45,395 nucleotides of DNA from Kudoa neothunni (Eukaryota; Animalia; Cnidaria). This document shows, one piece after another, positions 1-45,395 of the stretch. Below the pieces are notes generated by a model that saw only the letters and a program-made list of their open reading frames with translations, had not been told where the DNA came from and did not search any database. A program made the position numbers and the translations under genes. Positions within the stretch are counted from its first letter, which is position 1; each line of letters opens with the position of its first letter. Location of the stretch: positions 17,099,322 to 17,144,716 of the forward strand of contig OZ199838.1 of assembly GCA_964304625.1 (NCBI GenBank). Direction: 5' to 3'.

Positions 1-648
1 ATTAATGATCTAATGTTGGTTAGTTACTTCATCATGGTTTGTTATTTGCGTTTGATGGACGAAGGCAACACAAATCATATAAATGCAGGGGAGAAATTTT
101 TATTATGTTGGACGAATAATTTTGATGATTTATTCTTCATAACCTTAAATTTATTAGTGGATGTTGTTGAGAATTTAACCTCCCCTGTGCCAACTTCCGG
201 AACAAAACGCGTGTGCCTTACTGGGATAATTCTTGACCTCAGATGAAATATGTTTTATGCTTATTCAATTTGTCTCAATATTATATATTATAAACAATAC
301 ACCTAGTTTAACAATTCCGTAGCAAATATACTGCGGATTTCTGTTTCTGGAGTTATTTACATGAATTTATTTGTCAGCAACATTATTGGTATAATGTTAT
401 ACTAAAACAACATAGGTAAATTTTACACTCCTTAAAAAATCAATAATGTTGATTTTCATCATCAAATAGAACGAAAAATTAGTATGAATTTATATTTAAG
501 CAATAAACTCCAGATACATTCGTTAGTGTGTAGACATTTTCTCGGTAATGTAATAAAATTTAGGATTAGTGTTACTATAAAGTGAATCAATATTCTATGA
601 TACGAAATGGCATATAATATTTCATTATGAAATTTATCTTAAGACAGA

Positions 649-850
649 TGCAATGAGTGGTTGCGGACGGGGTTAAACCCTATGAGCCATAGTTTAAAAA
701 GCGGTGGCGCCATACCGCTGTGTCGTTGATCGCGCATTAGTTGACATTGGTTACAACTCTAATACCAATAATTAAATTGTTGTTAGGAATCATATTAAAA
801 TCCAGGAAATACAAAAAATTTATAAGTAATATTGTTATCCCCCCAGGCGA
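649..850 (-). mobile_element. Diverged LTR/PPT fragment related to the tRNA-LTR TRIM at 33539-34051
   Basis: Shares blocks with the TRIM LTR in the same order: ggtggcgccataccgc vs gatggtgccataccgc, ttacaactctaata vs ttacaacccttata, and tgttatccccccaggcg vs tgttacattccccgggcg (LTR-PPT junction). Confidence 0.55.
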
Positions 851-3579
851 AAGCGAAAACAAATGGAATAATTAATCGGATTAATTATCGTTTATCTATT
901 GTGGATTATATTAAAAAATAAATATCGTTTTTCACGGTTCGCGGTGTTGTTTGGATCAAAAATTTTGATTTTGATGAGAGAAAATCATAATTGTAATAAA
1001 TATATGAGGTTTAGAAAATAGTACAACAAATATGAAATGAAATTTGAAAACTGTGTCTTATTTTATGCATAAATCCTTAGCCGATAAATTATAAACTATA
1101 TTCACACATAGAAACGCACCTAATACAGGAACTTGATAATTTTCAAAGTAAATAACTAAAAATACATAAATGTAGAGACAAAATAGTAAATTTGGGTCCG
1201 TTTTCGACCAGTTAACATCGTTTAATATTTTTATACGCCTAATATTAATATTGTAGTTATAAAATATTTCGTCATCTATATGTTGAACAATTTGTTCTGA
1301 AACGGTCGTTGGAGTCCAAAAATGAAAAAAAATATTTTTGATTTTCCATTAATTTCATGCTTATTAAAAAATTACATTTGGATTAATCAACAATATGAGA
1401 TTCTTTATTTTATGTAAAAAGGTAAAAATTATAAAATATAAATTTGAATTAAATAATCGTAAAATAGATTAATGCATCCTCTGAATTAAGTGAAAAATTT
1501 GTTCGCAATATTTAAATTCCGCTAACCTTAATGTTATATAAGTTATAATCTCGAAGTTTCTACTTAAAATTATCGTAAACGTTTTCACAATAAGAGTATC
1601 AAAATGTCAACTTTACCGATTTTTAAATCTTGAGATATGAAAGAAATTATTACAGCCACTAATTTGTCTATAAATTTTAATATTTTATTTATAAACAAAT
1701 ATTAAAATCGTATCATTCCCTATTTTTTAAGGATTATTAAGTTCAAACCCTTAATCTAAGTTTTTTTATTAAATTCTAACGTAAAATAAAAATGTAAAAT
1801 TTTCTGTTATTGAAAACTTAGAGATGTTAAATATGTTTAAATCAATCAGTCTTTAAAGTACTATATTCTTTCGTAGTAATTAGCTATTATTTCAAAATAT
1901 ATTGTATAAAAACTTCAATATATACAATAAAAAGTCATATTTCATTATTTTAGTTTATAATCTCAAAGAAATAAAATATTTCTAGGGATTATTCACAGAC
2001 ATTGGTTGCATAATCATACATTCCAATTCATGTTTGGAGATTGAAAATAAAAGTATTTAATTATTTTAATTATCTCGATTGAATATGGATTATATTTTTA
2101 TATATTATATTAAAGAATTTTAGATATGTGTTAAATTCATAGTTTTATTCTAAAATATAATAATATTTTGAAAAATTTTACATTAATTTTTATCGTTTGA
2201 GACTGATTTTGACCTCAGTAATTAATCAATTACTATAGAATCGATTTTTAAAAGAGTACATCAAAAATTGATATATAATAAAACATTATCGTATAATTAT
2301 GCACATACACGCATGTGCGTATCAAACATAATTTTGATTCTTATCCTCTTCCATTGAAATTGTTATGAAAATTTTTAGAATATCTAAATAAAGAATTTAT
2401 ACTGAATAGGGATTAAATTTGTTCATAAAAAATATAAAGTATTTTTACAGTAAAAATCATAATCAAATATTGTGCTTAGTTTTAAATCTCACGAGAATAT
2501 AATTTATCAATTCTGAATCAATTTCCTTGTAATATTATTTTTAAGGTGAGCATATTATAAAAATATATTTTTTACCACTTTTGTTTCATTTTCACTACGT
2601 TTGGATCTATATTATCAATGCGCTGTTATAAATTAAAAATAATAATAAGTTCATAAGATAACGAATGAGGAGAATAATATCAATTAATTACTGGAAAATT
2701 ATTAAAAATTAACAAGTTGAATTTTAAGTACTATTTTATACATATTATATTTCAATATGAATAAATTACAGTCACTATTTAAATGAAAAACACAAATAAA
2801 TATATGATATAGGATAAAAATATAAACTAACCACACAAAACATCCAAGAAGATTTAGACTGATTTAAAATAACCATAAGAGAATTATTAATATATTTAAG
2901 AGACTAGAAATTTACAAAATTACTATAAAAGCATTGTTAATTTTAATTCAAACGTATCCATTCCCGCCATAAATTATAATATAAAAATAATATCAATGTT
3001 GAGTAAACACGAATATTTACCAAAACAAAATACGAAATGTATTATCACCTCATTATATTAGGCGCATACGCACCAAACTTCAATTATTGTTGTTTATATT
3101 TTTTTCTATTAATACGATAAAAAGGGACATTTGCCATAAATTTGTGGTTATATAAAATTATTATTGTTTTTAACTCGTTTTTATTAGATTAATATGTTGA
3201 GCGATATTTTTATTCAAAGTACTCATATTTAAATTTTTAGCTAAAAACAAAATTGGCGAGTTATATATACTTAATATTTAATAGTAGCTCTTTATTTAAT
3301 ATTATAAACTACTAAACGTAGTTATCCATTTAAATACGCTAATTCTTTTAAAAGAGTTAAATTATTTATTAAGGATTATATTGTCATTTATCTTGTTTAA
3401 TGTATTCATGTGGAAAAGGTATAATAAAAGAACATTCTAAAGTTAATTATTAGCGTTTAAAATTTTTCTGTAAAAAATCAGATTTATCAAATGCTCAATA
3501 TAAAAGTAGATCTTATAATAAACGATTTTTATTAAAAATTGGATTCATGTTTTTGTAAAATCGAAAATTGGGGACTCAT

Positions 3580-5837
3580 TTATTTCTTTGTTAAGACCAA
3601 GAAACCGATAGCACATACCAATAATGCTATTAAAACTCCACCAACAATCAACCTAAATTATCATTAGAACCGAATGACACCAGAAAATATTACATAATCT
3701 TCGATCCGCCGACATTAGCGCTAGATCAAAATTAAAAATTGATTAAATAATTAAAGAGATAACCATATTACCTATTTGAAGTTCCTAAAAAGAATTATAA
3801 TACATAATTTGTTAATATAATTTACCTTGTTTAGCAGTTTCTTGTGATGTTGGGTCGTCATTCTCCATATTCGTTCCACTCCAAAGACTCACTACGATCG
3901 GCTCACTACTGTACCTTGCCTGTACCCTCATTGAGCCTTGTTTGTAGGAAGCTGCATTGTAAAAAGTTATTTCTTGGTTGCATTTTCCCTCCCATCCAGT
4001 TGTTTTATCAAATAATCCATAGGTGTATTTGATCGCCCCATTTACTATTTCAGCAAAGGTAAAATCACATATTTGGTCTGGATCCATTTCGGCCACGGTA
4101 GTTGTCACAATCAAATCGGTATTATTCCATGTATGGGTAACATTAATCTTTTGAAGCGTGTCAGCTTAATAAATGTTATTGAGGAATCCTATTTCACATT
4201 ACTTGTTGATACTGCCACAATGTTTGTTTCAAGGTCACTAATGTATTTGCCAAATAAATATTTGAACTCGTATTTGGCATCGGGTAAAAGATTTTTAATG
4301 GTAAGTGGTTGTCCACATAAACCCGAACAATCAGCTGATTCTTCACATTCCGAAGGACTAAAAGCAATTGCACCCTCCATTTTTTGTTGAATTTTGCAGT
4401 ATACTCCATCAAAAAGAGCTTCGTTTGGTGCTACAGTCATCATTACGTGCTCATAGTATGTTTTAATCTCAGGCTTTTGTGTAATATTGTAGTCAGCTTT
4501 ATATAAATAATTTTATATAAATAATTTTTTATTTTTTACCTGTCTTAAAAAGCTTCTCTGCGCTGTAAGATATAGTGTCATCATTTTTACTGTAAGTAAC
4601 TTTAACAATGTATTTTGTGTTTGGTTCGAGGCCATGAATAGTGGCATCAGTACAATCAGTAGGGCATGCTGTTTCCAGATTAGCACTGCATTTGACGTCA
4701 ATGGTGACCTTAGGGAATACCTGCTTTCTCAACTCAATAGAACACTTTGCGGTTTCCAAATCTGCTTCTTTAAGATTTGCAATAGAAAGGGCCGCATTAG
4801 TTTCTTTGGCAATTACAGTAAGATTACTTTTTCCAACTATTTAATATTTAACTTACAATTATTGCTTAAAATTAATTACTTCTTAAAGTTTTCTCTGCTC
4901 CTACATGGTTTCTAGTGGAAACTCTAACTTTAAAATCTTTATGCGTGGTGTCAGTAAATGTTATCTCCATTTCTGCTTTAGTGCAGAGTTGATAACAACC
5001 GGGGTTGGTGCCGGTGACGGAACAGTCTGATTTATAACTATCTTCAGATTTTTCTTTAATTTCAAATTTGCATATTTCATCCATCATATCTTCATCAAAA
5101 ATAATGTCTATTTTGTTGGCATCTTTTCTAACAATGTGATAAGAAAGTTGTTCTAATGGACTGAATTCCATCATCTTGTTATTTTTTCTTTTCACGTGTA
5201 TTTTCGGTTGGTTGACTCCGCAGGAGAGTTCGATCGAGTCGCCGGCTGAGTCGAAGAAACCAGTAAGGTGATTTTCCTCATTGCATTCGGTGTTGGAAGT
5301 TGGTGTAAACTGATCGAGAACTTTATCTTCGCTGGTTAGTCTGCAAGTTTGAGGATGACTGCAGACATTTTTCGTTGTGAATTTGATGGCGGTTGCATTT
5401 ATTGTAAAATAAGTTTCAGGAGTTTGATCAGTAACTATTCAAAAAATTATTCATAATCTTCAATCATTTAGTACTATGAACTATTTTAAGAGTTTCAGTT
5501 GCATATTTTGATTTTATTTGTAGATAATAGGAAGGAAAAGCAGCTCCAGTAGAAATGGTGTATTTTCCCGCACAAGAGACGTCTTGAAGTGTTTCGCTTT
5601 CAGATTCACCGTTAATATAGTGATAGAAAAATTCATTTTTTTCCAGCAATTTAATGTCACATTTAATTCCAGATACTCCTTCAAGTTGTAAATGGATTTT
5701 ATCTTCTAACATGGCTTGATCTCGTTCAACGTAGTATTTATGTGAATGGACTAAAAAATCTAATAACAAAAACTCAATAACCCTCAAATTATACTATTAT
5801 AGCAGAGAGAAAAAATCAACAATGTAATGACCAACAT
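3580..5837 (-). CDS. Intact 9-exon gene: 641-aa cell-surface protein with signal peptide, Cys-containing Fn3/Ig-like modules and a C-terminal hydrophobic anchor
   Basis: Exons 5837-5795, 5759-5475, 5434-4880, 4836-4540, 4496-4203, 4164-3826, 3784-3772, 3720-3694 and 3652-3580 join in frame (1926 nt) through GT-AG introns of 35-51 nt. N-terminus MLVITLLIFSLCYN; Fn3 signatures IHGLEPNTKYIVKV and IKNLLPDAKYEFKY; C-terminus MLIVGGVLIALLVCAIGFLVLTKK*. Confidence 0.88.
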
Positions 5838-6460
5838 TTTTGGTTCTTAATTATAACAGCTTTATAATTTTTAATAAGAATTATACAAACGAATATGACT
5901 TCAGGCGACAATAGGAACGAAGAAAATAAATTAAGGACGAACTCTGCATGTGAATAGCAGTTTAACAATAGAATTGATGGCTAATAAAAAATATTTACAC
6001 CCGAAACTAAATCCTTATGTCTCTTATTGATAAACTCATTTGAAATAAACATGTTTAAGACAAACTACTGCATTTAAAAGTCAAACTAAATTTTTTTATA
6101 AAGCTTCATAATAGAACCCTTCAAAGTTAACTAATAGGCAGACCAAATGGATATACTCATTAATTTTTTGTAAAATTTAAAATGCATGCTATCTTAGATT
6201 TATAAAATTTATTTTTACAAAAAATGGTTAATTGTAAAGAAGTGTTCATAATTTTTCGTTTATATGTAATTATACCAATTTTACAATCAATACAGTTTAA
6301 TTTCGTAAAAATTTGTATATGTAAAGAAATAAAAATTATCATAAATATATTGAAAAATTAAACAACATAATATGTTATTATGTTAAAATAAGGAAACAAT
6401 ACACAAGAATTAATATGAGATATCAATTTTAACTATCGAAGTAAAAGTTTGTTTACTATT

Positions 6461-7850
6461 TTATTCACATTGAACAGTAAGATATTCCAAAATTAATAAT
6501 GTTATAATAACTATTTTTGGGTGCTCGTAGTGATAGCAGTTGCTTCGGTTGTTGAAGCTGTAACAGCTGCCTGGTCTGCGATAAAGAGTTTCAATTCAAC
6601 TGGCTCTCCATCATATCTACGTTGTACAATCCCTGTGGCTGATTTATACTCAGGAACATCGAAAATGATGATTTTTGAATTGCATAGCTTATTCCAACCG
6701 TTTGTTCGGTGGTGTACAGCAAGCAGCTTTGTTTCCTTTTCCTTAGTTTTTTCCACAAATATGACAGTCACAAATTCCATCGGTTCTACCTTTTTAAATA
6801 GACTCTAAAATTTATATGAATTTTAAATTTACATTTCATTAATACCTGTTCTAACATTTTTCGTTAGAGCGTCAGTTTCCAGATAGAATCTCTGTGGAAC
6901 TGCTTTGAAAGTGTATTCCGTATCCGGTTGCAGCCTATTGACAGTAAATTCCGAAGTGCACAAGCCATAGCAATTGTAGGATTCTTCACATACCGATCGA
7001 ATAAAATTAGTTGTATCTTTCAATGTTTGCATTATCATACATTCTGCTTTATAGTCTTTCTGATCTATTTTTTGTGGAATAATCACAACATTATGAGGGT
7101 GTGTTGTAATATCATCAATTTTAGCTATTTTTTATAATTAATTATTAAAGTTTATAAGATAAATATTTATACCTGTTTTAAAAATTTTATTTATATGTAT
7201 CACATAAGTATCGGCTGCATCACTCGAAGCTTTGTGTTGTACACTAACCATATATTTGGTATCAGCCTCAAGATTTAATAATTTTATATCGTTTTCACAT
7301 GAAGCAAAAACTGGATGCAATTTTAATCCCGCACGATTTGGGTCCACTTTTACGTAGTTCTCTTGTACAAACAATTCCATCATGCATACGGCATTTGCCG
7401 CGTGAAGCGTAGAGATTCCCAATGTAGCCTCATACTTAAGGATAATTGTTATTGGGAAATCTTTTTTATCAGCTAATGAAATAAGATAAAATAGTATAAA
7501 TAATAGTTAAATACTTGACATTAACATTTTCTCGGATTCTACACCCCTAGTGGATATTTTAACATCGAATTCTTTGTCATTGTCTTTATTATAATTTGTT
7601 TCCATTTTGACATACTTAATAACACGTATTTTCACCATTTCCACATTTAGATGTCAATGTTTCACCATTTTTAGCGATTTCAAATTTGCAAATTGTGTCG
7701 GGAATAGGCTCATCAAATATGATATCTATTTTTGTTCCAGACTCCTTAGCTATAATTTTCACAGGATATCGCTCAATATGTATTTTTATTTGCTTTGAAT
7801 TTTTTTTATAATGTTACTTGTTGTTTGTTATGCACAATTAAGAATTTTAA
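6461..7850 (-). pseudogene. Tandem paralog of the Fn3-like surface protein gene, 5'-truncated pseudogene
   Basis: Introns at equivalent positions (7514-7473, 7172-7125, 6845-6805). Homologous peptides: KIDIIFDE..ICKFEI, LEADTKYMV, RLQPDTEYTF, GWNKLCN..YDGEPV. In-frame stop (CY*VC vs CYQLC) and frameshifts; no recognisable 5' exons before the transposon cluster. Confidence 0.8.
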
Positions 7851-8376
7851 ATATTTAATAATATGAAAGACTTGTTGTATAAAACCTGGTAATTTCCCGG
7901 ATAACACAAAATTAAAAAATAATTTCACCCAAATAAAGATGACAAGACCCCAAAAAATGTTTATCAGTAAAATTATTATTTGTTGGTTTGAATGCTCATT
8001 ATTAAGTAAGTTTTAATAATTTTATTTTTTCTATTAAAAACATAAAACATGTTTATCATCATGATAATCCCATTAAATAGAATGGAATTTTTAAAATAAA
8101 AAATTATAAGTTATTATTCATGTATATAATCTGTTAAAATTAATTATAACCAGTATTTTCATAATATATAAAAAATGGATGTTCGCCATTATTCATTGGT
8201 TGGGCGCCCAAAAATTACACCACGTGTCAAGACTCGCGAATAATTAATTTAGATGTTTACATCAAAAATATATAAACCTGTTTAAAATTTTTATGTTACG
8301 TGCGAGTATTAAAAATTTAACCTCAATTTTTGTATATTTGTAATACATGATGTTATGTAGGTTTTATGATAATTAT

Positions 8377-9769
8377 GATGGCGTCTATTTGCACCAGGGT
8401 TGCCAGAAGATTTGCGAAAAAAGTACCAACTGTTAATCTTCGCAAAAAAGAGATTAAGTAGAAAAAAAACGTAGTTAATTAAAATGTTTTTTAATCCATC
8501 TAAAATGAAATTGTTTCATTACAGTTATCTTCAGAATCACTTGTCTCTATGAACGCTGTTATTAAATCGTCAGGCGGATTCCATTTTGTACAATCTGTAT
8601 TATAAAATAAACTTTTCGAATAAATTAAGCTGTTTAATGTTTCGGTCTTCAATAATGATCTATTTTTCATTTTGATTATGTCCAATTGGGAAAATATTCT
8701 TTCGGCACAAGCAGAAAAATGAGGTAATGAAAGCAAACTCATCATTAATTTTGAAATTAATGGATATTTAGGAACATCGCCAATTCTTTTTTCTAATACA
8801 TCGTACCAAAATTTTTCGGGATCACTTATCGAAAAGAGATTTGAATCTTAGAAAGTTAGTCGTCTCCATTCAATATCCACATTGATGTAGTCTTCATCCG
8901 ATATAAGATCGGGGAATCTTGCTGCATGAGGTATGATAGACTCGGGCTTACCTTCATTTACGTCACTTGGATACATTTCCTCAAGAAGTTTAACTTCTTT
9001 TTCATATCATTTAAATATTTCCAGGTGTCAGTGATAGCGTTAATTTTAAAAAATATAATTTATTAATAATTCCCCTGATTAGAAATCTATAAACATAACA
9101 TTTGAAGAAATTTTTGTAGTGACAATTAAATTTGATAACGCTTTCGAGCCAGATATTTTTTCGTTAAAAAATACATTTTAAAACCCTCAAGTACAAAACT
9201 TGTAAGCAGAAAAATTAATTTTGTGAAGTAAACGAGCTAATTGTTCGCGTATATAGTTAAATATACATTGGGATTACATGGAAATGATTTGACCATGAAA
9301 TCAAAGAACATTCCATTTAAAACAATAAATAGGTAACATTCTTGTGGTCAGAAACTCATTTTACAAATAAGTGAAGAAAAAAATATGCTTAAGTTTATAA
9401 AATTGTATTAAACGATAATGATTTGAAATTTAATTGTAGGTTTTCTTTTCTTTATGAGACAAAACATTAAAGGGATAGATTGGACGTTTAAAATAACATC
9501 GAATTCAACATCAAGACATATTTTGCATATTTTGCATATTTTGCATATCATCGTATAATCTTATATCTATATGTTAAAATAACAATAGATAAACGTGAAA
9601 AGTATAAATTTTTAATTAAGCCATTAATGCTACTTTGCATTCATAACTAATACCTAACCGGACATCGAATATCGTTGAGAGGATTAAAAATCTTGTATCG
9701 AAGGTAAAAAAGTACCATTTTGGTACGAACGTACCAATTCTGGCAACCCTGGTGCAAATAGACACTATC
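8377..9769 (-). mobile_element. Internally deleted hAT element with 31-bp TIRs and a 9-bp TSD
   Basis: TIR gat(g/a)g(c/t)gtctatttgcaccagggttgccaga at both ends; TSD gataattat at 8368-8376 and 9770-9778; subterminal aaaaaagtacca near both ends. Confidence 0.85.
8500..9000 (-). pseudogene. hAT transposase C-terminal dimerisation-domain fragment
   Basis: KYPLISKLMMSLLSLPHFSACAERIFSQLDIIKMKNRSLL matches the hAT C-terminal motif (LP.SSA..ERIFS). Confidence 0.8.
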
Positions 9770-10226
9770 GATAATTATTGGATAATGAACTGCCAGCATA
9801 AGAAAGTAGAAAAAAATTTAGGATATTTGTAACCGGTCTACATTGGTTTTAATATTAAATGATTTCAGTTTTATTTTAAGGCAGTGATACTACTTATACG
9901 ACGTATGAATTCACATGATCGCGCAATTTTAAAATCGTAGTTATGGAGCAAACAAGTCAATGCAATAACGAAAAAATTTGCTTTGAGATAGGAAAGAAGT
10001 TTCCCACATTTGATTCACTACGCGATACAATTATGCTTATGAACAGAATAAATGTTGTAATCTTAAAATATACAACTCGAGATCTATAGAAAATGCACAG
10101 AAACGAATGAATAGATACCTTAACCCTTTAACGGTTTATTATGAAATAAAATACGTTTTCTCTGCGAAGCAACATGAAAATCGCGGAATTGGAAAAATTA
10201 CTTTTGCTAATAATTATTATTTTTAT

Positions 10227-13200
10227 GGCAGTGGCTATGGCCATGGCTATAGGTCAGGCAACGAATATCTCGAAAACTATTGCAAATTTTCCCCCCAAAA
10301 TTTGAACATTATTTTAATATTGTCTAGCTTAATTTTTGGTAACTTTTTGGAAAATTGTAAAAATGTTTATTTTTTTGATCATATGGTGGTTATACATCAC
10401 CAGTATTTCATTATTGGCATATATTTGATTTTTAAAAATCTAAATCAGTTCAAATACATAGAATACATGAAAAATTTTAGTGAAAGTAAAATTTTTAGGT
10501 CTAAATGTTGGCGCATTATTTTGAGCATCCAGCTATACAATATGGCGTCAAGTATGTTCACAGTCGGTATGCGTTATGCTTCTTTTGAAGATCTTCACAT
10601 TGCCATCGCAGAATACGAAAAGTTGTCGTTTTGTAATCTATACAAATACCAAGCAAGAACTATCTCAAATATTCGTAGTAGAATTACAAGACAGATCAAT
10701 GAATCACTCCGCTATTACGAGGTCACATACTGTTGTATTTTCAGTGGGAAGAAAAAAACGAGGGCTCGAAATAAATCAATGTTAAAAGGAGATTGCCCTG
10801 TCAAAATAACATTAAGAACTTCAAATGACGGAGCTTTCCTTGAAATACGTTCCTGCATGTTAGAGCACAATCATCAATTAGATCAGATGATATATAGAAA
10901 CCTTCCTAAGCAAAGGAAAATTAATCTAAACGATCAACACCTTATTGAATTAGTTAACCTCAAGGCGAATAAAAAATTGATTCAATCAAAATTACAGACG
11001 GAAACTGGGAAAAATATTCGTCTAAAATCTATTCACAACATTAAAATAAATAAGAATTCGTTTCCTGGCAACTTAGAAATAATTGAAAAAACTTTAAGTG
11101 TAGATAATAAATGTCACGTTAGAATTTTACATAATGAGCGTAACGTCGTCAGTGGAATATTTTTCGCTGATAATAAAATGAAGTCATTTTTGGAATTGTA
11201 TCCTGAAGTGATGTTTGTTGATGCCACATATAAACTGCTTGATTCGAGGTATTAAATTTTTTTTAAATGACCACACAAACTTTATTTTACTAACTTTAGA
11301 GCTCCTCTGTATTTATCGGCAGGAGAGGATTCTTTCGGGTTGACTCATATAACAAGCGTATGCATACTATTTGAAGAGACTGAAAATTCCATACAATGTT
11401 TTTGCAATAACATAATAGAAATGGTTCCTACTTTGCGTGATAAAGTATGTACACTTGTCACTGACAAAGACGAAAAGTTGAGAAAGTGTCTAAAAAAAAA
11501 GTTTCCCATCGTCTTCTTGCATTCTCTGTAAATTTCACGTCCTACAAATTTTTCGACGACAAATCACCACAACCAAGTTGGCCGTATCTACTAAAAAATG
11601 TCAAGATATTCTAAGGTGTTTGCAAAAAATGATATATTATAAAGATTATGATGAGTATAAAAAGTACGTTAATGAAATCCAAGAGTTTAATAATACTAAG
11701 CTGAGCGAATATTTCAAAGTAAATTGGGATGGGATTTACAAAGATTGGATAATTGGGCTCAGCAATGCAACCAACTTTTATGGAAACGAAACTAACAATC
11801 GTATTGAATCAATTAATACAAAAATAAAAGTGTTGTACATAAATTCAGTTCCTTGACAAACTTTGTTGATAAATTTTTCAAAATCTTGAGGACCTTTCGC
11901 ATGGAAAGGGAAGGAGAGGCAATAAGCCAGTTGTGCTATGGCTCAAACAAAACTTTTAATGACGAATATATGTCACAGTATGAGAAACTCTTGACCAAGT
12001 ATGCATTCAATTTACTTCAAAAGCAGGTTGCACTATTAAGCACCGAAGATTTGTTGTTAAACTCAACTCAAACTACTAATGCAACTACGTGCTCATGTGT
12101 ATTTTACCGATCTTTCTCACTGCCTTGCAGTCATATTCTATCTTCAAGATTATTGAATAATTTACCTCTTTTCTCTGAAATATTGTGCAATGAGAGGTGG
12201 ACAAAAACGTATGGAATGAAATTCTTAGGAACTGGAACTATGATCGAAAGGAACAACGAAATTACTCCGACCATTGTTGATAAGAAGAGCCAACCCAAAA
12301 TAAAAAGTTTTGGACAGAAGTTGAGATACGCAACAACCTTTACAACCAAGTTGGCTAACACCGCGTCTGAATTTTGTGGAGATTTTTATGAAGTCTATAA
12401 GATGTAAAGTCTCTTAGAAAACATTTTAAGAAATCATGATGTCACTGTAGTCGATGATTTCCTAAATACATGTGATTTTTTTTGAAAAATAAAATTTTAT
12501 ATTTTGCTATAGTTAGAGAAGTACCTGAATTTCAAGAATACGTATGAAATTATTAATTTAATTTTCATATATTAAATTTAGAATTCATCGATAGATTCGT
12601 CAGAAATAACAATCATTAAAAAACCTAAACTTAGCACAGATGATGATACTCATCCTCAAATAGAGCCTATTAGTAATATCAATCAATCAATCAATCAATC
12701 AAAACTCGCAGAAGAATCTAAACTGAAAGGTTAAAATGTAACAAAACGTATTTTTATATTTTTGTAGAGCTGAAAATTCCATCGAAAATAAAATCCGTTA
12801 GTCGACCACGAGGAAGTCGCCTAACAAAAATTGGAATCCTTATGAAAAAAAAATAATGACGTAATTCATTTAAATCATAAACTATATAGATACTTAATGG
12901 TGTCATTTATTTTTTTTCATACAAAACGTTTCATTTTATGATCCCTAACGCTGAATAAGTAAATTAATCCTCAAAATTCATTTATCTAAAATTTTACTCT
13001 TTTTAAAAAATAAAATATTAATAATTGATTATAAACTGTATTTAATCAAATTCAACTTCAAAAAAGAATGTTTAATTGGTAATGGTCGTATGGATGATAT
13101 GATCAAAAAAATAAACATTTTTACAATTTTCCAAAAAGTTACCAAAAATTAAGCTAGACAATATTAAAATAATGTTCAAATTTTGGGGGAAAAATATGCA

Positions 13201-13242
13201 ATAGTTTTCGAGATATTCGTTGCCTGACCTATAGCCACTTCC
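10227..13242 (+). mobile_element. Inner MULE/Mutator element with ~155-bp TIRs
   Basis: The left end gg(c)agtggctat..aggtcaggcaacgaatatctcg (to ~10385) is nearly identical to the reverse complement of ~13097-13242. Flanks tatttttat/ttattttat form a ~9-bp TSD with T slippage. Confidence 0.9.
10542..12856 (+). pseudogene. MULE transposase (FAR1/ZSWIM-like, SWIM zinc finger), spliced and frameshifted
   Basis: FVDATYK, VTDKD, CKFH, TNNRIES and SWIM motif CSCVFYRSFSLPCSH; N-terminal C..C..HNH domain. An intron near 11249-11299 restores DSRAPLYL; several frameshifts remain. Confidence 0.88.
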
Positions 13243-15435
13243 TTATTTTATTTTGTCATAAGTTAAAATTATCAAAAATTCCGACAAAGAAAATGGTGAT
13301 ATTTTAGTTTGTGATTGTTTCTATTCATTACAGAAGTAAGTGAAGTCGAATATTTCCGCAACAAAAAAGGTGACAATTTTTCAGGTAATATTTGTTTAAG
13401 AGTTTCCTGGTGGTAAAAAAACCATTCAAATTATCGTTGTTTTTTATTATATAAACAGAAATTACAGACCGAGCGGTAATAATTGATAAGTCATTCGATA
13501 AAAAAACAAGAAATGAAATATTGGAAGATGACTGTAATGCCAATTTACTTAATATCTCTTGTATAGAGCACGTATCAACATAAAACGATATTAATCGTAA
13601 CTTATTACATGTTCAAAATGAGATAATATCTAATAGGTCTTATTCTTCCCAATAAGGTAAAATCAGTAGGAAGACCTAGGGGAAAAAGATTAATAGCCAT
13701 AGGCCTACCAAAAAAAAGAAAACAATAATCGAATGTTTCCAAGTAAGCAATAACGAAAATTTATCATTTTATTCCATTAAGTATACTTTTTCGGAAGTCA
13801 AATATTTTTATTTTTCTCATTGTGACAAAAATTCTGATGTATAAAACAAGGTGGTCATTGCCTGCGCGCCCAACCGATGAATAATGGCGGACGTCCATTT
13901 TTTATATATTATGAAAATACTGGTTATAATTAATTTTAAAAGATTATATATGTTTATAATAGCTTATAATTTGTTATTTTAAAAATTCCATTCTATTTAA
14001 TGGGGTTATCATGATGATAAACATATGTTTTATGTTTTTATAGAAAATTTTGTAGGAAAAAAATCAATAAATAAGTTGGCGAAATGTGATTATAAACTGA
14101 GAAGCGGTTATGGAGATATCGATTACCGTGCCAATAGCCACTGCCATAAAAAAAATTCAGATATAATTAAAATTACTTTGAAGAACAAGAGATTCTCTTT
14201 TATAATTGATGAAAGTCCTGATTTTAAAAATAGACCGTTATTCAACTTATTGGTTTGTTTTTTTGATCCGGAGATTAATGATAGGTCCATATTGATGATC
14301 GATTCGAAAGTCCTCACTCAATGTAACTCTGTCATTGTTGCCGACGTAATTTCCGAGGCACTTAAGAAGAATGAATTATCTTGGCAAAACTGTATGGCCA
14401 TCGTATCGGACTCCTCTTCATGTGTGAAGAAATATTATAAGAATATGAACATACTTCACGATCATATCTTAAGAATTCCATGTGTTTCCAATCTAATTCA
14501 CGGTGCGATTCGAAAAGCGGCGGATGAGGAATTTTTAAACATAAAAAAATTATGCATAAATTTTTCGACTTTGTTATCTAAAAATAGGTCAGAAAAAAGC
14601 TCGTTTTTACGGATACTCGAGGGAAAAAACATTAGATATTAATAAGAAATCCCACGCGTTATCGACGTTCGTTGGTATAGTCGATACAACTGTATCCAAT
14701 GTTGCCTAAATTACTTCGAAGGTATAAAGGAGTATCTTTTGAGTGAAAAAAGCGACGCGATCTCAAAATCGTCAGAGTTCATTGAGCTATCTACTGAGGA
14801 AATAGAAGAACTATCAATTCACTTCAGATTCATATTGAACGTCTCTCTCCGTTGTACGATTTCTCTATCAACGTTGAATCGGATTCTTCCATGGGTTTGT
14901 CTAAATTATACGGTTGGATACAATCAAATTACAATATAAACGAAATCGATTTATTAAATAATTTGAAGGAAAGTATGTCAACATTCTCAAATGATAAAAA
15001 AGTTAGAATAATAAATAAATTGACAAGTTTTGTCAATGTTCTAATTTACACCTATCCAACTTGGTAAATAAACAAATAAAAGGATGTTTTCCATCGGATG
15101 ATCTTTTAAAATAGATGAAAAACATTCATATCACTCAACATAAGAACATTAAAGAAATTGATCCAAGGGATTTTTTCAAATTTGTTAGCGTCGAGCAAAG
15201 AGTAACTTGCAACAAGAGTTGTTCGAATTTTCCCTCCGTACAAGTGATACGGTGATTGGTTCTGGATTTTGGGGAAAAACGAACCAAGGTATCCTGTATT
15301 GTCTAGGACACGGGTCTCCAAACTTTTTTTTGTCGACCCCATCGAGAAATGTTCTTAAAAATACCAGTATTTGCAACTTTTCTATTAAAAAAAATAAAAA
15401 TATCTGTAACGTAACCCATTAATAATCTATTTATA

Positions 15436-15460
<25 letters not shown>
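15436..15460. repeat. (TA)n microsatellite
   Basis: Direct inspection. Confidence 0.9.
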
Positions 15461-15467
<7 letters not shown>

Positions 15468-15742
15468 AAATTATACCGCTCGAAAAAGTATCTTTATTAG
15501 CAATGTAACGTTAAAATCTATTAGAAAAATTTCAAATTTGCGAACATTTAGACATATATTTATAATTAAATCATAGCACAAAAAAACAATTATAATAACC
15601 AATTCACCATGAAATAAATGAGAATTTATTGTAATAAATGGGTATTGAAAAGAGTTTAGTGTACCTATTTATTCGAATAGTTACAAAAAATAACTAAGAT
15701 GACAAATGTACAAACCTACATCATGAGATATATTCCTTAAGT

Positions 15743-17542
15743 TTAATGAGAAGGATGCACTTGGTGAGCAGCTACCAGACTCTTAATGTCTGGTTGAAAA
15801 TTTGTTAGTTTCAGCCTCAAATCTCCACGAGTCTCAAGGTTAAGCCGGTTCCTTTGCTTTGTCAAAATTGCGTTCGCATGACTAAAACCGACTTCAATCA
15901 TATAGGAGGATGGGAACGATATTAGATAATATTCAGCCGCGTCAGAAAGCCTGGGATACTTGGTGATAATATTTATATGACTCCAATATTCACTGAGGTT
16001 CATTTTTATAAACAATACTTTAGCTTCTAAATCTATGGACATTTCAATGAGCTCATCTATATCGGATTTACAGCCATTATTATACATTTTCACATTAAAT
16101 TAAGTGATAAGCCACTCAGGAATATTCATGTTCTCCAAATCTTCATATCTTATTTTCAAATCTTCCTTTAGTTTATTAAGATGCTCAATGTATATCCACA
16201 AATCATGATCCGATATATCTTTTGATTCTGTTAATACTTGCATATTTGAAAAATATTTGAACTCTCTACGCGCAATCGAAGATTTAAATAGTTCTACTTT
16301 TGTTTGAAATCCCATAAGTATGGTTCGAGCTTGAATAATAGTAACTCCTTTTCCTTGCAGACGTTTTTGTATTTCATTAAATTTAGAGTATAAGTCAGCT
16401 AAATAGAACAGATGATTTTTGGTTGATTACAACTCGCGGCATAATATTGGGTCGATTTCAGTTAGAAATTCTTTGATTGAGTCATACAAATCAACGAACC
16501 TTTGCAAACTATCCCCTCTAGACAACCATCTTATTTCAGTGTGCAAAAGCAATTGATTGTAAGTTTCATCATTTGTTTCACACAACCTTGAAAACAGTCT
16601 GGCATTTAGCGAGCCAGCTTTAATCCTGTTGATTACTCTAATACACACTTTTAAAGCATCATGTAATTCACCGCTCAGCTTCTTCGCTACAAGGTGTTGC
16701 CTATGTAAGACACAATGTACGGTTTTCACTGCAGGTATCTTTTCCTTAATAAAAGCCGAAAATCCTCTATAACGACCTATCATAGCTGGCACACCGTCAG
16801 TAGCCACCGCTAAAATATTTTCAAGGGGAACATTGTGCTTATTCCAATAGCCCACCAAACATGAAAAAATAATCTCACGTTTGGAGTCAATTTCAAGGTA
16901 ACTAGCAAATAGGAATTCATCAATAGTAACTCCAAGGGATGGACTATTAAACCTCACATAAGCCATTAGAATATTTGAACTTCCAAATGTTGATTCGCCG
17001 AGTTGAATGGCAAATTTACATATCTTGAGCTCAGATATTCATGTTCTTTCTACATCGTTTGCCATTTCCTCAATGTATCGCCGAACAGAATTTGCGCTCA
17101 ATGGTATGCATTTAAGAAATGGAAGAGGGTCTTTCTTTAAAACACATTCAATCGCATCTTTAATTGCATGTACTATAATACCTTCACCAATAATATATGG
17201 TTTCCCTTTTTTTGCTATATTAAGAGAGATACTGTACGATGCCTCTAGCCCTCCTTCATTATCAACACTAGTAGTGGGTTTAAAACGAGAATTCATGTTT
17301 AGCTGAACTTTCCATTTATCTTTAAGTATTTTGAAAAATTCAACGTCCTTATCTTTTTTCTCAGGATGGATTATCTCTAAGTGATCTTTCATTTTAGACG
17401 GTTTCATGGCATCATTGCTTAATTTTTTTCTACATAAAAGACATATGGGGATGGTTTCATTATCGCAGAACTGTACAAAACCATATTTCAAATATTCCAT
17501 GGAATATTGTCCGCTATTTCTCTTTCTAACTGTTGGAATCAT
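15743..17542 (-). pseudogene. Buster-family (ZBED5/SCAND3-like) transposase with stops and frameshifts
   Basis: YSMEYLKYGF..CLLC..SNDAMKPSKMKDH (BED-like), ATDGVPAMIG, HCVLHRQHL, HTEIRWLSRG, FPSSYMIEVGFS, KQRNRL, HPSH*. Confidence 0.92.
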
Positions 17543-19749
17543 TATGAATATTATCTGTCGAAAAATAGAAGAAATGTGCCAAACAATAGCTCAGATATTA
17601 CGCGAGGTTTAACAAGTATATATTCGCGCAATTGTACAATTACGCCACAGGCATACTGACGCCTATTTATGTGACTGTCCTAAATCCCCTTCTCGTTAAT
17701 AATGCGGAAAATGTCGTCATTTCAGAATTAAAATCCATGATATTTTAAACTAGAGAAACCTATGATTTGACTTCTGTTAGGGAAATTGCTATTTTCGCTT
17801 ACTAAGATATTCGGGGAGATGTAGTTTGGACTATAATTAATTATATTTGACTATTGTAGGCAAAAAATCAAACAAAAATAAAGGATGGCAGCATTTTCAA
17901 AGAAACTAATTTTATATGTTGGCTATTAATAGGAATTGTTAGGATTCAAAATAGCGAACATTATTGCTAAGTTCTAATTTATAATTAAGATTTCCCACAA
18001 TAAAAACATTTTCTCTATATTGTTGAAAGCTGATTAGCTGACCTTACCTTAAAATGATTACAAACATTTAAATGTATAAACCACCTGGTCGTGGTTTAGG
18101 TGTATACTTTTGTCTCAATTCAAAACCAAATTGATAAAATGTTTGGGGCATCCTCAGTTATATATATTCATGACTCATTATCCAGAGCTACGGTATCGAT
18201 TACGCCCAGATACCATTATGATTAAGCATCTCTAGGGTGTTCATTAGTTACTGGAAACCTATTAAATGTGGAACTAGTATGCTGAATCATAATATTAAGC
18301 TTAGTACCAATCGGCAACTTCAATAGTTTTTTCCTAACTATTTTACTATTAACAAAAACGAAATGTATCACAATGAATCTGTTTCATCATAAATCATACT
18401 TAATAGGTCTCTGGAATTAGGTCGCTTGTAAGTGATTATGGTTATAAACTTTTGCAAGATATACAAGTACAACGGAATATTTTAAGAACAAATTGCATCG
18501 TATATAGCATGATTATTATTTGTTCATACCCGTCTCTAAAACCTAATAAGAATATCTTATTCTTTATTTTAAGATAATGTTCCGTAGTTTGAGGTCGCAC
18601 GAAGGGTTTTTTAGGTGCCAACAGGCGGTGAAACAACAATTGCAAATTATTATAATTATTTTCGGAGCTTTCGTAATTTTAATTCAAATCAATTCTAAAT
18701 ATAAGACCTATCATTCTTAGTCACTTAAGAACATAATGCTAACTATCGTTATTCTTGTATATATTGTCGATATCAATTAATATTAATGTTCATTTAATTT
18801 TAAGAAAGATAATTTTAATGTGTTGGTTAATTTTTTATGAGTTATCAAGAGTGTCTACATTAATTAAAAAAATTAAATTACTCAACTACGACAATTGGAG
18901 ATTGATTTTAATCTCGAAAATATAAACAAAAAATAAATATCTGGGCTAGTCGTTAATTGATTTTATTTAAAAATGTAGTATGGAGTAGAAAAATGGGAAG
19001 CATTACTTTAAACCCAGAAAATATAATGCATTCTCTATAACACGCATCGACCCTCATTCGACCTCTAACGTAATTATCGACCACTTTGGAAACCCCTGGT
19101 CTAAGATATGCCAAGATTTGGTCCATATACCTCTGTCATCGATAACCGCGGAAAGAAGCATCTCAAAGCCGAAGCATCTATTCACAAATAATAGAAGTAG
19201 TCTGATGAATGAGCGAATGATAATATTGTCAACATCATACTTTAATGGAAAACTATATAAATAATATTATATTTTTGGATTTTCGGTTTCATATTTCTTT
19301 TTATCCTATTGATATTGGTTTTACAACAAAATACCACGCGAAAGCGCCAAGTTTAAAAATAGTCGTCGAAAATTACATGCCCTACTTATTATTATAAGAC
19401 TTTAAGATGGAACTGCACTTTAGACAACGATAAAATAATGACACACGACGAAAAGTGTGCAATAACCGTTGTTGACTGTACTCCCAGATTACCCAACATT
19501 TGAACTAAGAATAATTTAATATTTCTGTAAATTAATTTTAATATGGCCCGCATTAAAGTTAGGGCATGTTTGTTTGGTACGACACTGAAAAAGGTTGCCA
19601 ACCTCTGCTAGAGAATCTTGTTGGGGTCGGCTCAATCTTAAGATCCTCAAAATTTCGATAGATTCCTGCCTGAAGAATGGTTCCGACCTATGATGGGAAG
19701 GAAACTCAGTTTATTTAATAACTATTTGAATATTATAAAAAATTATTAC

Positions 19750-19951
19750 TGTTATAGTTTGGGATTAAAGCCGCGCAAAAGAAAGAGAACTGGAATAAAA
19801 TAGACTAAAGGTAGTGATGGTATTCCTCCCAGTTTAGTCGTGTCTATGTATATCTCTGTAGCGTGGGCCCCGCGTCGGTCTCCACCGGGTCGCCCACCCG
19901 GGAACGACTTCCCTCTTTATTGTGAAGGATCGTGATTCTCGGATTATGACA
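19750..19951. mobile_element. Solo LTR (202 bp)
   Basis: TGT...ACA ends with an imperfect 15-bp terminal inverted repeat (tgttatagtttggga / tctcggattatgaca); perfect 5-bp TSD ATTAC at 19745-19749 and 19952-19956; GC-rich core. Confidence 0.8.
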
Positions 19952-20042
19952 ATTACCAAACTGAATAAACCGTCTGATTGTTTGCGAAACAAAAACATAA
20001 TAAATGTCAAAACTTGATTGGAATAATTTTCTAAATCTAGCG

Positions 20043-20064
20043 TATATATATATATATATATATA
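20043..20064. repeat. (TA)n microsatellite
   Basis: Direct inspection. Confidence 0.9.
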
Positions 20065-21559
20065 GGGATATTAATGATTTTAAATGTGACGTGTAAAATC
20101 AGCTTCACCAAATAAGCCCTTTGTAAATGAATATGCTATGAAACAATGAGTGTTAAAATATAATTATAAAAGAATAAACAACATTCAAATCATTAAACTT
20201 CTAAAATATTGTAATAGAATATACGATTCTATAAGCCTTATATTAACTGATTTAGTTACGCCTAAGGTGTATTTTTGAACGTTTTGTGAAAAAGATATAT
20301 TATTGTTAAAATGATTTTTAACTTTATGCATAAACAAGAAACATTTTGAGTAGATAGGAAAAGAAATTGCTACAAGATTTAAAAATTCTTAGTTAAAATA
20401 AAATATGTTTAGCTCATTTCGTAAAATGTAAAATATTAGCTACTTTTTGGTAGAAAATTGTCTATAAAAAAATTTTAAACTAAAAAAACAAAAATTCTTT
20501 CGTAACATTACTTATAAACTTTGATTTTTTCATTTTAAATCTGTGTATTGTGAAAATTTCCAAAATAAATGATTCAATTTTTAATTGATTAAATCGACAA
20601 ATAAGTAGATTCCACTTATTTTAAAAATCATTTTTCAATAATTAAAGAGGATAACATCACAAAAAGAGTAATTTAAATTGGTTAAAACAATAAAACAATA
20701 TCTAAAGTAGTATCATAAAGGAGATTAATACAACATACAAAGGATTATGACGACGAGTTTAGGAAACATTAGAAACAAAAAAAATTGATTTATATTTGTA
20801 TGCTGCAACTTTTTAGAGTGAATAAACTTAATCTACGAAAAAATCACATCATGCCGAATTTTGGTAGCCGGTAAGTACACCACTATCAATTAGTAATCCT
20901 GCATTTTCAATCAAAAATCTAGAATTGGGTTTCTTAATACAATGAATTTTAAGTAATTATCATAGCACAAATTTGAAGAATTTAAATTATATTAGATGAT
21001 AATCACAAAAATTATTTAACTCGTTTAACTCTCTTTACGACATACAGAATTCCAACTCTTTTATAAAAACGTAAAGCATGATCTTTTACTTCTATAAAAC
21101 TTTAGAATTTTTTAAGTTCCTTGTATATATAGTTTTTTATCCTCATTATAAAATTTTAACGTTTTAAAAAGCTTTTACGCGGATTCCACATAATCATTTA
21201 TTTTCTTTCTTTTATTGTGGTGCAGTTACTATTTAATATAAATATACTAAAAAAATATGATTGATTCCAAATTCATATTTTAAAACTAATTAAGAAATTT
21301 TTTTATGAACAACTAGCGCGAACTGCCCAGCGTTGCTTGGGGAAGATTTTGTCTAGAGGCATTTTTTAATAGCATTCAAAAAATATATTGAAATCTCGAA
21401 TTAACCCGTAGAAACAAAATAACTAAAAATTTCTAAGCAACTTAGAAATTTCGATTTGGATCATGCAATTTAAATTATGATAATTTCTGTGAAGGAACGT
21501 ATCAATCCCTGCGTCCATTTAAAAATTTCGTGGCTCGGCATCAACGCTAAACAAGTTAA

Positions 21560-23967
21560 TCCTTTCATGCCTGAAAATCAAGTTGTAATAATTTATTTTT
21601 TTTAAAAGCAGAAAAATATTTATATTTTTAGTAGTAACAACATATATAAAAATTTCGGAAATATTTTATTAGGAACCATATCTAATTACATGTTGCCATA
21701 TGGCAACATTCGGAGACACCTTAATCCCCAAAACAATAATGCGCAAGCGCAGTTGGTAGGAAGACCTCTTTGCACTCAAAATTACACACATTTGACACAT
21801 TTAATAACAAAAAATATTTCTAATTTTGTTTGTGGAAATTTAAATAACAATTTCTTTTGATATTTAAGCACAGATGAATTTTATATTTCATGCGTATAGT
21901 TCTAGAGTGCATTCCGCACAATTTACAACTAGCTTTCGTTGATGTACATGAAGGGAAGTAGGAAATTTCGTCAAAACGCACAATGGCACTTACTTTTGAT
22001 TCTGGTAGATTATAGATACTACTAGACATAGGGATCGAGATAATAATGATACCTCATGTGGATGGCCTCCCTCTTTTACTCGCAACACTTACCATTTGAT
22101 TCTCATGCATCAATCATTCGCTTACCGAAACATTGAAATCTAACAAACACAAGCTTTTCTTTGTTGAGATTTCATGTAAAGAACATTGACGTTTATACGA
22201 GAGCCATCTGTTAAGGATGCATTGGTTTATCGCCCACAAGAAGATTCTCTGGTACCACTTTTTGGACTTATGGTCAAGTCTATACAGAACCATTAGCATA
22301 TCGAAAAAGTCTACATCGCCCATATTTTGGTTGTACATTTTAATTATATTGGGGCAGTCAATTTTTATAACCTTTTTTGCCATTCGATCATATCTATCAA
22401 TAGAGCTCAAGGGGAAAATAGAGTGAGCCGTTGATGTCATTGTTACAGCTGATCCATCTAACCAACGTACAATGTTGGTTTTATAACAACCGTCAAGATG
22501 TAAAGCATATTCATAACTTCCTCTTTTTAACTTCTTGAATGTCTTATCATCATCAACTGGACAATTTCTAAGACGATTCGATTTTTTTGTACCGATTGAA
22601 TGATGGCCCATCTTCAGCAGAATCGAGTGTAATGATAACGTGGAAAAATAATTATCATAATAAAAATGATGCTTTCTTCCATTCTTTATGGATCCTGCTG
22701 ATTTTAATACGATTTCAGAGGATCGAAAACCAGAACTTTCACCATCATATATAAAATCCCCATCTTCAAAAAAGAAGTCGTGCACTATACCATCAAAGCC
22801 ATTTCTAGTGAAAATCTTGAAGCCCCATTTTGTAGGTGTCAAAGGCAAATATCTCTTGAGACCAGACTTACCTTTAAATGGAACCATCTGCTCATCCACA
22901 CACTGGTTGTATTCAGGTTCAATTTTTAGGCATTCTTCCCTTATCATATATCATATCTAGCAAGGGTCTCACTTTAAAGAAACGGTCGTGATCTTTACTG
23001 GTTCTAGAAGTCGCTAGTTTATTATTATCGCAAAAATGTATATATCTTTGGATGAACTCAAATCGATCTCAGGGCATTTTTTCGGATATTGAACTACAAT
23101 TGAGTTCACTACACCAATAGTTTCTTACCCGTGGTAATTTGATTATTGACACACGTATAAGCATCCCAACATATAATTTTATTTCGTTTGTTGTGGTTCT
23201 AAAATTTGAATTGTTCTCTATGGCATAATTATTAGTTTCTTTGCATATGAGCTCGAACAATTCATCTGTAAAGAATCTGTTGAAATATAAATAAAGATCC
23301 AAAATTGGTTCCATTATAAATTTCGCGCTTGATAATAAACTTTCTTCGATTATATGTGATACGTTTTTTACGTAATTAGGATGATCACTATTGTATTCTT
23401 CTTTATCAGTGCTGGCGCCTGAAAACGAATCACATTGTATGTTGTTGCTTTCATCATCAGATATATTCTCGGCGTCAGATTTATCAGCATCCGGGAGTAA
23501 TATTGATTCCTCAACAATTTTACCATCAACATTTATCTTTTTCACTAAATCTGCATCCATCACAATGTTAATCCTGAAAAACGGCACGTGTGCCAAATGT
23601 TGCCATATGGCAACAAGCGTTAAGCTAATACTCCAAACTAGAGTTCTTTAAGATTATATGATCTATACAAATTTTTGTAGAAAAAATTCACCAATTTATA
23701 CTATATATTTTTTTTATGCAGTTAAAATAATTATTAGGGTGTAAATTTAGTGCCATAAAATGACCTTTTTATTGTTTGAAAAATTTCAATTTATGACGTA
23801 TTTTTACTAACTAAGGAATTTTAAAAATTATCTAATTTAGCGTTTGATAAAAGAATAAAGATTAATTTAACTTTTTTTTGAATGCTTTAGTTGTTAAATA
23901 TAATACTCATTGAGAAATTATAAAAACAATCCGATGTTGCCATATGGCAACATTCGGCGTGAAAGGG
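21560..23967 (-). mobile_element. piggyBac transposon
   Basis: TTAA duplicated at 21556-21559 and 23968-23971; TIRs tcctttcatgcc / ggcgtgaaaggg; Helitron copy B shows the empty single-TTAA site. Confidence 0.93.
21820..23560 (-). pseudogene. piggyBac transposase (PGBD2/3-like), frameshifted
   Basis: DDD triad contexts CVDEQMVPFKG, YYDNYF, MGDVDFFD; PTKWGFK; C-terminal Cys-rich CKLC..IHLCLN..CYLNFH; acidic N-terminus. Confidence 0.92.
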
Positions 23968-26841
23968 TTAAGGTCAGCGTTGTATTTTTTTCATTCCGAA
24001 TTATTTAAATCCCGTTAAAGTGTTATCTAAAACGTTATTTTTTGGCCCGGAGGATTTTTAAAAGTCGAATTCTGGTCCGGCTCGGTAACTGTGTGCACCA
24101 CTAACTTTTTAAGATATAAAAAAATAGAAAAAATATGAAAATTAATCGATATTGCTAAAATTAGCATCGTTTAGCTCGGCATAAACATACATGCGCTTTA
24201 TCATAAACAGCCACAAATTGCGTCGATTTCAACATAAACAATTTAAATAATTTTGTGAAATAAAAGTACAACCATCCGCATTGAATTTAATCACGTAAAG
24301 TAAAACTTATCGGACAATTTAATGAAACCTATGAACGCAGTATTTCCATTATAACGCTTCAATCAATGTAACATTAACGTTTTCCACGAATTCGTTATTT
24401 ATGAAACATATATAGATTTTTTACCACATTGAAAACCATTAATAGAACTTATAAAATATACTTATCAAGTCATATACGTTAAAACTCCGCAAATAAGGAG
24501 TGTGTTTAAACAGACACCCAAATAGAAACGCCAACCTTATATATAAAGATAGATAGGAGCAGTTAATTAACATATGATGGAGTATATAAGGAAGATAGTT
24601 AACTTCAACCGACCACAACCATGAAATAAGCAAGTGCTAATCCTACTATAGTTGAACTCATTTAATCCGAAAAACAAACTTTAAATCGACAAAATCACTA
24701 TTTCATAAATACTTTTGGGAAACTTTAGTAGTCCGAAAACAATTAAACGGTTTTTTAAATATCACAAATTTATAAAAATTTTATATATGGCCCTCTATAA
24801 GGAAAAAATTGGCCGCGCGTGCGTACTTAGGGCATACACACACTGACACACACACAAACATACCGACAGTCCTCTTTTATATATATAAAGGATAAATGAA
24901 TTTGTTGGCGTTACCCTAGTATCGAATCGAACATTTACAATATAGCCCAGTAGGCACAAATAGTATTAATATGTATAATAATGCCAACGATTGTTCACGA
25001 TTCGTAAAATATCTATTTTTTTGTTTAATAATTTTTAGGGTAATTTCTTTACCACTCAATATTTGAAAAATGTATAAAATTAAACTGTATATAAATCGGG
25101 TATCTAGAGCATGCGCAACCACGTTAAATTTTACTGTCACATACTCCCAGATTACCAAATTTTGTATATATAAGTTTTTATTTTTACATGATAAAGTTTT
25201 AAAAATTATTTAAATTCATAATATTAAATAACAAAGTGGGATCTAGTAGAACCAAAAAACACTAAGTGTATAATCGATTTTGAAGCGCTCGGAAGGTGTC
25301 GCGCTAATCCTCTTATGCTATTATTCTCGACAGTTATCAGATGACGTCGCCATTGCGGACTAATTGTTTGTTTGTGAGTTGTGTTTGTCTAGCGCATTAC
25401 AGAAGGTTAATGAAATTTGAGACAATTCATAATTCTCGAGTTTAATAAGTACAATGCAATCGTTGAATTTAACCCTGCCCAGTCCAATCGGGATCTCTCG
25501 TTATTCCATTTTATGTAAATCTTATTTTTAAAAGTGAAAACCTCATGAATTTCCATCGATAATTCACTTTAATATTAGAAAATATATTCGTATACTATAT
25601 AAATTCAAGCTTTAGAAAAAAATGAGAATTTATCCCAGAAAAAATGCCTGTATAATTGAGCACATGTTCTCCATACGTCCCCATACTTCATCTTTAAAAT
25701 ATGTATTAAAATTATCAAAAGACAAAAATAAACGACGAAATATTATCTCCAGTAATATATATCAAACCTTAAAGAAATACTCTAATTGTAGGTTGTCCTT
25801 TTTCCACTAGAGGGATTACGATGACGTCACAAGATTAAATTAAGATTTATCGACTACATTGGTTTTTGATGTTAGAGATTAACAAAGTATATTATTTAAT
25901 TTTTGGTTATCAATTTAAGAAGAAATTTATAATTAAGAATGCCCCTTGATAACAATATCAATAATTCTAAGCTAAACTGCAGTGTTATTGTACCAACTTC
26001 GAGGGGGAAGAGCATCCTAACTTATCGATGAATATTTGCGCTAGACTTTCAAAGGTCATTATCAGTCACATTAAAAATATAGTTTCGAGTTATTTAATAA
26101 AGGTACTGATATAGGCGAAACGCTCATTTCACGGAAAGCATTGGTCCATTGAGAAGATCACGATGTGTATTTTGTTCACGAAATATTGCTTGAAAAACTA
26201 ATATGTGGTGTTATAACTACAAAAGATCTATTTGCTCATCTCACAGATTAAAAAAAAGTTTTATATTGTCAGACATGTAATTTAGAATCCGATTGATGTA
26301 ATCCTTGAACAAGCTTTTCTCTCTTTAGGAAACCTCGGAATCAATGTAATTTGTTTTTAAATAAACATATTGTGAATTTTCGTATTTAATTTTTTATTTG
26401 AATGTATAAACATACTAAAATACTTACAACCGTTACCCAGACTAAACCTTACATTCAATTTTGTGATTAGCGATTTTTCCCGGGAATTATGCCTGATTTC
26501 TTGTATGGTCGCTTGTGTGCATTTCTTAACTATACTTGATTGAATGCCGTTATTGTATTTCCATAAAGATTCAACAATGTAAATATACTAAAACATATAT
26601 TTAATCGAAGAATTGATTAAATTTTTTTCAATTTTATTCTCTCTAAAGCAGACTTCTAAACAGTTAATATAGCTGAGTTATGAGTAATAATTATAATAAT
26701 AACTTTTTGATTCAATTTCGCAATAAAATAAGAAAATAATGATGGGGTCAAAAACGACTCCCATGGGCACATACTGAAGTTTTTGACACACGGTGCTTCG
26801 GCGGTTAAAAGAAAAAATAACAATTAGATATCTTTTATATA

Positions 26842-27300
26842 GCCTGGACAAAATGGCAGAGTGGTGTTAGGTGTGGCTCATATACCTTGAGGTTGCGAGT
26901 TCACGACCTAGTCGGACGGACGTTCATAAACTCCTAATCCGAACTTGAGTGAGAAGGCTGTAGTAAAGTAATCGCAGGGTTCTATGGTTTATATATCGTG
27001 GCCTTGCTTGCAGTTGGGAGTGAGCCTAGCCTGGCGGAAGGGTAGAATTCGGGCGATCATAAACGCCGGGGTTTAGGTATAACTGAAGTCCGCATTCGGA
27101 CGACTTTCCCAAATAATTCTGGGTTAAGTCCAGGGTGGTTGCCCCTGAAACGAGGATGCTTAATGGGTTAAAATCCCACACTACCGCATAAACATAAGTT
27201 GACTTAATAATATGACGTTGTGATCCTTACAGCGTTAATGGAAAAGGTCTAACCAACCCGAACTTCACAACTTAAAAGTTGCGCCAGGGGTTTGATTTGA
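26842..27300 (+). mobile_element. tRNA-headed SINE-like element, copy 1
   Basis: Head gcctggac..tggcagagtgg (A-box-like)..gctcata..gcgagttcacgacc (B-box-like); body colinear with 43687-44190; ends in tttgatttga. Confidence 0.72.
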
Positions 27301-28849
27301 CATTGTAAACAAAAAAATGAATTCTAGATGTTCAATCACGTTTGGATATGCTCCGCATACATCATGAATTACCGACATGTGCCTATATTGCTGTTTGAAT
27401 TTTTTAATACACATATTAATATGATCACACTAGGCCTGTGCTTACGTAAAAAGACATAATAATGATTAAAATTGAAATTTTAAATATTAGATTGACATTT
27501 GTCTCATGTTAGATTATTATACTTAATTCGTCTTGTGTTAAATCTGAATTTATTTAAATTATATTACGAAAGAATTTACGAACTTATTTATCAATCAATC
27601 ATCCCTATGTCGGCAATTGTTACATTTTAATTTTATGAACAATAAAAGTATTTTATTAGAATAGTAATCGAGATTTTATTGTTTATTTATTTATTTATTA
27701 TAATTTATGCTAATTTGGTGATTAAATACAAAAACGTTGATTTTAATGCGTACAAAAATAATAAAACTTATAATTAGGTGTGAAAAATCGATAATTATTA
27801 ATCTATTTTGATCCATTTTTTCGGAGTGAAATAAAGTTTCGCGCGAAATAAACAATAATTGTAAATTATTCAAGAAGCGAAAAGTTTGCTTCCTTATTTC
27901 TTACCAATTTATTCAAACCCTCCATTAGATTAGTTAATAGCTAGGATATCCATAAAATATAAATTTCTACAGTTATCTTAAAAAGTGTGCATTAATCGTA
28001 ATTGACTGTGTTGGTACAATGAGTAATCATATGTACCTTGTTCTCTTATACAAGCGTATCGAATATTGAATATTATACGCCTTATTTTAATTTTCCTGAT
28101 GTGGATTATTCTATAAAATAAATGTTTTAAAAATATCTAAGGCGTGCACAATTATCTATTACCTGAACGAAACACAGGCATTTCCCGGGAGTGGGCATAT
28201 TTAAATTAAAAAGGAATACAGTAAATTATGGATTGTGCTAAGTTGTGCTGTATATAATATCGCAATAAAACTAAAGTAATCAATATTTAGAAAATTTAAC
28301 TCTTACACTATCAACTTGATAACAGTAGTAACATAATACTTCAATTTGATATTAACGAATCTACATTATCAATTGTTTTTATGCATTTATACGTCGTGGG
28401 TAATGAATTTTCTTCATAAAAAGGAGATTATGGCTCGTTTGTTATGATCTTTGTTTCATAACTGCGAAAATTATAGCTTGCACGTCAACAGACGATAAAA
28501 AAATTCTAGATCTATCCTAAAAGTTTAATTAATGAAATATTATCAAAAGAAGCAAGTAAATTAACCGCTAAACTTGAAATAATAACTTTTGACGTAAAAA
28601 CTAGATCTGCCTTTAATACTGTTATAAAAAAAGATTAGTTGTTTTAATATTATAACGACTGTTCTATTTCAAATTAAGCATTCTCGAATCGAGAAAATGT
28701 AGATATTGATCTACAAATGAAAGGGTGGATGGAATTTATGAGAACAAATAAATAGAGGATTCTCAATAAGTTCCTCTCAGTAAAGATGATGAATTCCTTA
28801 TGATGCCTCGTGGTAAATATCTGCATCTACTAATTGGTTTATGGCTTTA

Positions 28850-31346
28850 CTGGGGTTTCCATCCAAATCCGGGGGTTGTGACAATCAACCCCGGACAATA
28901 ATAGAGGTGCTCGAATGTTAAAATTTTACGAACCCTATCTTTTCTAAACATGAAGCCCTTTTTATTTATTTAAATAACTGCAATTTAATTATCTTAAGGA
29001 GACAAAATAATTTTGATAATTTTGGCACTGCAAAACCATTTAAAATTTAAACGAATATTACCATATGACTACAGCCATTAATTCGATCCCTTCTGAACTA
29101 TATTTTTTACAAATATCGTAATTTATAAACGTATTATTGAAAATAGGGTTAAATGTACAAAAATCTTGTTTTGATGCTAATATTTAAATAATTAGATTTT
29201 AATTTTATTAACATAAGTTTATATGATACTTTTACACAAAAATTGTTTAAATATTTTATCAAAGTTATTCTTATAAAAAAGAGTATTTTTAGTTTTGAAA
29301 TTACATTAAAAATGATGTTTAATATGAAGTAGTTATCGAAATATTAACGTGACACGATAATGCTTTTGGTAATATTCGACATGAAAGAGAGACAAAATGG
29401 TGGGTTGAAAAGAACGCAGTAATGACGCTAGAAATATTGCGCTCAACATGATAGTATCCGAATGATGTTCGCTTGCTGAAACAAACAGAAGCACTGGAAT
29501 TCCACGTTCAACTTTGAGTGATATGGTTAAAAAGTATTTTGAAACGGTGAAGCGCACAAAAGGACAAAAGGCGGTGTAATGAATGTTAAACTTAGAGAAA
29601 GCATAGAAAATAAAATACTCGGCCTAATTAATGATGACTGCACGATCACATTACAGTCCATTGTGGATAAAGTAGAGGTAAATGTGTGTGTTACCACTGT
29701 ATGGAGATGATTAAATCAATGGATATTACATTCAAAATGGTGAGAGCTATCCTTAACGTAAACTCTTCTGATGTATAACAGGAGTGAAAAAATTACGCAG
29801 ATTGGTACAAAAACTTATCAATCAACGTAAGATACAACAAAATGGTATTTGTCGATGAGAGCCCGTTTTCCATGCATATATTACGCTCACATGGGCGCTC
29901 GCTATTTGGTACGACTTCAAATCCTATTGTTATGGAACGTAAAGGCCGTAATGTCATCATAATACTTGTCGTAAGCGCGATCAGTGTTGTAGTACATTGT
30001 GAGGTTGTTCAAGGCAGTGTGGATAGTAACATCTTCCAACGGTTTATGTTAAAAATTGAAGAAATACTTTGAGAAGGAAACTTTATTATAGTTATGGATA
30101 ATCTAGGGTTTCATCATTCAAATCCCGATTTTTATAATGAATACCCTTACGAAATAAGGCACCTTCCGAGGTATTCACCTTTTTTGAATCCTTGCGAAGA
30201 GGTATTTTTGAAGATAAAGAATGGAGTGAGATGAAATGGGCCCCTTCAAGGGACAAACGATTTAATTCAACGGATGAAGCGCTCCTATGAGGAATTTCGT
30301 GAACCTACCCTAAAAGCCTTCTTCAAGTATTCGGAATCATTCCTTGGAAGATGCTACACATTAAGTGACATCGATAGAAACTAATTCTATCGATGCTTAT
30401 TTTCTTGTTTGTTACTCATTTCAACATTTTATTTCGCGATTGTTAACTCATTAACGGTTTCAATTTAAGAAAATTATGCAATTCTTCATAATGATGATAT
30501 TTAATAAAAAAGCTTATCCTAAGGGATTAAAATAAATATCAAAATAAAAACGAGAGTCTATATTAAAAATAATTGAAAATTTTGTTGATGGAAAAAATGA
30601 TCTTAAAAATAGCATGTTTAATTGTGACTTGAAATAATAGCAGAATAAAAAATTATTTAACACTGAAAAATTTTTTATTGATGAAATTAATCTAGCAGCG
30701 GTTATGATAAATTAAAATGAAAAATCTCTATATTATAGAATTGAGTTTTAATGAATTTGGCTTTTATTGAAACAAAATTATTGACTATCGATATAATCCT
30801 CACGATTACAATAACGTAAACTTTATTCGAGAAAGGTGTAATTATTTCTTGAATGCTGCATCACGTATTTTGTAGCCACAAAGTGATTATAGAATAAATT
30901 TAATATTATTTTCCCTAGAGGATTTTTTTCAATCAATTGACTTTATTAATTTTTTCAAAGATTAATTTTTACATTAATGTTATAACACTTTGATTCAATG
31001 TAATATTATGTCTAATATCGAAGTATTAAGTTTTTCTAGCCACTGTCTTAAAAACACTTTAAAATACATTTGATAATGTTTATATTTTAGTATTTATCAA
31101 ACCATAATGGACGATGTAAGTTATTTGAATTTATAAATGGTTGAAACAAAATAAATTTTTATTACAAAGATATCTTGTTACTTTTGGTGGGCCGAAAAGA
31201 GAATGCAAGACCTTGATGTGTGGCCAATAAAAAATTTAATGAAAATATTTAAATACTAAAACTATTAAATTTGGTAAAAAATAAAAATTTAATATTTCAA
31301 TTTCGGACCGCCTCTCGCGCTGTCCAGATTTGGATGGAAAACCCGG
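28850..31346 (+). mobile_element. Tc1/IS630-like DNA transposon
   Basis: ~23-bp TIRs c(t/c)ggg(g/t)tttccatccaaatc(c/t)gg flanked by TA at 28848-28849 and 31347-31348. Confidence 0.85.
29381..30384 (+). pseudogene. Tc1/IS630-like DDE transposase with stops and frameshifts (DD32E spacing)
   Basis: HTH region TGIPRSTLSDMVKKY; VFVDES; IVMDNLGFH; LPRYSPFLNPCEEVF. Confidence 0.88.
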
Positions 31347-32388
31347 TAAAAAGACTATAGCGAATTGATCAGCCTTGCTTCGTAATATTAAACACAGCGA
31401 GCTTTTCAATAACATTCAAAAAATATCAATGTTTAAAATTAACCCATAGAAATAGCCAAATTTAATATTTCTTTGAAGCACCATACTTATTATGACGACC
31501 GTAATTGGCGAAAATCTAATAATTATATTTTTCTGGGGAAGGATACACCAATTATGACCAGATATTGTTGGGGTGGTATTCATTTGTGATGCAAACGGAA
31601 ACAATGTAAAACACGCAATATTTGCCTGTGTCACGCTAACCATCGAGCTATCCCGACAATAATCGTTCATATGCTTTCGCACTAGTTATGGCTTAAGGCT
31701 GAGCGTGTGGGATTAACATATATTAACATTTATGTGACCCGGAACCGAAACTTTATGATTTCTTGTTAGCGTCATTCCCTAATTCTCAATTTATGTAAAC
31801 TCTCTTAAAACGCAGTCTAATACTCTATTTTTTGGCCTGTTGGATTTTTAAAAGTCGAATTCTGATCCGGAAAGGAACATGTGTAAACCACTAACTTCCA
31901 TAGAGATAAAAAATAATAGATATAGAGGAAAATTTACGAAAATATTTTGTTATTCATCAAATTTAAGATATCTCTTTTCCGGCATAAATTTTAGTGCATT
32001 TCTCCCGAACCAACAGCCAGCTACAGATCGCTTCAATATCAATATCAACATAAATAATTTATATAATTAGATGAAATAAGAGTACCACTATCTGCATTGA
32101 ATTTAATCACTGAAATTTCATCATAACGGACGATTTCAATTAAATCTAAGGATCGAATGCTCGTGTTATAATGCTTCAATCTGTCTGATTATCGCATGCC
32201 TCTACTATTTCGCTATTAATGATGCGAACATCAATTTTTTGTCACATTTAAAACCATTAGTAGAGACTTCATAGTATGCTTATAAAGTCAAATACATTAA
32301 AACGCCCGAAATAAGGAATGTATTCGCGCAAACATCAAAAAGGCACGCCAGCCTTATACATAAAGATGAATTACATAGTTTTGGTTAA

Positions 32389-33524
32389 CAGTTGCGACTC
32401 GAGTATGGAACTATGGAACTGCAGCACCCCCGGGCACCTTAATATTCATATAATCCTATTCAACTAAGTGTGAATCCGTTAGTATCTACGCGTAAATAAT
32501 TATTCCTTGATAGGTTGAATTTATTAAAATAACTTTTGCAATATTCGTGGGACAAAAAATTATTGTATATCCTACAAACTACAAAACACGATTTTGCATT
32601 TATTATAATAAGACTTATAGGATTACATTATTTGATTTTTAAATGTAATAAGGACAATTAATATTTCTCCACATAAATCCTTGAATCATTACAAATTTTA
32701 ATTTGGATGTTTCATAATAGTATTGAAATACACATATGCCGTGGCAAGTGGAAAGTCTTTATGTTTCTAAATATTTTCTCCTACCCCAATCGCTATACTT
32801 TGTCATAAACATTGTATATCTTCATTATGATAGAGGGCGGATAATGAAAAACTATTTTATATAAAGCCACAAAATTATAAAAATAATCTGTATATCATTC
32901 AACCTAATTAATGTATACACCTTTTTAGGGCGGAGAAAAGATAATTACGATGTTTTTATTAGGTAAATACATCTATACTCTGGAACAGGTAATTCTATGT
33001 TATCTTGATTCATTTTAAGTATACTCCAATTTAAAAGCGTGTTAATAATTCAAAAAAACATCGAAGCGCGAGGCTGAATCATTATTGCTTATGTATTGAC
33101 ACAATGAATATAAGGAGTTCTTTCATTTTAATTATCTGTATAAACATTTAAATTTCATAACTATTACGTTTAATGTTAATAAACCTTTCACTCTACATGA
33201 AAATGCGAAAAATACTTGAAAGTAACTGTTGTACCATAAAGTTCCGGCAAAGGGGAATTTTATCGCAGTACGTGTGCGTATGACATAGAGCCACGTAGAT
33301 ACAATCTACTATACGATTCACACTGTCAGCTGATTTGTGTTGTGTTTTAATCTATAACACGTCGGTTCATATCCTTGTTTTATTGTTATTGCTAAAATTT
33401 CAATTGGTTTAAAAGTAAATGATTATTCCTTCTCCAGGAATTTATTCAATTTTGAACAACGTTTACAAGAATCGTCTAATGCATTGCAGCACCACCCATT
33501 AGTTTAAACTACAAGCCGCCATTG
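32389..33524. mobile_element. Old hAT-type MITE (~1.1 kb, non-coding)
   Basis: Ends cagttgcgactcg / caagccgccattg (degenerate CAGTGGCG TIR); 8-bp TSD ttggttaa/ttggttac; subterminal tgcagcacc motif near both ends. Confidence 0.65.
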
Positions 33525-33538
33525 TTGGTTACGTTTAA

Positions 33539-34051
33539 TGTAACACAAGTTCCGAACCAAGATTCGAACCTGGGTCATTTTCATTAAGAGCCGATGGTGC
33601 CATACCGCACTGCTCTCGATTGCCCATCTATTATGGTGGATTACAACCCTTATAATCCGCGTGTTACATTCCCCGGGCGCTGATGAAGCCTAGCGCTTGT
33701 AACTGAGGAAGGAGATTCGTAGGGAATCTAAGGATATACCGGAGATGTCAGGCGAAATTCTTGCCGAATGACGAAGGCTGGTTGGTTGTCGAGCCTGACG
33801 CGACGCGGTTGCCTTATGAATCTATTTCTGATGACTTATGTCTGATAAGGAAAGAAAGAATTCTTCTGCTAAGAGGAAAGGAGGCTAGTGTTACTAACAA
33901 CCCCTGTCACCAAATGTGACACAAGGTCCGAACTGGAATCGAACCTGGGTTATTTGCATTAAAAATAAGACAGTGGTACCATACCGCACTGCTCTCCATC
34001 GTGCATCCATATGGTCGGCCGGATTACAGCCCTTATAACCCACATGTTACA
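33539..34051 (-). mobile_element. TRIM (miniature non-autonomous LTR retrotransposon) with tRNA-like LTRs
   Basis: Direct repeats 33539-33668 and 33915-34051, both TGT...ACA. On the - strand, PBS TTTGGTGACAGGGG follows the 5' LTR and PPT GGGGAA precedes the 3' LTR. Flanks tttaa/tttga. LTRs contain B box GGTTCGA(A/T)TC. Confidence 0.85.
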
Positions 34052-36261
34052 TTTGATAATGTGTATAAGGTGAAAAGCTAACTTCAACCAATCATCACAA
34101 TGACGTAATCAGTTGTTAATCTTATTGCTGAACCCATGTGATCCGCTTAACAAACTTTAAATCGACAAAATCATTATTTTCCAAATACCTTTTTAACATT
34201 TGGCGGTGTAAAAATAATTTTAAGATTTTTGAAATATGTGATTTTTAAAAAATTTCATAAATGATTTTCTATAAGAAAATATTGTTGTTAAACATGCGTG
34301 CTTATTGACACACATGGACAACATAGATTTATATCGATAGTAGATTTCTGTAGATAATTATTACGTATAGCCACGATATGGGAACGGAGGTATTACAATA
34401 ATGAGATTCCCGGAGAAAATTTTATTTTATTAAAAAAAATGTACAATATAAACCGTTGATTATTTGATTGAAAACTCCTGCTGACATACAGAAATTATTG
34501 CGAGAGTAATACTCTAAGGTAATTCGTTGAGGTATGAATCACGCGATAAATGTACACAACTACAACACAAGAATAAGACTAGTTTTTATGTACGCGTATC
34601 AGCGCTTAACTGCTCATAGCAAATACCATAATTGCTTCAGAAATTATATGGATTTATAAATTTCCCAATCATAAATCAGAGTAAGTTTTTCCTCACCTAA
34701 AGTAGTTGATACTGACAAGGTAACCCTGTCTTTTCTAGCTTGTTAACGAACATCTTTTTCATTTTTTAAACAAAAGAATGAAGGTGTTTCGATTGTAAAA
34801 AAAAAATAGCCTTTCGCCGGAATTAAAAATATTTTCATCCTTATAATTTGTTTATGTTGTAATGGTTTTTTCAATCATTAAAATTTCGACGGCCTTAGCT
34901 TCTCCGTGAAACCCTTTACATTGGAGTCCTGACTTGTCTTCTAATCGCAAAACAAATATCAGTTTGCAGTAAAATTATTTAATACTCCTTCTGTGACCTG
35001 GGAAACTTTTCTATAATGACATGATCAAGGACTTATTTTCCTAAACGTATAAATTTGGAAGCCTGATCATACATTTGGGCACCAAAAAATTAAAATTTTC
35101 CAGATAAAGCCCTTTTTTTTATTACAAACCACAATTCTTCAATTCGGTTCGTTTTTATACATAGGATCCAAAAGCAAATAAACATTAAATTCTTATAAAC
35201 ACATACGAATAAAACTAGACAGCGGAGGGTAAATTTTTGTATTGTTTGTGATTTCTCCCCTGTTAATTTATTAATGAATATACAGAGAAACTATTATCGT
35301 ACATTTTTTATCAATACTGAACTGTTTTGTGGTCATTCTGAAACCTCTCTCTATCCTGTCATTAATCATAAAAGTCCCCCTATGTGAAGTGATTTCGTTA
35401 TAGGAGAGCGTTGTTAGGGTTTAAAATTTTTAAAAATGTACCACGTAGTTATTCTTGTAAATAAAATAAATTTGAATTCGAACATAAATAATGATAAAAT
35501 TAATAATAATTACGTTTGTATTACAACCACGCTATAGTAAGTCATAATACATCCACGTCTTTTTGTCTATGTATCTATGCATTTATATTTATTAATTATT
35601 CATACAATAAGAATTGTTGATAGAAATCTGTGATGAATTCGCGGATTATATGATGAAGTGAGACTATTTTCATTGAGTGGATCTATCTCAATATAAATCC
35701 CATTATTACGTAATTATGGATTATTTCATTAAAACGTTAATTGATTATTTACTCATGTGCAGGTAGAACAGAAATGGTGACGAATTTTCTATTATAATGC
35801 ATTTATTATTAAGCGTGTGAAATTAATTACCTAAAAACCACGATTTTCATAAATTGAACACACAAGTTAATTCATTCGTAATTCCGTATCTAATCACAAA
35901 ATATTTATTCGTCACCGATTTCAAAGAAAAATAACGTTAAAAGTAAATTTGAATTTCATAAAAAATAAATAAGCAAACAAACAAAAATTAAATATCGGTA
36001 GCAAGATACACATATATACGTAATAGAATACATATTATTAATCACAATTGAAAATCATTAATTATATCTACTATTTAACATGTTTAGTATTTGTATAAAA
36101 GAATAAATTGGAATTACTTCAATAGATTCCAATTATAAATAAAACTTGAATAGGTTGAATGAAGTTCTTCGTGTATATAATTCCGATACCATAATAACTT
36201 AATATACGAATTTAACAAACTGGTAAGTAAGGGCCAGAGGACATAGACAAAATTTTGAACC

Positions 36262-39200
36262 ATGTTCACTCATTAATATGTAAACAACATTATTTGTTAG
36301 ATTGACTAATTAGTTGTGTAGACTCCGTGTTATTGGTACAGTGTTATCTAATTCCAATGATGGACTAAACCGTCAAGAAATAACGGAGAAGTGCAACCAA
36401 TATGCTCAAGTAAGGAGAGAGTATTTGATTGCTTTCTCGAAACTGAATAGTCTAATTGAGGATATGGATCCAGAAGTGGCTAATATTCAATCAATGAAGA
36501 GGAGTTATGAATCCAATAAACACCTTGGTGAACCAGAAACTCTATCCAAATTAATTGATATGGACGAAAAAATAAGTATAAAAACCAAAAATACGATTCA
36601 ATAAAAGAATTTAATGCAATTGGCCGCTATCGTCCTAATACTGCTGATTATCCTGGGGCTAAGACATGTTGCGCTGTTGATAAAAATATGCTACTCATAT
36701 TGGGTTAATTGAATTCAAATTGATAAATGAAGTTGAAGTCGAAATTGAGAAGAGTCGTCATATTTAATTAAAACCAATTCAACCGAAAAATTATATATAT
36801 AACAATAGCATTACCAAATGTCGTCTTTTCTATAGAGAGAGGGAAGCTGCTATCGTCTCTTGATGTGTTAAAAGAATCCACAAAAAATTTTAACAACCAT
36901 ATGTCACAAATAAAAAGATTTCCAGAAGATAAAAGATGCAAATTTGACAATATGCAGATGATAGTGGAACCAATTAAAAAATTTTGGAACAACATACTCA
37001 TTACAGTAACAAAATGATAACAGAATTGGTTCCATATTTCGAAAAAATTAAACCTCAGCTGCAAGCTTTTATCACACCGTACAATCCTGAATTCTTCAAA
37101 AGTTATTTAGAAGATCATCCAAATTTCACTACAATTCTAAAACAATATAAATATTGGAAGTGTGTCGGGCGAAAAAGAAAACGATATTCAACGTTTGATA
37201 GCAGATGCAGAAAAAGTTTTGTCATCAACGACACCTTATATCTCAAATGATTTGTCGACTCAATTGACACAAAAAATTAATGAACTAAAAAATATGTAGA
37301 TTCGTTGAAAAATCAAAAATCCCAAATTAAACAAGTTGAAAACAACCGTTCGATAATTAGTCAAAATATGCAAGAATTATCCCAAGTTACCACCGATGCC
37401 AATAACCATATAACATCTATACAAACCCAAGTTGGTGCTTTATAGCAAGAATCGGACAACTCGATTCAATAAAAAACCCGATGAACGTGTGAAAAATGGT
37501 ACAAAAATAAAAGAAGATATCCAAGATTTTTTTGATAGAACAAAACGAATTATTTGAGAGAACTTTAAATTTAAAGTTTAAACAAATGACAAATTTGAAT
37601 CATACCGTTACTGAAATGGTTGAACAATTGCGAACAACTTACAGTAACCTGCAAAATGATAATCAACAAACTTTAACAACCTTTCAGAAACTACAACCCG
37701 AAATTGAAACTCTAACAACAGTACAAATCCCAGAATATCTAGGGCAAATTAATCAAAAAAAAATAGATAAAAATTTCTTCTTTGAAAATCCCTCCAAAAA
37801 ATTGGATGATATTATAGTAAAAAAGAGAACTTGTTAAACATGTTGCTTTCCCGTGAATCCAAAATTGATTCTAACCAATTAAAAACTATAGAAGATAGTT
37901 TGAAATCATTATACCAAACCCTGAAAAAAGTGAAGGAGAATAACGTTAGTTTCAAATCGTCATTCTCCACAAATAAATCCTCATTCCTCAATACTGAAGC
38001 TGATAAAATTACACACCCTGTTTTCCAACTTGGTTGACGCTACCGAAAAAAAAGTAACCGATATGATATCAAGTATTCTGGGTTTAAAATCTAAACTTGC
38101 TGATTTAAATCCGAAATAAACAAGAATAGAGGACTCTTGAATGAAATCAACACACGTTCTCAGAAATTAACCAATGAATATACCAGTATTGAGAAAGTGA
38201 AAACTAGCTTATTAACTAAGAAAAATACAAGGCCTGATCTATTTGACTCGTTGATTTCACAAGAAACTTCAAGTTGAATTTAAGCCTCATAATGACATTA
38301 ACAAACTATCACAAGATATCAACAATTATGAAACATCTTATAAAGCTATTGAACGTACTATTACTGGAAATTCTTGGCGAAATTGGAAACTTGTTGCATT
38401 GAAAGATAATGCCACAAAGAAGTTGAAAATATTAAAAATTTACATAGGAGTATGGTGGAGTCTCTTGGCACTGGATTGCAATTAGTCGAAATCGAGGGTA
38501 AAATTCGTACGAATCCATAAAAATAAAACTCGACAAATTATTTGAAAAATACCGAAAAACACTCAAACAACAAAAAGATGAACTTGAAATAGATCGCGAG
38601 TATTTATATCAAATCCGTTAAACAAGCTAAAGATAAAGTAGATGAAATCAAAAAAATTAGCGATAGTCAAATATTACGCAGCTTCTGGAAGGAAAATACT
38701 CAGTAGATAATAATTTTTTGAATTTCGATAACTTGAATGTTGCTTATGAGAAATCTGTGACTCATGGAGAGACTAAATTGAACAATCTTAACGAAGAATA
38801 TTCTTCAATTTCGACCAATCTTGAAGAGAGCAGTGCCAACTATGGAAGCCACCAAGAGTGTCATTACTAGTCTGCTTGAAAACTATAATACACTTAATAG
38901 TGATAAATCTGCAATATCAAATATTGATGCTGTGACAAGAATTGAAAAAGCAAACGTTGATTTGAAAGAAAAATTTGAATTATTCAAAACTACAACCGAC
39001 GATATGGAACAAAAATTGAAACAATTGTCGGATATGAAAAACACCCTAACTAGTGAGATTGCTGAAGGAGAACAAATTAATGCGAGTATTCCAAAAGCGT
39101 TTCTAGCGAAAAAAATAAACACAAATTCATTCTTGAGAATCTGGATTCACTCAAGGAAAAAAGCATCTAAAATAAAACAAGCTACCATACAACTCAGTGA

Positions 39201-40148
39201 AAAAAGGAAAAGCTTGAATATTTCGTGGGATCTTACGAGACTCAATACAAAATAACGAATGATTTCATAAAGAATATAAAAAGACAAAATATGGACTAAT
39301 AGTAAATCAAGAGACGGATACATTAGAAAAAGAAAAGTCAGAAACTTTAGAAAAGTACAATGAGTACGATCTAGTCCATAAAGCACTTGTAGCTAAGGCC
39401 GGACGGTTTACGTACCGATATGAAAAATAATTTTCAAGTTAAATATAATCAAATGAAAGCTCAAGAACAAAATCTGATCAATACCTTTGAAGAGATTATG
39501 AAAAAGTTTCGGACTACATTTCCAAAGCAACTTTGCATTATGATGGCGAAAAGAAAATTCTTTATGACGAATATTCCAAAAAAATACCTGAAGCCAACGA
39601 CTTCATAAAACAAGTCGAAGAATTATTAAACAAAATTGGTTTCGGAACTAAAGAGCATGAGTTTGATGCTCTGCAAAATGAATACACCAAACTAATTCAC
39701 AGAAATCGATAGTTTCCTCGATAGAAAATAAAATTATATTCAAATTAAAGAATTTAACGGTATAATCGAAGAAGTCATTCCAACAGAAGCTGAATTATTT
39801 AGAAATGATCTTGAAGAGGCTATAATGATGTTAGAAATTTTTCTAATGATTTAGACAACATTTCATCATCAACTAAAACAACTGGAACTTCCATAGAAAT
39901 GGAAAATATGGTCAATGTTCCTGGGAACCCCTAAACGAAGAGAGTGAATTAACGGAATCATCTAATTTCGCCGCAGCCATAGGAGAGGTCTAAAAATATA
40001 TCAATCACAAGATTATTTCAAGACTATTATGGCAATTTCTGCGGTGCCTTGGTTTGCTATGGCAATCGCTGGTGCTGTAATGCGATACAAAAGCATTAAA
40101 AAGAATGAAATTTACAATAAATGTGAAAACATCTATGTTAAAGCATGA
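36262..40148 (+). pseudogene. Large coiled-coil type-I membrane protein pseudogene
   Basis: Chain of same-strand K/E/N/Q/L-rich ORF fragments over 3.9 kb broken by many stops and frameshifts. Signal-peptide-like start with a short intron; C-terminus IMAISAVPWFAMAIAGAVMRYKSIKKNEIYNKCENIYVKA*. Confidence 0.72.
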
Positions 40149-42056
40149 CAGTAATACGAATATGTTTTACACGGAACTAAGTTATTTAGATTATTCGTAT
40201 TTATTTCTATAGTAGTATTAATTTGTTCCGTTAAAACATGTGTTTCAATGCCTGTAATGATATTTTCAAAAAAAATTTCGGTTTCATAATTGTAAATAAT
40301 ATTTCTAAAACTAATTATTGTTTATTCAAAATTATTATTTATGAATTATTGGGATAGTAATTGGTGTAGCTGATATTAAAGTGTTAAGTAATGACCACTT
40401 CAACGACACGTATTTAATATAACTAATTTTATAATAAATTCTTAAATGTATTTATGTTTATATTAAAAATTAAATGTACCTTTGACCTGGTAGTTTTATA
40501 CGGTAAATTCTAAGATTTATAATTACATTAAAGCCTCGTTATAGTTATATATATTGAGAAATTTTTATTACTACGTATTACAAATTATTATTTAATGTAT
40601 TATTCATATTCATGAGGTAATAATTTCTTAGAGGAGTTCACTTTTAATGTGATTTTATTTTCGAATATAAATTACGTCAATTAATTCGTTCGAAGATAGA
40701 TCAAGAAGCATACCGATTCGAACTTGTAATAGTAAACACCTTTTCAACGATGAATATTAAAGGTAGAGCTTTTTAATATGCTGCAGGAAAATACCATTAT
40801 TTAAAAAAATCTTGTCTATTTTAATTTTATTTCTTTTTATGGATTTTATTAATAGATTTTTTTGGGAATTTTTTCCAACCCACGACACCATCAGTTACAT
40901 TATTTAAGTATCATTAGAAAACGGATATAAAATAAATATTCTGGTAAATATCAATTGCTTTAGGAAGTAATTTTAATAACTAACTTCACTTTGCCTTTCC
41001 GTACGTTTTATAAATATTTGCAATTTTTGAAATATATTATAATTATTGATATTTTATTTCCCTCTCAAATCATGCCAATGTATTTAAATAGTTTAATTTA
41101 CAGACTTGAACTTATACCGATTTATTTTATCCAAAAGAAACTGTTCGCTAAAAACCCTTTTTCAATTCGTTTTCAATATTTTCATCACACCAAAGTAACA
41201 TCCTTTGATTCGACAAAATTAAGATTTGCTTGTACCGATAAAAAATAATTAAATTTATTAAGAAAAATCTTCAGTTGAATGAATAATTTCCACTCCTTTC
41301 GTTTCGGATGTCTGGTATACGTGCCATCAACTTTTCTTTAAATCTAAAATTTACATAAGCAAAATTTCCTAAAGTGATGAACATAAGTACAATATATTAA
41401 ATTAGTCGCCTTTTAATAAAAGATTTCATTATTATTAATTGTTATGATCCAAAAGAACATTGACATTATTAACCAACATTATCACACCCACGTAGCTGAG
41501 CGTGCTGATTCCCTTCACTATTAATTAGTTATCGTTACTCTAACTAATACGACTGGATAAATTTCAATTTACTACTACGGTCACTATCACTTCAGATTCA
41601 ATTATAGCATTAGCTATTGCGCTGGATTTCTATTATTGCGCGACATTAACATTATCGCACATAATATTCACTAAATTAGGCATATAAAGTTGAAGCCACC
41701 ATATCATTGTTGCATTCAAAAGAATTTTATCATAACATCTAGGGTTTCCATGATTGACCAAATTATTAAGTCGCCATAATACGAAAAATTAATTTCAATG
41801 AATCGAGATATTTATAAACAAATCAGACACATGATTTTTGGGATAACACAATGTGTAACCCTCCCGGGGAGCATACTGGGTCATTCGAGATCCCATTTAT
41901 CTTAAATCTGTGTTTATACCTATAAAAACTGTAACTTCTATCTTATTTATTTCTTGTAATCTCCTATAATTATGTCATTTTGTTTATATTAACTTTTGTA
42001 AAAAAGAGACGGCATATATTCTGAGAAAAAATGCGTTCAACGTGCTGTTGTTTTAT

Positions 42057-42270
42057 TAACCCTCTAATAACATTGGGATGTGTTACACCCCATATCGACG
42101 TTAATCTGACCATAACTTCCTACACTCCACATCAAATAATCCGAACTTCTGGCTATTCTAATAATTTATAAGTTACATAAGTTGTAGAAAGCTCAAAAAT
42201 GTTACGAAATTAAGCTTACAAGAAAAAACTTACCTCTAACGACATTGGGGTGTATTTCACATCAGATATT
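42057..42270 (+). mobile_element. Probable piggyBac-type left-end fragment
   Basis: TTAA-CCCTCTAA start with an internal repeat of cctctaa..acattggg.tgt..t.cac; no matching right end found. Confidence 0.4.
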
Positions 42271-42416
42271 TTGATATATTCAGTTTAAATATTATTATAA
42301 AACGCTTGGTAAAATTATATTATATTCTAATGAGAGATTTTAGAGGAAAATCTTACCATTAACATAGACTAATCCCTAATAATCTTATTCGGGCGGCATT
42401 ATCATTGCACCGTATA

Positions 42417-43638
42417 TCGTTTATATATATAAAAGAGGACTGTCGGTATGTTTGTTTGTGTGTGTGTGTGTATGCCCCTAAGTACGCATGTGCGGATAAT
42501 TTTTTCCTTATAGAGAGCCATATAGAAAATTTTTATAAATTTGCGATATTTACAAAAATCGTTTAATTGTTGTCGGACTACGAAAGTTTCCAAAAAGTAT
42601 TTATGAAATAGTGATTTTGTCGATTTAAAGTTTGCTTTTCGGATTAATGAGTTCAACGATAGGATTAGCACTTGCTTATTTCATGGTTATGGTCGGTTGA
42701 AGTTAACTATCTCCCTTATATGCTCCATCATATGTTCATTAACTGCTTCTATCTATCCTTATATATATATATATATATATATATAAGGTTGGCGTTTCTA
42801 TTTGGGTGTCCTGTTTAATCACACACTCCTTATTTGCGGAGTTTTAACGTATATGACTTGATAAGTATATTTTATAAGTTCTACAAATGGTTTTCAATGT
42901 GGTAAAAAATCTATATATTTTCATAAATAACGAATTCGTGGGAGAACGTTAAAGTTACGTTGATTGAAGCGTTATAATGGAAATACTGCGTTCATAGGTT
43001 TCATTAAATTGTCCGCTAAGTTTTACTTTATGTGATTAAATCCAATGCGGATGGTTGTACTTTTGTTTCATCAAATTACTTAAATTGTTTATGTTGAAAT
43101 CGACGCAATTTGTAGTTGTTTACGATAAAAGCGCATGTATGTTTATGCCGAGCTAAACGATGCTAATTTTAGCAATATCGATTAATTTTCATAAGTTTTT
43201 CTTCTATCTCTTTTATTTTTTCTATTTTTTTATCTCTTAAAAAGTTAGTGGTGCACCCAGTATCGAGCCAGGCCAGAATTCGACTTTTAAAAATCCTCCA
43301 GGCCAAAAAATAACGTTTAGATAACACTTTATCGGGATTTAAATAATTCGGAATGAAAAAAAATACAACGTTGACCTTAACTTGTTTAGCGTTGATGTCG
43401 AGCCACGAAATTTTTAAATAGACGCAGGGAAATAGACGCAGGGATTGATACTTTCCTTCACAGAAATTATCATAATTTAAATTTCATAATCCAAATCGTT
43501 ATAGCAAGTTGCTTAAAAATTTTTTAGTTATTTTGTTTCTATGGGTTAGTTCGAGATTTCAATATATTTTTTGAATGCTATTAAAAAATGCCTCTAGGCG
43601 GAATCTTCCCCAAGCAACGCTGTGGCAGTTCGAGCTAG
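42417..43638 (+). mobile_element. Non-autonomous Helitron copy B (1222 bp, uninterrupted)
   Basis: A|TCGTTTATATATATAAAAGAGG..(GT)n start; 3' ccccaagcaacgctgtggcagttcgagCTAG|T; near-identical to the reverse complement of copy A. Confidence 0.9.
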
Positions 43639-43686
43639 TTTACGTTATTTACATGGTTCCTCATGCTTCTCACTTAAGTTTAGTGG

Positions 43687-44190
43687 GCCTGGACAATATG
43701 ACATAATTGTGTTAGGCCGAAATCGCATACCTCGAGGTTGCGAGTTCGTGGCCTAGTCCAGGCGTTCCTGTACTCCTAATCCAAAATTAAGTAGAAAGGC
43801 TGTAGTAATCGCAAGTAACTACGATTTATCGTTCACTTGCTTGCAGTTGGGAGAGGAGCTTGGCGGAAAGGTAGAACTCAGGCGCTCGTACACGCCGGAG
43901 TATATGAAAGATACACTACCCCTGTAGGAGGTTTCCGTAGAGCCGAAGCCCACATTCAGACGACTTTCCCCAGACTAATTCTGGGTAATCCATGGCATGA
44001 TTGGGGGTGGTGGTTGCTCCGAAACGAGGATGTTTAGTGGGTTGAAATCCCACACTAACCGCATAAATATAAGTCGCCTTAATACGACGCTGCGGTACCT
44101 GAAGCATAAACGGAGATGGCCTAACCGGTTATCCCAGATAGTGTCTCCTACCACAACATTGGTGCATGCGTGGAGAATTAAAGGATTATT
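43687..44190 (+). mobile_element. tRNA-headed SINE-like element, copy 2
   Basis: tRNA-like head closed by an 8-bp stem GCCTGGAC/GTCCAGGC (43687-43763) with B-box-like gcgagttcgtggcc; GC-rich structured body homologous to copy 1. Confidence 0.75.
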
Positions 44191-44287
44191 TTTATTTCTT
44201 TCATTTTGCGCGTTGTGCTGCGAACAATAAAACAAAAATCACCAATACCAAAACAATATATTTATTTCATATTTAATTAATCATTAA

Positions 44288-45395
44288 CCCTTAAAGGACA
44301 ACCCTGGGCTCCACGAGCCCACCCACATGATACATCGTCAATTATTTAGGTTATAGACCAATTTTTTTATCGGTTCAAAATTTCACGTAAATTCATAAAA
44401 ATTAATTATCTATCAATTGGTATTATTTATGGGAAAAATTTTTTTGATGGTTTTAAGACCTTTTTTTATCTTTCGGGATATATATTAAGCCCATGTTAGG
44501 TTTATACATAACAAAATTTGATCCCAAATTTACACCAAACAGTTATAATGGAAGATTCCCGTTTATTTACTGACATATCATCTGACACTGAAAGTATATC
44601 TTCAAACTCAAACGAGCTAAAAAATTTCTTCGAGGATGGTAACGAATTAAACGAAAGTTTACTACATGATTTTGACGGTTGGTTTATCGAAAAAATAAAA
44701 AAATCTTAATTTCATTATTCATAGATTCATCTAAGGGACAACTAAACGTATTCAATCAAGATTCTTCTTCACAAATTGTTTCACATGACTGTAACACTCG
44801 AGATTCCCTTAATAATTATTTGTCGAAGGATACATCTATTATTTGGACTTCTCGGCCCACTCCTGGACGAAGTTCCTGTCATAATATAATAGACCATAGT
44901 ATTGTACAAGGGAAGCCAATTGATTCTTTCGATTCGACGACGCCACTTAATTACTTCAATCATTTCATAACTAAACAAATGATGGAAGAAATCATGTTGT
45001 ACACAAATCACAAAGGGCATCGATGAGATGGGAGATAAATGGAAACATCTCGATCTGATTGAACTAAAAGGTTTTTTAGGATTATTGTTGTTAGCTGGTG
45101 CCCACAAATCCAATTTGGAAAGTACGAAAATTTTATGGGATGAAATTCATGGGAGGCCCTTATTTCGCGCAACGATGAGTCGGGATAGATTCAAAAAAAT
45201 CCTACGTGTATTGCGTTTTGATGAGTACTGGACCAGAAAACAACAATCCAAGCCCGCAAGATAAATTTTCACCGATAAAAAAAAACATTCGATGAATTTA
45301 CTGACATCTGTAGAACTAGCTATATCCTAGGTCCCTAATTTTAACTGTTGATGAACAGCTGTATCCTTTTCGGGGGCGAGTTTCATTTTTAGTGT
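44288..45395 (+). mobile_element. piggyBac transposon (runs off the window end)
   Basis: TTAA|CCCTTAAAGGAC left end followed by piggyBac transposase sequence. Confidence 0.85.
44548..45395 (+). pseudogene. piggyBac (PGBD4-like) transposase, 5' part, disrupted
   Basis: PLNYFNHFIT..YTN, ELKGFLGLLLLAG, LFRATMSRDRFKKILRVLRFD, TVDEQLYPFRGR; probable intron 44639-44724; in-frame stops. Confidence 0.88.

What the first reader, a model, noticed from the sequence alone, without database searches (positions are those of the whole stretch)
33539..34051. Miniature LTR retroelement whose LTRs are tRNA-like Pol III cassettes (SINE/LTR hybrid)
Seen: a 513-bp element with 130/137-bp LTRs and a 246-bp non-coding interior. 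On the - strand each LTR reads like a tRNA: gagagcagtgcggtatgg (A-box/D-arm-like), ggctcttaatg in the left LTR (Lys-anticodon-loop-like), then ccaGGTTCGA(A/T)TC (B box). A PBS (TGGTGACAG) and PPT lie on the same strand. The interior and the left LTR have no TTTT on that strand despite the AT-rich genome, consistent with Pol III read-through; the right LTR has one T5. Established: Cassandra TRIMs carry 5S-derived LTRs. From memory, tRNA-LTR TRIMs have been reported as Helenus, with 4-bp TSDs in animals, whereas this copy suggests 5 bp. Inference: a Pol III-transcribed, trans-mobilised family, probably undescribed in this lineage.
Basis: partly seen in the sequence, partly recalled or inferred. 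Interest (0 to 1): 0.8.

Follow-up and report, generated by a model that had tools for sequence, protein, structure and literature searches.

The report
Decayed mini LTR retrotransposon with tRNA patch
This is a real but long-dead 513-bp miniature LTR retrotransposon of the published "Helenus" type, which borrows the machinery of a resident Gypsy element and carries a worn piece of a tRNA in its repeats; whether that piece still drives RNA polymerase III is unproven.

Summary
The structure is as described. Two direct repeats of 130 and 137 bp (about 77-80% alike) flank a 246-bp non-coding interior.

It is a true LTR element, read on the minus strand:
- TG..CA ends and a 4/5 five-bp target duplication around the pair.
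- A TT spacer, then a 13-nt primer site exactly complementary to the 3' end of the host tRNA-Leu(AAG).
- A G-rich tract before the 3' LTR.

The ~130-bp unit is a genome-wide family with at least 91 candidates. All 29 other copies examined are solo, and most carry their own 5-bp duplications. A resident Ty3/Gypsy family has 128-bp LTRs, similar LTR tips, the same TT spacer, the same primer site and 5-bp duplications. It is the likely helper.

Only one interior relic exists elsewhere, so this window holds the only full-length copy in 40 Mb.

The tRNA claim holds in part. A 17-24-nt match to the variable loop plus T arm (B box) of host tRNA-His is far above chance. The "A box" and "Lys anticodon loop" are not. 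ARAGORN, Rfam and a host-tRNA model find no tRNA.

The youngest subfamily spread after losing half the T arm, so Pol III transcription is unproven.

It is a new member of a known kind (Helenus/TRIMp3). The scan already met this family elsewhere in this genome.

The parts
33534..33538 (.). Left copy of the 5-bp target-site duplication (TTTAA)
   Evidence: It matches TTTGA at 34052-34056 in 4/5 positions. The inner flanks of the two repeats match their own outer flanks in only 2/5 and 1/5, so the pair went in as one unit.
33539..33668 (-). 3' LTR of the element (element sense is the minus strand), 130 bp, TG..CA ends
   Evidence: It belongs to a family with at least 91 candidates in the genome. 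Its closest relative among the sampled copies is L002 (85%), not its partner LTR (77%).
33555..33578 (-). tRNA-derived patch in the 3' LTR: variable loop plus T arm (B box GGTTCGAATC)
   Evidence: 22/24 identical to positions 42-66 of host tRNA-His(GTG). z = 7.7 against shuffles. T-arm hit of 10.9 bits with the host-tRNA covariance model.
33600..33617 (-).
   Evidence: Present and about 90% conserved in the family, at tRNA-like distance from the B box (about 45 nt). Not more similar to host tRNA 5' parts than shuffles are. Lacks T8 and C11 of the canonical box.
33669..33677 (-). Polypurine tract (CCCGGGGAA on the minus strand) abutting the 3' LTR
   Evidence: The Gypsy helper candidate has GGGGGGAGGTG at the same place. 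The relic copy L086 has GGAGGAA.
33669..33914 (-). Non-coding interior, 246 bp, 48% G+C in a roughly 30% G+C genome
   Evidence: No ORF of 60 aa or more and no Rfam family. BLAST finds no other copy in the genome. Its last ~118-129 bp recur at about 75% identity in one relic, G000:C2:3736907. No similarity to the Gypsy interior.
33900..33912 (-). Primer-binding site TGGTGACAGGGGT
   Evidence: Exact complement of the last 10 nt of host tRNA-Leu(AAG) plus CCA (L078:1501-1582). Other LTR elements of the genome use the same 12-mer.
33913..33914 (-). TT spacer between the 5' LTR and the PBS
   Evidence: Of 17 exact ACA-NN-PBS junctions in the genome, only this element and the three copies of one Gypsy family have TT. 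The rest have TC (11) or AA (2).
33915..34051 (-). 5' LTR, 137 bp, more decayed (several indels, T5 at 33961-33965)
33936..33954 (-). tRNA-derived patch (variable loop plus T arm) in the 5' LTR
   Evidence: 18/19 identical to host tRNA-His positions 42-61. z = 6.3. A full-length alignment to the host-tRNA model gives only 11 bits, E = 0.31.
33979..33996 (-). A-box-like motif in the 5' LTR
   Evidence: Same string as in the 3' LTR. Not above chance.
34052..34056 (.). Right copy of the target-site duplication (TTTGA)

Best explanation
The 513-bp stretch is an old, inactive, full-length copy of a non-autonomous miniature LTR retrotransposon (a TRIM). It reads on the minus strand as: 5' LTR, TT spacer, PBS, 246-bp non-coding interior, PPT, 3' LTR.

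Shown:
- The element's structure and its 5-bp target duplication.
- A family of at least 91 candidate LTR units. All 29 other copies examined are solo, and most have their own 5-bp duplications.
- A primer site exactly complementary to host tRNA-Leu(AAG).
- A resident Ty3/Gypsy family with gag and PR-RT-RNaseH-IN. It has 128-bp LTRs with similar tips, the same TT spacer, the same PBS and 5-bp duplications.
- A tRNA-derived segment in each LTR, in element sense: variable loop plus T arm (B box), closest to host tRNA-His.

Inferred:
- An RNA running from the 5' LTR to the 3' LTR is packaged by the Gypsy proteins.
- tRNA-Leu(AAG) primes minus-strand synthesis and the G-rich tract primes the plus strand.
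- The Gypsy integrase recognises the shared TGTAACA...GTTACA tips and makes the 5-bp duplication.
- LTR-LTR recombination then reduced nearly all copies to solo LTRs.

Which polymerase made the RNA is open. I put about 40% on Pol III acting from the tRNA-derived box B with the weak box-A-like motif, as proposed for Helenus. I put about 40% on Pol II. The element fits the published Helenus/TRIMp3 type and is not a new class.
For: - Repeats and coordinates.
- Family and solo state.
- Sharp ends and 5-bp TSDs of the solo copies.
- Outer 4/5 TSD against non-matching inner flanks.
- PBS matching tRNA-Leu(AAG).
- 17 junctions against 0 in the control, and the TT spacer shared only with one Gypsy family.
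- Gypsy domains PR, RVT_1, RNase H and rve, plus a gag zinc knuckle.
- Gypsy LTRs of 128 bp, 99% identical.
- Gypsy TSDs CTTGG, GGGGG and TAGAT.
- Aligned LTR tips.
- Second relic with interior 3' part, PPT and LTR.
- tRNA-His T-arm match, z 4-10 on the sense strand only.
- A 1156-bp contig from a public run spans the whole element.
- Definition of Helenus, and Gypsy as helper of animal Helenus: PMC10886601.
Against: - There is only one full-length copy and one relic. No second LTR-PBS junction of this family exists in 40 Mb.
- The two LTRs are less alike (77-80%) than each is to some solo copies. This fits old age but gives no positive support.
- The interior shows no similarity to the Gypsy interior, so the helper is assigned from the tips, spacer, PBS and TSD length only.
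- Against the Pol III part: no tRNA is called by ARAGORN, Rfam or the host-tRNA model beyond the T arm.
- The A-box region is not above chance.
- 17 of 28 copies have a T4, and 3 more a T5, between the boxes.
- The youngest subfamily spread with a truncated T arm.
- A conserved TATAAG sits near the LTR start.
Confidence: 0.8

Rival explanations
1. It is an ordinary Pol II-driven TRIM. The tRNA-like patch is a fossil passenger, for example a captured tRNA 3' part or an old SINE or tRNA insertion in the LTR, and is not the promoter. Transcription starts downstream of the conserved TATAAG near the LTR 5' end.
For: - The A-box region is not above chance.
- There is no tRNA call in any tested copy.
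- Most copies have a T4 between the putative boxes.
- The youngest subfamily has 91.5% pairwise identity, and 6 of its 7 members carry perfect TSDs of their own (one is 4/5). It lacks the 3' half of the T arm yet inserted at least 7 times.
- TATAAG at LTR positions 15-20 is more than 90% conserved.
Against: - The patch lies in element sense, is about 88-90% conserved, and keeps tRNA-like spacing between the AGC..GG motif and GGTTCGA.
- The deletion variant still reads GGTTCGGACC, a degenerate B box.
- Helenus and Cassandra set a precedent (PMC10886601).
- There is no clear poly(A) signal in the LTR.
Confidence: 0.4
2. Two unrelated solo-LTR insertions happen to lie 246 bp apart in the same orientation around ordinary host DNA. 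There is no composite element.
For: - The two repeats are only 77% identical, and each is closer to some other copy.
- The interior looked unique by BLAST.
- All 29 other sampled copies are solo.
Against: - A 13-nt exact tRNA-Leu(AAG) PBS sits 2 nt from one repeat, with the same TT spacer as the Gypsy family.
- A G-rich PPT abuts the other repeat.
- The outer flanks match 4/5, while the inner flanks match 2/5 and 1/5.
- A second locus holds the interior 3' part, PPT and LTR in the same arrangement.
Confidence: 0.03
3. The ~130-bp unit is a tRNA-derived SINE or a MITE with short terminal inverted repeats, not an LTR.
For: - The short size, the 7-bp terminal inverted repeat TGTAACA/TGTTACA, the tRNA-like patch and the many solitary copies.
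Against: - It has no A-rich or LINE-like tail, and it has a fixed 5-bp TSD rather than the variable TSDs of SINEs.
- Its TG..CA tips, size and tip sequences match the LTRs of a resident Gypsy element.
- The full-length copy carries a PBS and a PPT.
Confidence: 0.02

Closest known systems
Helenus (TRIMp3; Kojima 2024, Biology 13:119, PMC10886601)
   Same: - A short non-coding element with two LTRs, a PBS and a PPT.
- LTRs that carry a tRNA-like sequence in element sense.
- Its 513 bp fall in the published 311-1263 bp range.
- Many solo LTRs with TSDs, and some families with few or no full-length copies.
- Animal Helenus share their PBS with Gypsy elements, and tRNA-Leu is among the primers used.
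   Different: - The TSD is 5 bp, as in fungal and plant Helenus. Animal Helenus make 4 bp.
- The TRGCY part of box A is not met (it reads GAGCA).
- Only the T arm is demonstrably tRNA-derived.
- The host phylum is not among the six animal phyla listed, if the genome is a myxozoan as earlier scan notes say.
- The LTR tips resemble those of the candidate helper, which the paper did not see for its families.
Cassandra (5S-rRNA-bearing TRIM of plants) and Ajax (5S, nemerteans)
   Same: Each is a TRIM with a small-RNA-gene-derived promoter region in both LTRs. Ajax makes 5-bp TSDs and uses a tRNA-Leu primer.
   Different: Their insert derives from 5S rRNA, not tRNA. Pol III transcripts have been shown experimentally only for Cassandra (as cited).
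Classical TRIMs / SMARTs (Pol II type, 'TRIMp2')
   Same: Size, structure, lack of coding capacity, dependence on an autonomous LTR element, and dominance of solo LTRs.
   Different: These have no small-RNA-derived patch in the LTR.
tRNA-derived SINEs (SINE2)
   Same: A tRNA-derived B box inside a short interspersed repeat.
   Different: SINEs have no LTRs, PBS or PPT, are mobilised by LINEs, have variable TSDs and carry a 3' tail. None of these features applies here.
Resident Ty3/Gypsy family with 128-bp LTRs (L082:4155-8490; L080; L075/L081)
   Same: LTR length, the TGTAACA..GGATTA..TAATCC start, the CTTG.(T/C)GTTACA end, the TT spacer, the PBS TGGTGACAGGGG, a G-rich PPT and a 5-bp TSD.
   Different: It is autonomous (gag plus PR-RT-RH-IN), about 4.3 kb long and young (LTRs 99% identical). 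The centre of its LTR has no tRNA-like patch, and its interior is unrelated.

Membership tests
TRIM (terminal-repeat retrotransposon in miniature) | Two short direct LTRs with TG..CA ends flanking a short non-coding interior | tested here: met
   LTRs of 130 and 137 bp, a 246-bp interior and no ORF of 60 aa or more.
TRIM (terminal-repeat retrotransposon in miniature) | PBS complementary to a host tRNA next to the 5' LTR, and a PPT next to the 3' LTR | tested here: met
   A 13-nt exact complement of host tRNA-Leu(AAG)+CCA lies 2 nt after the LTR. CCCGGGGAA abuts the 3' LTR.
TRIM (terminal-repeat retrotransposon in miniature) | Target-site duplication of fixed length; multi-copy family including solo LTRs | tested here: met
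   5 bp. Nine solo copies are perfect in the automatic count, one more by eye, and five are 4/5. The element itself is 4/5. At least 91 candidates.
Helenus (TRIM with tRNA-derived LTR sequence) | The LTR contains a sequence derived from a tRNA | tested here: met
   A 17-24-nt match to the variable loop plus T arm of host tRNA-His, sense strand only, z 4-10. This covers only the 3' third of a tRNA.
Helenus (TRIM with tRNA-derived LTR sequence) | Box B (GGTTC) conserved | tested here: met
   GGTTCGAATCC or a close variant is present in most copies. The 13-bp-deletion subfamily keeps only GGTTCGGACC.
Helenus (TRIM with tRNA-derived LTR sequence) | Box A with TRGCY and YGG (true of most, not all, Helenus) | tested here: inconclusive
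   The motif reads GAGCAGTGCGG. YGG is present but TRGCY is not. The spacing to box B is tRNA-like. The region is not above shuffles and gets no CM support.
Helenus (TRIM with tRNA-derived LTR sequence) | Transcription by RNA polymerase III from the LTR | not testable with these tools
   Three RNA runs gave 0 reads on the stretch, so this was no test. Pol III use is also unproven for published Helenus.
Helenus, animal lineages | 4-bp TSD; PBS shared with Gypsy elements | tested here: not met
   The TSD is 5 bp, so the first half fails. The PBS is shared with resident Gypsy elements, so the second half is met. This suggests an origin independent of the described animal lineages.
tRNA gene or pseudogene | Cloverleaf recognised by tRNA finders or covariance models | tested here: not met
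   ARAGORN found 0 in the window and in 29 loci. Rfam tRNA gave no hit at E<=10. The host-tRNA model scored the T arm only, at 8-11 bits.
SINE2 / MITE | A 3' tail with variable TSDs (SINE), or transposase-type terminal repeats and TSD (MITE) | tested here: not met
   Fixed 5-bp TSD, no tail, and tips that match Gypsy LTRs.

The most novel reading that the evidence does not exclude
This would be an independent, myxozoan origin of a Pol III-type TRIM, built from the integrase-recognition tips of a resident short-LTR Gypsy element plus a tRNA-His-derived promoter half. The weak T4 inside the tRNA-like part would act as a leaky terminator that sets the R boundary. It would also be the first TRIMp3 for which the helper can be named from shared LTR tips, spacer and primer site.
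Probability: 0.2. Interest if true: 0.55.

Novelty: new member of a known kind. Interest (0 to 1): 0.35.

Why it matters
- It extends Helenus-type elements (TRIMs with tRNA-derived LTRs) to a lineage not listed in the founding paper. Earlier scan notes, which I did not check, place the genome in a myxozoan cnidarian.
- Unusually, it comes with a concrete helper candidate that shares LTR tips, spacer, primer tRNA and TSD length. The Helenus paper could not show which features tie a TRIMp3 to its autonomous partner, so this matters.
- The window holds the only full-length copy. It therefore supplies the PBS and PPT that turn the genome's roughly 100 'tRNA-like 130-bp repeats' from a guess into a diagnosed LTR family.
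- The practical use is annotation. These units should be masked as solo LTRs, not called as tRNA pseudogenes, SINEs or MITEs.
- The young subfamily that lost half the T arm is a natural test of whether the tRNA patch is needed at all.

Tried and rejected
- ARAGORN on the window and on 29 family loci found no tRNA.
- Rfam at E<=10 on the region and on 20 loci gave no tRNA hit, only chance snoRNA-like matches.
- A covariance model built from 29 host tRNAs, run with filters off, found the T arm only.
- Similarity of the 50 nt upstream of the T arm to tRNA 5' parts was not above shuffles.
- The T-run argument is uninformative.
- BLAST of the interior against the genome found no other copy.
- A sequence-only model of the interior's 3' part found only the window and one relic.
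- The LTR-end plus PBS pattern found no second junction of this family.
- The interior has no similarity to the Gypsy interior.
- Three metatranscriptome runs carrying the same species label gave 0 reads, so this was no test of expression.
- I could not name the organism independently, because ids are coded. I rely on unchecked earlier notes for 'myxozoan/Kudoa'.
The 13 further PBS-bearing junctions (TC and AA spacers) could not be inspected.
- One search printed a majority line of the 131-nt LTR as a by-product of the conservation count. I did not save it, search with it or use it further.
- Rejected: two independent insertions, SINE, and MITE (see rivals).

Full report
**1. The observation**

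Direct repeats lie at 33539-33668 (130 bp) and 33915-34051 (137 bp). Between them is a 246-bp interior (33669-33914), for 513 bp in all.

The repeat finder recovers the pair in three blocks of 84-89% identity. BLAST over the full length gives 77% with indels, or 80% when gaps are ignored.

The interior and left repeat have no TTTT on that strand, and the right repeat has a T5. A 1156-bp contig from a public run spans the whole structure without a base difference, so it is not a local mis-join. That run may be the assembly's own source.

**2. The 130-bp unit is a family of LTRs**

A search of the window's genome (40.3 Mb, 4 contigs) with the whole element returned 40 scored matches out of 91 candidates. 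All of them cover only the repeat unit. In the 29 other loci fetched there is a single unit within +-1.5 kb.

Aligned with flanks, the unit has sharp ends, TGTAACAC...CATGTTACA. Individual units carry their own 5-bp target duplications:
- Nine are perfect in an automatic count (ATTTG, GTTTC, CAAAG, AATAC, TCTTG, CTTAC, TTTAA, AGAAC, CTTTC).
- One more is perfect by eye (L011, TTTAT).
- Five match 4/5.
- A control offset matches about 1.5/5.

These features describe solo LTRs, not SINEs (no tail, fixed TSD) and not MITEs.

**3. The window copy is one full-length element, not two insertions**

Around the pair the outer flanks are TTTAA and TTTGA (4/5). Each repeat's inner flank matches its own outer flank in only 2/5 and 1/5 positions.

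On the minus strand the right repeat is followed by TT and then TGGTGACAGGGGT. The left repeat is preceded by CCCGGGGAA.

A pattern search for a tRNA 3' end of that sequence found one exact gene, which ARAGORN calls tRNA-Leu(AAG). Its 3' end ...CCCACCCCTGTCA plus CCA is the exact complement of 13 nt of the primer site.

The junction ACA-NN-TGGTGACAGGGG occurs 17 times in the genome and 0 times for the reversed control. It is therefore a working primer site of this genome's LTR elements.

A pattern for the PPT-LTR junction found a second locus (G000:C2:3736907). There, about 118 bp homologous to the interior's last ~129 bp (about 75% identity), a GGAGGAA tract and the LTR start follow each other in the same order. 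The LTR is then split by a roughly 490-bp insertion. The interior therefore belongs to the element.

A sequence-only model of that part finds only these two loci, and no other LTR-PBS junction of this family exists. The window holds the only full-length copy in the assembly.

**4. A helper candidate**

The LTR-end-plus-PBS pattern also hit other elements. One family has three copies, in L080, L082 and L075/L081. It is about 4.3 kb long and has:
- a gag ORF with a zinc knuckle
- a 1109-aa pol with protease, RVT_1, RNase H and integrase, in Ty3/Gypsy order
- LTRs of only 128 bp, 99% identical in L082
- a PPT of GGGGGGAGGTG
- perfect 5-bp TSDs in all three copies: CTTGG, GGGGG and TAGAT

Its LTR begins TGTAACACGGATTAAC..GTTAATCC and ends CTTGGCGTTACA. 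The mini LTR begins TGTAACATGTGGATTA..TAATCC and ends CCTTGTGTTACA (alignment A2).

Of the 17 exact PBS junctions, only these three copies and the window element use the TT spacer. Eleven use TC and two use AA.

The centres of the LTRs and the interiors are unrelated. Trans-mobilisation by this Gypsy family or a close relative is an inference. It rests on the shared tips, spacer, primer and TSD length.

**5. How tRNA-like are the LTRs?**

- ARAGORN finds nothing in the window or in 29 family loci.
- Rfam's tRNA model gives no hit at E<=10 in the region or in 20 loci.
- I built a covariance model from 29 host tRNAs and ran it with filters off over 28 loci. It scores only the T arm, at 8 bits in ten solo copies and 10.9 bits in the window's left LTR. 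There is one weak full-length alignment, to the window's right LTR (11 bits, E = 0.31).
- Local alignment of each copy to the host tRNAs, with dinucleotide shuffles as control, is clearly positive on the sense strand only (z 4-10). The best partner is almost always tRNA-His(GTG).
- The aligned part is 17-24 nt, the variable loop plus T arm. It is 19/19 in L002 and 22/24 in the window's left LTR.

By eye, the AGC..GG motif, a CTTTTAA heptamer and GGTTCGA lie at about tRNA spacing, so an eroded whole tRNA is possible. Only the B-box third is demonstrated.

**6. Does it use Pol III?**

For Pol III:
- The patch is in element sense and about 88-90% conserved.
- Helenus and Cassandra set a precedent.

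Against Pol III:
- The strict TRGCY of box A is absent.
- Of 28 copies, 17 have a T4 and 3 a T5 between the boxes.
- The youngest subfamily (seven sampled copies, 91.5% pairwise identity against 82% for the rest, each with its own TSD) shares a 13-bp deletion. The deletion turns GGTTCGAATCCCGGTTCGGACC into GGTTCGGACC, so the element kept spreading with half a T arm.
- A TATAAG near the LTR start is over 90% conserved.

The lack of TTTT in the interior means nothing: 34% of shuffles lack it, and AAAA is absent too. Three RNA runs gave no reads at all, so expression was not tested. I put Pol III and Pol II at about 40% each.

**7. Comparison with what is known**

[quoted passage not shown] The paper reports:
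- lengths of 311-1263 bp and many solo LTRs
- Gypsy-type PBS sharing and 4-bp TSDs in animals, against 5-bp TSDs in fungi and plants
- six animal phyla, with Cnidaria not among them
- no experimental proof of Pol III use

The present element meets the structural definition and the box-B criterion. It does not meet the strict box-A motif, and it differs from the animal lineages in TSD length.

A full-text search for 'TRIMp3' found no paper on such elements other than Kojima 2024. A search for Kudoa genome and transposable-element papers brought up only general genome papers, which I did not open.

Earlier notes of this scan call the genome a myxozoan (Kudoa). I could not check this because ids are coded.

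The scan has met this family before on other DNA of the same genome. A follow-up report (s1-690121) judged it to be about 117 solo LTRs of Helenus type. My results agree and add the full-length copy, the primer tRNA and the helper candidate.

**8. Verdict**

This is a real, old, dead Helenus-like TRIM. The kind is already known. What is new is the lineage, the 5-bp TSD in an animal, and the helper named from shared LTR tips.

Interest is moderate to low (0.35). One functional step is referred.

Noticed in passing
L082:4155-8490 (G000:C1:13462154-13466489); also L080:5062-9390 and L075/L081: A Ty3/Gypsy family of about 4.3 kb with unusually short 128-bp LTRs (99% identical in L082). It has a gag ORF with a zinc knuckle, a pol ORF of 1109 aa (PR-RT-RNaseH-IN), a tRNA-Leu(AAG) PBS and perfect 5-bp TSDs in all three copies. 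In L080 pol is split into two ORFs. I described it only and built nothing from it.
   Followed up: partly
G000:C2:5552025-5555921 (L083/L071 merged): A second LTR element of about 3.9 kb with 127-bp LTRs (93.7% identical), ends TGTTAC...GTAACA, a TC spacer and the same tRNA-Leu(AAG) PBS. Eleven junctions in the genome have this TC spacer and two have AA. One primer tRNA therefore serves several LTR lineages.
   Followed up: partly
L007:1287-1784 and the equivalent stretches of L009, L012, L013, L017, L026 and L028: A repeat family of about 500 bp carries an embedded solo LTR with a 4/5 TSD (TACGA/TAGGA). One LTR insertion into another mobile element was then amplified with it. This fits an earlier first-reader note about an empty site in a sister MITE.
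   Followed up: partly
L010, L011, L015, L020-L023 (LTR copies): This is the youngest LTR subfamily, with 91.5% pairwise identity. Six of the seven copies have perfect TSDs of their own and one (L023) is 4/5. All share a 13-bp deletion between two GGTTCG repeats that removes the 3' half of the T arm.
   Followed up: yes
L086:1380-1720 (G000:C2:3736907 region): A relic of a second element: the interior's 3' part, then GGAGGAA, then the LTR start. The LTR is then split by an insertion of about 490 bp, and no 5' half lies within 1.4 kb.
   Followed up: partly
window 34102-34306 and 33323-33460: Both flanks of the element are other repeats. Contig depth in run X1 rises to about 1750 at 34143-34183 and to 30-50 at 33323-33460, against about 6.7 in the unique interior. 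I did not classify these families.
   Followed up: no
LTR positions 11-31, sense strand (window 33638-33658 on the + strand); Gypsy LTR L082:4163-4181: Both the mini LTR and the Gypsy LTR start with a palindrome just after TGTAACA: GGATTA..TAATCC in the mini LTR and GGATTAAC..GTTAATCC in the Gypsy LTR. The stem is kept while the loop differs. It may be a shared recognition site.
   Followed up: no
L019:919-980: A tRNA-like hit (15.4 bits, E 0.0085 with the host-tRNA model) with acceptor and T arms but a shortened middle, about 600 bp from a solo LTR. It may be one of the tRNA-half-carrying retrotransposon relics reported by earlier notes on this genome.
   Followed up: no
L078:1501-1582 (G000:C2:3778286-3778367, minus strand): The host tRNA-Leu(AAG) gene that matches the PBS. 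It is followed by a T4 terminator. The tRNA family search, which scored only 63 of 2556 candidates, missed it.
   Followed up: yes
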